Virus record (IMG/VR): IMGVR_UViG_3300031994_000044 | Coordinates: 32,001 to 96,000 of that record | Source of the DNA: a virus | Taxonomy: Duplodnaviria; Caudoviricetes | Reading direction: 5' to 3' (one strand) | Length of the DNA stretch: 64,000 bases | In this document: piece after piece, positions 1-64,000 of the stretch | Position numbering within the stretch: position 1 is the stretch's first letter | Layout: every line of letters begins with the position of its first letter | Translations under genes and position numbers: made by a program | Notes under the pieces: generated by a model | What the model was told of the DNA's origin: nothing | The model's database searches: none | What the model saw: the letters and a program-made list of their open reading frames with translations, nothing else

Positions 1-75
1 GCATTCAAGATGTTCTTGCTCGAATTTTTCTGCTGCTCGTACTTCTTTTTCAGACATTATAAATTCTTTTATCAT
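1..75 (-). CDS. hypothetical protein, N-terminal fragment running off the window edge
   Basis: ATG at 75 after an A-rich leader; open frame MIKEFIMSEKEVRAAEKFEQEHLEC to position 1; not in the ORF track. Confidence 0.6.
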   Translation of the reverse strand, partial: MIKEFIMSEKEVRAAEKFEQEHLEC

Positions 76-87
76 AATTTTATTCTT

Positions 88-897
88 TTATTTTTCGCAT
101 GTAATTAAAGTTAAGTAATTATCTACATCATCAAGCCTATATCTATTTATCAATCTAATATTATTAAATCCAATGCCTTTTAATTTTTTAAATGTCTCAT
201 CTTCTGATGGAATTGTTGTATTTACGCCAAAAAATACTGTGGCATTTACTTTTGGTTTAAAATTGTTCGTAAAAAGGTCAAAATAAAATATACCTCCATT
301 TTTCAACTGTTTATACACTTGTTTGTAATACTCATTTCGTTGTTTTTCAGTAATGTGTTGAAAAACATTAGTTGAATATACTAAATCAAATTGTATATTA
401 TTTAATTCATATGGGATACCGTTTTTTTGAATTTCAATAAAAGATGTATCATATCCATTAAATTTATTTTTTAAATCAGGATTTATAATCGAATTTACAT
501 AATCAATACCATAATACCTAAATCCTAAACAAGATAAATAATGAGCGGCACCTCCAAAACCAAAACCAATTTCTAAACAGGTTGGCTTATTTTTTAACAT
601 TTTTTTAATTAAATTACCAATTTGACTATGGCAACGATATTGTTCGGATTCAAATATTTTATAATCACAGTCATATTTTTTACTCCCATGAACACTGTGT
701 AATGGAAATTTTAATTTTGCATAAGTCCAAAATTTTTTCCAATTAAAATTATTTTCATTATAATCAATTATATTTTCATCAGAGAGTTCTTCAAATGCAA
801 TTGAACATGGAGGTACTTCATCTATGTTTTTAATATCATTATCACCATAAAGTGTTTTTGCTGTATCTATTATCTCTTCACAAATTTTGTTGCTCAT
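88..897 (-). CDS. class I SAM-dependent methyltransferase
   Basis: LEIGFGFG motif I, YYGIDY, FDLVYSTNVFQHI, LKNGGIFYFD. Confidence 0.85.
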   Translation of the reverse strand: MSNKICEEIIDTAKTLYGDNDIKNIDEVPPCSIAFEELSDENIIDYNENNFNWKKFWTYAKLKFPLHSVHGSKKYDCDYKIFESEQYRCHSQIGNLIKKMLKNKPTCLEIGFGFGGAAHYLSCLGFRYYGIDYVNSIINPDLKNKFNGYDTSFIEIQKNGIPYELNNIQFDLVYSTNVFQHITEKQRNEYYKQVYKQLKNGGIFYFDLFTNNFKPKVNATVFFGVNTTIPSEDETFKKLKGIGFNNIRLINRYRLDDVDNYLTLITCEK

Positions 898-909
898 AAT
901 AATTTTATT

Positions 910-1767
910 TTAATAGTTTATTAATTCTTCTTCATCTTTTTCCAAATCAGAAATGTCATTTATTTTAAATTTATAAAAACCGCCCTCAGGATTTGGTACA
1001 TTAACATATTTGTATGAAACATCTAATTTATCATCAACATCCAAATCCCAAATTACAAAACCATGTCCTGTAATTGATTCACCAAAATCTTTTTGGTTTA
1101 TACTTGAGCAATAGACAATTTTTACATCATTTTTGTTTAATTCTTGCCTCTTATGAATATGCCCGGCCATAACAAAATCACAGCCGTCAAACATATCTTG
1201 TGAAACACCTGTTTCGGAAACAAAATTAGTTACTGTTATTGCCCCGTTAATTTCGCCATGAATGAGTCCAACATAAAAGTTGTCCTTTTTATCGGTTTCT
1301 TTATAAAGTGCTTTGTGTGCCTCTATATCGGGCTTATTAAAGCCATTAAACGATGAATATAAACACCATGACACATTATCATCGTCATAAATGCCCGATT
1401 GGTAATTAAGTTCTTTATCCAGAAAGACCACTTGATTGTATGTTCCAATCTTAAACAATGGGGTTAATGAATCTATTCGGTCAGTATTATTCATTAAAAA
1501 ATCATGGTTTCCTGCAATTACAATTGTTTTGCATATTTTGTCCAATTCTGAAAAAAACCAATTGGCACAAAGTATAGACTCATTGGAAATATTAATCTTG
1601 GAATGAAAAATATCCCCTAAAACAACAATACGCACTTGTTCAGGTCCTTCTTCTTTAGCAATTTTCTTGCATTGGTCAATGAATCTTGTTAGAACTTCTT
1701 TAAGTTCATCAATTCCTTTTAGCGCCGGTATATGAATATCTGCGCAAGCTATTATTTTTGTTATCAT
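910..1767 (-). CDS. sbcD: SbcD/Mre11 (gp47-like) metallophosphoesterase nuclease subunit
   Basis: ADIH, GDIFH, AGNHD, GHIH motifs; SINQKDFGE. Confidence 0.88.
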   Translation of the reverse strand: MITKIIACADIHIPALKGIDELKEVLTRFIDQCKKIAKEEGPEQVRIVVLGDIFHSKINISNESILCANWFFSELDKICKTIVIAGNHDFLMNNTDRIDSLTPLFKIGTYNQVVFLDKELNYQSGIYDDDNVSWCLYSSFNGFNKPDIEAHKALYKETDKKDNFYVGLIHGEINGAITVTNFVSETGVSQDMFDGCDFVMAGHIHKRQELNKNDVKIVYCSSINQKDFGESITGHGFVIWDLDVDDKLDVSYKYVNVPNPEGGFYKFKINDISDLEKDEEELINY

Positions 1768-2767
1768 AAATCCCTGTTATTTCTATTGTATTAAATTGTT
1801 TAGCCGATTTCATGGCCTTTATTATTCCTTCTTTTCCACATTCTTCGTATATTTCACCGAAATCCTTCCATGGCAAGTCTTCTTCACCAAGCCTTATATA
1901 CTTTATACGGCCAGTTAACTCACCTGTATTCAATAATGAGTAAATTCTTTTTGTATCACTTATATTTGTGTCACCGTCAAGGCATATTATTATATTGGCA
2001 TTTGCTCGTTCCACCAATTTATTATAAAGTTCCATCTTTTCAGTGAGATATTTGCCCATTAAAGAAATACAATTTGGAAAATATATACAATCAATGGCAC
2101 CTTCGACGAGATATATGTCACAATCCCATTGGATTTTGTCTTCATGGAGAATTATTTGACTTTTATCTGCGTCACAGTTTTTATATTTAACTCTTTTATC
2201 ATTATCTCTGAATGTACGCCCAATAAAATAATTTAAATCGCCTGTTGAATCATACGATGGAAAAATAATTCTATTTCGCCATGAAAATTCTTCACCGTCC
2301 CATCCTGTAACACCAATATTATAAAAGTCAATTATGTCTTGCGTTATTTTTCTTTTTTCAAGATATGCCTTTAAAACCTTATTTGTAGTCGTATTTAAGT
2401 CAATTTTTTTAAATGTTTTGGGTAATTTTAGATAGTTTTCACTAAAAAATTCACTATTATCTTTAAAAAGGTCAAGATTGTAATACTTGCTCTCTTTAAT
2501 GTCTTTTATTATCCTGAAATATTCATTATATACCTCTTTACCGCCAAGCCTTTTGACCAATGAGGATAAATTTCCGGCAATTCCACAGGACCAACAATGA
2601 TATTTACCCATGGAAAATGAAATTTCCAAATTATATTTGTTATCAACATAACCCTTCTCTTCAGCACAACTCGGACAGTTGAACTGATATTGCGATACAG
2701 TGCTGTCATAAGAGCCTTGTTTGCTTTCACCAAGTAAATTTGTTATTATGCCGTATATTCGTTGCAT
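1709..2767 (-). CDS. dnaG: DNA primase (zinc-binding domain + TOPRIM)
   Basis: CPSC and HCWSC zinc ligands; RIIFP; LVEGAIDC and CLDGD TOPRIM motifs; start moved to ATG 2767. Confidence 0.9.
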   Translation of the reverse strand: MQRIYGIITNLLGESKQGSYDSTVSQYQFNCPSCAEEKGYVDNKYNLEISFSMGKYHCWSCGIAGNLSSLVKRLGGKEVYNEYFRIIKDIKESKYYNLDLFKDNSEFFSENYLKLPKTFKKIDLNTTTNKVLKAYLEKRKITQDIIDFYNIGVTGWDGEEFSWRNRIIFPSYDSTGDLNYFIGRTFRDNDKRVKYKNCDADKSQIILHEDKIQWDCDIYLVEGAIDCIYFPNCISLMGKYLTEKMELYNKLVERANANIIICLDGDTNISDTKRIYSLLNTGELTGRIKYIRLGEEDLPWKDFGEIYEECGKEGIIKAMKSAKQFNTIEITGIYDNKNNSLRRYSYTGAKRN

Positions 2768-2822
2768 TGATAATTTTTTATTTAAATTTACAAAAATTTT
2801 ATTAAAAAACAAATTTAACATT

Positions 2823-2852
2823 AAAAAAGGTGGCGAAAAATCGTCACCCTTT
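2823..2852 (-). terminator. intrinsic terminator, family A (GGGTGACGATTTTTCGCCACC + U tract)
   Basis: GC stem with T-run; near-identical to 19399-19428 and related to 17797-17830. Confidence 0.8.
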
Positions 2853-2873
2853 ATTTTTCATTATCATTATTTA

Positions 2874-3362
2874 TTAAGGCCATTCACCGCAATCAACTTC
2901 ATCATATGTGATTAGTTTTCCACCTCTGCCTGGTTCGTCTAAATAAACATAACATTTAAGACCTTTTTCTTTTATTCTAACGCCTCCTTTTTTCCAATCA
3001 TACTTAATAATTTCCGGAATGAGCGCCGGTTCACCTTCATCGGTCTTTATTGGTTGATATTCATATATTTCATATCCGGTTGCATCGGTGCCGACCAAAT
3101 ATCTATCATAAGGCTTGATATTATCTAAAGGTTCTGTTTCACGAATACCAATAACAGTATATACGCCATCACAATTATCATATACCTGATTATCGCCCAC
3201 ATAATGAGTATATGTTACTGCACTATTAGTTTGTCCGCTATTAATGGTGTCAATAACAATATATTCTGTCCATGGGTCGAGAACATTTTTTTCTCTTAAA
3301 TAGTTATAAGATTCTCTACTGCCTTTCCAATGTCTGATTAAATGTTTTTCGTTGTTTGACAT
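2874..3362 (-). CDS. putative virion fibre/adaptor protein ending in DCGEW
   Basis: N-terminal WKGSRESYNYL...TEYIVID resembles a phage fibre module; C-terminal VDCGEWP shared with 19455-20717. Confidence 0.5.
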   Translation of the reverse strand: MSNNEKHLIRHWKGSRESYNYLREKNVLDPWTEYIVIDTINSGQTNSAVTYTHYVGDNQVYDNCDGVYTVIGIRETEPLDNIKPYDRYLVGTDATGYEIYEYQPIKTDEGEPALIPEIIKYDWKKGGVRIKEKGLKCYVYLDEPGRGGKLITYDEVDCGEWP

Positions 3363-3395
3363 TATATTATATTATATTATATTTAAAAATTATTC

Positions 3396-3818
3396 TCACT
3401 CTTCTTCATCGCCATCTATCCAATATAAACTATCATCAGAAATGACTAATTCTTCCCATTCACCATTGGTGAACTTATATGTTTTGCCGTCTTTGGTTGT
3501 AGTCATGAAACCATCATCAATTAAATAATGTTTTTCTTGTGTTTGTGTATTGGTAGAAGTACACACCTCTTTCAATTCATCCAAATCTTCTTTGTCATTA
3601 AATGAAGGAATATTTTTTAATCTCCAATTTGATTTAGCCGTTCCATTTATAAGCCAAAAATCGCCTGATTGGTTATTATATAGATTCAATACAGTAACCG
3701 TTAATCCTTTAAATCTTTCTGCGGTTGCTATATTCAACAAATCGTCTTTAGTATTAACTGTTATTTTTTTATCTACATAACCTTCTCTATATTTTAATTG
3801 TTCAACAATATTTCCCAT
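3396..3818 (-). CDS. hypothetical, probably virion-associated protein
   Basis: 140 aa ORF in the operon behind the CTATTTAT motif at 4521. Confidence 0.5.
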   Translation of the reverse strand: MGNIVEQLKYREGYVDKKITVNTKDDLLNIATAERFKGLTVTVLNLYNNQSGDFWLINGTAKSNWRLKNIPSFNDKEDLDELKEVCTSTNTQTQEKHYLIDDGFMTTTKDGKTYKFTNGEWEELVISDDSLYWIDGDEEE

Positions 3819-3833
3819 TGTGATATATTTTTA

Positions 3834-4493
3834 TTATTTTTTTATCATTTTAAATGTAAGTGTAAAATCATCATCATCTACCACATCAGAATCATAAAAT
3901 CTATATTTACCTTCATTCTTATCAAAGAATGATACTGCATATGTTTTTCCGCTAATTATGGTTGTTCCACTGGTATTAAGGCTAAAGGGCGTAAAACCAT
4001 CAAAAAGCTGTGTTGTATAATTATCAGATATTTCTTGCGGAATGTAGGCTTTAAATGTATAATGCCCGGCTGTTTCTATATATTCTTCTGTCCAAGTGTT
4101 AAAATCTGCTTCGCTAATTTCTACATTATCAAATAGTGCCGCTTCTTCTTGCCATTCAGGTGAAATTTTTGTTTTAAAATCAAAGGCATAACCATCTTCA
4201 TCTGTTACATCTTCAAGTGAAACTTCATTTAGGCTTTCTGCTTCATCAATTCTATTAAATGAATAATATACCACAGTATCCCCTGACGGTGTTGGTCCTG
4301 GAGGCGTTGGTGTATCACCGCTAATAGCGATAACTGTCATTGGTTTCATATAATCTTCAATAGGTAAATCACACAAATCGAGTACTTTACCGCACCAATG
4401 ATACATGGTTTCTATTCTATTATCTTCTTCAAGGGTGAGACCACTTTCAGGTCTTATTGCCATTTCCCTTGGGTCATTTATATAATCTAACAT
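3834..4493 (-). CDS. hypothetical two-domain protein with Pro/Thr linker
   Basis: SGDTPTPPGPTPSGDT linker; first gene after the CTATTTAT motif. Confidence 0.55.
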   Translation of the reverse strand: MLDYINDPREMAIRPESGLTLEEDNRIETMYHWCGKVLDLCDLPIEDYMKPMTVIAISGDTPTPPGPTPSGDTVVYYSFNRIDEAESLNEVSLEDVTDEDGYAFDFKTKISPEWQEEAALFDNVEISEADFNTWTEEYIETAGHYTFKAYIPQEISDNYTTQLFDGFTPFSLNTSGTTIISGKTYAVSFFDKNEGKYRFYDSDVVDDDDFTLTFKMIKK

Positions 4494-4520
4494 GAGTCCG
4501 TTTTAACATTATTATTTTCC

Positions 4521-4528
4521 ATAAATAG
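4521..4528 (-). promoter_or_regulatory. putative late promoter CTATTTAT
   Basis: same 8-mer on the coding strand in ten intergenic regions, mostly before structural genes. Confidence 0.65.
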
Positions 4529-4540
4529 TCGCTAAAAATA

Positions 4541-4571
4541 AAAAAAAAACATACATTTCCATGTATGTTTT
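4541..4571 (-). terminator. intrinsic terminator
   Basis: AAAACATACAT-TTCC-ATGTATGTTTT inverted repeat with long T tract on the minus strand. Confidence 0.7.
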
Positions 4572-4597
4572 GAATAATTGTTTTTCATAAGTTTTTT

Positions 4598-4846
4598 TTA
4601 AGAAAATGAAAATAAATTTTTAATTTTTTCAAAAAATGTTTGTGATTTTTCTTCTTTTTCCACTGTTTTTGCTATTTCTTCTACCTTTTTTGGATTTTGT
4701 GTTTCTTTAAAGTAATTATCAATTTCGGGGCCATATTTTTCCGTTAATTTTTCTTTAAACTCTTTCTTCACAGATTCCATTTCTATTTCAAAAGCCTTTG
4801 AATCAGCTTTTAATTCATTTAATTCTTTATTACTTAGATAATCCAT
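4598..4846 (-). CDS. hypothetical protein
   Basis: 82 aa ORF coupled to the upstream gene. Confidence 0.65.
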   Translation of the reverse strand: MDYLSNKELNELKADSKAFEIEMESVKKEFKEKLTEKYGPEIDNYFKETQNPKKVEEIAKTVEKEEKSQTFFEKIKNLFSFS

Positions 4847-5250
4847 TAGTGCACTTCGATTTCATCTTCATTTGTTATTTGTTCTTGCTGACCGCCGCCT
4901 AAATTTTCAAAAAAACTTTCAATATTATGTATAAACCATACAATGCCTGAAGTAAAACAGCAATCCAATATCAATGCAAGCCACCATAAATTAGTTCCAA
5001 TAAGAAAGATATTGAATGGTGTGAAAGCGACAGATTCAACTAAAAACCAATCAATTAAACTTAAAATCCACCCTAAATTAGCAGGGAAACACATCATACA
5101 ACTAAATAACAATCCAAAATGTTCGGATATTTTATTTGACAAATTCCTGATGTGTTCAAAAATTTTAAAAGGACCGCTACCGAACACCATCATATTGGAT
5201 AATCCATATGCTGCCACACAGTACAAAAATATAATTAAAGAATTACTCAT
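4846..5250 (-). CDS. membrane protein with CxxC (DUF1360-like)
   Basis: three hydrophobic segments; GPFKIFEHIR...LFSCMMC. Confidence 0.6.
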   Translation of the reverse strand: MSNSLIIFLYCVAAYGLSNMMVFGSGPFKIFEHIRNLSNKISEHFGLLFSCMMCFPANLGWILSLIDWFLVESVAFTPFNIFLIGTNLWWLALILDCCFTSGIVWFIHNIESFFENLGGGQQEQITNEDEIEVH

Positions 5251-5704
5251 CTATCGTGCTTTTATCTTCTTTATTTTTTTCTTCTTTTTTTCCTTTTGAT
5301 GTTATCACTTGATTTATTATATCCGATTTTTTTTTATCATATGAAAAAGTCAAAGTTCTTAATTCTTCAATCGAAACCTCTTCATTTCTAAAAAGGGTTT
5401 GCAATTCTGTTACTTTTTTAGTTAAGAGCTGTGCACGTTCTATTGCTTCTTTCATCTTTTCGATATTATAATCAATAGCATCAAATATTTTTTCTTCACC
5501 TATTTCGATATCAGCACAAAAATAATACTCATTACCATTCTTGGCAATTGTTATATCATATTTTTTTTCTAAATCATCATCAATAACCCATCCATTGGGA
5601 AATGAAACAATCACATAAACAACTTGTGTGCCATCTTCAGTATTGGTGACTTGCATTCCCTTAAAATATTGGGATATTTTCTTAATTCGGTCTTTAATAT
5701 TCAT
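5243..5704 (-). CDS. hypothetical protein
   Basis: start moved to ATG 5704; promoter-like sequence immediately upstream. Confidence 0.65.
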   Translation of the reverse strand: MNIKDRIKKISQYFKGMQVTNTEDGTQVVYVIVSFPNGWVIDDDLEKKYDITIAKNGNEYYFCADIEIGEEKIFDAIDYNIEKMKEAIERAQLLTKKVTELQTLFRNEEVSIEELRTLTFSYDKKKSDIINQVITSKGKKEEKNKEDKSTIDE

Positions 5705-5753
5705 ATTAAAATAAAATTTACATAAATTTAATTCAAAAAACAATAAAATCAAT

Positions 5754-5779
5754 AAAAAAAGCCGCTTTATTGCGGCTTT
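5754..5779 (-). terminator. intrinsic terminator
   Basis: AAAGCCGC-TTTATT-GCGGCTTT with A tract on the plus side. Confidence 0.8.
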
Positions 5780-5809
5780 GTTGTATTTTTATATCTTTCT
5801 TTTACTGCT

Positions 5810-6502
5810 TTATTCATTATTAAATAAACCCGCCAATACTGAATTATACTTTATCATTATTTTTTGTATTTCCTCACGGCTTGGTATTTGGTCTCTTGAT
5901 GTATAGACAGCGCCGATAACGCCTGAAGGATTATAAGTGCCATACATCATAATAGCGGCCATATATTCAACATCTTCATTCTTTAACCTATAATAAAGTT
6001 CGGGGTCTAAAGTTTCCAAATAGTTAATCGATTCTGCATAAAAGGTTTTTTGGTATAATTCAGTTGCCCATGGATATCTTGATAATCTGACATTTTTATA
6101 TTCACTTTCAAGCCATTGATATGCACTTTTGGGCTCTGCATAGGTTAAATCAACATATAAGAACGGCAAGCCAGCTAAATTACTGCCGCCATTATGCGTT
6201 TCAAGGATATAAACTCTATCGGCTTTTAATTCGCTTTTAAGTTTAACCAAATTTTCTCTAATTGCAGGCTCGTTATTCATACGTTTCATTACTGATTCAG
6301 TATGACGTTCATTTACTATTTTTTCGAATTTTTCAACAAGACCTTCAGGATTAAAGACAAATTCACCTATGACAGATACGACAAAAATCATCATAAGTGT
6401 AATCAAAAGGTTTTGAATACCGATTTTTTTAATGAATCCAAACACTTTTTCAGCCCATGTTAACGTGGTGTTAACTTGTTCAATTTTTTTCTCGTTTTCC
6501 AT
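5810..6502 (-). CDS. single-pass membrane protein with GAF-like domain, possible T4 gpt-like holin
   Basis: one N-proximal hydrophobic helix then LKADRVYILETHNGG alpha/beta domain. Confidence 0.45.
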   Translation of the reverse strand: MENEKKIEQVNTTLTWAEKVFGFIKKIGIQNLLITLMMIFVVSVIGEFVFNPEGLVEKFEKIVNERHTESVMKRMNNEPAIRENLVKLKSELKADRVYILETHNGGSNLAGLPFLYVDLTYAEPKSAYQWLESEYKNVRLSRYPWATELYQKTFYAESINYLETLDPELYYRLKNEDVEYMAAIMMYGTYNPSGVIGAVYTSRDQIPSREEIQKIMIKYNSVLAGLFNNE

Positions 6503-6517
6503 TTTTTTGATTTAACC

Positions 6518-7405
6518 TTATTTTATTATTTTTCTTGCATTTGCCAAGGTTAAATTAAAGTTTTCGCTTTCATTTAGTCTTGAGTCCAATGTTGTTTTTG
6601 AATCTGATGAAGTATAGTTATATAACTTTTTCATTTCTTCAATTGATTCGTTAAAACCTTGTTTATTGGTGTGGCCAATAATATTACCTTTGTTGTTTCT
6701 CCATTCTACAAGGTATTCATTTCCTGTTTTATCTTTCATTTTGAAAGTATTACCTTCATTCTTAAATTCGTCAGGAATACGCGAAAACATATGTTCTTCA
6801 GTCAAAAAAGCAGTCTTTTTAAAATAAACTGTCTTAACATTTTTGGTTTCATTTATTGGTGTTTGATTTTTTTCAAAATTTGCCAATCTGTCAATCATCT
6901 GCCTCATATCATAACCTGATTTGCTTTCATACATCTCATTCTCGCTATAAGGCTTAGGGTTTTCGTCTCTTACTTGAACCTTTGTGAATTTATATTCGTC
7001 TTCAGCCTTGTGAATTTTTTTACCAGAGTCTTTAATGCCATCGTAAATGTTTTCATTATTTGAAAAATCACCCGTTTTTTCAATGCCATTGTTCATTTCC
7101 TGTTCTGATGTATAGCCTTTTACTTGGGCTTTTACTCTTTTTTTGTAATCGTCATTTACATTTTCAGGTGTGTAGTCCAAAGTGGTTTTATTAGCGTCAT
7201 TTTTTTCAAATTTCACTCTTTTGCCACCAATTTCATCTTCAAGGCCTCCATCATAATCTTTGGCTCTTTTTTTAGCCTCACTGTAAGCCTTGCCGTTGAT
7301 TGACTTATTATCCTTTTCAACATTCGGTCCTAAAACAGCCTTAAACTCATTTGAACTTTCAGATATAAGTCTTTTTAACGCTTTAACAGTAATTGTCTTT
7401 TCCAT
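6518..7405 (-). CDS. putative head-associated protein
   Basis: TITVKALKRLISE leader; INE/FNE/LNE sites; SIEEMKKLYNY motif; in a CTATTTAT operon. Confidence 0.5.
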   Translation of the reverse strand: MEKTITVKALKRLISESSNEFKAVLGPNVEKDNKSINGKAYSEAKKRAKDYDGGLEDEIGGKRVKFEKNDANKTTLDYTPENVNDDYKKRVKAQVKGYTSEQEMNNGIEKTGDFSNNENIYDGIKDSGKKIHKAEDEYKFTKVQVRDENPKPYSENEMYESKSGYDMRQMIDRLANFEKNQTPINETKNVKTVYFKKTAFLTEEHMFSRIPDEFKNEGNTFKMKDKTGNEYLVEWRNNKGNIIGHTNKQGFNESIEEMKKLYNYTSSDSKTTLDSRLNESENFNLTLANARKIIK

Positions 7406-7434
7406 TTTATATCTTTTTATTATATGTTATTAAT

Positions 7435-7559
7435 GTCAACTACCCACGAATAAATTCGTAAGCTTGAGCAAAAGCATTAAGCCTTTGACAAGGCGTGTTG
7501 ACCAACACTCTTATATCATCTGTGGTTATAACCACATTTGACTTACTTTTGCATATTTT
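7435..7559 (-). ncRNA. orphan IS200/IS605 right-end (TnpB omega-RNA-like) structured element
   Basis: ends CAAGCTTACGAATTTATTCGTGGGTAGTTGAC; several hairpins; G-U pairs only on the minus strand; loop GTCA complementary to terminal TGAC. Confidence 0.6.
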
Positions 7560-7760
7560 CTAATATGGATAAAATCCACCTCTTATTTGCCCTATAAAAC
7601 CAGCGTTGAGATTAAAACCTAAACACATTTGCTGCATTAAAAGTTTTTCTCTTTCTTCTGGATTTTTTTCTTTTTTTAATTTTTCATTTACATTTTTAAT
7701 TTCATTCAATACTTTTGAATCAAATCCGTTGTTAAATCTATCGGGATATGTATACATCAC
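7560..7760 (-). CDS. small hypothetical protein
   Basis: 66 aa ORF overlapping the upstream stop; TAG stop. Confidence 0.55.
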   Translation of the reverse strand: MMYTYPDRFNNGFDSKVLNEIKNVNEKLKKEKNPEEREKLLMQQMCLGFNLNAGFIGQIRGGFYPY

Positions 7761-8857
7761 TCTTTTTCTCCATTAAAACTTTTTTTCATGATATCTTTAT
7801 GGTCCATTGCTTCACCATAAAAATCGTCATCGCCTTGCAATGGTACATCATATTGATAATTTCCAGCACTACTTGTTGCAGTTGCTTCTTTTATGTAATC
7901 AATTTGTTCTTGTGTTAAATATAAACTTTTTCTCTTTATTGGTTTACCAAATAAAGGTGTTGTATATTGTCCACTACTTTGCGCATTTGTAGCACCCGCA
8001 ACGCCATCCATTGCTCCACCACCAATGGCACCACCTTCTCCGTCTTCATTTATCGCCCTGAATTTATCTTTTTGTCCATAGGTATCAGCCCCATTATTGA
8101 ATTTCATCGGTTCATTACTTGTGCCGTTCATAATATCTTTTTGATATTTAAGTAATGATACTTCTTTAAATATCTTTTTTATACTTGATTTAATCTTTTT
8201 GGGCTCATCCCACACAGAAGTAAAATTTTCATTAGTATATAGCATATTTAATGCATTTTCGACTAAATTTATTGCATACGTGTAATTGTCAGTTAGTTGG
8301 ATTTCATCATCTTTATATTTTTTTAAAAAATCAACTAAAACCCCTACATGTGCCCATAAATTATCAGCGTCCATATTTCCGTTGCCATACAATAAATTTG
8401 AAACTTTAGAACATAGTACATTAAGTGAAATTTTTGCAAATTCACTTTGAAAATCAAGTGCAGAATCATTATCTAGAATATCATATCCCCAAGCACCCTC
8501 TGTTAAATTTAAATTTTCATTTATTATGTTTTGTTCAAATAAATTAATATAAAGATTTCTTAATTTTTTCTTAAAGTCTTTTCTCGGTATTTTATAACTT
8601 ATTTCAAAAGTGTCTTTATTGCGTTTTCCGTTCTCGTCATAGCCATTGTCCTTGATTCTTTCTTTTCTAATCATAATGGCGCTATATTCATCATTCGGGT
8701 CAGTTCTTTTAATAAGCATTTTAACTGCCGTTGGACCATCTATGCCAAATCCATGCAAAAAATCATCTGTATCCGCTTGTAGGGGATTTCTCAATAATTG
8801 CTTCATGTAATCTTTCATATGCTCCATAAAAGCATATCTTGTCATTTCTTTGTCCAT
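7757..8857 (-). CDS. putative head-associated polyprotein with internal DUF4259-like domain
   Basis: LTE|GAWGYDILDNDSALDF; INE|DGEGG...ATNAQSSGQYTTP; IKE|ATATSSAGNYQYDVP. Confidence 0.55.
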   Translation of the reverse strand: MDKEMTRYAFMEHMKDYMKQLLRNPLQADTDDFLHGFGIDGPTAVKMLIKRTDPNDEYSAIMIRKERIKDNGYDENGKRNKDTFEISYKIPRKDFKKKLRNLYINLFEQNIINENLNLTEGAWGYDILDNDSALDFQSEFAKISLNVLCSKVSNLLYGNGNMDADNLWAHVGVLVDFLKKYKDDEIQLTDNYTYAINLVENALNMLYTNENFTSVWDEPKKIKSSIKKIFKEVSLLKYQKDIMNGTSNEPMKFNNGADTYGQKDKFRAINEDGEGGAIGGGAMDGVAGATNAQSSGQYTTPLFGKPIKRKSLYLTQEQIDYIKEATATSSAGNYQYDVPLQGDDDFYGEAMDHKDIMKKSFNGEKE

Positions 8858-8859
8858 AA

Positions 8860-9108
8860 TTATCCTCGTTTTATTTCATCTTCATAAAAATTACGGCGTT
8901 GCCATAATGTCTTAAATAATGTATTCACTGATGCAGCGACAATTGTGCGCACCTTCTTCTCCAAATCTTTCTTAACACTACTGTCATTTTTCAGCACATT
9001 TTTAACAATAGCAACAATCTCGCTATTGCTCAACCCGCTTTCCTCCAATAACTGTTCTGCTATCAGATTTCGCATCATTTGTTCGCTTATTATAACTTTT
9101 TTTGCCAT
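8860..9108 (-). CDS. small putative head protein
   Basis: KKVIISEQMMRNLIAE leader; first gene after CTATTTAT at 9131. Confidence 0.55.
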   Translation of the reverse strand: MAKKVIISEQMMRNLIAEQLLEESGLSNSEIVAIVKNVLKNDSSVKKDLEKKVRTIVAASVNTLFKTLWQRRNFYEDEIKRG

Positions 9109-9130
9109 ATTAATGCATATTTATTCACTT

Positions 9131-9138
9131 ATAAATAG
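9131..9138 (-). promoter_or_regulatory. putative late promoter CTATTTAT
   Basis: conserved 8-mer 22 nt upstream of ATG 9108. Confidence 0.65.
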
Positions 9139-9150
9139 TTAGAAAAAAAT

Positions 9151-9179
9151 AAAAAGTCGGCCTGTTTAAAACCGACTTT
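9151..9179 (-). terminator. intrinsic terminator
   Basis: AAAGTCGG...CCGACTTT inverted repeat. Confidence 0.7.
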
Positions 9180-9201
9180 AATACAATGACCACAAAAATG
9201 A

Positions 9202-9723
9202 TTAATCTTCTTTGATGTGTTTCGCCATTTGTTCAAGTGTTGAAGATTCCATATTCCATTGTTCTTTCCAATTTTGATAAAATCCATGTAATTTATTGAG
9301 GATTTCAAGATTTTTATCATTAAGAATAAGGCCATTTGTAGTTAAGAAACAGCCATCACCAGTATTGGTTCTTAATTTAAATTGGAATTTAAGATTGTTC
9401 AAACATGGAATTACACCACTGAATATTAGATTATTTTCATTAGGCATATAAATCAATGGTGATTCGCTGACACTGTTTTCGTTTGGTTTTGAAAACTGTG
9501 CACCACTTTCAACAGATGTCCTAAATTGCTGTATTTGGTTTGTTAAAGTGTTTTGTCCAAATATAGGGTCATCTGTTATAGCAATACCGTCAGCAGCCGT
9601 CTTATCATTTCTTTCCTGCTCTTCTTTGAGTATTCTTTTCTTGTTGATACTTGCTTCTTCCAATGTTCTTAATTTGTCAAGTATTTGTCTTGTATAATCA
9701 ATATTTTCAACTTTTTTTGCCAT
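9202..9723 (-). CDS. hypothetical protein, possibly head-associated
   Basis: TRQILDKLR...KRILKE leader followed by a globular domain. Confidence 0.6.
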   Translation of the reverse strand: MAKKVENIDYTRQILDKLRTLEEASINKKRILKEEQERNDKTAADGIAITDDPIFGQNTLTNQIQQFRTSVESGAQFSKPNENSVSESPLIYMPNENNLIFSGVIPCLNNLKFQFKLRTNTGDGCFLTTNGLILNDKNLEILNKLHGFYQNWKEQWNMESSTLEQMAKHIKED

Positions 9724-9725
9724 AA

Positions 9726-10211
9726 TTAAAAATCATATCCCATTCCATTCCACCAAGAAGTAATGTTACCTATATTATTTCTGTTGGCTTTGATTATTTT
9801 TTCAACATCTTTTTTTAGTTTTTCTGTACGCTTTATTTCATCTTCAATAATTTTTTTGGCGTTTTCAGGATGTTGCTCTATTTTTTTATTAAATTCTTTT
9901 TGTGCATTTTCAAAATCGTTGATTTTATCAGAAATTTCTTTTAAACCTTCCATTGCTGTTTGGTCTAATTGATTTTGTTCTTCTTCAACTGTGTCGTTAA
10001 TGTTAACATCAACTTGATTAATAGCGGTTTCTACATCATTAACATTTACATCAATATCGGAAATATCTTGTACTACTCCGTTTTTTTCTATTTCTTCTAT
10101 TTTTTGTTCTATTTGTTCTTGCATGATAGCAAGTTTTTCAGCCTCTTTTGTATCTTTTTTTGCCTTTTTGGTTTTTGGCTCAGCCGTCTCGTTCTTATTT
10201 TGTTTTGCCAT
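9726..10211 (-). CDS. hypothetical coiled-coil protein
   Basis: 161 aa, charged helical sequence, C-terminal WWNG. Confidence 0.65.
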   Translation of the reverse strand: MAKQNKNETAEPKTKKAKKDTKEAEKLAIMQEQIEQKIEEIEKNGVVQDISDIDVNVNDVETAINQVDVNINDTVEEEQNQLDQTAMEGLKEISDKINDFENAQKEFNKKIEQHPENAKKIIEDEIKRTEKLKKDVEKIIKANRNNIGNITSWWNGMGYDF

Positions 10212-10228
10212 GTTTAATAATTTTAATA

Positions 10229-10256
10229 AATATAAGTTTTATTAAAAAATTGTCAA
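10229..10256 (-). promoter_or_regulatory. putative early/middle promoter TTGACA-N16-TATATT
   Basis: same architecture at 15946-15974, 18831-18859, 53463-53491 and 57385-57412. Confidence 0.6.
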
Positions 10257-10266
10257 GAACAAATGA

Positions 10267-10671
10267 TTATCCAATAGTTCTTTTCCTAATTCTATCGTTT
10301 TTTTGCTTTTCCTGTCTAATGTTTTCTTTAAGTATTCTTTTTACCGTTTCCATGACAATTTGTCTTAATTGACTTTCGTTAATGGTAATTTTATTGGATT
10401 TTTTCCTTTCAATTAAAAAATTTAATTTTTTTGAATTTTCTTTGAAGAAATAGTCAAAGCAACTATCTATTAATTTTTCATTAGTCGCTGGATATTTTTT
10501 CATTAGTATATTTATATATGGTTTGGTTAGGTTAATAATTTCTTCTTTTGTATAAGGTTTCCCTTCGTCTTCTTTACTTCTAACACATGAGCCAATCATT
10601 CTAGTTATTTGTTTAGCTATTTTTGATATCATGTATTTCCCTTTATTGTATTTAAACTCTTCATTTATCAT
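10267..10671 (-). CDS. hypothetical protein with ITINESQLRQIVMETVKRILKE motif
   Basis: single gene between a CTATTTAT motif and the next promoter. Confidence 0.6.
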   Translation of the reverse strand: MINEEFKYNKGKYMISKIAKQITRMIGSCVRSKEDEGKPYTKEEIINLTKPYINILMKKYPATNEKLIDSCFDYFFKENSKKLNFLIERKKSNKITINESQLRQIVMETVKRILKENIRQEKQKNDRIRKRTIG

Positions 10672-10688
10672 AAGACATTATTTTTATA

Positions 10689-10696
10689 ATAAATAG
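10689..10696 (-). promoter_or_regulatory. putative late promoter CTATTTAT
   Basis: conserved 8-mer upstream of ATG 10671. Confidence 0.6.
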
Positions 10697-10706
10697 TATG
10701 GATAAC

Positions 10707-10735
10707 AAAAAAGCACACCTTTTCAGATGTGCTTT
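10707..10735 (-). terminator. intrinsic terminator, family B
   Basis: AAAGCACATCT-GAAA-AGGTGTGCTTTTTT on the minus strand; near-identical to 39887-39915. Confidence 0.8.
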
Positions 10736-10742
10736 AAATACT

Positions 10743-11492
10743 TTAGGCATTGTAAAATCTAACATTCCCTTCTTCATCTTCGTATATTACCAAAAAGGTA
10801 AATATGGCTTCAATATTATCTATTGTCGTTTTATGAAGATGCAATTCGTCTAAATCCATAAAATATTTTATTGCCAATTCTTTTATATTAAACATCAACC
10901 TAAGACGGTCTTCTCCTGAAACGTTTTTTGTGTCATTATTTGAAACATGTATTAAAAACAAACGATTATTAATTGAATATCTTCCTTTTTTATTTTTAAA
11001 GCCACTTTGTCTTTTATACATATTTTCTCCAAGTGTTTGAAAATCTTCATATGTTACTTCATTTTTAATAATTTTTTGTTTTAAGATAAAATCATCTTTA
11101 AATACTCTTGAAGATTTCAAGTCGAATTTAATGTTATGGGAAATAAAATCCCATCCTTTGGCTTTGCTAATCGGATTTGGTGACGCTCCATATTTTTGGA
11201 ATAGTAATTCATCAATTTGGCTAAATTTTACGACTAAACAACGTCTTGTTAAATATTTTGCGATTTCTTTTGCTTTTTCGGTGCCTTTTAAATTATTATC
11301 ATTAATGACTTTGATTAATCCTTTTTTAAGGCCATCATAAGTATTTATCTGAAAAACATCCAATAATGAATCATATGCTTCATTTTGTACTTCGCACCAT
11401 GGAAGTTGACCGTTATCTTTAGAAATAATACCATCAAATATTTTCTCAATGATTTCTTTACATCTGTTGATTTGACTTTCTAAGTCTAACAT
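10743..11492 (-). CDS. putative PD-(D/E)xK restriction-like endonuclease
   Basis: E...WDF...FDLKS motif; overlaps the methylase stop; start placed at ATG 11492. Confidence 0.5.
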   Translation of the reverse strand: MLDLESQINRCKEIIEKIFDGIISKDNGQLPWCEVQNEAYDSLLDVFQINTYDGLKKGLIKVINDNNLKGTEKAKEIAKYLTRRCLVVKFSQIDELLFQKYGASPNPISKAKGWDFISHNIKFDLKSSRVFKDDFILKQKIIKNEVTYEDFQTLGENMYKRQSGFKNKKGRYSINNRLFLIHVSNNDTKNVSGEDRLRLMFNIKELAIKYFMDLDELHLHKTTIDNIEAIFTFLVIYEDEEGNVRFYNA

Positions 11493-12423
11493 ACAATCTT
11501 CTGTACTTTTGGGTCCCATTGACAATATTGTCTTGATTACCCAATGGCCCATAATGGTCCAATTGAATCAATTCAAATTGAGATGGGTTATATTTTCCGA
11601 AGAATGAAATGGGAACTCCCATGTATCCATAATAATCGCACGGAATATCTTTCACCTTATCAACATTTATACAGTCTTCGTTAAGACCTGATATAGTTCT
11701 AAAATTATCATAAAAAGGATATGCTTCATTATTTGGCGTTCCGTCCTCGTTATAATAACTTTTCTTGAGTTTTATAAACGGTTTTTCTATATCTAAATGT
11801 AATGTTGTATACCAAACAACACCTGATACACGGATTTTTCCTTCTATATGTTCACCTGCTGTTGCAATATCTTGATAATCAGTAGGTACATCGAACCATC
11901 CTGCAATCCCTTTAAAACCATAATCAACAATAACACCATCGTCTTTAAGATGTGCAAAAACATCTTTACAAGAAATTGAATTTTGCTGACCAATGATTAA
12001 GAAATCTTTTTTCATTTCAATAAGTCCATTCAAAAAATCATTAAACAAACTAAAAGGCGGATTTGTGACTATAATATCGCTTAAAGAGGCTATCAGTCTA
12101 TAGCCGGATTTCATTATATCAACTTTTTCTATGACATTGCCATAACTATTAAGACTTACGGGTAATGTGTCTTTACCATTATAATAAGCAGCTTCTGTGT
12201 CAATAGAACTGTAAAATAATCCCTTTAATTTAAATTTTTCAAAATTATCAATAAAATATTGTACGAATTTCGAATTTCTATTGTCACAAGGGCAATAAAC
12301 CGTTTTTCCCTCAAATGCATGGAAAAATTTGTCACATTCGCTTTTTACATCTTCATATTGTGTGTAAAATTCGTCGTTTTTTTCTTTTCTTGCTTTAGTT
12401 AAATAATTGTTCTTTAATGCCAT
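11458..12423 (-). CDS. adenine-specific DNA methyltransferase, EcoRI family
   Basis: KNDEFYTQY, VYCPCD, DIIVTNPPFSLF, YMGVPISF motifs. Confidence 0.88.
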   Translation of the reverse strand: MALKNNYLTKARKEKNDEFYTQYEDVKSECDKFFHAFEGKTVYCPCDNRNSKFVQYFIDNFEKFKLKGLFYSSIDTEAAYYNGKDTLPVSLNSYGNVIEKVDIMKSGYRLIASLSDIIVTNPPFSLFNDFLNGLIEMKKDFLIIGQQNSISCKDVFAHLKDDGVIVDYGFKGIAGWFDVPTDYQDIATAGEHIEGKIRVSGVVWYTTLHLDIEKPFIKLKKSYYNEDGTPNNEAYPFYDNFRTISGLNEDCINVDKVKDIPCDYYGYMGVPISFFGKYNPSQFELIQLDHYGPLGNQDNIVNGTQKYRRLYVRLRKSNQQM

Positions 12424-12424
12424 G

Positions 12425-13129
12425 TTATTTTAATATTTCTGAAGTTATTGAATTTTTGAGAGCTTCTGTACGTAATTTCTTTAAAGCGCCTTCTTTTATT
12501 TGTCTTACTCTCTCTTTCGTTAATCCTAAATCCTTGCCGATTTCTTCTAAAGTTTTTTCTTTTTTCGAGTTAAAGCCAAAATAATTTGAAATAATTTTTT
12601 TCTCCCTTTCAGTTAACACATCCATTAATCGGCTTATAATTGACGCATCGTCATACATGTTTTCAAAATTATTTTCTTCAATGTATTCTTCAGGTGTTAT
12701 TTCGTTTTTATCAGAATCATAATCGTTTGCGCCAAAACTTTCAGAAGACAACTCTTCACCATTTATCAGATTTCGTTTCTTTAATGCCTCTAATATTGTT
12801 TGCCTAATCCACCATACGGAATAACTTATTGTTTTATAACCCATTTTATGGTCGAACTTATCTATTGCCTTTATCAATCCAATATTACCTTCAGCAATTA
12901 AATCAGAATAAGAAAGTCCCATACCAATATAAGGTTTCGCTACTGAAGCAACAAATTTTAAATTTGATTTAATAATTTTATCTCGTGCGGTCAAATCATT
13001 TTCTTTTTTATATTTTTCCCATAAAGAAAACTCTTCTTCCCTCGATAATGGTGATAACTTATTCAATTCTTTAAAATAGTCGAATGCACTTCGGTCAAAA
13101 TTTTCGACTGTTTTTTTTCTTTTACGCAT
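12425..13129 (-). CDS. phage-encoded sigma-70 family (RpoD-like) RNA polymerase sigma factor
   Basis: region 2 SNLKFVASVAK, DLIAEGNIGLIKA, YSVWWIRQ; region 4 TLEEIG...LTKERVRQI. Confidence 0.92.
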   Translation of the reverse strand: MRKRKKTVENFDRSAFDYFKELNKLSPLSREEEFSLWEKYKKENDLTARDKIIKSNLKFVASVAKPYIGMGLSYSDLIAEGNIGLIKAIDKFDHKMGYKTISYSVWWIRQTILEALKKRNLINGEELSSESFGANDYDSDKNEITPEEYIEENNFENMYDDASIISRLMDVLTEREKKIISNYFGFNSKKEKTLEEIGKDLGLTKERVRQIKEGALKKLRTEALKNSITSEILK

Positions 13130-13153
13130 TTTTCCATGTTAATTATTTTTAAG

Positions 13154-15511
13154 TTATTTTAATCTTGAAATATTACATTCCTTTATAATTGTTATTGTAT
13201 CAGTATACCAATCTAAATCAATATGGCATATATTTAATACAAAATCATAATATTCAGCAATCTTATCATAAAGTTTTTTCATACTATCATAATTTTCTTT
13301 TGCTACGGCCCCTAAAACTTCATCCAATAATATAAATGGCGGTCTTGATAATTTAGATAGTTTACCAAGAACGACACGCAATGCCAATGATGCTTGCGTT
13401 TTTTCAAGCCCAGAAGCGGCGGAAAGCCTTGTCTTAACATCGTCTCTTATTAGCAAGAAATCAATGTCGTTTTTCTCGTTCATGGTTATTTCAATGTTGA
13501 AATCAGCAACCTCATCAAGAAGTCTATTCAATTCACCGTTAATAATAGGTAATGTATGACGCAAAACCATCTTGCTAATTCCGTCTTTACCTATCATTTG
13601 TAAATAGAGTTTCCAATATTTTTCTGTTTTTCTTTCTTCGTCTATTTTAACTATAAAACTATTTTTTTGTGCAATGGTTTCTGTCGCTCTTGTTATCTCT
13701 TTTTCATTTCTAGTTATTGTGTCGTTTGAGTCTTTTTTGATTTTCTCTTCAGTTTTAATATTGGTGTTAAGAACATTCACCTGAGCGTCTATTTCGCCAT
13801 TTTTAGTTATAGCCTCTTTGCTTTTATTTACTTCAGCAAGCAATTGTGTCTGCTCTTTATACTCCAATCTCATGGAAGTAATATCGGACTTTATTGTTGC
13901 AATTTTTAATTCAAGTTTTGCTTTCTCTTGTGATTGCTTTCTCTTTTCCTCAATATCAGCAAGCAACTTTTCAACCTCGTCAAATCTGTTTTTGGCTGCA
14001 ATACCTTCTTTTGTGAAGATTTCTATATTATTTTTGTTTTCAGCAATAAGACCTGAATTATCAACATTATCCAATTTTCTCTTGCAAGTTGGACAATATT
14101 CGGCTTTCTCTAAATTTGAATTTGTGTCATTTAAATGCTTTATATTGGCCTTTAACTCTGAAATTTTACTTATAAGTTGTGCCTTTTCAGTATTGAGACT
14201 CTTGTATTCTTCTTCCGAATAATCAATATCCTTGTATTTGCTTAATTCATTGGTGAAATATTCAGATTCTTTATTTTTCTTTTTTCCTTCTTCAACAATA
14301 TTTTTTATTTTGGCTTCAAGCGTGGTTACATTGATTTTCAGCAAAGATGGGTCCACCTGTTGTTTTGAAGAAAGCAATATGTCCCTTGTGTTATTGTATT
14401 CAGTTATTTTCTTTTCACACTCGGAAATTATTGCTTTGTTTTTCTCATTTTCATTAAAAAAGTCTGTTTTTGTTTCTTCAAGGGCCTTTATTTCTTCTTC
14501 AAGTTGTACCTTATTATACATGTCAGAATAACGTCCGACAGAAATTTCTTTGTTCCATTTTTCTCTCGCCTTTACATCTTTGTCTTCAATAACAGACAAA
14601 CCAATCCATCGGGCAAGAAGCCTTCCCTTTTCGGTTTCAGTCAATGAAATTAAACTATCAAGGTCCTTTGCATTAGCACTTATAATTAAGTCAAAATCAC
14701 TTTCAGTTCCAAGGGCCTCTTTAATGATTGCACTCGTTTCCTTTGCCGATGCTCCTTGTTGATTTTCGTCAGACAGTAATTCCTCAGTGCCGTCACTAAG
14801 TACCTTGTAATATTCGACCTTATTTGATATGGTTTTTGTCTTTTTACCGTTGGCAGGTCTTGTTAATGTTCTTTTAATAATGTAATCCTCGCCATCAATG
14901 TTTATACATCCTTCAACATTAAGTGTTCTTTCATCAGGCAAATAGTTGTTAAACAATTCGCTAAGAGTTTTAGCCTTATCTGTATTTGTTTTTCCGAACA
15001 GCAAAAAATGTAAAATGTCATAGGCAAATGTAGATTTACCACTTTTATTAGCTGGTTCGCCATTTAAAAGAACTAATCCATGTAATTTTGTAAAATCAAA
15101 AAAGTTATCAGGGCCATAACTTAAAAAGTTGTCCCATTTAACCCACTTAATCACATATGTTTTGGCCTTATTATATAAGGTATAGTCAATAAGAGCGTTT
15201 ATTTGACTGTCAATCTTTATAATCTCATTAAAATCAACATCTTCAATCTTGTTTTCAACAATATATTGTTTCATTAATTCTTGCTGAAATTTTGGCTCAT
15301 TGATATTTTGTATTGAATCAGAAACAAGAGCGTCATTACCACTTGAAGTTATATATTTAGGTTTGACGGTAATATTCTTTGACGGTATACCATACTTGGA
15401 AGCCATCATGGAAATTATACTCTTTTCCAACTCCTTTGAATAGTTTGTCGGTGCAACATTCCACTCAATGCAAACCTTTGCATCTTGACCTATTTCTATT
15501 TTCTTTCCCAT
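13154..15511 (-). CDS. sbcC: SbcC/Rad50 (gp46-like) ATPase with N-terminal extension
   Basis: NFLSYG, Walker A NKSGKST, coiled coil with CPTC zinc hook, ASGLEK signature, ILLDEV Walker B. Confidence 0.9.
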   Translation of the reverse strand: MGKKIEIGQDAKVCIEWNVAPTNYSKELEKSIISMMASKYGIPSKNITVKPKYITSSGNDALVSDSIQNINEPKFQQELMKQYIVENKIEDVDFNEIIKIDSQINALIDYTLYNKAKTYVIKWVKWDNFLSYGPDNFFDFTKLHGLVLLNGEPANKSGKSTFAYDILHFLLFGKTNTDKAKTLSELFNNYLPDERTLNVEGCINIDGEDYIIKRTLTRPANGKKTKTISNKVEYYKVLSDGTEELLSDENQQGASAKETSAIIKEALGTESDFDLIISANAKDLDSLISLTETEKGRLLARWIGLSVIEDKDVKAREKWNKEISVGRYSDMYNKVQLEEEIKALEETKTDFFNENEKNKAIISECEKKITEYNNTRDILLSSKQQVDPSLLKINVTTLEAKIKNIVEEGKKKNKESEYFTNELSKYKDIDYSEEEYKSLNTEKAQLISKISELKANIKHLNDTNSNLEKAEYCPTCKRKLDNVDNSGLIAENKNNIEIFTKEGIAAKNRFDEVEKLLADIEEKRKQSQEKAKLELKIATIKSDITSMRLEYKEQTQLLAEVNKSKEAITKNGEIDAQVNVLNTNIKTEEKIKKDSNDTITRNEKEITRATETIAQKNSFIVKIDEERKTEKYWKLYLQMIGKDGISKMVLRHTLPIINGELNRLLDEVADFNIEITMNEKNDIDFLLIRDDVKTRLSAASGLEKTQASLALRVVLGKLSKLSRPPFILLDEVLGAVAKENYDSMKKLYDKIAEYYDFVLNICHIDLDWYTDTITIIKECNISRLK

Positions 15512-15512
15512 A

Positions 15513-15926
15513 TTATATTAAAATTCTAACTTTCTTGGATTTTGTTATTTTCTTTTCTTCTTCTGATTTTTTTTCTTCCGAAGTAACAGTTTCTTTTGAT
15601 TGTTCTATTTTAGCCAACACTTCGAATCCTTTTGGCTCTGACATTGGTTGTACTGGTATGATTTCATTTGCTGTTGGCATTGCTGGTATTTTGTGAATGT
15701 CAATAACTAAATTTTTACTTGGTAATTCTTCATTAATCTGTTCGTTTTTCTGCACATTTATATGCTCGTTCTCTATAACGCCAAACGGTATGTCACCATA
15801 TTTCAGTTCATTTAATGCCTTTTTAATTAAGTCATTACATAATGCAGATGGCTTGCGACCATTTAGGTCACAATATTGTTTAATTTCATTATATAAATCA
15901 TCATTTATTGATATGTTGTGTGCCAT
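15513..15926 (-). CDS. putative ribbon-helix-helix DNA-binding protein
   Basis: N-terminal HNISINDDLYNEIKQYC...KPSALCNDLIKKAL pattern; low-complexity tail. Confidence 0.5.
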   Translation of the reverse strand: MAHNISINDDLYNEIKQYCDLNGRKPSALCNDLIKKALNELKYGDIPFGVIENEHINVQKNEQINEELPSKNLVIDIHKIPAMPTANEIIPVQPMSEPKGFEVLAKIEQSKETVTSEEKKSEEEKKITKSKKVRILI

Positions 15927-15945
15927 TTATTCTATAATTTTATTT

Positions 15946-15974
15946 AATATACAAAATTTTATTCTTTTTTGCAA
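15946..15974 (-). promoter_or_regulatory. putative early/middle promoter TTGCAA-N17-TATATT
   Basis: upstream of the RHH-sbcC-sigma-methylase-nuclease run. Confidence 0.6.
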
Positions 15975-16024
15975 ATTTTATTTACAATAATCATCTTATT
16001 TTTAATTTTTAGCAAAAAGAACCT

Positions 16025-16822
16025 ATGGAAAAAAATGAATATATATACCCAAGAACAATACTTGGACTTGATGTAAGTACAACTTGCATCGGCGTGTGCG
16101 TTGTTAAAGACAATGGTGATGCAGATAAGCCTGAATTACTGTATATCGGCCATATAACACCAAAAATATCAAGAAAAGTAAAAGGCATTGAATCTTTGTT
16201 TCTGAAAAAACAAATTTTTGAAACAGAATTTCTACCTAATATCTTAGAAAAATATAAAATAACCGATGTTATTATAGAAGAACCCTTATTATCTTCAAAT
16301 AATGTAAATACCGTTGCAACATTGCTTAGGTTTAACGGTATGATTTCAGAATCAATATACAAATTACTTTCTATTGTTCCAAATTTTATTTCCTCATATG
16401 ATGCAAGACTCTATTCTTTCCCCGAATTGGTGTCTGTTAGGAAATACAACAAAAAAGGTGAAGAATATCCTTTAAAACACATTAAAAAGGCAATTGAAGA
16501 TAATAAAGCGGTCTTATTTGGCGCATATCCTTTTGATGTTGATAAGAAAACAGTTATGATGAACATGGTAAATGAAATGTACCATGACGGAGAAATTGAA
16601 TGGCTCTATAACAAAAACGGAGAATTGAAAAAAGAGAATTTCGATGCTTGTGATTCACTCATTTGCGCTTTGGCCTACATAAACATAAACCATCATGGAC
16701 TTGAAGCAGTTAAAATTGACAATGTATCTTATTCAGAAACTTCGGAAAATAAAACAAAAATTGATTATGTTACCAAAATTTGGGATAAAATATATAATAA
16801 AACTATAATACTTGAAAACTGA
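16025..16822 (+). CDS. RuvC-like Holliday junction resolvase
   Basis: ILGLDVSTTCIG, IIEEP, DACDSLICA RNase H-fold acidic motifs. Confidence 0.75.
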   Translation: MEKNEYIYPRTILGLDVSTTCIGVCVVKDNGDADKPELLYIGHITPKISRKVKGIESLFLKKQIFETEFLPNILEKYKITDVIIEEPLLSSNNVNTVATLLRFNGMISESIYKLLSIVPNFISSYDARLYSFPELVSVRKYNKKGEEYPLKHIKKAIEDNKAVLFGAYPFDVDKKTVMMNMVNEMYHDGEIEWLYNKNGELKKENFDACDSLICALAYININHHGLEAVKIDNVSYSETSENKTKIDYVTKIWDKIYNKTIILEN

Positions 16823-16880
16823 CATACTCCCACGATTGAAATCGTGGGGTTCTTAACTTTTGGCAATTATATACCAGTTA
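16820..16880 (-). mobile_element. minimal IS200/IS605 right-end remnant (TnpB-type terminal hairpin)
   Basis: GAACCCCACGATTTCAATCGTGGGAGTATGTCA matches the typical end pattern; no transposase or TnpB ORF. Confidence 0.6.
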
Positions 16881-16883
16881 ACA

Positions 16884-16915
16884 CAAATATACAATTTTTT
16901 CTTGAAAATTCCAAA
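16884..16915 (-). promoter_or_regulatory. Bacteroidota housekeeping-type promoter TTTG-N20-TATATTTG
   Basis: exact fit to the -33 TTTG / -7 TAnnTTTG consensus; points at the IS-end hairpin, not at an ORF. Confidence 0.55.
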
Positions 16916-16922
16916 CCTGCCA

Positions 16923-16930
16923 CTATTTAT
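16923..16930 (+). promoter_or_regulatory. putative late promoter CTATTTAT
   Basis: the motif flips strand together with the plus-strand gene at 16966. Confidence 0.7.
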
Positions 16931-16965
16931 TAGAGAGCAATAAAAAGAATATAATAAATAAAAAC

Positions 16966-17760
16966 ATGGCAAGAAATAACCAAAAACTTATCAACTTCCA
17001 CACAAGCGGCAATACAGAAGTGCCGTTGGAATCATTGTTCTACGGCGAAATCGCCGTAAGACACTGTTCAGGCGATTCAGCCGCTGAACTTATTATCAAA
17101 AACTCGGAAAACACAAGCGCTGTTTTCGTTGAAACGGCAAAAATGTGCATCGACTGCGGAACTTGGGACGGCGGAGATTCACACGAATATGTCGACCTTG
17201 GATTGCCTTCGGGTAAAAAATGGGCAACCTGCAATATAGGTGCTGAAAACCCCGAAGATGCAGGTTTGTATTTTCAATGGGGCGACACTCAAGGATATAC
17301 CGCTGCACAGGTAGGTACGGGAAAGATATTTGACTGGGAGCACTACAAATACAGCAACGATGATGGCTCTCAAATGACCAGATACAATTCAACAGATGGA
17401 CTCACTGAATTGTTGCCTGAGGATGATGCTGCGACAGCAAATTGGGGCAGTGAATGGAAGATGCCTACATTGGCTGATATAGAGGAATTGACAACCGAGA
17501 CCACTTATAGTGTTGATACCGTCAATAATGTGTCAGGTATGAGATTCACTGGTAATGGCAATAGTATTTTTGTTCCTTTTGCTGGTGACGCTAACGGCAG
17601 TAATGTCAGTGACGTTGGCAGGGAAGGCTACTGTTGGTCAAGTTCTCTTAGTAGTGGGAGCATTAATAACGCTCATAGTCTTATCAATAATCAGGGGGAT
17701 GCCTTCGCCGACCTCAGCGACCGTTACTTCGGCTTCTGTGTGCGTCCTGTGCGTGTTTAG
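16966..17760 (+). CDS. putative receptor-binding protein with C-type-lectin-fold domain; DGR target candidate
   Basis: HEYVDLGLPSGKKWATCNIGA, WKMPT, CWSSS, RYFGFCVRPV motifs; N-terminus paralogous to 19455-20717; higher GC than neighbours. Confidence 0.8.
   Translation: MARNNQKLINFHTSGNTEVPLESLFYGEIAVRHCSGDSAAELIIKNSENTSAVFVETAKMCIDCGTWDGGDSHEYVDLGLPSGKKWATCNIGAENPEDAGLYFQWGDTQGYTAAQVGTGKIFDWEHYKYSNDDGSQMTRYNSTDGLTELLPEDDAATANWGSEWKMPTLADIEELTTETTYSVDTVNNVSGMRFTGNGNSIFVPFAGDANGSNVSDVGREGYCWSSSLSSGSINNAHSLINNQGDAFADLSDRYFGFCVRPVRV
17581..17760 (+). other. DGR variable-region-like segment
   Basis: only 2 of the last 59 codons end in A; run of NNC codons before GGC TTC TGT GTG CGT CCT. Confidence 0.65.
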
Positions 17761-17796
17761 AACCAATAAAAACAAACAAAAGAACAACTTATAAAA

Positions 17797-17830
17797 ATGG
17801 GGTGACAATAATTTGCCACCCTTTCTTTTT
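17797..17830 (+). terminator. hairpin/terminator, family A variant
   Basis: GGGTGACAA-TAAT-TTGCCACCC followed by a T tract, between convergent genes. Confidence 0.75.
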
Positions 17831-18828
17831 CATGATAAGAAAAAGCTGTTGTTTTTCATTCTTATCTTATATTTAGTTAATCCAGTATACTCAACTAATT
17901 CATCTTCAAGCCGTTTTCTTCTGTCACTCATTTTACTGAAATCACCTATAAAAATTGCTCTCTTTAATTTGTTTTTCTTTGAATATTTTTCAAGAAGATT
18001 GTAAAATCTAATTGCGTCTTCGGGTGTTTTACAAAATATTAGGTCAATATGCCCATAATCTGATTTCATTACCACCTTATTCTTATATGTACAAATCATC
18101 TTGTTTTCATACTCGTCTCTAAAACCATCAAGTAATAGGTTTTGAAACACCCATAAAAATGTTTTCCTATCACTCTTCTTGTCATATCCCCATACCCAAA
18201 ACTTTTCTTCCTTGAAATATCTGAATTTATCCAAAATAATCCATCCTTCGGCATTTGTCTTATGCTCTACCAAAACACCATATTCATTTGATAACATGGA
18301 AGATTCTTTATTCTCGTTTTTTTCAATAAGAATGTATTCGTCTATTGAATTTTTCAAACGATTATTCCCATATGAATTTATTGGAAATATGATATTTTTA
18401 TTGTTTTCCTTTAATTCGTTGAATTTTTCATATGCATCTTTCACATTACGGTATTTGCCCATTAATTTGTTTTGCTTTCCGTTTTTGCAGGATATTATTT
18501 TGTATGCAAATGGCGGGAATGGAGCATATCCTCGCTTTTTGGGCGGTAATTTCTTTTTCTTTTTATATTTCTTTTTCGGCCCTGGTTTTTTTGGACGGCC
18601 AACGGGCCTTTTGTGCTTCTTTTTCTCGGCTTCACGCTCTTTGCGCTTCTTTTCCTTCTCTTTTTCTTTTTGCTTTAATTTTTCCTTTAGTTTTTTTGCC
18701 TTTTTACACCTTTTATAATATTCCTTTAGGCCCTTCTCCCTTTTTTCTTTGATAACACGCTTCCTGTACTCAGAAATCTTTCTGCGTCTCTCTCTTTCCT
18801 TTTCTGATATTTCTAAATTTTCTTCCAT
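17830..18828 (-). CDS. basic putative DNA-binding protein with AT-hook-like motif
   Basis: Lys/Arg-rich N-terminus with KRPVGRPKK; start placed at ATG 18828. Confidence 0.55.
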   Translation of the reverse strand: MEENLEISEKERERRRKISEYRKRVIKEKREKGLKEYYKRCKKAKKLKEKLKQKEKEKEKKRKEREAEKKKHKRPVGRPKKPGPKKKYKKKKKLPPKKRGYAPFPPFAYKIISCKNGKQNKLMGKYRNVKDAYEKFNELKENNKNIIFPINSYGNNRLKNSIDEYILIEKNENKESSMLSNEYGVLVEHKTNAEGWIILDKFRYFKEEKFWVWGYDKKSDRKTFLWVFQNLLLDGFRDEYENKMICTYKNKVVMKSDYGHIDLIFCKTPEDAIRFYNLLEKYSKKNKLKRAIFIGDFSKMSDRRKRLEDELVEYTGLTKYKIRMKNNSFFLS

Positions 18829-18830
18829 AT

Positions 18831-18859
18831 TTGCAATATTTAAAAAATATTTGTATATT
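18831..18859 (+). promoter_or_regulatory. putative early/middle promoter TTGCAA-N17-TATATT
   Basis: same architecture on the plus strand upstream of 18908. Confidence 0.55.
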
Positions 18860-18907
18860 TCTTTCAAAAATATAATAAAATAAATAATTTAATAAATAAA
18901 ATTTTTT

Positions 18908-19396
18908 ATGAAATACACTAAAGCAACTGATGAAACCATGGAAATGGTTAAAGACATTTCAAGCAAATTGGGGCTTGATGTTTATGGAGTGGTATTTGAA
19001 CCAATTTATGTTAAAAAAGCCAAAGAAGTATGTAAGGTTGTTAAAGCAAATGATTTTACACAATATAAAACCAATGAGGATTTATTGGTGTTTGTTGTTT
19101 GTTATGAAGATTTTTTTGAAGGTATTGACCCTATGGGCCATGCATATGCAAGTGAAACTGATAAATATAAAGCACTTAGATTGGCAATGGAACAAGTTTC
19201 TTTTAATCCTGAAAAAGATAAACTAATAATTGGATGTGATTCTGTTGTTTTACCCATAGGGTATTGTTTAGCAAACGAAGACGCTGTTAAATCTGCTTTT
19301 TACAATGCGACTATTTTGTCTAAGATACAGCAAGATAAGAAAGATGAAGAAGAACGAAGAAAAGCGCTTAAAACAAACACAAAGAAAAAGAATTAA
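18908..19396 (+). CDS. hypothetical protein
   Basis: 162 aa ORF with its own promoter-like site and terminator; weak resemblance to phage metallopeptidase-like folds but no HExxH. Confidence 0.65.
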   Translation: MKYTKATDETMEMVKDISSKLGLDVYGVVFEPIYVKKAKEVCKVVKANDFTQYKTNEDLLVFVVCYEDFFEGIDPMGHAYASETDKYKALRLAMEQVSFNPEKDKLIIGCDSVVLPIGYCLANEDAVKSAFYNATILSKIQQDKKDEEERRKALKTNTKKKN

Positions 19397-19398
19397 TT

Positions 19399-19428
19399 AA
19401 AAAAGGGTGGCGAAAATCGTCACCCTTT
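19399..19428. terminator. bidirectional terminator, family A
   Basis: AAAGGGTGGCG-AAAAT-CGTCACCCTTT between convergent genes. Confidence 0.8.
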
Positions 19429-19454
19429 GATTTTTATTAACTTTGGTGTATTGA

Positions 19455-20717
19455 TTACCATTCACCACAGTCAATTACTATTGCACTTAAATCAAGTGTT
19501 GCAGTACCGCCAGTGGTGTAATTAGCAATAACACCGCATTGTGTGGATTGAGTACCAGTTGATGAGGCACCTGTACCTGTTAACTCAAAGCCTTGTAATG
19601 CTTCATTCCACTTTGTTTTATCAGCAGTTGTTACATGGACATTGGTATCACCTATATGTTGTGTTATTGCAGTAGCAGCATCGTTCCAAGTTGTTTTGTC
19701 TGTTGTTGTTACGTGAATTGTAGTATCAGCAGTATGTGCTGTTACTGTTGTATATGCTGCATAACCTGAAGCGGCGTTAGTTCTAATCTCAGCAAGGTCT
19801 GTAATGGCATCTTGTTTACCACTCCATGTTGTTTTGTCTTCAGCTGTTACGTGGATTATGGTATTAGCAGTATGTGCTGTTAATGTATCGTTAATACCTT
19901 GTACAGTACCTGTTGTTGCATAAGTTGCACTTAATGCATCAATCTCACCATTAACATACTCTTTTGTTGCATATGTACTTAAATCAATTGTACCACCAAG
20001 TGCATCCCATCCACTACCGGTCCATGCATAATTGGTTCCCGCTGGTGTATCACCATGTGCTGCAACAACATTCCAAACGTCACCAGTTTTATTATCAGTA
20101 GATGGTAATTCTCCATAAGTGGCTTTTGAACCTTTATATGTATAAACTGTTGAAAGTGTATCATAGACATAATTTGCAATATAACCACTAACAGTATCTG
20201 TATAAGCTGTTGCATCAGTATATGCTTTAGAAGATGCTGTATTCGCATAAGTTACAGCGTTATTATATGCATTGCCAGAACCTGCATTTGCATATTCTAT
20301 TGTTGCATAATTGTATTCTTCAATCTGAGTTTTAACGTCATCTGTTGTTAAGTGTATTGTACTATCACCAGTATGTGCATACAATGCAGTTGCAATATAA
20401 CCACTAACGGTATCTGTATAACCATTTGCGTCTGTTACCGCTTCGGTATAAGCATTAGCAGAAGCACCATTTACATATTCTATGGTAGCATAAGTGCCTG
20501 TTAAGGCTTGTGTAATCATATTAGCAACAGCAGCACTTTCAATAAAAATAGCCTGTGATGCGGATTCATCATTACTACCAGTTTTAATTATCAACTGTGC
20601 GTTACCATCGGCTGAGTGTTTTACAGCAATTTCACCGATTTTCAATTCAGATAATTGGCTTGAGCCAAACTCGGTCGTACCATGATAATTAATTAATTTT
20701 TGCGATTTTCTTGCCAT
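19455..20717 (-). CDS. tail/head fibre protein with His-containing repeats
   Basis: Thr/Ala-rich; four HxxD/NxxxH(V/L)T repeats; YKGS...GDVWNV...WDALGG module; ends IDCGEW. Confidence 0.7.
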   Translation of the reverse strand: MARKSQKLINYHGTTEFGSSQLSELKIGEIAVKHSADGNAQLIIKTGSNDESASQAIFIESAAVANMITQALTGTYATIEYVNGASANAYTEAVTDANGYTDTVSGYIATALYAHTGDSTIHLTTDDVKTQIEEYNYATIEYANAGSGNAYNNAVTYANTASSKAYTDATAYTDTVSGYIANYVYDTLSTVYTYKGSKATYGELPSTDNKTGDVWNVVAAHGDTPAGTNYAWTGSGWDALGGTIDLSTYATKEYVNGEIDALSATYATTGTVQGINDTLTAHTANTIIHVTAEDKTTWSGKQDAITDLAEIRTNAASGYAAYTTVTAHTADTTIHVTTTDKTTWNDAATAITQHIGDTNVHVTTADKTKWNEALQGFELTGTGASSTGTQSTQCGVIANYTTGGTATLDLSAIVIDCGEW

Positions 20718-20755
20718 TTTTTATTCTTTTTGTTTAGTTTATTATCATTATAATT

Positions 20756-20763
20756 ATAAATAG
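20756..20763 (-). promoter_or_regulatory. putative late promoter CTATTTAT
   Basis: conserved 8-mer upstream of ATG 20717. Confidence 0.65.
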
Positions 20764-20812
20764 TGTAAATTTTAGAAAAAAAAAATTAAGACTTTTTTTT
20801 AACTTTTTAACA

Positions 20813-22024
20813 TCATTGTTTTACACCATTGATATAAAGTCCGTCTTTTTTAATTTCCAATTTTCCGCTTCCATCAGAATTTGATAATTTGATTGTTCCA
20901 TTTATTAATGAAATAAAGGACCCACTTTTATCCAAATATTTAAAACCATTATTAGCCAATGTTAAACCTTGGTTTGATTCTGTAGTTTTTAACTTGTTTT
21001 CTGAAGACAATATCCTAATATTATATGTATCCTCACCAATCCTTGAAATAATATCATAAGTTCCATCTTCATTATCAATTGTTTCTGTTTCAAGAACTGT
21101 TTCATTTTCTGCCATGGCTGATTTTCTATTTATTACGGTTTCTTGTGAATCTTCTCGTGCATTGTCGTTAAAAAGTTCAATTCCTGGAATATAACGCTCG
21201 ACTTCTTCGGCAAGTTCCATGACATTATCTGATAAGCCAATAATTCTTTGGTTTATATCAACGATTTCATTGTTTAATGAATTATTTATATCTTCAATTC
21301 TACCATTTTGGGCTGATATATCTGCTCTTAAATTGGTGATATCATCTGTATTGCGTTCAACTCTATCATTTATTGTTCTTTCAAATTCACGAATTTCAGT
21401 ACCTTCAATAAGTTCTTGCAAAGCACTTATTGGTATTTCGTTATTGATTGTGGTCATAATGTCTTCGGTAGCTTGATTGGTAATATCAGTCAATCTACGG
21501 TTAATAATATTATTGGTGTTATCGGCCAATTCCTTTTGCGCTTGTCTTACTCTGGCGTTAACATCACGGTTAAATATTTCCAATGTTTGGTTTACTGAAG
21601 CCTTAAAATTGTTTACATCACTTTTTACATCTTGGGTTGTGTCAGAAACTTCAACAACAATATAATTTTTTAATTTATCTAAAACTTCTTTGTCAATAGC
21701 ATTATTATCTTGTGGCAAAGTTGCCCCGTCCTTACCAGTTAACATTATATATGATTTATTGCTATTGTCAGGGTGATAATAATTTGAATAATCGCCTTCA
21801 ATATGTATTGAAAAATTTTCATAAATCAAATTACTTAATTGGTTAAAATAATCTTCATAAGTTGAAGCGTCCCATGTTGAAATTTCTCCGACAATTTGTT
21901 CCAAATCGCTATTGGCGGTTATTCTATTGGCTATACATGGGCCATTTGTTTTTGGAGTCCATAAATAGCCATAATCAGTATCGGTTATCTTCCAACTAAA
22001 AACTATTGTATTGTTATTTGCCAT
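20813..22024 (-). CDS. putative tail structural protein (coiled coil + beta-rich C-terminus)
   Basis: last gene of the long structural operon; heptad-rich middle; beta-repeat-like end. Confidence 0.5.
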   Translation of the reverse strand: MANNNTIVFSWKITDTDYGYLWTPKTNGPCIANRITANSDLEQIVGEISTWDASTYEDYFNQLSNLIYENFSIHIEGDYSNYYHPDNSNKSYIMLTGKDGATLPQDNNAIDKEVLDKLKNYIVVEVSDTTQDVKSDVNNFKASVNQTLEIFNRDVNARVRQAQKELADNTNNIINRRLTDITNQATEDIMTTINNEIPISALQELIEGTEIREFERTINDRVERNTDDITNLRADISAQNGRIEDINNSLNNEIVDINQRIIGLSDNVMELAEEVERYIPGIELFNDNAREDSQETVINRKSAMAENETVLETETIDNEDGTYDIISRIGEDTYNIRILSSENKLKTTESNQGLTLANNGFKYLDKSGSFISLINGTIKLSNSDGSGKLEIKKDGLYINGVKQ

Positions 22025-22030
22025 TGTAAA

Positions 22031-24952
22031 TCAATTTTCTATATTATTTTCAACAAAATATGTGGTTGAATCGCTTGTTATAACACCGTCAGCAACAACG
22101 CCGTCAGTAATTGAACCATTATTAGTCTGTATTCTATCCATTGCTGAGGCTTTTTGTGCTGGTATAACTTGTTTGCTATACAAAAACTTATAATTTAAAA
22201 TTGCTGTTGAAGGTATCATTTCATTCAAATATTTAAAAACAGTGTTTCTAAGATAATCTTCAAAAGGTTTATTATTGTCGGTTCTTATTGCTATTACTAA
22301 ATTTTTAACATTAACAACTGAAAATGCAGCAATATCAAACTCACCTTGTTCAGCATGGGGCCCGTGTTCTTCAGGATTTACAAAATTGTTATAGTTTTCA
22401 ATGTAATCAAGACTATCCATTACTTCTTCTGCTGATTTAGTGGATTTGAAAACGATTTCTGAACTATGACCATCGGTTTCTGAAGGGTAGAAATAATATG
22501 TTTTCCTGTTGTCTTCGATTAAATCACCGATTGAAAAACCTGAAGTGCAAATTGCTTCATAATCTTCGGGATATTCGGTTTTCATATAATCAAATACGCC
22601 CTCGTCAACTTGTGTACCGAAAAGATGGTTTAATTTCTCAATATAACTGTCGCCATTATCATATTTTCCATAGCCACAATGTGGATTATTTCCTTTTGTA
22701 TCTAAACTTAATGATTCAAGATATAAAACCTTTAAACCATCAAGAGTTTGTGGTTCATCCCCATTAAATTCATAATTCATAATACATTTCCATCCATAGC
22801 AAGAGTATAAATCATTGTTTACATATCCGATATGGGTTGATAATGCTGTGTTGTATAATATAAAATAATGTGAATAGTCTTTAACTTCTGCTTGGTCTAT
22901 ACTGATTACATTAATATGATAATCGGTTTCTGCCGAATATGTGGTATATACCTTTGATATATCTGTTACATAACAAATCATACCCTCATAAATGACATCA
23001 TTTGATAATGAAACCAATTCATCAACGTCATTTACATACATTATATAAGGTAATGTCTCGCCCCATAAATCAAGACAGAAATCATTATATTTATCCTTAA
23101 TTACTTTTGCTTCTGTTATGCTTAAATTTATATCTTTTTCATGGATTTTTCCCCATCCACCTTTTTCTTGGAAGTATATGTTGTCAAGATAATTTTCATT
23201 ACTATTAACCCATGGAATTAGATAGTAATCGTCTTCTGTCATTTCTTCTTTATACGGATAAGGAGAAACAACAGCAACAGGAAAGCCTTCCATATTATTC
23301 CTATTTCCAAGAGTATCTGGGTTTCCGTTTTCACCTTCATTATAATATCTAAGACGTGTCATTTCGTTATAATTTGGGAAATTGTTAGCCACACGAATGT
23401 ATTCCCTTATGGTATAATCCCCTGTACAATCTAATGTTTCGTTTAATGGGTCTCTATATCTATAACCGAACATACCCATTATTGATTGTATGCCTCGTCT
23501 TGTGCCTTTTTCCGACAAGATATAGTCCTTACTCAAGGCAAATCTTCTCATAAATTCCCCGTTTATCTCATTTACTGAAACAGGCGAAATACCACTAAAG
23601 CAATCTTCTGATGTAATATCAACAACAACACCGTCAATTTCTTCAGTTTTTTGTAATTGATTTATTGATTTTGCTTCAAAACCGCCAAGTTCAACAACAT
23701 CTGAAAGGAAATAGTCAGGAAGATTATTTGCACCGTCATAAGTTATATTGTTAACACACTTAATACCGTCGGCATATCTTTTAATATCGTCAAAAACCCT
23801 TCCATGTATCCTCAACATTGCTTTCATTCTTGAAAAATCAAGGTCTGATGCATCAATATCCTCATCAGTACTGGTTCTTTTGAATGAATAATCCAAATTC
23901 TTTATTGATTCATGGGTTAGCATTCTCCATATGTTATCAGAGTCATATTCATCATAGTATTCGGCTATATCCAAAAGCGAATTTAAATAGCCCCAAAAGA
24001 TACTGCTTGATACATCAGGAACTTCATTGATTATACAAGGCCATGTAAACGGTTTATATTCATAATAATGCTTGCCATCTTTAATATATGGGTTTTCAAG
24101 AATTGCTTTATATATGGGTTTACTTTTCTTATTCAATAAAACCCTTTCAAAATCATCAATTGTTTTCCAAAAATCGTCAAAAAATTCTTTTTTAGGCTCA
24201 ATTATAATACGACCTTCTTCACTTGCCGAATCGGTTAATAAAAATTTTTCACCTTCTGCATTAAGATAAATTGGAAAACTTTCGATGCCAACTAATTCAA
24301 ACGTACCAATTATTGTTTCAGGGCAGTCACCTTCAATATAAATTTTAATTTCAATTGAATTACCACTTGCATCAACATAATTTTCATAACTTGCTCCAAG
24401 CACCCTCAAAGGATTTTCGCCATCTTCCACAGTGCAGCCAACAGGTGACCAAAAGTCAATATTAAATTCATTTGATACGACATAGTATGTATTTCCGTTT
24501 ATTTGAACTGTCGGCGTTATTTCTTCACGGCAAACATATAAGCCGCCTGGATATCTCATGATGATATCATTTACTGTTGCTTTTAACAATTCAACAGCCG
24601 AACCGTAATAAGCAAAATCTTTTATTGATTTATAATTGTTTTTCAATATAATTTCACCATCAGTTGCCATTTGAACAACAGGAAGATTATTCAAAGTCCA
24701 TACATCGCCACTTCCATCGTCAAGTTGTGTAAAACCACCGCGTGAATGTTTTTTCTTGCCGTTGTTATACGTGTTTATCTTGAATTTAAAATTAGAATCA
24801 GAAAACAAGGCGACCTCATCATTAAAGATACCATCGTCTTTTATCAAGGTAACATGGTCATTCTCATATATGGTTCCATTAGGGACCGTCATATGTTTCG
24901 CCCTTAATGTATATATGGACCTACTTTTAACTAAATCATCTTTTCTTGACAT
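22031..24952 (-). CDS. putative baseplate wedge protein
   Basis: LPDYFLSDVVELGG and SEKGTRRGIQSIMGMFG motifs typical of gp7/P2 gpI-like wedge proteins; C-terminal MIPSTAIL. Confidence 0.6.
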   Translation of the reverse strand: MSRKDDLVKSRSIYTLRAKHMTVPNGTIYENDHVTLIKDDGIFNDEVALFSDSNFKFKINTYNNGKKKHSRGGFTQLDDGSGDVWTLNNLPVVQMATDGEIILKNNYKSIKDFAYYGSAVELLKATVNDIIMRYPGGLYVCREEITPTVQINGNTYYVVSNEFNIDFWSPVGCTVEDGENPLRVLGASYENYVDASGNSIEIKIYIEGDCPETIIGTFELVGIESFPIYLNAEGEKFLLTDSASEEGRIIIEPKKEFFDDFWKTIDDFERVLLNKKSKPIYKAILENPYIKDGKHYYEYKPFTWPCIINEVPDVSSSIFWGYLNSLLDIAEYYDEYDSDNIWRMLTHESIKNLDYSFKRTSTDEDIDASDLDFSRMKAMLRIHGRVFDDIKRYADGIKCVNNITYDGANNLPDYFLSDVVELGGFEAKSINQLQKTEEIDGVVVDITSEDCFSGISPVSVNEINGEFMRRFALSKDYILSEKGTRRGIQSIMGMFGYRYRDPLNETLDCTGDYTIREYIRVANNFPNYNEMTRLRYYNEGENGNPDTLGNRNNMEGFPVAVVSPYPYKEEMTEDDYYLIPWVNSNENYLDNIYFQEKGGWGKIHEKDINLSITEAKVIKDKYNDFCLDLWGETLPYIMYVNDVDELVSLSNDVIYEGMICYVTDISKVYTTYSAETDYHINVISIDQAEVKDYSHYFILYNTALSTHIGYVNNDLYSCYGWKCIMNYEFNGDEPQTLDGLKVLYLESLSLDTKGNNPHCGYGKYDNGDSYIEKLNHLFGTQVDEGVFDYMKTEYPEDYEAICTSGFSIGDLIEDNRKTYYFYPSETDGHSSEIVFKSTKSAEEVMDSLDYIENYNNFVNPEEHGPHAEQGEFDIAAFSVVNVKNLVIAIRTDNNKPFEDYLRNTVFKYLNEMIPSTAILNYKFLYSKQVIPAQKASAMDRIQTNNGSITDGVVADGVITSDSTTYFVENNIEN

Positions 24953-24968
24953 ATTCTAATTTTTAATT

Positions 24969-25823
24969 TTAAATTATATTATCATAATCTTGACCATGGT
25001 CAATGTTGTTTCTCTTTTTCTTGATGTTATATAATGGATTACCCAATCTATCCTTAAGTACATAGTATTCGGCCTGATGATAAATCTCATGGTTTTCATT
25101 GTAAGTTGTTATGATACCATTATCTCTGTCATTTGCTTGGTCACCTTCCAACATATATGAAATCGTATCCTCATCGTGGTCAACTAACTCAATTTCAATC
25201 AATTTGGGACTAAATTTTGTATTAACAACTTTTACTTCAAGTCCAGGTTCACCAATATAAGGTATTGCATTTGGTTTAAATGTAGGGGCTGAAGACGGAC
25301 TAATTGTACAAAAAACAAGATTACTGCTTGTATCAGTAAAATTATATCTTGTCGTTTTTGGATAACCGTCTCCTGTATTAACTACAACAGGTTCACACCT
25401 ATTGCAAGATTTTATCAGCCTTGAGATACCATTGCCATAATCAATACGATAGCCAGTCAAATCAGTTAAACCGTTTAATTCGCCTTCACTAATATTTAAA
25501 ACAACACCCTTAACTGATGGATATGCTGCTAAAACGCTGACATCTATGATTTTGGCTGCACATTCCTTTGGTTTAATATAAACGCTATATATACCCTTTT
25601 TGTTAAAATATTTTAAAGGTAATTTTAAATTATAAAGTCCAATTACAGTTTCTTCATCTTCATTAACACAATGAGATAAGCATTCGCTTGGTATAAGGTC
25701 TTTATAGCCAAGGAAATCATCATCGCTTTCTCCCCTTGTCGGTTTATATTGATAACACATTGTGACATCAATATCCGGATTTATATCAGCAGGTCTTATT
25801 GACCCAAAAACTCCTGTACTCAT
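24969..25823 (-). CDS. putative baseplate/tail structural protein
   Basis: 284 aa ORF tightly packed in the structural operon. Confidence 0.55.
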   Translation of the reverse strand: MSTGVFGSIRPADINPDIDVTMCYQYKPTRGESDDDFLGYKDLIPSECLSHCVNEDEETVIGLYNLKLPLKYFNKKGIYSVYIKPKECAAKIIDVSVLAAYPSVKGVVLNISEGELNGLTDLTGYRIDYGNGISRLIKSCNRCEPVVVNTGDGYPKTTRYNFTDTSSNLVFCTISPSSAPTFKPNAIPYIGEPGLEVKVVNTKFSPKLIEIELVDHDEDTISYMLEGDQANDRDNGIITTYNENHEIYHQAEYYVLKDRLGNPLYNIKKKRNNIDHGQDYDNII

Positions 25824-28475
25824 TTATTCTAAATTAAAATAATTATTTCCGTAGTTTTGTAAATCAGCGAATGAATTGCATTCACTTAGTTTAAAATGTT
25901 TTTCCCATGCGGCGGCATTACCTCTATCAAATGTAATGTCAACATCAACATTGGGGTACTCAATTAAGTTATCAAAACTATCATCTGTATATAAATAGGC
26001 CCTTAATGAACTTTCTGGTGTCCATTGTGTGCCAACTTCCATTCCTATTATTTTAGATGGAATATATTCCCTATCTGCATTATAGTCATCACTGTGTGCC
26101 GTTTCTTTTGTTAATGAGTATTGTTTACAAAGTATATCAGCATTATAATATCCATCTATAACAGCATTTACAAAGAAGTTAGACTCATAATAATAGGTGT
26201 CAACATAATGGATACCACTTGTTTCAATATCTTCGCCCTCTGTGGCACCTATAATATATTCTATCATTGCTGTCCCTTTATTGTCTCCATCTTCATCGGA
26301 AATTGTACAGGCACTAACCATATCATATTTTACAACTTCGGTATCGCCGTCAGTATAAGTTTCTATATTAACTTTCTTTCCAACTTCAAATGGTAAGTTA
26401 TCCAAAGTTTTGGGGTGAATTTGCTTATCTATTGGTACGCCTGAACCTATATTGGTAAAACCATTGTTATATTTTACCATGTAATAATACTCTTTGCCTG
26501 GTGCTGCGTCTTCAACGGCATTAGGAACACATGGCAATATTAATATGTTTCTATATTTTGGATTACTCATATCAGAAAAGTCACATTCTTCCCCATCACC
26601 ACAAATAATATTTGAAGTATCACCTGTAACTTCTACACATTCACACCACTCATATGTTCTTGTTATCGTTTGTGTATAATATGTTATTGAAGAAATTGTT
26701 CTTATTTTTCCATCATCAGAATGACCATTAATTTGTTGCGTATCACCTGTGTCTATTGTACTTGCGGAACTAACTTCTTTTATACCAACAACTTGATAAC
26801 ATCCACTATGTGTTTTTGGTTTTTCTTCTGGCGTGTCATAAAGTATATTTGGACCAACATTATAAGTTCTGTCAAGATACCATTCTTCTTCACTATTTTG
26901 TACATAAAAATCAATCTTTGTGCGGGTATATCCTATTATTTCAGACTCACTACATTGGCCGCTATAAAATTTGCATTTAAATAATCTTTTACCAAGTGAT
27001 TCTTGCGGCGTATTGCCATTGAAATATGGCATTGCTCCATATAAATTACTATCAAAATAATATATATCTCTTCTTTTAATTAAGGTATCTAATTTTGATT
27101 CCACTTTAATTGGATTTGCGGTGAATGAATAAAATGCAGGGGTCAAGGCTGATTCTATTTCACCATCATCACCCTTTTCATATTCCATGGTTGCATCAAT
27201 AAGTTCACCGTCAACACCTACCGAATACTCATAAACAGCATAACTATATTCATTAACGAACTCGTTCTCAATTGCTAAATCAATTTCGATATTTGGTATG
27301 GCGAAATCAAAATAATAATCTTCAGTCACTTCCTCATAACCACTTACAATTAAATTTCCATCAAAAAGAACAGGTGTTATATCCATCAAGAAATATTTAA
27401 ACATTTTACCACCACGTTTATCCCATTCTTTTTTTATGTCTTCATTTGAATCTAAATATTCTTCATTTTCTTCAAACCATAAAAGATAGTCTTTATAATT
27501 AAGATAAAAAACTGAATTCGGAACTTTACTGCCAGTAATACGTTCACCATTGTATATTTCAGGCACTCTTATTTTACCTAAGATGTATTTTTCAAAATCA
27601 TATATAAAGCGCAATGAAACTGGTTTTTCATAGTTACTGTCAAAAACCATTTTTTCCCAATTCTCAACATACAAATAACCATAAAATGTATTCCACCCAT
27701 TTGTCCACCATTCATTCCATTTGTTTTCTTTTTCAAGATAATCATCATAGTTATCTATTATGAAAATTCTGTCATTTTCGGTCATGGTAAACAAATCACC
27801 GTTATATGTGGAAACATCATCGACATCACCATCAGGGCCAATCACAAATTTTTCCATTTTGGCGATAAATATCTTTTCATCTTCAGGTAATTCGTCTAAA
27901 TCAATAAGACTGTTTTCAGTTATATTTTTATATCTAACTGTATTTTCCTCATTATATATGTATTTTCCATTGCTATATTCTTTTAACAGTGATGAATCAA
28001 CAAGAACACAGTTGAACATTGATTTTTCTTCACTGTCATCAGTGACAAACAAAGATGTCTTGATTAAATCATAATCAGTTACAGCAGAAGCAGAAACGCC
28101 ACAATTTTCCAACGGCTCTTCAGGTGAAACACAATCAGTATGTGTTATATCCTCATAATTATAACTTATTCTTTTTAATATTTTACCTTGTTCTATTACT
28201 CCAATTGTGCTGTTATACCATCTAAGTGCATCAAGATACTTTAGCCTTGATAATTCAGTATATTTAACAGTATCAATTTGTGTTTGAGTGTCTTGATTTT
28301 TATTGCGTTGAATTAACACAAAATCACATGGAAACATTCCATAATTACTTTTGCTTGATGTGGAAATAACATAATTTATGGCATTATTCTCATCGTCTTT
28401 GGGTATGTATGATGAGATGCCATTTCTATGACTTATTAAATTATCAAGACATATTTTTTTTCTTATAGTTTCCAT
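25824..28475 (-). CDS. large putative structural protein
   Basis: 883 aa acidic ORF; operon context. Confidence 0.55.
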   Translation of the reverse strand: METIRKKICLDNLISHRNGISSYIPKDDENNAINYVISTSSKSNYGMFPCDFVLIQRNKNQDTQTQIDTVKYTELSRLKYLDALRWYNSTIGVIEQGKILKRISYNYEDITHTDCVSPEEPLENCGVSASAVTDYDLIKTSLFVTDDSEEKSMFNCVLVDSSLLKEYSNGKYIYNEENTVRYKNITENSLIDLDELPEDEKIFIAKMEKFVIGPDGDVDDVSTYNGDLFTMTENDRIFIIDNYDDYLEKENKWNEWWTNGWNTFYGYLYVENWEKMVFDSNYEKPVSLRFIYDFEKYILGKIRVPEIYNGERITGSKVPNSVFYLNYKDYLLWFEENEEYLDSNEDIKKEWDKRGGKMFKYFLMDITPVLFDGNLIVSGYEEVTEDYYFDFAIPNIEIDLAIENEFVNEYSYAVYEYSVGVDGELIDATMEYEKGDDGEIESALTPAFYSFTANPIKVESKLDTLIKRRDIYYFDSNLYGAMPYFNGNTPQESLGKRLFKCKFYSGQCSESEIIGYTRTKIDFYVQNSEEEWYLDRTYNVGPNILYDTPEEKPKTHSGCYQVVGIKEVSSASTIDTGDTQQINGHSDDGKIRTISSITYYTQTITRTYEWCECVEVTGDTSNIICGDGEECDFSDMSNPKYRNILILPCVPNAVEDAAPGKEYYYMVKYNNGFTNIGSGVPIDKQIHPKTLDNLPFEVGKKVNIETYTDGDTEVVKYDMVSACTISDEDGDNKGTAMIEYIIGATEGEDIETSGIHYVDTYYYESNFFVNAVIDGYYNADILCKQYSLTKETAHSDDYNADREYIPSKIIGMEVGTQWTPESSLRAYLYTDDSFDNLIEYPNVDVDITFDRGNAAAWEKHFKLSECNSFADLQNYGNNYFNLE

Positions 28476-28479
28476 GTTT

Positions 28480-30426
28480 TTAATTTTGTTGTATTGTTAA
28501 TTTAGGCTCAAATAAGCACAGTTTCAAATCACCATTTTCACATTGGCATTTGGTACCGTCTATTATATAGATGTATTTATCGTCAAGTTTTTTAATTGTT
28601 ATCGGTATGAAAAGATTTTCAATAAAGTTTTCAATTGTAAGTTCTTCTTTCGGCATTACAATCATTGGCATAGTTTTACCATTTCCAGCGTGATTGAATT
28701 CGACTTTCATATAAATAGTTTTCTCTGTATTTCCTTCGGGTATATCGTCGGAAAACAGATAAATATTAAAGCCTTCTGAACATTTTTCCCTATCATACTC
28801 ATTGGTTATTCTTATTGTAGTGTCAACCCTACAATTAGCATCCTCATTTTCACAGAAAACAACCTTAACATTATCAACATTGGGACTTCCATCAACAAAT
28901 GGATTAATCTTGATAACTTCTTCAGGGCTGTCTTCAATAAATGATTTTTGTTTTAAAAATTTAGAGAATAATTCACCACTGTCAAGAAATACAGTTGAAT
29001 AATATAATAATTTTTGCTCAATCGGAACATTTGAATCATAAAATGAAAATCTGAAAAATGATTTACTTACTTTACTCTTTCTATAAAATATATCATTATC
29101 AGTAAAATTAAGAAAACCAATTAAATCCGATGTCATTCCACTTTGTTCGACAAATTGCTGAATATCTTCCGGATTACCGCTTCCCTCGTAATTATTCCAA
29201 TATATATTGTAATTTTCATCAGGGTCTATATACCATCCGTCTTCATATACATTGCCTGATGTCATTAAAGTATTGTTGTTATTGTTGGGGTCAACTTTTA
29301 CTCTTTCCCTGAAATGATTGTAAATTGTAATTGAAGTTAATGGTAAATATGTATAAGAAGTTATAGGCGGATATGTAGGTGTCACAGACGAAACAACTTC
29401 ATATGGCGAATATTTAACACGCTCCATGTCTATAAAATCAGGTATTAAAGACTCTTCAATTTTTTCAGCAAAGGTTTCACTGAAAAGGTCTTCTGTGCCT
29501 AAATTTGTCTCATTTGCGTCATTTGACAGGCCTAAACTGACGCTATAATATGATTTATCAATACAAAAACTATTATTATTAAAACCATCATTGGCATATT
29601 TAACTGTTGTTGTGTCAATTAATGAATCAAACCAACTGTCACCGTAAAAACAGCAGTGTTTTACAGAATTTCCGTATGAATCCTTGTCATTAGGATATGT
29701 TCTGTAAAAATAATATGGATTGTATTTAAATTCAATATATGTTGCGCCTGAACTTTCCAATTCGTTGAAATCAGTCAATATGAATTCAGTAGTACTTTCT
29801 GATTCAGGGAAAAAGTTATAATGCCTTGTTTCTATATAATCATAATTTTTACCACATGTTTCATTGTACTCAACACTTGTAAGACAGTCTTCTATTGTCA
29901 TTTGTGCGGTCGAACCAGTTGGATTTATTGACGGTTTTCCCTCATCTCTTCTGTATTTTTGTAAAGAATATATACCATGATATGTTCCAAGCAAATTACC
30001 GTTATAATCTTTAAAATAAACTTCTTGCCCTATTCCATGTAAATTAAATGTTACTGCATTCAAATCTTGCGGAAACATATAGTGGCTTGAATTACAAGTT
30101 ATTATATAATAAGTCCCGTTTTCACTGCTTTTTAATTCAAAGAAATTTTCAGGCAATGCTATTTTTATTGTGCTTGGTAATGTTGCGTGTAATATATGGT
30201 CCGAATCCTCATATTTAATTGTGGAATAGTCATTAAACGAAACCATTCCATTCTCTTCATATCTAACAGTTCTATTGAAATATATCTTATCCCCTTCATC
30301 CAAAAAATAACAAGTATTATCATTAAGTTTGATAACAAGTTCATTGTCTCGTTCACAAACATAATCATAATTTAATTGTTCAAGCCCGTTAACAGGGGTA
30401 TTTCTATTTATTTTAACAACATCCAT
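28480..30426 (-). CDS. putative structural protein
   Basis: 648 aa; FFRFSFYDS and IYMKVEFNHAGNG beta-rich motifs; operon context. Confidence 0.55.
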   Translation of the reverse strand: MDVVKINRNTPVNGLEQLNYDYVCERDNELVIKLNDNTCYFLDEGDKIYFNRTVRYEENGMVSFNDYSTIKYEDSDHILHATLPSTIKIALPENFFELKSSENGTYYIITCNSSHYMFPQDLNAVTFNLHGIGQEVYFKDYNGNLLGTYHGIYSLQKYRRDEGKPSINPTGSTAQMTIEDCLTSVEYNETCGKNYDYIETRHYNFFPESESTTEFILTDFNELESSGATYIEFKYNPYYFYRTYPNDKDSYGNSVKHCCFYGDSWFDSLIDTTTVKYANDGFNNNSFCIDKSYYSVSLGLSNDANETNLGTEDLFSETFAEKIEESLIPDFIDMERVKYSPYEVVSSVTPTYPPITSYTYLPLTSITIYNHFRERVKVDPNNNNNTLMTSGNVYEDGWYIDPDENYNIYWNNYEGSGNPEDIQQFVEQSGMTSDLIGFLNFTDNDIFYRKSKVSKSFFRFSFYDSNVPIEQKLLYYSTVFLDSGELFSKFLKQKSFIEDSPEEVIKINPFVDGSPNVDNVKVVFCENEDANCRVDTTIRITNEYDREKCSEGFNIYLFSDDIPEGNTEKTIYMKVEFNHAGNGKTMPMIVMPKEELTIENFIENLFIPITIKKLDDKYIYIIDGTKCQCENGDLKLCLFEPKLTIQQN

Positions 30427-30427
30427 T

Positions 30428-33295
30428 TTAATAACAGGTATTTAAAAGATTATCAACTTGATATGCCATGTCATATACATCAGGCCTATATTGCCCATAT
30501 ACAGTATATTGTACGGCTGGATTTGGAATTAGTCTTTGGGTGTGTCTAAACAACGGATAACTAAGACCATAATCGCCATAAGGGTCTTGTCTTCTTAAAA
30601 AGAAATTAATGTTCTTCTGTACATATATGCGACCATTTGAAAATGGTAATTTGGTTAATTCATTGTTTTTATCCAATTGTGACACTTTTAATAATGGTCT
30701 CCATGAAAATTCTTTTGAATTTAAAGAGAACTTAGCATATGTAGGGACACTATCACCGCTCCAAAACATAAAGATTCTTCTTTCACCATTTCCGGGTGCA
30801 AAATATTCGGTATGATTCAATATATCCATGTCGTCAAAGCAGCTTTCGTCAAAATAAACAGTTAAAATCATATCTTTGAATGATTTTATCATTCCCCAAT
30901 ATATGTTATGTGTGACTTTATCATAAACAGCAACATAATCACCGTTAATAAATCCAAAATCAATGGGAACCCTCACCTTAAGTATACATCCTTCAACTCC
31001 ATATTCGTGGTGTATTTCTGAAGTTTCATAACCTGTAGGTGGTGTTGCTGTTTTTGCATTACTTGGCTCATAATAGTCATATACATATTCTTTTCTGATA
31101 ATAACTCCATCACGAATTGTATAAACAACATTCTGGCCAGTTAATTCATAATTATCATAATTTATATACTCGGCTGAAGAATGTTTTAAATCACCCTCTT
31201 GTCTTAATTTAATTTTTGAATGTGGATTGTAAAAATATCCTTCAGGATGTATGTTGAAAAAAACTAAATTTTTACAGTCATCATCATCGTCTTCTTCATG
31301 CAAACTATTTGCTATGTCATTACGATAGTATCTTTTTACTTCAAATTTAGAATTATTACCTTTGGAATCTTTTATGTTATTTGCTATATCATAATCATCA
31401 TGGGTAATAACATCTTCAAATAGACTGGTGAATTCGCTTTTAAATATTTCTCGTTGCATTGTATTGAATCTGTGGAAGATATTGGCAATTGGTAAGGTTT
31501 CATATTGATAATCATTAAATTCAACAATATCACCATAGAATAAGTCATTATCAATTGTAATATCTTCTTCAATAACTTTAGGCCTTCCGTTTAATACAGT
31601 CTCTCCCCACGCTGAAAATGTATTTTTTATTTGTTGTATTGTCGTTGCGGAAGTTTCTCCTGTTATTGTATCACAAATACCACTATCCATATTGTGTAAA
31701 TAATGGATATTGTAATCAAATGGTTCTTCTGTAATATCAACGCCACTAAAATCAATTCCACTTGTTAATGGTCCGAAACAATGTGAATATTCAACATCTG
31801 ATGTGGTTAAATTTCTATCATAATACCATTCGTCATGCCCCGCATTTCTTTTTACCACTGTTAAAAAAACTTCTGAGACTTCTCGACCATTTTCATCTAA
31901 AAGTCCACATAAATTCACATCATCTGTGAAAATTATTTGGGCAATGTCATCACCATATATATTTTTTGAGAACGCTGCCTTATTGACATCACTTATCAAA
32001 TTTTCATCATTTATATTTTTTAATTTTTTAAAAATTCTGACATAATAATTTGATTCACATCCGCTTATAACTCTTTTGTAAAAACATCCGAATAAGTCTA
32101 AATTTTCATATATTGTTTTTATATCATCATATCTTACAGAAAATATTCTGTCTTTATTTCTACCGTTTAAATCACCAGTTGAATAAACCTTGACTTCTTT
32201 TTGATATCTTTGGAAATCCAATTTGGTTGCAGGGTCTGTCGTTTTATCGACTCTATAATAGTAGAAATTAACAGTGGACCTACTTGTTAAATTGTGTTTA
32301 AAATATGAACTGCATTGAAGTAATTTAATCCCATTTGAATTGGTTACGGTTTTTATATTGGCTCTTATTTCGCCATTTTCCCCACCACAAATTTCATTGA
32401 TTAATTTATAATCTTTAGCATACGGATATGTTATACAATAGTCCCAATTATTTTCAACTCTTCTTCTGTAGTTATTGTATTTTGGTATGAAAGAGAATAA
32501 ACTTCTATCGGGATATAAATCAATAAACTCACATGGTTTATTACCCGCAAGCATTTCATTAATTGTAATGTCATCATTGTCCCTATTAGGTATGTTTATT
32601 GTTCCAGGATTAGTAAAACCCCACCATCCTTCATCTTCACGGCATCTTAAATTAAAAGCATCTTTTAATGTATATAACGAATCGGTTCCATATAAATGTC
32701 TTGGCTTTTCTCCCGTCTCATCACATATTACATGTAAATTTTCTCTGATAATATTTCCTTTGTCATCTCTTAAATAATCTCGAATTGTATTGTAATAGGC
32801 ATAAATATCGTTTACTGTCGTGTCGGCTGAATTAACTTTGTTTACATGAATAAAAGTTTTCTTTCTAAGCATATGGTTATTAAAAATATCAACACCACAA
32901 TGATATTTGAAATTACCGCAAGATGGATGTGAATATTCTGTGTTTCGTATCGCGGTAGAATGATTTACTGGGTCTGTTTCATTTATCGCAGATACAGGTT
33001 TAGGTAAAGAATTAAACTCATCCAAACATTTTGTGTTATCTGAACCCTCATCCGTTACGATTTCAGTGATTGCATTAAAAAGTACATTAGAGCATAATGG
33101 ATTTACATCCAATATGACCCTATATGAACAACATTCATCACGTTCCTTGATATATTGGTCATAAATAGAAAATTCATCAACGAGGCTTTCATCCGGTAAA
33201 AGTCTGTTTTTTACTTCCAAATCAGTATTTATTTGATTTTCAACATTGTTTGAAAGTACACTTCTATTTTTTTCTAATAAACTTTTAATCATCAC
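30428..33295 (-). CDS. large putative structural protein
   Basis: 955 aa; operon context; C-terminal FFLRRQDP. Confidence 0.55.
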   Translation of the reverse strand: MMIKSLLEKNRSVLSNNVENQINTDLEVKNRLLPDESLVDEFSIYDQYIKERDECCSYRVILDVNPLCSNVLFNAITEIVTDEGSDNTKCLDEFNSLPKPVSAINETDPVNHSTAIRNTEYSHPSCGNFKYHCGVDIFNNHMLRKKTFIHVNKVNSADTTVNDIYAYYNTIRDYLRDDKGNIIRENLHVICDETGEKPRHLYGTDSLYTLKDAFNLRCREDEGWWGFTNPGTINIPNRDNDDITINEMLAGNKPCEFIDLYPDRSLFSFIPKYNNYRRRVENNWDYCITYPYAKDYKLINEICGGENGEIRANIKTVTNSNGIKLLQCSSYFKHNLTSRSTVNFYYYRVDKTTDPATKLDFQRYQKEVKVYSTGDLNGRNKDRIFSVRYDDIKTIYENLDLFGCFYKRVISGCESNYYVRIFKKLKNINDENLISDVNKAAFSKNIYGDDIAQIIFTDDVNLCGLLDENGREVSEVFLTVVKRNAGHDEWYYDRNLTTSDVEYSHCFGPLTSGIDFSGVDITEEPFDYNIHYLHNMDSGICDTITGETSATTIQQIKNTFSAWGETVLNGRPKVIEEDITIDNDLFYGDIVEFNDYQYETLPIANIFHRFNTMQREIFKSEFTSLFEDVITHDDYDIANNIKDSKGNNSKFEVKRYYRNDIANSLHEEDDDDDCKNLVFFNIHPEGYFYNPHSKIKLRQEGDLKHSSAEYINYDNYELTGQNVVYTIRDGVIIRKEYVYDYYEPSNAKTATPPTGYETSEIHHEYGVEGCILKVRVPIDFGFINGDYVAVYDKVTHNIYWGMIKSFKDMILTVYFDESCFDDMDILNHTEYFAPGNGERRIFMFWSGDSVPTYAKFSLNSKEFSWRPLLKVSQLDKNNELTKLPFSNGRIYVQKNINFFLRRQDPYGDYGLSYPLFRHTQRLIPNPAVQYTVYGQYRPDVYDMAYQVDNLLNTCY

Positions 33296-33328
33296 TTTTA
33301 AGTATTATTCTATCATAATTAGTTCTTT

Positions 33329-36300
33329 TTAAGAATATCTGAACGGGTTTGGATAAACTTTATAAATATATGAATGCTGTCCATATTCACTGTCATAAAT
33401 TGTCTTAACACCAATGCCAAAAATGTGCTTTGTGTTTATATCAACATTTTGCAAACTATTTGCTTGTTCTATCGGGTATAACATTCCTTCTTGTTTTAAT
33501 TTTGTCATAAAATCTTTAAAATCGGGCCCATAATATTCATCATTTTCAAATTTAATTATTTGAATGTTATTGTCCGGATTACCGTTTCTTACTGTGTAAT
33601 TAATAACAGGTTTAAATGGCAAGTTTTCTTGTATACCCCACATAGCATTATATGTTCCTAATGTTACATCATTTAAGAATAAATCTATTTTGTTGTCATT
33701 AAGATTTTGTTGAGCATTGAATTCGTAATTAGCATAAACACTGCTCTCATTATTATCTTTATACCAGAAAGTAATACGGCTATGGCCTGTTGTACTAAAT
33801 ATTACATGCGCAATTACTGTTGTAAACCAAGTAGAAACAGAAATTGTTGAGTCTTCTTTAAAACGGAATAAAACCTCGTATTCTTTTTTATTTTGAAGTA
33901 CGGCCAAAAGACGATATACGTATTTTGAAAATTCAGGATTGTGATAATGATAACTTGTTGGTACATTAAACAACTTAACTTGATTCTCATCAATACACCC
34001 AATGAAATATCGTATATCTTCAGCACTTTCTCCATTTCCAATTATATCATAAATGTTATACGTAATTAAATTATATTTATAAAGTAAATTATCATAAAAA
34101 TTATAATTTTCTACTACATTAATAGTATTAGAAGGATTAAATGAGACGTTTTCAATTACATTAAATGCTAGCTTATTATGATAAGGACTCTCTAAATCAT
34201 AATATGATGGGTTATCATTATATTTTTCTATATTATATATTCTATCAACACTACTTGTCAATGTTAACCCATAAGTATCTGCACTCATAATAGGTGAATT
34301 AATAAATTCATCATATACTTTAGGCGTATTAGCAGCAAAGAAGCGTTCATTGTTATTATTTTTCATTGTAATACCATTATGTATTGAAATCAATTGGTTG
34401 CTATTAATATTTGTATTTACTGGTTCATTTGATGCCATAGACAAATTAAAACTACCATAAATTCTTGCATTATAATTAGCAAAGAAAGGTCTTTTCATAA
34501 CGGGATATATAAATGTTGGATAAATAATACCATATTTAACTGTCTCATCAGTTTGTTCTAATTGACTTATTAAATCTGCTTGATTTTTATAAGTTAAAAA
34601 CTTCAAATCACCATAAGGTAATGGTTTAAATACACACCCATAACCTTCATGGAAATAATCATCTTCAAAATCAAGGCTAACTGTATTATCATCATTTTTT
34701 TTCATTGTTCCATGATAAGAACCACCAACAGCATTATTACTGTTATACACTTGTGCGCAGTATTGATAAATACAATTACTGTCATTGGGTGCTTTGCTTA
34801 AATTATCATCTTCTTGAGTAATATTATTATTGCATTTATTAATACCATATGTAGGTGTTGTGCTTCTTGTATCATCCAAGAAAGACCCCGGTGGTAATGT
34901 TGTATAGTTTTTGCTACAATAAATATTAGGGTAAAGGCCATCGTTTATTGAACTTCCACCTTGTGTCGGCCATTGCGGGCTTCCCCATAATACTTTATTA
35001 CCACCTACAGCATATACATGACTATCAAATAGTCCTAAATTATTCTCTTTGAAGAACATGCTTCTAAAGAAATTTCTATTATAATTATCATCGTGTGTTT
35101 CAGCACCAATATCAGCCCAATTGTTCCACCAAAAATCTTGTGACATGTTAGAAAGAAGGTCATCTCGTTTAATACATTCTTGCCTAAATGTACTACCACT
35201 CAGATATAAACTAAGGTCACTATTGTCTTTAAATGTAATATTTGTTTGTAATATAGCACTAACTTCTTGTCCTTCAGGACATTGCCATACAATGCATAAA
35301 TCATAATTATCTCCTGGCTTTATTCCAAATGCTGCATACGCGTTTAATTCAGGAAAATAATCACAATATCTATCGTCCAATAGATTATTATTAAGGCTTA
35401 GGTTAAAACGATATGAAACATTTTCAGTGCCTTCACCATTATAAAGTGATTCGAAATTTTCAACAAAGACGAAACCACCTTCATATATCTCTCTACCACT
35501 ATTATTTGTTAAGCCATCACCTGATATCGGTTTTGTAAAATCAATAATAGAAGAATCATATCTAAATAAATCAATACCTATATTAATCTCAGCACTTACT
35601 TCAATGTCATCAGCATCAACAATAGTAACTATATACTTGCCAAAATTAAGCATTAAATTTTCACCATTTTCATTTATGATATAAAAATTATCTTTATTTA
35701 ATAAATCTATTAAATTTTGATTTTGTGTGGATGGATTAACTTGTAAAATATCGCCTGCATTATTATCAAATACGTATATTCTTTGATATGGTGTTGTAAG
35801 ACCTTCAGTTATTACATGGAGTGTTCCTTTACCCTCACAAAAACTAATTTCAGTACCCAATATTATCTTAGGCTCTGTTTTTATCTTTATTTCATCACAT
35901 TCAGCGTAAAATTGTTTATTAAACTCATCAAGAGCTGTAGCACCTTGTTTTAGCCCAAAATAGAAATAATAACTATTTTCATATTGTGGTAAATAATATG
36001 TACTGCCACTTTTAATTAAAAATTTCTGTTTACAATCATTGAGAGACACATTCCCATCATCACCTCGCTCTAAACCGAATCTATACACATAATAATCAAT
36101 ACTTGTTGTTTCTAAAGTTCTTGTTTGTGTGTATGCACTTTCTTCCGGGTCTGAATTACTAGTAATACCATATGCACTTAAATTTTCATCCATCACTTTT
36201 ATATGAGCATTATATGGATTATCAGTACTACCGTCATGAACAAGTTTATTAAATGCTCCATCGAAATTAATTGGATGGATAAATTCAAAATCATAGAATC

Positions 36301-39300
36301 TGTAACCTGTTTTAGGATTTCTTTTTGTTGCAATTAATCTTTTTTTGTTTAAAGTTGCAAACATTGACCTAAAATCTGTATCTGTTATCTCACCTGATGA
36401 TATAAAACCACTTGGAACTGTGTATACATATTTAAGTTTACCATCAGATGTCAACTCTCTAACATCTTCATGACGTTGTGACATACTTGTACCAATTTCA
36501 CAAATTCTTTCCAAATTAATACAACTCTTGATGTTAGTTTGTGAATTTATACAAGATAATCCTAAGAAATGGCCGCCAGGATAATACATCTTAGATTTAT
36601 CTATTTTTCCCTGACCAGGACCCGTCCAATTCCATGATATACCAGCGGCTTCTGTCATGGCTATGGTATCATTATAGACATTTTCATTAGGAAAATACGT
36701 ACTATCACTTATATTATACTGTTTAGTACCTTTAAAATAATCTAATTCTTTTTCTAATGGTCCTTTATGTGTTTCGGTGATTCCTGTTGGTGTGGGTATC
36801 GTTATTACAACATCTTTTCCTAACATTTCAGTTATTCCGTTTTTAACAATACCTGAAGTTGGTTCATCACTAATACACACAGTCCCTCCATCTTTTGCAT
36901 ATAATGGGCCATTTGTATCCATGTTTGTTAATGCCAAATTAGTTGGCATTATATATGATGTGCTTGTTAAATGTGTAAATGTTTTAGGAAGACCATTTAA
37001 GTCACAATCATTAAATGTACCAAGCAAAATTATGTCTGTTGCATAAAGGTTTGTTTTTTTATCATCAGTCCTAAATTCACATGGTTTTAAATAATAAACC
37101 TTTTGGCCTTTTAAAGTTGTACCTTCATGGCATATACCGCCATTTTGAGGCCCGAAAACAAGTGCCCTTTTTATTCCGCGTTGTTTATGAAAATTGTTTT
37201 CTTGCTTGATTTGAGAATCCAGGTTAAGATTAGGTTTAGGAACATTTGATATTGTTCTATGGCCTGAAATCGTATAATCAGGCTGATAACCAATTGAACA
37301 TTGTTGCACATATTTCCTAACTCTACGGAAAATTTTTGTGTCATCCATACAACCTTTAATCTTATCTTTAACCCATGTAATACCCAAAAACTTGACTTTT
37401 TTGTTTATGTATCTCATCCATCTAGGGTTATATATCGTGCCATTAATCCAATCATTATAAAAATCAAAATTAATCACATTATATTCCTGCGCCAAATTCA
37501 TTTCAATACAAGCAATTAAATAATCAATTTTTGTTGTAAGACAGACACTTTCAAATTCTGTTTCACCACTACTAGTCTGTATAGCTTTTTCGGGTTGATT
37601 ATTTTGTGAATCAATTGATTCGGGGTCATTTTGTTCTAATTCACCTTCTGCTACGCTGCATAAAGTTCTTTTAAGTAGGTCAATTTGCCAATACATTTTT
37701 TCATCAATGTCAGTGCTTAATGTGTAATTATGATAAATGTTTGAATTTAAATTGGGATGATTGGAAAGAAAAGAATCACAATTGCCATCTTCATCACTAT
37801 ACTTTAAAAGTATTCCACAATTATTAGTTAAGCCGGTGTAGTTGACATCATCGTTATTATAATTAATGTGTTCATCATTAGTACCTTCATCATCCTCTTT
37901 ATTTAAAAATGAGGCCTTAATTTCTTTCTGGTCAGTACATCCTTTATATATATAAGCATTTTCATCAAATTGTTTATAACAAGGTGCGAAATACCAATTA
38001 TCCAAATCAGGACAAAGGCCGTCTGTTAATACAATTAATCTTAATTTATTAAGCGTTTTTGCAACAAGTCCTCTTGCTTTTTTAAAACCTCTAATACGAT
38101 TAACAAACCATCCAAGGAATCTAAATACCCACACAGTTACAGTATTAACAATTGAGCAAATAAAAATATAAGCCTTTATCAATATGCACATAATAATGAA
38201 CATTAATGGCAATTTAATTCTTATATTATTATATGGTATTGGATTATTTGACCCAAATTTATTGCAATGTTTAATTCCTGAGAATTTTTCTTTTTTCCAA
38301 TTGTTATGTTTCTGTATTCTTGGGATATATGATTTTACAGAATAAACATTATTCCAGAATAAATCTCTGAATGAATCGTCTTTGGTGTATGTACCGAACT
38401 CATAATCATAATCTTCTGTTTTGTTTTGTGGATTATGTGGGACCAAAACTTTGGCTCTATAGTAGAAATCAGGATTGTCTTCTGTGTCGTTCATTGAAAT
38501 TCTAAATCTCACGGAAGCCCTTGTTGCTATACCTTTCTCAGGGTCATCTGTTGGGACCATATTACCGAATTCGTCAGTGACCATATAATCAAGATTCATG
38601 GGTATTTGATAACACCAAACACCATCAGCATTAATTAACTTATTTCCTTTGATTTGGAACTCTTCTACACTTCCGCCGGGAGTTTTCCTAATCATTTCGA
38701 TAGTACCCTCACCTGTGGTAAGTTCATCCATATATCCCATTGCGTCAGTGGGGATACATTTGGCTGAATAACCGTTAGAAACATTATCGCTGAATATCGA
38801 ACCCATGAATACACAGGTAGGCTCGAATTTAAAGTTAACATCAATATCACAACGGCTGAGGCCTATTGTTTCTCCAAGACTGCTATTCCCCCAAAATGGG
38901 TTTACAGTTACTACTTGGTCTTGTGTGAATATTTGGCTGAGATTACCATAATCTGTTCCGCTTTTGAATTTTGTAGGGCTTTCAAATTGTTCTATTGTAT
39001 AGCCTTTATAAACAAAATCTCTTGGTTTTTGGGATAATATACCACAGTCGGACAAATCTAAATCCATGTGCAATGTATGTGTACCCACAGGAACACCGCA
39101 AATCATATAGTCACCTGCATTATTGGTTTTGGTTGTATATGTATAATAATTGTCAAAAACTTCTAATATAACGTCATTATCAAGAGCATATCTTTTTGTT
39201 GGAAAAGTACCTACGACTTGATGACATCCATCAACACGGTCATTAGGTAAAAGATTATATCTAACACCGTTTTTATCTCTTCCAACAGTGCTTTTAAATG

Positions 39301-39583
39301 GATAAATATCACCTATTTCAGGCCCGTTTGCTGTATCAGCAGCAATAAAAATACTGACTTTAGCATTTGGTATACCAAATCCATTATTAGCGATAACACG
39401 GCCCACAACAACACCATAATTAGAATTGTGCAGTTGATATGCGTCTTTACTTTTAATATTAACGGATAATATTTCGAAGGTATCATAATCCTGTATTAAA
39501 TCAGCGTTTACAGTGATGTATTTTTCTTTATTCTCACTACCTACCTTTGTTCTTATCCTGTATGATTTATTAGTTTCTGACAT
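33329..39583 (-). CDS. very large putative baseplate/tail protein with N-terminal beta-sandwich and an internal hydrophobic segment
   Basis: 2084 aa; GVVVGRV...IPNAKVSIF and TNNAGDYMICGVPVG (carboxypeptidase-regulatory-like fold); hydrophobic stretch near 38100-38215. Confidence 0.6.
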   Translation of the reverse strand: MSETNKSYRIRTKVGSENKEKYITVNADLIQDYDTFEILSVNIKSKDAYQLHNSNYGVVVGRVIANNGFGIPNAKVSIFIAADTANGPEIGDIYPFKSTVGRDKNGVRYNLLPNDRVDGCHQVVGTFPTKRYALDNDVILEVFDNYYTYTTKTNNAGDYMICGVPVGTHTLHMDLDLSDCGILSQKPRDFVYKGYTIEQFESPTKFKSGTDYGNLSQIFTQDQVVTVNPFWGNSSLGETIGLSRCDIDVNFKFEPTCVFMGSIFSDNVSNGYSAKCIPTDAMGYMDELTTGEGTIEMIRKTPGGSVEEFQIKGNKLINADGVWCYQIPMNLDYMVTDEFGNMVPTDDPEKGIATRASVRFRISMNDTEDNPDFYYRAKVLVPHNPQNKTEDYDYEFGTYTKDDSFRDLFWNNVYSVKSYIPRIQKHNNWKKEKFSGIKHCNKFGSNNPIPYNNIRIKLPLMFIIMCILIKAYIFICSIVNTVTVWVFRFLGWFVNRIRGFKKARGLVAKTLNKLRLIVLTDGLCPDLDNWYFAPCYKQFDENAYIYKGCTDQKEIKASFLNKEDDEGTNDEHINYNNDDVNYTGLTNNCGILLKYSDEDGNCDSFLSNHPNLNSNIYHNYTLSTDIDEKMYWQIDLLKRTLCSVAEGELEQNDPESIDSQNNQPEKAIQTSSGETEFESVCLTTKIDYLIACIEMNLAQEYNVINFDFYNDWINGTIYNPRWMRYINKKVKFLGITWVKDKIKGCMDDTKIFRRVRKYVQQCSIGYQPDYTISGHRTISNVPKPNLNLDSQIKQENNFHKQRGIKRALVFGPQNGGICHEGTTLKGQKVYYLKPCEFRTDDKKTNLYATDIILLGTFNDCDLNGLPKTFTHLTSTSYIMPTNLALTNMDTNGPLYAKDGGTVCISDEPTSGIVKNGITEMLGKDVVITIPTPTGITETHKGPLEKELDYFKGTKQYNISDSTYFPNENVYNDTIAMTEAAGISWNWTGPGQGKIDKSKMYYPGGHFLGLSCINSQTNIKSCINLERICEIGTSMSQRHEDVRELTSDGKLKYVYTVPSGFISSGEITDTDFRSMFATLNKKRLIATKRNPKTGYRFYDFEFIHPINFDGAFNKLVHDGSTDNPYNAHIKVMDENLSAYGITSNSDPEESAYTQTRTLETTSIDYYVYRFGLERGDDGNVSLNDCKQKFLIKSGSTYYLPQYENSYYFYFGLKQGATALDEFNKQFYAECDEIKIKTEPKIILGTEISFCEGKGTLHVITEGLTTPYQRIYVFDNNAGDILQVNPSTQNQNLIDLLNKDNFYIINENGENLMLNFGKYIVTIVDADDIEVSAEINIGIDLFRYDSSIIDFTKPISGDGLTNNSGREIYEGGFVFVENFESLYNGEGTENVSYRFNLSLNNNLLDDRYCDYFPELNAYAAFGIKPGDNYDLCIVWQCPEGQEVSAILQTNITFKDNSDLSLYLSGSTFRQECIKRDDLLSNMSQDFWWNNWADIGAETHDDNYNRNFFRSMFFKENNLGLFDSHVYAVGGNKVLWGSPQWPTQGGSSINDGLYPNIYCSKNYTTLPPGSFLDDTRSTTPTYGINKCNNNITQEDDNLSKAPNDSNCIYQYCAQVYNSNNAVGGSYHGTMKKNDDNTVSLDFEDDYFHEGYGCVFKPLPYGDLKFLTYKNQADLISQLEQTDETVKYGIIYPTFIYPVMKRPFFANYNARIYGSFNLSMASNEPVNTNINSNQLISIHNGITMKNNNNERFFAANTPKVYDEFINSPIMSADTYGLTLTSSVDRIYNIEKYNDNPSYYDLESPYHNKLAFNVIENVSFNPSNTINVVENYNFYDNLLYKYNLITYNIYDIIGNGESAEDIRYFIGCIDENQVKLFNVPTSYHYHNPEFSKYVYRLLAVLQNKKEYEVLFRFKEDSTISVSTWFTTVIAHVIFSTTGHSRITFWYKDNNESSVYANYEFNAQQNLNDNKIDLFLNDVTLGTYNAMWGIQENLPFKPVINYTVRNGNPDNNIQIIKFENDEYYGPDFKDFMTKLKQEGMLYPIEQANSLQNVDINTKHIFGIGVKTIYDSEYGQHSYIYKVYPNPFRYS

Positions 39584-39818
39584 GGTTTAATCTGAATGTT
39601 TTTTTTATGTTAATCGGTTTCTTTGAAAAACAATGCCTTGTTAATAAGGCAAGTCCTATAATAGGCATTACTGGTATCATCACCAAAAAAAGTAAAAAAC
39701 TTTTAACATAATATTCGACACTTTCCCTTATGTGTGTTGTTTTACTTTTAGGCTGATTATCACCATATTTCCTTTGCAAATAAGTTATTTGCTGATTTGT
39801 TTTACAACCGCAACTCAT
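39570..39818 (-). CDS. small membrane protein starting MSCGCK
   Basis: one long hydrophobic segment; first gene after CTATTTAT at 39839. Confidence 0.6.
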   Translation of the reverse strand: MSCGCKTNQQITYLQRKYGDNQPKSKTTHIRESVEYYVKSFLLFLVMIPVMPIIGLALLTRHCFSKKPINIKKTFRLNHVRN

Positions 39819-39838
39819 TTATTAAATTTTGTTCATTC

Positions 39839-39846
39839 ATAAATAG
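39839..39846 (-). promoter_or_regulatory. putative late promoter CTATTTAT
   Basis: heads the approximately 19-kb structural operon. Confidence 0.65.
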
Positions 39847-39886
39847 TTATTATGAAAAATATAAGATAAAATCTTTAAATATAAAC

Positions 39887-39915
39887 AAAAAAGCACACCT
39901 TTTTAAGATGTGCCT
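39887..39915 (-). terminator. intrinsic terminator, family B
   Basis: GCACATCT...AGGTGTGCTTTTTT on the minus strand. Confidence 0.75.
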
Positions 39916-39939
39916 AAAAATAATGGATTTTTTACGATG

Positions 39940-41883
39940 TTATTTTTCTTTAATTCTAATCCTAATATCTTTTTCAGGATATTTAACTTCAAACATGCTA
40001 TCTCCGTCACTATATAAAATACCGTCAGTAGCCTCTAAATCAATTAAATCACTGTCACCATCGCCAAGATAAGGCGTGTCTTCGTCAACTGCACTACTTG
40101 ATATGGTTTCTTGATTGATTAATGATGAAGAATAACCATTGCCATGTTCATTATAAACCCTAAAATCAATTAGATTGATAACACCGTCAACTTTTGAAAG
40201 TTCTTTTTCAATATCACCTGTGTAGATTTCATCGCCCATAATTTTGCTATTGACATCCATGTAGTTTCTAATAACATTGATTAAATCCGATATAACGACC
40301 GTTTTTTCATAATTTTTATCAATAATAACATCAACATCAAACGACAGATTTATAATTCTTCCACTTTTAATTTCGACAAAATCATTAATCATCTTATAAC
40401 CTGAAAGATAATTAGTAATATTGTTTATCAATGTAACAGGTAATAAGTCATTTAATTTACCATCGCCATCAATACCGAGTAAATAAATCATTATCTTATT
40501 ATTTTCCTCAATAACGCCAATTCTAAAAGGTGTTCCATATTTAGGGGGTAATCTTAATATTCTGTCAATATAATCTTTAACAGTTACGCATCTATTTTGT
40601 GCACCTTTATTATATTTTATCAAATATCTTAATTCTCGTTCACTTGGAATATCTTTACCTGATACTGAAGGTGTTGTATTTTCAACTTTCAATGTTTGAT
40701 AGATGGCATTTGCTATCTCACTGTCACCTCTAAATTCAGCGTTTAAAGAAGAAATCTTATTAATAGCGCCTTTTGCTACATTACTTGATTTTCCACCACC
40801 ATTTCTATATAAGATATAAAGTGTACTTTCAGCATTAGGTAATATACCTAAATTATTGTTGTTCAATATTCTGGTAATTTGCCATTTTGAAAACTCTGCC
40901 ATGGAACTATTTTCATGTAAACAGTCCACATTTCCATTACCTGACCCGAATATAATTTTTAGATAACCATTATCCATGTATTCAGTAATGAATTTTCGTT
41001 CTATTGGTCGCCATTCACCTTTTGTTATGTAAAATATCGGTTTTTTGTCTTTACTGACACTTGCATACCAAGGATTTCCGTCAGAATCATAGACATACAT
41101 TACAGGTTTTCCGTCATGTTCCTGGTCAAGCCAAGCCCAATTTTGAGCAAGATTATCCACTTCATAATATCTATCCATCCCCTTGCAACCACTTGAATAA
41201 AAATCACCATATGTTGGAGGTGTAACTCTATTGTCAATTCCGTCAACCACTAATATTGATTCAATATTCATAACGCCCTCAAATGGTAAAATAACTTCCA
41301 TGAACGGATAAATGTCGCTTGCGTGAAGAACTTGTCTATAAACACGTGTTTCACCTGCGGTCACAACGGCCAATTTTGAAACAGTATAACCAGTTATAAC
41401 ACCATTTGTGTTTACCTTTGGTATTATTGTTCTGTTCGTATTGCCATTTGAATCAAATTGTAATTTAAAATCAACATCTTCAAGCAATTCGAAAGACTGT
41501 GACGCTGAAGCAAATTTTGTACCTCTCTTAACAATTGGAGCAACATCCCAATTAGGCTCGTTAAGGCCCGATGGTAAAATACAACTTATTCTAACTTCAG
41601 CCATTGACCCTTTGGGGCCTGGTATTTTAACACCATTATTTCTTGCAAGGGCATATAATGAAGCCCTTTCCTGTGCACTGTCAATGTTGGTTTCCTGATA
41701 AGCTCTATCAATATAATATGATAAGTTATCAGCTACATCAGCGGCCAAATCAATTTGCCATGATGCAACAGAAGCATCATCATAAGTTACATTGAAATCG
41801 GGATAATATTTTTTTGAAAATTCAATTAACGCATCTTTGTAATCTTCAAAATTCCTGTTTAAATACGAAATACCTTTTTCCAT
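39940..41883 (-). CDS. baseplate wedge protein (T4 gp6 / baseplate J-like)
   Basis: YLNRNFEDYK, DNLSYYIDR, SAQERASLYALAR, FGSG, AQNRCVTVKDY motifs. Confidence 0.85.
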   Translation of the reverse strand: MEKGISYLNRNFEDYKDALIEFSKKYYPDFNVTYDDASVASWQIDLAADVADNLSYYIDRAYQETNIDSAQERASLYALARNNGVKIPGPKGSMAEVRISCILPSGLNEPNWDVAPIVKRGTKFASASQSFELLEDVDFKLQFDSNGNTNRTIIPKVNTNGVITGYTVSKLAVVTAGETRVYRQVLHASDIYPFMEVILPFEGVMNIESILVVDGIDNRVTPPTYGDFYSSGCKGMDRYYEVDNLAQNWAWLDQEHDGKPVMYVYDSDGNPWYASVSKDKKPIFYITKGEWRPIERKFITEYMDNGYLKIIFGSGNGNVDCLHENSSMAEFSKWQITRILNNNNLGILPNAESTLYILYRNGGGKSSNVAKGAINKISSLNAEFRGDSEIANAIYQTLKVENTTPSVSGKDIPSERELRYLIKYNKGAQNRCVTVKDYIDRILRLPPKYGTPFRIGVIEENNKIMIYLLGIDGDGKLNDLLPVTLINNITNYLSGYKMINDFVEIKSGRIINLSFDVDVIIDKNYEKTVVISDLINVIRNYMDVNSKIMGDEIYTGDIEKELSKVDGVINLIDFRVYNEHGNGYSSSLINQETISSSAVDEDTPYLGDGDSDLIDLEATDGILYSDGDSMFEVKYPEKDIRIRIKEK

Positions 41884-42272
41884 CAGATTTTAACTCCTAC
41901 CGTTGTTACTTCAGTTTTATTACCAATTTTAATACTATACTCTATGGTGACTATTATGGCATTTTCATCCTCGTTATTTTTATATACATTAAAGTTCCTA
42001 AATTCCACTTCGGGAACATATTTTCGTATTGATTCCGATATTTCCTCTTTTATACTAGAAATCGTGTATTCATCCTTTTGGCTGAATATGTATTTTATCA
42101 AGTCGGTTCCAAATTCAGGGTCTCTTAACTTTTGACCTTTGGGTGTAAAAATTACATGCAAAACCTTAGATTTAACACAATCACTTTCAGTGTTATTAAG
42201 GTCAAGATAAATACATTCATCATTGTTGGATGTGAATGGATATTTTATGCCATATTTTTGATGTTTAGCCAT
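41883..42272 (-). CDS. baseplate wedge subunit (gp25/gpW-like)
   Basis: GIKYPF, IFTPKGQKLRDPEFGTDLIKYIF, IRKYVPEV. Confidence 0.88.
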   Translation of the reverse strand: MAKHQKYGIKYPFTSNNDECIYLDLNNTESDCVKSKVLHVIFTPKGQKLRDPEFGTDLIKYIFSQKDEYTISSIKEEISESIRKYVPEVEFRNFNVYKNNEDENAIIVTIEYSIKIGNKTEVTTVGVKI

Positions 42273-42291
42273 TTAAGTTTTATTTTTATTT

Positions 42292-42299
42292 ATAAATAG
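42292..42299 (-). promoter_or_regulatory. putative late promoter CTATTTAT
   Basis: conserved 8-mer upstream of the gp25-like gene. Confidence 0.65.
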
Positions 42300-42304
42300 C
42301 AGTT

Positions 42305-43129
42305 TTAATCTTTTATGAATTCCATTTTAAATAATCCATTGTTAAATTGTACAAGTGTTGGCTTTTTGATTAATTTACCTAAATCTATTTCAGATTTATT
42401 CCAATTCATTGAAAACCAAGCCAATTTCATTGCACTAATCATTACATCATTATCATTACGGTCTATACCTTCTATTTTTGTGTTCACATAAAAAGTCGAA
42501 GAATTAACATCTTTAAATGAATAATCTTCAAAACAGTCTATTGCGTTTACTTCTATGAATTGATTAATAATATTTGGCCCTTTGAATTCTCTGTATTTTA
42601 ACAAGCACCATACCACAACTTCATCATTTGCCATACGCCGCCCTATATATTCAGCACTATTATTTACAACTTCTTTAACTAACTTTTTACTAATTAGTGT
42701 AAAATCACCACGTAAAAACGGAACATGTAACACAGGAAATACTAATCTACCACCATATATTTTATCATCATTTATCAATGCACTGTTTACAAATTTATCG
42801 ACTAAATCAATATTAATAACAGTTGCCGTATTTGTTAATAAAATATAGTCAAATTCTATATCAGGGTTATTGTAGAGTGTTATAAGGCTTTTCAAAGTCT
42901 TTTCCCCCGTACCATAATAATCATCACTGCTTATGGCATATATAACATGGTTTTCAAGGTCAATACTATTTTCGTTTGACGAATGCATAAATAAAAGATT
43001 AAAATTATCTTTTTCACCACTAACAATACTTTTAGCCCATGTTTCTTTTATAATATTTTCTTCTTGTAAATATGGCTGTAAATCACAAGACAATGATAAA
43101 ATTAAAACTTTCTTTTTCTGTTTTTCCAT
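42305..43129 (-). CDS. putative glycosyltransferase (GT31/galactosyltransferase-like)
   Basis: IIKETW, DDYYGTGEKT, FDYILLTN, FLRGDFTLIS, NDEV pattern. Confidence 0.55.
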   Translation of the reverse strand: MEKQKKKVLILSLSCDLQPYLQEENIIKETWAKSIVSGEKDNFNLLFMHSSNENSIDLENHVIYAISSDDYYGTGEKTLKSLITLYNNPDIEFDYILLTNTATVINIDLVDKFVNSALINDDKIYGGRLVFPVLHVPFLRGDFTLISKKLVKEVVNNSAEYIGRRMANDEVVVWCLLKYREFKGPNIINQFIEVNAIDCFEDYSFKDVNSSTFYVNTKIEGIDRNDNDVMISAMKLAWFSMNWNKSEIDLGKLIKKPTLVQFNNGLFKMEFIKD

Positions 43130-45915
43130 TAGGTATACATATTTTCTTCCATCTTTATATAAGGTAATTTATAGATTCTATCGTTACTGAAATTATGTTG
43201 CAGCCATAAGGTCCATATTCTTTCAGATAAGAAGCCGCCTATCTCACTTTGCCATTTAACTGCTGCTTCAGTTATTGGTTCTTTCTCATATCTAATATAT
43301 TTACCTGTTTCCATATTGTATTTTACATGGTCTATTAAATCAGCTTGTGTATGAAGATTTGCCAAATCAAGATAATATTGGAGACAACTAAATAAAAATT
43401 CAGAATATCTATCAAAATCTTCAGATTTCATAATAAAGCCATTTGAGTAATATAGATTTTCGCCATGTTTAATATATTTATCATAATCCTCTGCATATTC
43501 AGGATAAAAATGCTTAATAGCGACTTCCAAGATATATAAATCATCTATACAATTTGAAAAAGCGTACCCTTCTTCGACGGTTTTTGCTGGTATACACATT
43601 GGCTGTTCCTTTGTTGGTTTACTGTTTTCAGGATGATTAAATGGTTCGCAGGTTATTACATCATAGTTTTTAAATATTTTTTCAAAATCCATTGTTTCAT
43701 TAACTCCTGAAAGTGGTCTTCTGTATTGCATTTGGCCCTTATATTTTGCATTTTCTATGTTTTTCCAAATCCAATAAGTACCTGTTGATTCGATGAAGAA
43801 ATAATTTTTATCTGATATATTGTCACCTGTGTTATCTTTTAGATTACAAACATTCATATTATTTGCCGCACCGACTTGTAATGGTGTAACAACTGAATCA
43901 TCCAAGAATTTAAAATCTTTTCTTTCATAGCATAATGAGAATATACGGACATCTTCCCTTTTCTCGCCATCATACGGTAACAAATAACCCATATCAATAC
44001 CAAGTTCCTTGTTAAATAAATCAACTTTTTCTTTTGTTACCTCATTACGTTTAAAGAATAATTCAAGCAAATGTTTTTGTGTTATCTGATTTCCATCACA
44101 AAAACCTCGTTTGATTTTTTTTGCAAATTCTTCGGCTGTTTTTGTTGTAAAATGCATAATTCCACCATTTCTGAAATCATATGGAACAAAAGGCGATTTG
44201 GAATCACATGGAAGTCCAAATGAAGTACAACATTTTATTTCTTCCATTGGAGTGTGTGGGGTGGTTTTAAATGTAATTTTATCAAGTCCGCCTCTTATTA
44301 TTGATTTGATATGGAATGTATCGGGTATTTTATATTCAGGTGCTAAATTAACATTCAAAGGTGTTTTAATCCTTTGCAACAAAGGAAGCCCGTTGTTATA
44401 AACCATACCTTCATCACCATACATAAGCCAATTTAAGTGAACCATATCAAAATTATCAAATATATTGTCACTTAAAAAACCTTTAATCGTTCTGTGTTTG
44501 TGCAAGAATATAAATTCATCAATATCCAAAAACGCAATCCAGTCATATTTATTACCATATTCTGCATAGCACTCATTATAAGCCTTATTCTGACATGGTT
44601 CGGTTATATTCCTATAATCTTTAAGAATGACATATCCATTGTCTATATAATCACCGATTACATCATGGAAATCATCTTCACCGTCTCTGTTGTTATCATA
44701 TAAGCAAATATTGGTAAAACCTAAGTTCTTGTTATATTCAACAAATTCTCTTATATAATCATTTTCAAAACGTCCGATACAGCATAATAGCACCTTTATA
44801 TCATCTTTATTGATTTTTAAAAATTCAGTTTCAAATGTCTTCGCAACATTTTCCCATGTATAATCTTTAACACAATCATATGAAGATTTTACTTTTGAAA
44901 GTCTGTAATTTTCATCTTTAAGGCATTTAATGGCATCTTCAGCCATTTTTTTGTAAAATTCCTCTAGACGGTCATATTCCATTGGTTCCCAAATACTATC
45001 AAATAAATCGGCACATATAAACCCGTCATAATCATTAAGCGTTGTATAGAAACAACCCCACGGCCCTAAAATACACGCATTTTTAGCAAAAGCGTTTTCA
45101 ACCGTTGTGATTGAAAATGTTTCTTCATTTCTGTTGTATTCCGAATCATATCCATGGTTTATATATACCCAAATTTTTGATTCACATTGTCTTTTAATCA
45201 ATTCTTCTCTTGGGATGTTATTTAATATGTTAACACCGTCTTGTTTGTATAAAGAACTTACATCGGACTTTTCAAGCCACCAACTGCATATGTCAACTTC
45301 AAAATCAGGTATTTCTTTTTTAATCAAGGGAAAAACATTTTCCATGAACATTCTTAATCCCCTGTTAGGACCTTGCGAAAAAAGCATTTTGTTTTTCTTT
45401 TCAAGATTTGAATACTTTTCATAAAGAGTATGGTCTATTGCTTGAAAAGTTTTGGTAAATTTATTTTCTGGTATATTGTATTTCTCTTTTAATACCTTCA
45501 ATTGAAATGCTGATTGGTAAAATATTTTTTTAATACGGTCAATATTAAAATCAGGTGTATAATTTACAATCTCCGTATCATGTGCCATTATATATACATT
45601 GTCACAATTTACAATTTCATTGTCAATTATTGGCTTAACTGTACGGCTTAAAATAATCTCATCAAATTTTATCTCTGAACATATTTTTTTGAAAGAGGAT
45701 ATATTCTTGTATTTTATTGCATTGTCCCCAACAATATAATTATGCTCGGTTTCAGGGTTACCGAACACATAAACATCATGTCCGCGTTTAGCAAATTCTT
45801 TTGATAATTCTATGGCCCAAATTTCACTGCCACCGACTTTTCCTTGTTCATAATTTCTTTCGTCCCATTTAAAGTTTTCATCAGGGACATAACAATATAT
45901 TCCTATTATTTTCAT
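43129..45915 (-). CDS. multidomain glycosyltransferase (GT4-like + GT2/GT92-like + DUF4422-like)
   Basis: VGGSEIWA and ETFSITTVE; LYDNN and WIAFLDIDEF; PLQVGAA, DNTGDNISDKN, QYRR, GFLSER; start placed at ATG 45915. Confidence 0.82.
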   Translation of the reverse strand: MKIIGIYCYVPDENFKWDERNYEQGKVGGSEIWAIELSKEFAKRGHDVYVFGNPETEHNYIVGDNAIKYKNISSFKKICSEIKFDEIILSRTVKPIIDNEIVNCDNVYIMAHDTEIVNYTPDFNIDRIKKIFYQSAFQLKVLKEKYNIPENKFTKTFQAIDHTLYEKYSNLEKKNKMLFSQGPNRGLRMFMENVFPLIKKEIPDFEVDICSWWLEKSDVSSLYKQDGVNILNNIPREELIKRQCESKIWVYINHGYDSEYNRNEETFSITTVENAFAKNACILGPWGCFYTTLNDYDGFICADLFDSIWEPMEYDRLEEFYKKMAEDAIKCLKDENYRLSKVKSSYDCVKDYTWENVAKTFETEFLKINKDDIKVLLCCIGRFENDYIREFVEYNKNLGFTNICLYDNNRDGEDDFHDVIGDYIDNGYVILKDYRNITEPCQNKAYNECYAEYGNKYDWIAFLDIDEFIFLHKHRTIKGFLSDNIFDNFDMVHLNWLMYGDEGMVYNNGLPLLQRIKTPLNVNLAPEYKIPDTFHIKSIIRGGLDKITFKTTPHTPMEEIKCCTSFGLPCDSKSPFVPYDFRNGGIMHFTTKTAEEFAKKIKRGFCDGNQITQKHLLELFFKRNEVTKEKVDLFNKELGIDMGYLLPYDGEKREDVRIFSLCYERKDFKFLDDSVVTPLQVGAANNMNVCNLKDNTGDNISDKNYFFIESTGTYWIWKNIENAKYKGQMQYRRPLSGVNETMDFEKIFKNYDVITCEPFNHPENSKPTKEQPMCIPAKTVEEGYAFSNCIDDLYILEVAIKHFYPEYAEDYDKYIKHGENLYYSNGFIMKSEDFDRYSEFLFSCLQYYLDLANLHTQADLIDHVKYNMETGKYIRYEKEPITEAAVKWQSEIGGFLSERIWTLWLQHNFSNDRIYKLPYIKMEENMYT

Positions 45916-45970
45916 TACATAAAAATTTATAAAAAGTAAAGAAAAATGTTTTTTAGTAAATATAAAAAAC

Positions 45971-46000
45971 AAAAAAACGCACCTAAAAAGATGCGTTTTT
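45971..46000 (-). terminator. intrinsic terminator
   Basis: AAAAACGCACCT-AAAA-AGATGCGTTTTT. Confidence 0.75.
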
Positions 46001-46018
46001 ATTCATTTTTTTGTGCTT

Positions 46019-46951
46019 TTAATTAATTCCTAAACGCGCTTTGAGTTTTAGTATCTCATCATACAATTTATCAATTGCAGCCAATGCAACTATTGATAAT
46101 TTGTCATATGCAACAGCATATTCACCATTTTCATCGACATTGACAAGTTCGGGATAAATTTCTTTCAGTTTTTGTGCTGAAGTACCGATATTTACACCTT
46201 GAGGTTCACCGCTTTTCCATTCAAAATACTGTTTAGGTATTATTTTCAATTCTTCAAGATTGCATCTAATATTACCCTTGAATGTTTTAAGTGTTTCATC
46301 TGACAATGAATATAAAAGACCATTTGTCATGTAAACATTTGCATTTGTATTAACATTAGAAGTATTAAAGACTGAATTAGTTGCACTTGAACCTATTAAA
46401 TAACGTTTTGAGTCTGAAGCTGATAATGTAATTGCATTATAATTAGTACCATTAGCACCTGTTGGACCTTGTGGACCTTCTTCTCCTGTAGGACCTTGTG
46501 CACCTGTTGGACCTGTAGGACCTGTATTACCTGTTGCACCTGTAGGGCCTTTAGCACCCGTAGGGCCTTGTGGACCTGTTGGGCCTATAGCACCCGTAGG
46601 TCCATTTACTGTCGGTATTGTTAATATTTTTCCTCTTGTGCCTTGTGTTATTGTTGGCGTTACGACCGTATCACTCATTGTTGCAGCGGTAATAATATTC
46701 ATATCAGTATAATCCATTGCATTCACCAATGCATTTGCCGCATATTCAGATGCTTCTGTTTTAGAGGCAAAATTTGTGCTATAATATTCATTTTCCATGA
46801 ATAATGCAACACTATCATCATACTTTTTTGTTGCTAAAAATGATTTACCTGTACCAGAGGCATAATTAACATAGACCTCACCGTAATCCATTGTGACCGC
46901 TGACGGGATTTTATCAACTTGATTACTTTTCTTTAAAATAACTTTTGGCAT
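46019..46951 (-). CDS. collagen-like fibre protein with C-terminal intramolecular chaperone (peptidase S74-like)
   Basis: about 18 Gly-X-Y triplets rich in GPT; SDETLK...[12 protein letters not shown]...VAYDKL; N-terminal ILKKS...YGEVYVN module. Confidence 0.82.
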
Positions 46952-47007
46952 ATATAGATATGTGTTTTTTAAATCTTATAGAAGACAATTATTATTATAT
47001 TATAATA

Positions 47008-47015
47008 ATAAATAG
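47008..47015 (-). promoter_or_regulatory. putative late promoter CTATTTAT
   Basis: conserved 8-mer upstream of the collagen fibre gene. Confidence 0.6.
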
Positions 47016-47040
47016 CCAATCATTAAGAAAAAGCAACAAA

Positions 47041-47065
47041 AAAAGCCATGATTTTTCATGGCTTT
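47041..47065 (-). terminator. intrinsic terminator
   Basis: AAAGCCATGA-TTTT-TCATGGCTTT. Confidence 0.8.
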
Positions 47066-47089
47066 AATAAAAAACAAGTATTTACAATT

Positions 47090-47551
47090 CTATTGCTTCC
47101 AAAATTTATATGTTATATCAAGCGGTTCACCATTATAAATATAATAAAGTCTTTGATTTGTCGTTTTTTTGTTTAATGGGCCATATTCTTCAATATATGG
47201 ACCGACTTTAACATAATTAAAATTATCAATCATATATTGTTTCAATTCGGATTGTCCTGAATATAGCCCTGTTGCTAAGTTATAGTTATCACTAATATAT
47301 TTTGACAATTTACAGAGACTTTCAATATCATTACCTTCACCCATGAAACATATACAAGTTATACCATCGTTTTTTTCGACAAGTTTATCAATTGCTTCAA
47401 AAGTTAGTTCATCGCCTATATTTTCTCGTAAATAAGGCGAATGACAACCAATGCAATTGTTTTGACAATTACTTATATTTATTGCCAATGTTACCTCGTC
47501 AGGTATTTCAGCGAATACCACCATAGTTTCGTTTTTTATGTATTTAATCAT
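47090..47551 (-). CDS. nrdG: anaerobic ribonucleotide reductase activating protein
   Basis: CQNNCIGCHS radical-SAM motif; EIPDEVTLA; TNQR; adjacent to nrdD. Confidence 0.92.
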   Translation of the reverse strand: MIKYIKNETMVVFAEIPDEVTLAINISNCQNNCIGCHSPYLRENIGDELTFEAIDKLVEKNDGITCICFMGEGNDIESLCKLSKYISDNYNLATGLYSGQSELKQYMIDNFNYVKVGPYIEEYGPLNKKTTNQRLYYIYNGEPLDITYKFWKQ

Positions 47552-47559
47552 AATCGAAA

Positions 47560-49752
47560 TTAAAATTTATTATACGCTCTTTTTGAAGCTTCAATTTGTC
47601 TTGGTTCGGCAAATGAAGAAATACGTTTTAAATATCCTATAACACGGGTTAAATAGTCGAGATTTGTACTTCCGCAATGAGGACATTTATCTAATGTATG
47701 TTTACTTATAAACCCACAATCATTACAAACAGTATTCTTAACATTAAATGTAAAATAATTACATCCATTTTTAGCCGCAACTTTCATTAAATACCGATAT
47801 TGTTCCTTAGTTAAAGACTCTTGTAGGTTTAAATGAGCTGCTGAGCCACCATCCAAATAAGCAACAAAGTTTTCGCCATGTAATTTAAGTTTATCCAAAA
47901 TACTAATTTCAGTATCTTCAGGATTATAAAAATAAGAACTATAAAGATTCCTATTAGGACTTACCCAATATCCGTCTTTTTTATCCCATTTATAATTTTT
48001 GCCTGCTAAATTTTCAGCAGGAACAAATTCGGTATTGAACATACAATCTCTTGTTCTGTCTTTACGGTTAGAAATGTTGATTGTTTCCAATATATTGTTC
48101 ACAAATTCTTGATATTCATCGTTTACATTAACTTTTATACCGAGGAATTCAGCTGCATCTGTAATACCATTTACTCCGACAGTTAGATATTGTTTTCTCA
48201 TATCAATAAAACCTGCCCTATAAACATCAAGCATATTTGCTTCAAGAAAGTCTTTAATTGTATCATTAAAAGCAGTTTGATATTTATGAACACGTTCAGT
48301 AAGTTCTCTTACCTCATTTCTAATATATTCATACAGTGTATCTTTATCATATTCAAGACCCATTTCTACAACATTTTTACCTTCATCCAATGTCATACCG
48401 TATTCGTCTTCAAAATATCTTCTTGTTGCATCTTGAACTAATCTTGGTAAATTCATGGTCATAACTGATTTTGAACCTGTTGCAACTGAGGCTGTTCCCA
48501 TAGAATATTGATGTGTAGTATGATTATGGTCAGCATCATTGTTATCTAAGTCTTTTAATGAGTTACGTAAACGGCAACAGCTACTAAGACTATCAGGGCT
48601 ATTTGAAAGATAGCAGAAGAAACTATGGCCTTCGGACCACATTTCAGCCGTAAAATCAGCATATTCCTTATCCAAGAAATCATCATTACCATCAGTAAGT
48701 AATGCCATGGTCTCAACAGGGAAAGTAAATGTATATTTCAATCTTTCTTTATTAAACCATTTCATAAATCTCTTTTGCAACCATGATAATGTTTCCCAAA
48801 TGGGTTTTGTACCATCAGGAAAGACAAAATCACCAAATACACCTTTAAAGTATGGCTCATCAAAGTAACCAACGTTCCAGAAGACGCTCTGGTAGCCGCG
48901 ATTGCCCGCTGGCATATTCATACTATGTACCACTTGCTGAAATGCATTATCAATAACATCGCCAATTGTTCTCTTTTTTCTACTCATATCAACAACTTCG
49001 TCAATTCTATTAATATAGTCATCACCGTAATCCAATCTTAAAAAATAATCCATATACATTAAAAATTCAGGCGTGGCGACTGCCCCCATAAATTGAGAAG
49101 CAATTGAATATACAAGATTAATGAATTGTCCACAGAAAGATTTTAAATCAGTAGGAGCCGTTGATTCTCCACCAAGTCCTTTTAATCCATTAACAAGGAA
49201 AGGATACATTGTTATTGCAACACAATATGGATAACCTGGCGTACCGCTTTCATCATGTTTATATAGCCTATGTGACCCTAAATCAAGTAAATACTGTTCT
49301 GCAAGTTTTTTTGAATATTTGTTTCTAATTTTATCACATAGAATATATCTATTTTGATTGATATTATTTTCTTTATACAACTCTTGACCAAGTGTCACTA
49401 TGTTTTTATTACTTACATTTGCATTTGAGTCAAATTTTGAACCTGTTGCAGCATTTTTTGCATGGATATACTCCTGAATAAAATCGTTTTTCTTTCTCAA
49501 CGGAACAGTGTCATTGTAACACCTAACATATTCCTTAGCAACTTTTTTATTAACACTCATTAATGCATCTTCCACTTGTCTCCTAATTTCACCTGTACTG
49601 ATGTTGTCATAAAGAAAAAGACTGTTGACAATACTTTCAAGCATTAAATCATCACATTCTTCATTAATTTTTTCATAAGCTTTGCAAATACTCTCCTTAA
49701 CTTTCTCTCTATCAAAATCTTCTAGAAATCCTTTGCTTTTTCTTACATTCAT
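47560..49752 (-). CDS. nrdD: anaerobic (class III) ribonucleoside-triphosphate reductase
   Basis: N-terminal ATP cone; YKHD; SSCCRL; EFVPAE; CNDC/CPHC; RVIGYL glycyl-radical loop. Confidence 0.95.
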   Translation of the reverse strand: MNVRKSKGFLEDFDREKVKESICKAYEKINEECDDLMLESIVNSLFLYDNISTGEIRRQVEDALMSVNKKVAKEYVRCYNDTVPLRKKNDFIQEYIHAKNAATGSKFDSNANVSNKNIVTLGQELYKENNINQNRYILCDKIRNKYSKKLAEQYLLDLGSHRLYKHDESGTPGYPYCVAITMYPFLVNGLKGLGGESTAPTDLKSFCGQFINLVYSIASQFMGAVATPEFLMYMDYFLRLDYGDDYINRIDEVVDMSRKKRTIGDVIDNAFQQVVHSMNMPAGNRGYQSVFWNVGYFDEPYFKGVFGDFVFPDGTKPIWETLSWLQKRFMKWFNKERLKYTFTFPVETMALLTDGNDDFLDKEYADFTAEMWSEGHSFFCYLSNSPDSLSSCCRLRNSLKDLDNNDADHNHTTHQYSMGTASVATGSKSVMTMNLPRLVQDATRRYFEDEYGMTLDEGKNVVEMGLEYDKDTLYEYIRNEVRELTERVHKYQTAFNDTIKDFLEANMLDVYRAGFIDMRKQYLTVGVNGITDAAEFLGIKVNVNDEYQEFVNNILETINISNRKDRTRDCMFNTEFVPAENLAGKNYKWDKKDGYWVSPNRNLYSSYFYNPEDTEISILDKLKLHGENFVAYLDGGSAAHLNLQESLTKEQYRYLMKVAAKNGCNYFTFNVKNTVCNDCGFISKHTLDKCPHCGSTNLDYLTRVIGYLKRISSFAEPRQIEASKRAYNKF

Positions 49753-49845
49753 GATTTAATTTTATTATTTTTTTATTATTAAAAATGATTATTTTTAATA
49801 AATAAAAGGCTCTTTCAATTTTTCTGAAAAAGCCCTTCTTTTTTT

Positions 49846-51372
49846 TTAAAAATTTTTATTTGGCTTTATTACGCCGACAAAATTACCCTCTATATTTTTC
49901 TCATTATCAGCCATTTGCTTAGGACTTTCTATTTTTGAATTTACTTCTCTGAATAATTTTGTTCGTTGTTTTTCTTGAAGGTCGGCAAGATGTTCCTCAA
50001 AGACAAGCGTATCATCATATTCCTGTACTTCATCACACGAAATTGTGCTTGTACCGTTATCGAATTTAACATTGTTAAATATTTTTCCTGACCGTCCTGA
50101 ACGGTTTTTAAGAACAGTAATGACTGCTTTGTTTTTATCTATATCACCAAGAGCTCTTGCTATTGATATTATCAATTGAGCGACATGGACTTTTTTGGCT
50201 GAACCACTTGCTTGGTCCATTCTAACAACATCGGGACTATTCATACTATCCTTAGTTCCTTGAGTTGGAATCCATATGGCACAATTAAGTTCATGCGCCA
50301 TATTTTCCAATTTTCTCATGGTTACGCCTTCACGAGTCCATTCAGTATCACTTGCATACCCGCCTTTTTCAGGTGCAAGACACTCGAAATAGTCTATTGA
50401 AATAAGGTCAGGTTTAAAGCCGCTATTAATCAGCCTTCTAACATAAATTTCTATATCACTTGCGGTTTTTGTGCCAGTTTTAAAATGCTTAAGCCTAAGA
50501 TTGTTTGTCATGGCCTCTTTGTCCTTGAAGTTATTCAACCAACCTTCTATTTCATCCCTGTCTTGAGTTGAAAGACGTTTCATGTCTCTTGCTTCTCGCT
50601 TTGTAATTCTTGAGTAATGCTTTCTTGTTACATCAACATCATCATCCTCAAAATATATCTGCAATACTTTATAACCTTGATTGTTATTCATATCACATTT
50701 AAAAGCAGAAGCATAAGCGCAAATAGCGGTAGTAAATGTTGTCTTACCAAAACCAGCGGGTGCAATGATAAGTCCTAATTTACCTTTATCCAGTCCACCA
50801 CCAAGAACATCGTCAAGAACACTAACACCTGTCGGTATTGATACTGTATAATCATTAGCCAAGGCTTTGTCCATCATTTCATAAATGTTATATCCAAAAT
50901 CATCTTCTTGGCCGACCATCATGGCATCGTCTAACATTTTTTGGCATTCTTCATACCTATCAATATCACCCTTACCTGCGATTTCAAGAATTTTATTTGC
51001 AACTTTAATTAAATTTTGCTGTTTAAAAAATCTTAAAGCAATGTCTTTTACAATTGTACATCCCTCATAACTTGTTTCAAATTTTAATTTTTTTATGAGA
51101 GCATTCCACTCATCTATGTCATTTTGGGTTTTTGCCTTTTGATTTAGCAAAAACCCAATGACTTCATAAGACGGCATTACATTTTCATTCTTATAATAAT
51201 CTTTTATTGTTCCAACAAAAGTTCTAAGTAAAGAATCTGTAAATGCATTCTGGTCAACAATTGAGGACATTTCTTCAAAGAATTTAGGCTCTTCTACAAA
51301 AATTTTTACAAGTTTGTATTGAAAATCTAAATCTAAGTAACCTAAGTTACTTTTATCCAATTGTTTACCCAT
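49846..51372 (-). CDS. dnaB: replicative helicase (DnaB/gp41-like)
   Basis: IPTG...LGGG, APAGFGKTT Walker A, IDYFE, WIPTQ, LKNR. Confidence 0.9.
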   Translation of the reverse strand: MGKQLDKSNLGYLDLDFQYKLVKIFVEEPKFFEEMSSIVDQNAFTDSLLRTFVGTIKDYYKNENVMPSYEVIGFLLNQKAKTQNDIDEWNALIKKLKFETSYEGCTIVKDIALRFFKQQNLIKVANKILEIAGKGDIDRYEECQKMLDDAMMVGQEDDFGYNIYEMMDKALANDYTVSIPTGVSVLDDVLGGGLDKGKLGLIIAPAGFGKTTFTTAICAYASAFKCDMNNNQGYKVLQIYFEDDDVDVTRKHYSRITKREARDMKRLSTQDRDEIEGWLNNFKDKEAMTNNLRLKHFKTGTKTASDIEIYVRRLINSGFKPDLISIDYFECLAPEKGGYASDTEWTREGVTMRKLENMAHELNCAIWIPTQGTKDSMNSPDVVRMDQASGSAKKVHVAQLIISIARALGDIDKNKAVITVLKNRSGRSGKIFNNVKFDNGTSTISCDEVQEYDDTLVFEEHLADLQEKQRTKLFREVNSKIESPKQMADNEKNIEGNFVGVIKPNKNF

Positions 51373-51384
51373 TAATTTGTTTTT

Positions 51385-52140
51385 TTAAATTATTCTATAA
51401 GATAACCTTTGTGAATCGTTATTCCATTCGGTAATAATGTCATCAGTATTGGTTATGTAGTCTTTGCTATCGGAATAACTGCAAGCATAACAAATTTGCT
51501 TGATTAAACCATAAACAAGGTCGCTTTTGCCCTTTACCATCATGTAAAGAAGGTATTGCTCAAAGGACAAATGTTCAGTATCACCTGAAAACTTACCTCT
51601 CTTGTTCGATAAATCAATCTTGTCTCTCACAAATTTAGGATAGCAACCATCCCATGTTATTACGCAAACCTCACGGCCATCAACCTTGAACGCAAATTTA
51701 TAATTAGATTGATTAACTTCAGGTTTGAATTGAGAAAATTCACCTTCGTCAAACTTGTCTTCGAGTGCTCTAACTGTTTTGTCAGGACAAAGGACAAAAT
51801 CAGTATTAGGATTATTTCTAACGATAAGACCCTCACCAATGGTCATATCTTTGAAATTTTCGTCCTTGGATACATATTCCTCCATTTCTTGTTGAGTTTC
51901 GAAAATTCTTGGGGCATATATTGACAGATAAACTTGACTCTTATCTTTCAAGTCCTGGTCAATAATTGCAGCACATTTTCTAATTGCACTTGTCAAATCA
52001 TAGGAGCGCAATGAAACGGGATTAAAATTGTTAATTTTAAAATAGCGTTGGCAAATAATATTGCCGTCAGTTGTAAAAACGAACTCAAATCTTTCTTTAT
52101 AATCTCTTTGAGTCTCAAATGGTTTTTTATTTTCCACCAT
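51385..52140 (-). CDS. hypothetical protein
   Basis: 251 aa ORF between the exonuclease and helicase genes. Confidence 0.7.
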   Translation of the reverse strand: MVENKKPFETQRDYKERFEFVFTTDGNIICQRYFKINNFNPVSLRSYDLTSAIRKCAAIIDQDLKDKSQVYLSIYAPRIFETQQEMEEYVSKDENFKDMTIGEGLIVRNNPNTDFVLCPDKTVRALEDKFDEGEFSQFKPEVNQSNYKFAFKVDGREVCVITWDGCYPKFVRDKIDLSNKRGKFSGDTEHLSFEQYLLYMMVKGKSDLVYGLIKQICYACSYSDSKDYITNTDDIITEWNNDSQRLSYRII

Positions 52141-52208
52141 AATTAAAAAATTTAAAAATTAAACATTGTTTTTAAAAAGTATTTACTGTTTTTCTTAATA
52201 TACAAAAA

Positions 52209-53441
52209 TTATTTAGAATCTTCTAAAAATTTCTTTTTTTCTTTGTCTGCAAGTCTTTTAAAAGGTATAAAAAAGTTTGAGAATGAATTCATGGGCATTA
52301 AATCTTCAATCCCATCACGCTTAATCATTTCATATAAATTTTCAAAAGAACGTCCTTCTGGGTCCATTGGGGCATACATCATGGATTCAATATCCTCTTC
52401 AGCCCTTTTCGTGAGTAATGGATGTTTTAAATCTATTATTTTTTCGTTTATTTCATAAAAATCACCATCATATTCCTTATTGGATACACCATTTACTATA
52501 TTTTCGTGCCATTGTAATGGTTTTTTCTTCTGTTCAATGCGTTCATTAATCAATTTTTGTGCTTTTTCTTTAACTTCGGCAATTGTAATTGGTCTTTCCG
52601 TCATTTCAGGCATTAATTCCATTAGCCTTGTTTCAGAAAGCCCCTTTATATTGCCTATATTATCAGATGTATCACCACATAATATTTTCTTTATAAGAAC
52701 ATTTTCTACAGGATAACCTTTTATTTGTTTAAAATTCTTAATCGACAGGTATTTTTTTATTCTTCGGTCATAAACAGAGACTGTGGGTGATATTAATTGT
52801 GTTAAATCTTGGTCGCTGCTTAAAATCACAATCCTTTCCTCAGGTTTTTTATGTAATATATAATAAGCAATAAAATCATCACCCTCTGTTTTGTCATTAA
52901 AAAGTACTCTTATGAATAATTCTTCACAATATTGCATTATGATATTTCTAACACGCTCAAAATTCTCATCTTCAGCCTCTTTTTGCTTTTTTCTTTCTTC
53001 TTTTTTTGTTTTTTCCTCTTCTGAAAGTGATTCTTCCTTTTTTTTCTTTTTATTTTTATTATAAATTGCTTTTTCCATGCATTTTATTGTCTGATTTAAC
53101 CTTTTCCAATAATCACTTTCCTCATTTTCTTCAATTATATGTTTTGCATAGTTCTTATCTCTATTTGCCTTGTATTCATTATAAAGATTATATCTTAAAA
53201 TACCTGAATCACTTGAATCAAAGGTGACGTATATGTAATCATAATCATAATCTTTCATCATGAGTTTGATTTGAAGAAAAAATTGAAAAATAGGACCATA
53301 TAATTCTCCATCAGAATTGATTTTGTCATCAGCAAAGCATTGTTTCAATAAACTATTTCCGTCTATTAATAATGTATAGAACGGTTTTGCCGATAAATCA
53401 GGGTGTATTTCTTTTATGTTTTGTCTTACAGGCTGTGCCAT
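52209..53441 (-). CDS. 5'-3' exonuclease / flap endonuclease (T4 RNase H-like)
   Basis: LLIDGNSL, YKANR, EGDDFIA, SSDQDLTQL, GDTSDNI; start placed at ATG 53441. Confidence 0.9.
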   Translation of the reverse strand: MAQPVRQNIKEIHPDLSAKPFYTLLIDGNSLLKQCFADDKINSDGELYGPIFQFFLQIKLMMKDYDYDYIYVTFDSSDSGILRYNLYNEYKANRDKNYAKHIIEENEESDYWKRLNQTIKCMEKAIYNKNKKKKKEESLSEEEKTKKEERKKQKEAEDENFERVRNIIMQYCEELFIRVLFNDKTEGDDFIAYYILHKKPEERIVILSSDQDLTQLISPTVSVYDRRIKKYLSIKNFKQIKGYPVENVLIKKILCGDTSDNIGNIKGLSETRLMELMPEMTERPITIAEVKEKAQKLINERIEQKKKPLQWHENIVNGVSNKEYDGDFYEINEKIIDLKHPLLTKRAEEDIESMMYAPMDPEGRSFENLYEMIKRDGIEDLMPMNSFSNFFIPFKRLADKEKKKFLEDSK

Positions 53442-53462
53442 TATTTTTATTTCTTTGACTAA

Positions 53463-53491
53463 AATATACAAAATCTACCCCAAAAAATCAA
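53463..53491 (-). promoter_or_regulatory. putative early/middle promoter TTGATT-N17-TATATT
   Basis: same architecture upstream of the exonuclease gene. Confidence 0.55.
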
Positions 53492-54279
53492 GGGCAAATA
53501 TTGTTCCATTTCTTCAAAATTTCTGTAATAATCGGGTTTCTAACAATATCTTCTTCGGTAAATTCAAGAAAGCCAATGTCTTCGATGTCTTTTAATTTTT
53601 CAAAAGCATAGTCAAGGCCACATTTTTCTCCTGATTTCTTTATATCTTTTCTGTCAATTTGCATGTTATCGCCTAAAAATATCATTTTACTGTTTCTACC
53701 AATTCTTGTTAGTATCAAAAGTATTTCCTGTTTGTTGAAATTTTCAGATTCATCTATTATTATGATACTGTCATCAAATGTTTTTCCTCTTAAAAACGAA
53801 GCAGCCTCTTCCACTATAATATCATTTTTCAATAAATCAGTTAGAATATCTTTACTGTTAAAATTTCCACTGTCTTCAAAGATTTTTTCTATGGTAAATT
53901 CAATGGCATCAAAGAATGGATGGATTTTTTCTTGCAAATCTCCTGGTAAGAAACCAATTTGCATTGAAGAAGACTCAACATTAGGACAACAAATTATAAT
54001 CCTCTTATATGGGCCATTTTTTAAAAGGTCAAGAGATGTATTTGCTGCTATGTACGATTTTCCTGTTCCTGCTGAACCTTGGCAAAACACAATTTGTTTA
54101 TCTTTTATTAAATTGTGTAATTCTTTTTGTTTCTGATTTTTACATTTTAATTTTAATTTAAAATCCAATAACTTTGAATTATTTAATAAACTTTCTTCTT
54201 TTTTTGGGTTCATTTTACTGTTAACAAATGCAAGCTCATCTTCATCCAATGATTCAACAAGTCTTTTCTTTTTAGCCAT
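53488..54279 (-). CDS. phoH: PhoH-family ATPase
   Basis: GSAGTGKS, GFLPGDLQEK, LRGKTF, IDESEN, LTRIG, GD..QID, DIVRNP. Confidence 0.92.
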   Translation of the reverse strand: MAKKKRLVESLDEDELAFVNSKMNPKKEESLLNNSKLLDFKLKLKCKNQKQKELHNLIKDKQIVFCQGSAGTGKSYIAANTSLDLLKNGPYKRIIICCPNVESSSMQIGFLPGDLQEKIHPFFDAIEFTIEKIFEDSGNFNSKDILTDLLKNDIIVEEAASFLRGKTFDDSIIIIDESENFNKQEILLILTRIGRNSKMIFLGDNMQIDRKDIKKSGEKCGLDYAFEKLKDIEDIGFLEFTEEDIVRNPIITEILKKWNNICP

Positions 54280-54302
54280 AAAAATGTTTTTTTTTTATTA
54301 TT

Positions 54303-54333
54303 AAAAAAGCACTACTATTCCTAGCAGTGCTTT
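54303..54333 (-). terminator. terminator-like hairpin upstream of phoH
   Basis: AAAGCACTGCTA...TAGTAGTGCTTTTTT on the minus strand. Confidence 0.7.
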
Positions 54334-54390
54334 GTATTATTCATTATATGAAAAATAAGAAAATCATTTTAAACTTTCGTCTTTATTAAC

Positions 54391-54398
54391 ATAAATAG
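54391..54398 (-). promoter_or_regulatory. putative late promoter CTATTTAT
   Basis: conserved 8-mer in the recA-phoH intergenic region. Confidence 0.5.
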
Positions 54399-54428
54399 TT
54401 GGTTGTTCTAAAAATTTCCGGATTTTTG

Positions 54429-55649
54429 TTAATATTCAACATCTTCTTCTGTTTCTTTGTAATCAATGTCTTCTTGTGTTAAATTATCATTTTGACCATT
54501 TTCTTTTGCCATCTTATTTAATTTTTCCAAAATAAAAGGTATCCTTTTTTTCTTATATTCATCAATATCTTCTTTTTCGGTTCCTATAATTCCAATATCT
54601 GTACAAATAAATTCACCTTGATATGTCAAATTATATGGTGATGGCAATTGATTTTTTAATACTTTGATTTTGGTTTGTATTCCGTAATTATAATCAAGAC
54701 CTTTTGAAGTTGCTGTTAACCTTTTTATACCAGCTTTTAATTGGCCGCCTAAAAGTATCACAAGTCTTGAACGGTATGTTATTGATTTACCACCTTTTAA
54801 CTCTAAACTAGGTGGGCCAACAGGATTTGTTGTTGAATCAAGCCACACTTTATTAATCACAATCATGGTATTGGTATACTTTGAGGATATTTTTCTTGAT
54901 GATGGTATTGAATTATCCATAATATCTTGAAAAGCAGCAGAAATTGTGCCAGCGTCAAACATATTATTACCTACTTTACTGTTATAAGATTTTAAACCAC
55001 CAATACTACCAACCGAATCCCATAAAAAAACAAGACCTTGTTGTATTTCGTCATTTGCTTGGTATTCAAGAAATTCGTTTATTGAATAAACCATATCCTC
55101 TATAACTGCTTTTGTCCTTTTTTTAGAACCGCGTTTTCCTGTTGAATAGTCTATGTCTCCATATCTATTAACTAAAATTGAATTATTAAAATAAAAGAAT
55201 GGGCCTGTATACTCAATGATTCTATTTTCTTTTACGATTGAAACATCACCCGTTTCAGGGTCTATAACTTCAACATTAACATCGCCATAAACAGGTGTTG
55301 CATCCATTCCCATATCTATAGCATATTTAAAATCAAAATTGTTTTCAGTATCATATATAACAGGTATCAAACCCTGTCTTTGTGCTGCTATGATTGCATG
55401 ATTAATCAAAGTACTTTTGCCAGTCGAGGGCCACCCTACACAGCAGGACACATATCCTTGGGGCCATCCTGGAAGCTTTAAAGCATCTTGAAATGCCTTT
55501 GGCATAATTAACCATTCCAATGGTTTATCTGCATTACTACTTCCTTGAACTTCGCCTTTTTCAAGCGAAACACTTAATCCCATTTTTTCTTTTAAATCAG
55601 AAATGGCGTTTTTCTTTTTTATAGGAGATTTTTTTTGTGGCTGTGCCAT
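54429..55649 (-). CDS. RecA/UvsX-like recombinase
   Basis: GWPSTGKST Walker A, DTENNF, WDSVGS, KGGKS, VLKNQ. Confidence 0.85.
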   Translation of the reverse strand: MAQPQKKSPIKKKNAISDLKEKMGLSVSLEKGEVQGSSNADKPLEWLIMPKAFQDALKLPGWPQGYVSCCVGWPSTGKSTLINHAIIAAQRQGLIPVIYDTENNFDFKYAIDMGMDATPVYGDVNVEVIDPETGDVSIVKENRIIEYTGPFFYFNNSILVNRYGDIDYSTGKRGSKKRTKAVIEDMVYSINEFLEYQANDEIQQGLVFLWDSVGSIGGLKSYNSKVGNNMFDAGTISAAFQDIMDNSIPSSRKISSKYTNTMIVINKVWLDSTTNPVGPPSLELKGGKSITYRSRLVILLGGQLKAGIKRLTATSKGLDYNYGIQTKIKVLKNQLPSPYNLTYQGEFICTDIGIIGTEKEDIDEYKKKRIPFILEKLNKMAKENGQNDNLTQEDIDYKETEEDVEY

Positions 55650-55682
55650 AATATCAAATTTTAATTTAAATTATTTTATTTA

Positions 55683-56309
55683 TCACTTATTACTTTCATA
55701 CAAAGGATTGTTTGTCTTTTCAAAATAGCATTTTCTGCATAAAGACACATATCTGTCATCGCCGCCAATTTCAATCTGTTCTCCATCGGTGACGATTTCG
55801 CCATCCTTATTTATTCTTGCGTTGAAAATTGTTTTACTGTTACAATAGCAACTTGATTTAATTTCTTCAAAACTATCAGCAATTTCAAACAATCTTTTTG
55901 AACCAGGAAACAATTGAGTTTTAAAATCAGTTCTTAAACCATAACATATAATATTAATACCGAAATTATCAGCAATTGCTCCTAATTCATCAACTTGTTT
56001 CTCAGTCAAAAATTGACATTCATCAATTAATATCCATTTAAGACCTTTTGCGCCATAAAACAAATCAGCATTAAGATATTTAGAAATCATTTCAAAGATA
56101 TTATCTTCTGTAGAAATGCCAATACATTCAATGTCACCTATTGCACGTGAATGTATTATCTCTTCGCCATCTCTATTGTCTATTTTGCTTTTAAGAACAA
56201 TAAAAGGTATTGAATGTGTTTTGAAATTATGTGCTGTAGCAATAAGGTGTAAACTTTTGCCTGAGGCCATTGTTCCAAATTTGAACAAAATCTTTCCGTG
56301 ACAACACAT
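55683..56309 (-). CDS. tdk: thymidine kinase
   Basis: GTMASGKS, ILIDECQFL, YGLRTDF, FPGS, YVSLCRKC. Confidence 0.95.
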   Translation of the reverse strand: MCCHGKILFKFGTMASGKSLHLIATAHNFKTHSIPFIVLKSKIDNRDGEEIIHSRAIGDIECIGISTEDNIFEMISKYLNADLFYGAKGLKWILIDECQFLTEKQVDELGAIADNFGINIICYGLRTDFKTQLFPGSKRLFEIADSFEEIKSSCYCNSKTIFNARINKDGEIVTDGEQIEIGGDDRYVSLCRKCYFEKTNNPLYESNK

Positions 56310-56312
56310 ATA

Positions 56313-57302
56313 TTAATAAGGTAAATCGTCGTCGTTAATTTCCAAAGAACTAACAATTGACTTATTATTAGATTTTTCCAGTTCCTTAACTTGGTTTTCG
56401 GCATTTTTGATTTCATCATTAATGTCTTTGGTATTTGTACCATGTTCAGCCTCATATTCTTCCTTGTCAACCCAAACACCCTTTGATTTATCAAACCATG
56501 GAATTCTCATTTGTGCAACGAGATTAAGATATTCGTATGGTTTGCAGGTAAATACGTCTTGCCATTTTTTTTCGTCAAATATCCATTTCTTCATTTGTTC
56601 CTCATCTTCTGACAATGGGCTTCTATCACCGTCATCAATAATACTTGGTGCTGATTTTTCTGCTGAAGTAATTGTTACATTTAAATCACGGCCAGTGTAA
56701 ATATCAAGAATGTTATTTTCTTTATTTTTCTTTTTGGCTTCTTCGTCTCTTAATTTAGCCAAATTCATAATTTGATTGTATGGGTCAGTTTTGTCTTTGG
56801 CTCTAATATTAAATTTCCAAAACTTAACGCCATCAGCTTCTTTTCCACGCTCAATGCATCTGACAATAACACCCTCTTGGCTCTTAAATGCAAGGGAAGC
56901 ATCTTGTAATGCCTTCTTTTTAATCGGGTCAGTTTCTTTTGTTGATTCCAAATAAGCAGTGTAGTTCATTTCGCAAAATGGACATCTTGTACCATATTTT
57001 TCATGGTCAATTCCTTCTGTTTTATTTAGACAAATGTAGGATTTGTATGGCTTTTCGCCTGGTTTTACCATTTCTTGAGGCACTTTCACATTATGAATAT
57101 GGATTTTGGCAAAGGGATTGCCTGTCTTTAAATCCATTGGTAATAACCTTATGGTAAGTGTTTTTTGGTCTTCTCCGTCAGAGAGCCTTACATTTAAATA
57201 GTTTTTAACATCAAAACCTTCTTTTTTGGCTTTTTGTTCTTCTGTTTTTTCGTTTACGATTGAATCTAAACTAATGTTTGGTAATTCGATTAAGTTACCC
57301 AT
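56313..57302 (-). CDS. single-stranded DNA-binding protein (gp32-like)
   Basis: IRLLP, CPFCE, GVKFWKF, TGRDL, acidic DDDLPY tail. Confidence 0.75.
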   Translation of the reverse strand: MGNLIELPNISLDSIVNEKTEEQKAKKEGFDVKNYLNVRLSDGEDQKTLTIRLLPMDLKTGNPFAKIHIHNVKVPQEMVKPGEKPYKSYICLNKTEGIDHEKYGTRCPFCEMNYTAYLESTKETDPIKKKALQDASLAFKSQEGVIVRCIERGKEADGVKFWKFNIRAKDKTDPYNQIMNLAKLRDEEAKKKNKENNILDIYTGRDLNVTITSAEKSAPSIIDDGDRSPLSEDEEQMKKWIFDEKKWQDVFTCKPYEYLNLVAQMRIPWFDKSKGVWVDKEEYEAEHGTNTKDINDEIKNAENQVKELEKSNNKSIVSSLEINDDDLPY

Positions 57303-57384
57303 AAATTAAAAATTTTTTCATAAAATTATTATTAAAATTATTATTTGCCCATAAAAGCAAAAAATATATAAAATTCTTTCTATA

Positions 57385-57412
57385 AATATACAAAAAATAT
57401 AACAAAAGTCAA
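57385..57412 (-). promoter_or_regulatory. putative early/middle promoter TTGACT-N16-TATATT
   Basis: upstream of the ssb-tdk-recA run. Confidence 0.6.
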
Positions 57413-57448
57413 AAAAATTGGGCCATTAAATAGCCTTAATAGCCCAAT
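57411..57448 (-). terminator. intrinsic terminator
   Basis: AATTGGGCCATTAA...TTAATAGCCCAATT with T tract on the minus strand. Confidence 0.7.
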
Positions 57449-58284
57449 TAATATCCAAATATATCTTTTAAATCCATTTTATTATTTGCAATTTCTTTTG
57501 CAATTGTGTTATAATCCACAAAATCATCAATATCACCTTTTGTTATTTTATATTGTGGGTCATCTGCTCCATTGTTATCTGACTCGTCACTATAATTTTC
57601 AGGCGCATAATTGTTCATATACTCATTTGGTGTCATGGTATATGGCGATGATTTTGTTGAGCGCATTGTCAGCCTTTGTAATGGGGTCGGGTTTCTTTTC
57701 TCGATTTCACTCTTAAGACTTCCAAGGTATTGATTTGTATGCGCGTCAATATCATTGATACGTTTTTCAATATTGTCAATTGAAGAAATCACTTTTTCAA
57801 ATTTAGAAGTTAATGCATCAACTTTTTTCTCTGTATCTTCTTGTGCGTCAGTTAAATCATCAATTTCGACAACATCATCTTCTGGACCAGGTACTTCAGG
57901 ACCATTTGCTGCATTGGGGTCTTCGCCCATTGGCATATCAGCATCAGGACCGCCACCCATAGCATTGGGGTCGCCACCCATACCATCCATGGAAGCATTA
58001 GGGTCTGTGTTTTGTGGATTGAAACCTTGTGGTGCTTGCCCACCATCCATTGGCGCACCCGCATCAGGACCACCACCCATAGCATTGGGGTCGCCACCCA
58101 TTGGCGCACCCGCATCAGGACCACCACCCATAGCGTTAGGGTCGCCACCCATTGGCGCACCCGCATCAGGACTACCACCCATAGCGTTAGGGTCGTTTTC
58201 GTCCTCAGCAAGGTCAGTCGTTGTTACAACATATTCAACTAAATGTTTGAAATTACTTTTAATTTCATTAATGTTCTTAGTCAT
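57448..58284 (-). CDS. putative head scaffold/core-like protein with Gly-Pro-Met repeats
   Basis: acidic; GGDPNAMGGGPDAGAPM repeats, then a coiled coil; CTATTTAT operon. Confidence 0.55.
   Translation of the reverse strand: MTKNINEIKSNFKHLVEYVVTTTDLAEDENDPNAMGGSPDAGAPMGGDPNAMGGGPDAGAPMGGDPNAMGGGPDAGAPMDGGQAPQGFNPQNTDPNASMDGMGGDPNAMGGGPDADMPMGEDPNAANGPEVPGPEDDVVEIDDLTDAQEDTEKKVDALTSKFEKVISSIDNIEKRINDIDAHTNQYLGSLKSEIEKRNPTPLQRLTMRSTKSSPYTMTPNEYMNNYAPENYSDESDNNGADDPQYKITKGDIDDFVDYNTIAKEIANNKMDLKDIFGY
58048..58195. repeat. 51-bp coding tandem repeat (about 3 copies, plus a degenerate copy near 57928-57980)
   Basis: units start at 58048, 58099 and 58150. Confidence 0.9.
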
Positions 58285-58681
58285 TGAGCAATTGTCTGTT
58301 ATCTTCGGTAAGAATTATTTTTGAGGATTCAGTTCTTTCGATTAAACCCTTGTCTTTTTTAATGACTTTTTTATTGTTTAATACATTAGCTACATTTTCA
58401 GCTGATGTGATTTGTTCTTCTGTTATCATGGCATTTTTATTTTTTCTGCTTTTATTCTTGTTTTTTTTTACTCCGTCTTCAATATTTTCTACCTTATCTT
58501 CAATAACTTCTACTATTTCATTTTTAACGGTTTCTATTTTATTTTCATTTATTTCTTCTTTTTGCTTTGTTACGGGTTTTACTTCTGTTTTCTTATCCGT
58601 AACTTTTTTCACCCTATGAGGGGGCGTAATTTTATATGTTGGTCTTCCACACTTTTTAATTATTCTTCTAATTGATAACAT
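58277..58681 (-). CDS. hypothetical protein
   Basis: basic, low-complexity; ends GLIERTESSKIILTEDNRQLLND. Confidence 0.6.
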   Translation of the reverse strand: MLSIRRIIKKCGRPTYKITPPHRVKKVTDKKTEVKPVTKQKEEINENKIETVKNEIVEVIEDKVENIEDGVKKNKNKSRKNKNAMITEEQITSAENVANVLNNKKVIKKDKGLIERTESSKIILTEDNRQLLND

Positions 58682-58695
58682 ATTCTATTTTTTAC

Positions 58696-58703
58696 ATAAA
58701 TAG
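58696..58703 (-). promoter_or_regulatory. putative late promoter CTATTTAT
   Basis: conserved 8-mer upstream of ATG 58681. Confidence 0.6.
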
Positions 58704-58726
58704 TTTCTAATTTAAAAAACTACAAC

Positions 58727-59341
58727 TTATTGATTTTCTTTATTGTTTGAATATAAACAAGGTATTAAATAATTTTTTCCGATAAAAAGAGTCCTAATAT
58801 TTAATGGTATCGAATCTTTATTTGTAATAACAGTGGTATTACTATATATGTTACTTAAAAAAAGTTTAACATTTTCACCGATGTATTGGATTTCCCTTAA
58901 TGATATTCCATAAACAGTTTTATAACTATCATAAATATAAACCAAGCCATTGTTGATAAAAGATATTATCTCTTTTTGTTTATTGTGTATTAGATTGTTG
59001 ATATATAGTATTTTATCTGAGCATAATCCTTCAGTTATTATATTAACATATTCATATTTTACTGTTTTTACAAGTTTTTCAACCACTTTTCCGACAAATT
59101 CTTTCAGCCTATCCTCGTAAACATTTCTTTTTTCGCGTGGTCCATATGTCCAATAAATATCCTTGTCAGCATCAACATCCATGCTTAATCTATTGAACTC
59201 AGGATAATTTTTTTTAGTTAATTCAATACCGACACATAGGACAGGCAAATCCTTTATAAGTAGGCTCTTGTCATCAACCACATTGTAAAAAATATTATCA
59301 GTAAATAAATTTTTCGTTAAAATATTAGCAATTTTTCTCAT
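58727..59341 (-). CDS. hypothetical protein
   Basis: 204 aa ORF preceded by TTTTTGTATATT. Confidence 0.65.
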   Translation of the reverse strand: MRKIANILTKNLFTDNIFYNVVDDKSLLIKDLPVLCVGIELTKKNYPEFNRLSMDVDADKDIYWTYGPREKRNVYEDRLKEFVGKVVEKLVKTVKYEYVNIITEGLCSDKILYINNLIHNKQKEIISFINNGLVYIYDSYKTVYGISLREIQYIGENVKLFLSNIYSNTTVITNKDSIPLNIRTLFIGKNYLIPCLYSNNKENQ

Positions 59342-59377
59342 TCTAAAGTTTTTATTAAATAATATACAAAAAATTCT

Positions 59378-62300
59378 TTAACCTTTATAATAATATAATT
59401 CATCTATGTAAGCCCATCCGCCATCCCAATATTTGGCTAATTTTTGGGTATTTTCAAATGACTTTTCAAGAACGCCGCGTTTATGTCCTTCAGCTTCAAT
59501 AGTCTTATTATCTCCAATATACACGCCCACATGCACAATCGGGCCTTTTCCACCTTTCCCCTCTGTTTTAAACACAGCAATTCCAGGTACATTAGGCATT
59601 GTTAATGTATCAGTGCTTTTTACTGTAAAACGTTTAAAAGCCGCAGAAGAACTTTGAAATGGGAATACACTATTTTTTATTACTGCACTTGCTTCTGAAT
59701 TATCACTATAAAAATATCCTTTTATTAAACCGTAACAATCATGTACTTTTTCTCCATATTGTTGACTTGTATCTGAATAATATGATGATTCATATGTGCT
59801 TTTGTATGTTTTCGCAAATTTATTCCTTAATTCTTCCGTAGCAATTTGCCCACATGCGGACCACCAATACGGTCTGCCAAGTTGTGCTTTGCAATAATTA
59901 ACTAAACCAATATTTGTTTTTTCTGTTCCAGTCAAAGAAATATCAGTAAATGTTTTTAATGGCGGTTCCCCATGATACTCGGCATTTGAAAATGTTGAAA
60001 GGTCTAATAGGCTATTGTTACTTCCATTAACACCATCGTTAACGCTATCTTTATCGCTTACAAAAGTAACAATATCACTATCGCTAAACGGAATCATATG
60101 TTTATTTTGTTTAACACCCACAATTGTTGTTTTTGCGTCGCCAGGTGTTATTACATGCGTTACTTTCTTTATAATATATGCACCTTTCCATAATGGTATG
60201 TTGTTCAATTGGAAATACATTGGTGGGAATATTTGCATGTCACCCATCATCTCAACCGTACATTCATATGAGTTATTTGCATACACTTTGTAAATATCTT
60301 GTCCATAAAGTGTTGTCTGTCTTACTGTTTCATCACCTTTTGCTGCAATTTGGAATGTAGCATTTAAACCGGCTTCGGTTACACCATATTGTCCCGTTGA
60401 TAGTTTTATATCTTTAAAGTATGATTGGTTTCCCTTTCCGAAAGTTACCCCAAAAGCTGGAACACCATAACCATTATCTTGATTATCGAATAATGCCCCA
60501 ACAATTTCATCATCATTAAAATTAAATCCATCGCCTTCAGGTGACCATCCATTCATATCTAAGTTTGAAGTCGTATTATCACCAAGATGTTCCGCTGGTT
60601 TATAATTATATAAAAACATATATGTATATGTATTATCATCCCAATGCTGACAAGACGGAAATGGGGTGAAAACGTCTTTTATATCTTCAACTTTGTTATA
60701 CATAAACCTTTGTGGTATAGCCAATATCACCCCACCACAATCCTGTGCAACTTCAGTTAAAAACTGATATAAGGATTTTGAGTTGTAGTTCATAGTAGTT
60801 TCATTATCACCTACTGTTGCTGATGGCAATTGAGATAATATCCATTCTGACAGTTTTGTCAAGTTAACCTTTAAGTTATAGCCAATATCACGGTAATAAC
60901 TGTCCATGTAAATAAAGTTGTCTAATTCATAAAGACCTGAATCACCTTCATATATGTTTTTACTTGAAGTTCTGTCTTCATATTTAAAATTATCAACCGA
61001 GGTATTATGATGGCTGACCTTCCATGTATTTTCACCTTTTGTTGCCCCACAAATCCACTTATTATATAACGATTTAAGCGTCATATATAAACTAAGCCGC
61101 ATATCATCGTTTTTAAACGGGTCTTCTTCAACCTTTCTTAATGAAGAATCAAGAAGTTTTTCTAAATCATTTTTATCCATATCAGCCAATTTACCATAAA
61201 TTTTGTTTAACTGTTCCATAAAACGTTTGAAACCTTCTCTAAAATCATTGGTTTCAACATCCATACCCTTTCCATAGAATCCCCCATAATAATCAAAAAT
61301 AGTACAAACACCTAAAAGAGTTCTTTTAAGAAAACCTTGTAGTTTTACCATTGCAACACTATTATCATGCTCACTTGATGCCACACTTGTGTTGATTAAT
61401 GCGGTGTTAAGACTATTGCCAAATACAATACATTCTTGAGTTTTTCCACTACATATATTGGTTTCTTTTGACCTTAGTTTTAAATTTTCTAATGCATCAA
61501 TATTTTGTTCAAATTCTTCTTTAACCCATTTTTTAAAATATTTCATTAAATAATATTTTCTTGATTTAGATATGTTTTCTGAACCATTTATAAAATTATT
61601 TGGAATTTCTTTATATTTATTTAATCCTGTGTCATTATCACTTTTTATTGGATAATAATCAATAATAGCAAACGTCTGAAACTTTTCTGGCATTTTAAAT
61701 GCCGCATGATGTGCATTTTTTTTAATTTCATTTCCTTCTTTATCAATACCACAAACATATTCGTTAATTGTTCCAGCTGAAATAATCTTATTAATACCTT
61801 CTTCACTCCACCAGTAATATGCACCTTCCTTTAATAAAGATACTTTTTGAACAACAGTATTGATTTTGTCAGTTAAACCATTTTCTTTAGTTATTAATGG
61901 TAATTTTAATAAAAATAAATATGCTTTTACTTCAGTATCTGTTTGTAAACGATATAAATCATCATCAAAAATACTATTTTTACAATAATCTGAATTTATA
62001 AATTTAGATTCAAAGTTAATAATTAATGTATCATTAGAAGCCCAATCACCATTTTTAATTAAATCAATAATTTCTGATTCGTTTAATGTTTCTCCTTTGT
62101 TTTCAACCAATTTACTATAATGAACTCTTGAACGATTAAGTACTAAATTACAATCACCATCTACATCATCACTTATATTCTTAAAAACTTTTGATGCTCT
62201 TTTAACATCAAAGTCATCTAAGTCAAGTATGTTGCCAGTGTCTTCTTGTTTTTCACGTTTTATTTCCTGTTCAAGATTTTGATATAGATTATTAATATAA

Positions 62301-64000
62301 CTTCGTGTTTCCCATAATAAAAAGGTGCCGCCAGGAAGTGTTTTACCTATTTCAATATCACCATCTTTTCCGTAATATTTATCGTGTGACCTTGATGATA
62401 TATATCTACCTGTTTCTCTGAAGTTTAATTCTGTGAAATCATGTTTTAATTCATTTGTACTTTTAATATAAAGTGGGTAGTATTTAAAATCATTTTCATC
62501 TATTTGAGAATAAGCATAATCAAGATAAGCGTCAGTGTTACCTAGTGTAACGAAAAGATTCATATAGTTAAAACCCGAAAATTGCCATGATTTTCTTAAT
62601 TCACTTTTAGTAATAGAAGTTATTTCATTAACAAAATCTTCTGATTTAACATTTGCATTATCAGCAAATTTATAAATAAAATCTTTAAAACTTTCTGAAT
62701 TTGTAACACCAAGTGCTTTATAAAAATTAATAGCATCGACACGTCCAAAATCTATTGCTTCATCTTTATCACTATCTGATTGTACGGAATTTAAATAGTA
62801 GAACAATCTTAATGCAAATATTGCATACATATCGCCTGCTACTTCTTCTATAGGAACATTGTTCTTAATCTTCTCTGCGACACTTTTATATGGGTTAATA
62901 ATACGGTCGTTATTCGCTATATCATAAATTGTCACAGGTATGAAATTTGTTAAATCAGTTGAAGGACTATTACCTTCGATTGTACTTCCACTAGTTCTAT
63001 ATTCTTCTATTTTACGGTTAACCTCTTTAGACTCATCGAAATATAATTTAGAGCCTGACAATAAATCATAAACAAATTTAATTTCTTCAAGATTATTTTG
63101 AGGGTCACCCTTTGTTAAATACCCTTCTTCTCCAGGCCATACTTCGGTTTTTTTTGTTGTATTGCCACTTTCATCTTCTTTTAAATCTTTATAAAAAGTA
63201 GCAAAAGGAGGTAAATAATTTCCTCTTAAAAATTGATTACTTTCCCCTTCTTTAGCATTTTCTGTGTCAGTATAACCATTTTCAATGCCATATGTCTTTT
63301 TTTCTCTTTTAACTCTGTCTTTATCTAATTGATTATGTATTGTTTTAAGATGTGTGTAATATACATGGATAAATGTATCAAGATGGGCAAAAGCCAAATT
63401 AAATATATTTCGTATTGATGGCCTAAAACCAAGTGCTTGTTCTATTAATGATTCTTTTTCTTCTTTATATTTTTCATTTACTGTTTCTTTTTTGTTTTTT
63501 AATGTGTCAATTCTATCTTGAATGATTTTAATCGCGTCACTATATTTTTTTCCACCTTGTCTATCACAAACATAAAGTTTAAAATCTGTTAAACCATGAT
63601 TTTCAGTATTTTTATTTTCAATACAATAAGTTATCTTTTTAACAAGTTCATCATTAATATTTAATGAATATGCATCAGAAAAAAAGCCACCATATTTTTG
63701 TACTTGTTTTTGATAGTATTTTCCACCATTAAAGATAAATTCTTTAAGACCTCCTTTCTCTTCCCTATCTTTACTAAATTCGAAATAGTTATTTGTGTCT
63801 TTTAGCCATTCGTCTACTCCGGCAAAATAGGTTTTTAATGTTTCACCACCACCTGAAAAATTTTCATCATAAGCATTTAGTGCATCACAGAACATTTGTA
63901 TGTTTTTAGATAAGTCTTCGTCTTTGTCCCCAAGTTTATCATTTCCTGCTATATATATGTATGAATATTTTTCGTCTTCAAAAAACAACGAATAACTCAT
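59378..64000 (-). CDS. large baseplate hub-like protein with C-terminal NlpC/P60 peptidoglycan hydrolase; probably 5'-truncated by the window
   Basis: CTVEMMGD...FQLNNIP...GAYIIKKVTH hub-type motif; LGRPYWW, HDCYGL, HVGVYIG, IEAEG NlpC/P60 motifs. Confidence 0.78.
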   Translation of the reverse strand: MSYSLFFEDEKYSYIYIAGNDKLGDKDEDLSKNIQMFCDALNAYDENFSGGGETLKTYFAGVDEWLKDTNNYFEFSKDREEKGGLKEFIFNGGKYYQKQVQKYGGFFSDAYSLNINDELVKKITYCIENKNTENHGLTDFKLYVCDRQGGKKYSDAIKIIQDRIDTLKNKKETVNEKYKEEKESLIEQALGFRPSIRNIFNLAFAHLDTFIHVYYTHLKTIHNQLDKDRVKREKKTYGIENGYTDTENAKEGESNQFLRGNYLPPFATFYKDLKEDESGNTTKKTEVWPGEEGYLTKGDPQNNLEEIKFVYDLLSGSKLYFDESKEVNRKIEEYRTSGSTIEGNSPSTDLTNFIPVTIYDIANNDRIINPYKSVAEKIKNNVPIEEVAGDMYAIFALRLFYYLNSVQSDSDKDEAIDFGRVDAINFYKALGVTNSESFKDFIYKFADNANVKSEDFVNEITSITKSELRKSWQFSGFNYMNLFVTLGNTDAYLDYAYSQIDENDFKYYPLYIKSTNELKHDFTELNFRETGRYISSRSHDKYYGKDGDIEIGKTLPGGTFLLWETRSYINNLYQNLEQEIKREKQEDTGNILDLDDFDVKRASKVFKNISDDVDGDCNLVLNRSRVHYSKLVENKGETLNESEIIDLIKNGDWASNDTLIINFESKFINSDYCKNSIFDDDLYRLQTDTEVKAYLFLLKLPLITKENGLTDKINTVVQKVSLLKEGAYYWWSEEGINKIISAGTINEYVCGIDKEGNEIKKNAHHAAFKMPEKFQTFAIIDYYPIKSDNDTGLNKYKEIPNNFINGSENISKSRKYYLMKYFKKWVKEEFEQNIDALENLKLRSKETNICSGKTQECIVFGNSLNTALINTSVASSEHDNSVAMVKLQGFLKRTLLGVCTIFDYYGGFYGKGMDVETNDFREGFKRFMEQLNKIYGKLADMDKNDLEKLLDSSLRKVEEDPFKNDDMRLSLYMTLKSLYNKWICGATKGENTWKVSHHNTSVDNFKYEDRTSSKNIYEGDSGLYELDNFIYMDSYYRDIGYNLKVNLTKLSEWILSQLPSATVGDNETTMNYNSKSLYQFLTEVAQDCGGVILAIPQRFMYNKVEDIKDVFTPFPSCQHWDDNTYTYMFLYNYKPAEHLGDNTTSNLDMNGWSPEGDGFNFNDDEIVGALFDNQDNGYGVPAFGVTFGKGNQSYFKDIKLSTGQYGVTEAGLNATFQIAAKGDETVRQTTLYGQDIYKVYANNSYECTVEMMGDMQIFPPMYFQLNNIPLWKGAYIIKKVTHVITPGDAKTTIVGVKQNKHMIPFSDSDIVTFVSDKDSVNDGVNGSNNSLLDLSTFSNAEYHGEPPLKTFTDISLTGTEKTNIGLVNYCKAQLGRPYWWSACGQIATEELRNKFAKTYKSTYESSYYSDTSQQYGEKVHDCYGLIKGYFYSDNSEASAVIKNSVFPFQSSSAAFKRFTVKSTDTLTMPNVPGIAVFKTEGKGGKGPIVHVGVYIGDNKTIEAEGHKRGVLEKSFENTQKLAKYWDGGWAYIDELYYYKG

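Follow-up and report, generated by a model that had tools for sequence, protein, structure and literature searches.

The fibre gene at positions 16966 to 17760 (+ strand) of the window, that is, of the whole stretch of 64,000 nucleotides analysed here, encodes a protein of 264 aa with a C-type-lectin tip, and the last 59 codons of this gene were very probably written by adenine mutagenesis, judging from their codon usage and from comparison with relatives. Our tentative interpretation, held with slightly less than even confidence, is that the stretch is a variable region (VR) made by a diversity-generating retroelement (DGR), that it is an orphan in all available DNA, and that it is most likely a frozen variant. 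New here are complete DGR cassettes beside homologous lectin genes in the lineage of the window phage. A DGR reverse-transcribes a template repeat (TR), misreads the adenines of the TR and pastes the copy over the VR. In the product the scaffold codons are free of adenine, and the mutable codons, of the AAY type in the template, are randomised.

The phage and its relatives

The window comprises bases 32001-96000 of an IMG/VR record of 106,307 bp (IMGVR_UViG_3300031994_000044, labelled G000), for which CheckV estimates a completeness of 29%. The window has about 30% G+C and codes for a baseplate wedge protein, a DnaB-type helicase, a UvsX-like recombinase and an anaerobic ribonucleotide reductase; the baseplate wedge gene lies 22 kb from the fibre gene. 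A near-complete relative of 302 kb (G006, 82% complete) encodes a DnaB that is 87% identical to that of the window phage at the protein level, and the DNA of the two phages is 65-78% identical in most aligned blocks. Another relative, G001 (147 kb), shares only about 65-80% DNA identity with the window phage over aligned blocks and has three lectin genes, L006 and L007 among them. By synteny, G000, G001 and G007 jointly account for almost the whole of G006, the exception being 107-126 kb. Lak megaphages of Prevotella gave weak tblastn matches to the 264-aa protein.

The fibre gene and its lectin domain

The reading frame and its translation give a protein that ends in ...CWSSSL...RYFGFCVRPVRV before the stop codon, a predicted receptor-binding fibre of plug-in design with a lectin at its tip. 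Its N-terminal docking module of about 70 aa (16966-17175, +), which ends in IDCGTW and a linker and for which the AF2 model is of low confidence, is common to other fibre-type ORFs. The same module is found in a paralogous fibre of 420 aa on the minus strand (19455-20717), which has a C-terminal DCGEW, has neither lectin nor variable region and matches PHROG tail families (E = 4e-6), and in a paralogue beyond the window (G000:15873-16673). The motif CTATTTAT at 16923-16930 (+), 36 nt upstream of the start codon, is a candidate promoter element of late or structural genes. It occurs 17 times in the window versus 8.3 expected, a count reached by none of 100 shuffles; it also stands upstream of the 420-aa fibre gene, at 20756 (-), and the copy upstream of the lectin gene is kept at the G001 orthologue.

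The remainder of the protein is a C-type-lectin-fold domain resembling Lcl_C/DUF1566 (17176-17757, +), assigned with AF2 and VIA-align; residues 71-264 were modelled with pLDDT above 90. The VIA-align matches of the lectin domain were led by the C-terminal domain of Bd2740 (Z 8.2) and the C-terminal domain of Legionella Lcl (8q4e, Z 7.9), and they included the DGR variable proteins TaqVP and TvpA (both Z 6.7) and Mtd (Z 6.4) as well as many animal C-type lectin domains (CTLDs). The fold was recovered by VIA-align wide only; a PDB sequence search with the window protein returned noise only, and Foldseek against the PDB gave no significant match. The Pfam family Lcl_C (PF07603, DUF1566) scored 16.5 bits, below its gathering cut-off of 34.9. 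The lectin domain is a divergent relative of Lcl_C lying below the Pfam cut-off, since homologues down to E 1e-83 carry PF07603 and since the fold matches 8q4e. Homologues number more than 7,500, most of them from Bacteroidales and many with PF07603, PF26707 or PF09603; the nearest bacterial ones reach only 40-50% identity to the window protein. The window protein has what is looked for in a DGR target, namely a C-type-lectin fold with the variable residues at its C-terminal end.

Codon footprint of the variable stretch

The variable-region-like stretch occupies the last 59 codons (17581-17757, +). NNY codons make up 50 of these 59, and the third bases are T in 47%, C in 37%, G in 12% and A in 3%. 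GAA and TCA are the two codons of the 59 that end in A, just as the earlier note had read them, and the nearly unbroken NNC run that it had pointed out is real as well, since GCC TTC GCC GAC CTC AGC GAC CGT TAC TTC GGC TTC is NNC in 11 of 12 codons. The same note spoke of NNY codons as the mark left by a DGR; the bias is present, but the wording was loose, the true footprint being that adenine is missing wherever a site is not mutable, third positions included.

When 23,206 windows of 59 codons from ORFs of at least 150 aa in the 106-kb record were compared, at least 49 NNY codons per window were reached within ORF 16966-17760 only; the genome means are 0.53 for Y3 and 0.36 for A3. Tyr, Asn, Asp, Cys, Phe and His have NNY codons only, and four-fold-degenerate codons were therefore counted separately. 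Among the four-fold sites of the last 59 codons A is found at 1 of 26, compared with 38% genome-wide (binomial p = 6e-5) and with 16 of 56 in the lectin-coding part of the gene that precedes the stretch (Fisher p = 0.009). The NNY bias thus exceeds chance and is not due to amino-acid composition alone. In the proven VRs described below, the corresponding counts are 3/36 (VR12) and 1/29 (VR8). Across 70 phage lectin loci, the fraction of A-ending codons is 0.03 in the window gene, 0.00-0.09 in all 8 loci with a reverse transcriptase (RT) on the record, and 0.2-0.5 in clearly non-variable lectin homologues. L005 (0.14) and the gene of G007 (0.19) seem more decayed than the window footprint.

Proven cassettes in the lineage and the 3' boundary

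In a profile scan of IMG/VR the lectin domain was detected at 131 phage loci, and an RT was present in 7 and absent in 43 of the 50 lectin-bearing records searched. Two of these 7 contain the proven cassettes, G008 (IMGVR_UViG_3300032030_000383, 22.8 kb) and G012 (IMGVR_UViG_3300028888_000454, 27 kb), both with about 90% DNA identity to G006. They overlap each other with 100% identity over 4.6 kb, which indicates one phage with two DGR cassettes. The order in both is lectin target, an ORF of 190-207 aa, TR and RT, with the accessory ORF (no Pfam match), the TR and the RT all within 1.3 kb after the lectin target. The gap-free alignment of VR with TR spans 205-208 nt, and the mismatches fall on TR adenines in 25 of 25 cases in G012 and, as read off the printed alignment, in 26 of 28 in G008. 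The lectin targets of the two cassettes are 48-55% identical to the window protein. RTs more than 58% identical to RT12 were found within IMG/VR in G008 and G012 only. One G012 cassette flanks the position equivalent to 113.5 kb of G006, which is inside the uncovered 107-126 kb, so that the gap in coverage is not trivial. By synteny, a G012-like cassette would be expected within the initial 13.9 kb of Ga0247610_10000068, a contig of 164 kb and of the G001 type.

The target genes of G008 and G012 have 46-48% G+C in genomes of 33-34% G+C. The window gene has 45.8% G+C, and its last 59 codons 51%, in surroundings of about 30%. The higher G+C on which the earlier note had remarked was thus measured, but its suggestion of recent acquisition was given up, because the proven targets in relatives are equally rich and high G+C is therefore a trait of the gene family.

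The homology between VR and TR ends in both cassettes at YAGAACC in the VR versus YAGCACC in the TR, and the window gene has TAGAACC at this place. There, an adenine-free run of 32 nt (17727-17758) closes the ORF and passes into TAGAACC (17727-17764, +). The window gene thus has a 3' boundary of the IMH type, the IMH being the VR-end sequence that marks a DGR target, and CAGAACC is found at the same boundary in L005 and L006. The description of the C-terminus as a DGR-type variable region of the C-type-lectin class has accordingly held up, on the fold, the homology to proven targets, the boundary motif and the depletion of A-ending codons.

The hairpin that had been noticed after the stop codon, GGGTGACAATAATTTGCCACCC, was located at 17800-17821, 39 nt past the stop, with a T run behind it; together they form an unstranded feature (17800-17832), a two-way terminator between convergent genes. 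Strong hairpins are also found 30-40 nt past the boundary in G012 and L006, and hairpins of such kind aid homing in BPP-1 (PMC3240598). The hairpin of the window gene is a member of repeat family D5, other copies of which (2820-2868 and 19396-19444) lie beside fibre genes without variable regions. Because its family also follows these two genes and because it has the T-tail of a terminator, the hairpin is no evidence of a DGR; its earlier use as a DGR sign falls away, and a role as a DGR cruciform is unsupported.

Variation among close relatives

The protein P0003 has a different N-terminus and a lectin domain 83% identical to that of the window protein. Differing columns between the two make up about 10-12% of the first 135 residues of the domain and about 34-37% of the last 60. 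These columns fall on AAx codons of TR8/TR12 (odds ratio 8, p = 4e-4, Fisher) and on A at codon position 1 or 2 (odds ratio 11.9, p = 7e-5), the templates in this test being those of relatives and not the window gene's own TR. Likewise, L006, L007 and P0006 showed the coincidence with TR adenines. The position-biased variation among relatives on which the earlier note had made its reading depend was thus found at adenine-templated codons, with odds ratios of 8-12 and p = 4e-4 to 7e-5. The match of variable columns to TR adenines could partly stem from a shared geometry of the binding surface rather than from mutagenesis.

The docking module of L006 is identical in DNA to that of the window gene (100% over about 214 nt; 72 aa, 100%), and the last 50 nt, composed of the VR end and 28 nt past the stop (17739-17788, +), differ by 1 mismatch; the middle of the two genes is about 72% identical, an estimate read off the alignment. 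Between L006 and L007, both of G001, there are 35 substitutions in 168 aligned VR bases versus 12 in 216 upstream. A is involved in 24 of these 35 VR substitutions, their distribution over the codon positions is 17:11:7, and in many codons both of the first two positions are altered. In P0006 a scaffold of the window type is combined with a variable stretch of the L006 type, and close relatives also differ by single-codon indels. Each relative protein was represented by one sequence on 3-5 contigs, and no VR variants were found within its 90% cluster.

Search for a template and a reverse transcriptase

The absence of template and RT from the window, as first reported, was confirmed and extended to the whole 106-kb record, about 29% of the genome, which has no RVT_1 match and no Avd. 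G000, G001, G006 and G007 gave no match to RVT_1 or Avd, and tblastn with RT12 and with the accessory ORF found nothing in them; relatives of 147 and 68 kb likewise yielded no RT, accessory gene or TR. G006 (302 kb) and G004 have neither RT nor lectin genes. A TR-like copy of the variable stretch is absent from the whole 106,307-bp record, both by blastn (E <= 10) and by an adenine-tolerant gapless scan, in which any mismatch was accepted where the candidate has A. In G000, G001 and G007 the latter scan scored A-rich tracts only and no TR.

The cognate TR would be expected to end in ...GTGCGTCCTGTGCGTGTTYAGCACC beside an RT. Patterns of the adenine-free 3' scaffold, the part exactly common to VR and TR in the proven cassettes, were run against IMG/VR, the JGI metagenomes (including the sample of the 164-kb G001-type contig) and 185,579 GTDB species genomes, and they detected VRs only and no TR. 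Apart from known VRs, the exact or degenerate patterns gave chance matches in DNA of high G+C, and L012, L013, L014, L043, L049, L053 and L075 were each checked and discarded. Two further scaffold patterns found no TR, nor did an adenine-tolerant search over 2 Mb of sequence around RT and lectin genes; 80 RT neighbourhoods contained no TR with the scaffold of the window gene, and no short TR-like ORF was present among about 15 billion proteins. TR8 and TR12 were rejected as templates of the window VR, their adenine-tolerant match being 0.70 versus 0.95-0.99 for cognate pairs. The earlier note had looked to a copy of the stretch differing only at adenines and to a DGR-clade RT, and neither came to light, the copy being missing from the 106-kb record and from the IMG/VR, JGI and GTDB scans, and the RT from the 106-kb record (RVT_1, and tblastn with RT12). 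Two complete genomes, G018 (101.6 kb, with terminal repeats) and G043 (412.7 kb), have VR-like lectins with A-ending fractions of 0.05 and 0.04 and contain neither RT nor TR.

Origin of the variable stretch

It is improbable that no DGR ever acted on the gene, so that ordinary hypervariable receptor-binding loops would have arisen under diversifying selection and recombination, and the codon bias from a binding site rich in Tyr, Asn, Asp, Ser and Gly together with a donor of higher G+C. Such an account would fit the single-codon indels between close relatives, the 43 of 50 homologous phage lectin records without RT and the fact that a TR was never found for the window gene, and a composition of Tyr, Asn, Asp, Cys, Phe and His alone raises NNY. 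It is opposed, however, by the depletion of A at four-fold sites too (1/26, p = 6e-5), also in relation to the upstream part of the gene, by the A-ending fraction of 0.2-0.5 in non-VR homologues, and by the adenine-free scaffold of 32 nt that ends exactly where the proven VR/TR homology stops. Many codons moreover have both position 1 and position 2 changed between genes whose upstream parts are only about 5% different, and indels opposite AAC are known DGR products (PMC5758913).

If a DGR made the stretch, it may still be at work. Somewhat unlikely in our estimation is an active remote target, with its own TR-RT cassette in the unsampled 250 kb or so, acting from more than 49 kb away. A same-lineage phage does have two cassettes at different sites, one of them at the G006-equivalent 113.5 kb within the uncovered 107-126 kb gap; the boundary motif and the downstream hairpin are intact in the window gene; live VRs have equally few A-ending codons; and non-adjacent DGR targets are documented, with avd, TR and brt working in trans (PMC5758913). 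Weighed against this are the lack of any TR with an adenine-free 3' end in IMG/VR and JGI (the sample of the 164-kb contig included), the lack of a short TR-like ORF among the 15 billion or so proteins, the confinement of RTs closer than 58% to RT12 to G008 and G012 in IMG/VR, and, less clearly, the best 120 RT clusters, none of which has 163,973 or 112,906 as its longest contig. The distance matters as well, in that phage-associated targets are nearly all less than 50 kb from the RT, and here the nearest conceivable RT would lie beyond 49 kb on one side and beyond 56 kb on the other. Diversification in trans, in which the TR-RT of a co-infecting phage, a prophage or the host homes into the gene during infection, is improbable. 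VR-like lectins occur without RT or TR in two complete phage genomes, within the lineage the YAGAACC boundary recurs in VRs from different genes and from different phages, and DGR parts function from a plasmid (PMC5758913), all of which speak for it; yet a TR must match the VR scaffold, and TR8/TR12 match at only 0.70, no matching TR was found in 185,579 GTDB species genomes (by the 3'-scaffold pattern) or in 2 Mb of neighbourhoods, and the closest bacterial homologues are only 40-50% identical.

We lean, though only tentatively, towards the frozen, orphan variant rather than diversification in trans from a distance, about 70% of the phage genome being unsampled. The fresh footprint points to recent homing or recent capture. 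Against a frozen state, it has to be said that a long-frozen VR should drift in a genome with 36-38% of A-ending codons, and that a linked but distant cassette may exist, the record covering about 29% of the genome. For the frozen variant we propose the following course. The docking module of about 70 aa would plug the fibre into the tail of what may be a myovirus of Bacteroidota from the sheep rumen, huge at about 360 kb, and the lectin tip would bind a ligand on the host surface through its last 60 or so residues. The VR variant may have been made in a DGR-bearing member of the lineage. Homologous recombination could then have carried it elsewhere, or left it in place once the cassette was gone, acting through a pair of conserved arms: the 5' docking module, and the end of the VR together with the sequence flanking it on the 3' side.

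A wider idea, which we consider unlikely, is that hypermutation is a shared service, a few genomes with TR-RT cassettes supplying their cassette-less relatives; the tips would spread by way of the two invariant recombination arms or be rewritten in trans during co-infection.

Relation to known systems

The DGR target class 'd', or CLec2, includes VRs that overlap DUF1566, DUF823 or Fib_succ_major, has Legionella LdtA as its exemplar and accounted for 14% of the DGRs surveyed by Wu et al. 2018 (PMC5758913). The window gene is like this class in its DUF1566/Lcl_C-like fold with variable residues in the last 60 or so codons, in the invariant ...R..GF.VRPV... end and in the GC-rich adenine-free 3' scaffold. 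Unlike LdtA, it has no cognate TR, RT or accessory gene that could be found, and its lectin domain is joined to the docking module of a phage fibre instead of to a lipoprotein signal. With the targets of G008 and G012 it shares the length and register of the VR, the YAGAACC boundary, a hairpin 30-40 nt downstream and a raised G+C, but it has no adjoining accessory ORF, TR and RT and is templated by neither of their TRs. The orphan lectin genes of G001 are of the same family and have the same docking module, with the differences between paralogues confined to the VR and with no RT or TR.

The C-type-lectin-fold tip is also that of BPP-1 Mtd (1yu0, Z 6.4) and Treponema denticola TvpA (2y3c, Z 6.7). 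In BPP-1 the target adjoins the cassette, which is not so in the window gene, whereas targets away from the RT are documented for the Treponema denticola DGR. The best structural match, the C-terminal domain of Bdellovibrio Bd2740 (8oks, Z 8.2, rmsd 2.9 over 99 residues), is likewise a small lectin-like fibre tip; the likeness is one of fold only, with 12% identity and no DGR.

Phage-associated DGR targets lie nearly all within 50 kb of the RT, and targets more than 100 kb from it belong, with a single exception, essentially to non-phage DGRs (PMC5758913). DGR surveys locate targets by their nearness to the RT, and remote targets escape the survey method, as stated by Roux et al. 2021 (PMC8144416). 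As the present gene shows, variable regions can be identified even when the template is missing, from the codon footprint, the boundary motif and the homology to proven targets of the lineage. Orphan variable tips are not rare among phage lectin genes, and two complete genomes have them. If hypermutation were indeed a shared service, orphan VRs would persist and look fresh even in complete genomes without any RT. If such tips are still being rewritten, the evolution of host range in huge phages would depend on elements that are far away or in other genomes; if they are frozen, they would record the gain and loss of DGRs and the modular exchange of receptor-binding tips.

The lectin gene of the window (16966-17760, plus strand) is located at a synteny break, as seen when positions 16025-17830 were compared with G006, a near-complete 302-kb relative. 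The segment at 36.7-48.9 kb of the whole record (G000) is inverted in orientation relative to 241-251 kb of G006, and the lectin gene is absent from G006 at both inversion junctions. Two docking-module genes are present in G006, at 236.5 and 239.6 kb. A hairpin at 16831-16851 of the window, CCCACGATTGAAATCGTGGGG, follows the RuvC-like resolvase gene, and its 43-nt context was found with 98-100% identity at two sites (109750 and 136998) of G001, a 147-kb relative, with shorter partial matches at five further G001 sites. The motif CTATTTAT is enriched in the window, with 17 copies where 8.3 would be expected. Each of the two docking-module fibre genes is preceded by one copy (at 16923 and at 20756), the remaining 15 copies are at other sites, and the motif is also kept upstream of the G001 orthologue.

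Windows of 59 codons with at least 49 NNY codons were found in G001, besides the lectin genes, only in a long Asn/Cys/Phe/Tyr-rich repeat protein (minus strand, roughly 93.0-94.2 kb in reverse-complement coordinates), whose motifs include NCYSN and FGxNC and which has no relation to the lectin family. Two repeat arrays are present in the window itself, a 51-nt array at 57911-58203 inside ORF 57448-58284 and a 9-nt periodic, GGACC-rich array at 46444-46603 inside ORF 46019-46951; the minus-strand reading of the latter is collagen-like Gly-X-Y.

A DGR-like codon footprint was also found in lectin genes of two complete phage genomes, G018 (locus L089; 101.6 kb with terminal repeats) and G043 (locus L117; 412.7 kb). 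Neither genome contains an RVT_1 match or a second copy of the DGR-like stretch of the lectin.

In the two DGR cassettes of the related phage covered by contigs G008 and G012, an ORF of 190-207 aa is conserved between target and TR (L166:750-1322 and L168:18104-18727, respectively). Avd is the usual occupant of this slot, but the ORF is not Avd (PF05635) and has no Pfam match; its product may represent a DGR accessory protein not described before. The RT of the G012 cassette is a single ORF of 399 aa, whereas in G008 (L166:1684-2884) the RT is divided between two ORFs that overlap (1684-2424 and 2411-2884), and this split reflects either a frameshift, possibly with a dead RT, or an assembly error.

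A gene of the 68-kb relative G007 (C1:50280-50900, locus L032) shares both its leader (MKTNHQMNYYDYGKNLDIQGVMPVIGGG...) and its downstream hairpin with the G012 DGR target, but its C-terminal domain, unlike that of the target, is non-lectin. A G9 run lies at the junction, and neither TR nor RT follows the gene. This gene represents a further tip swap between conserved arms.
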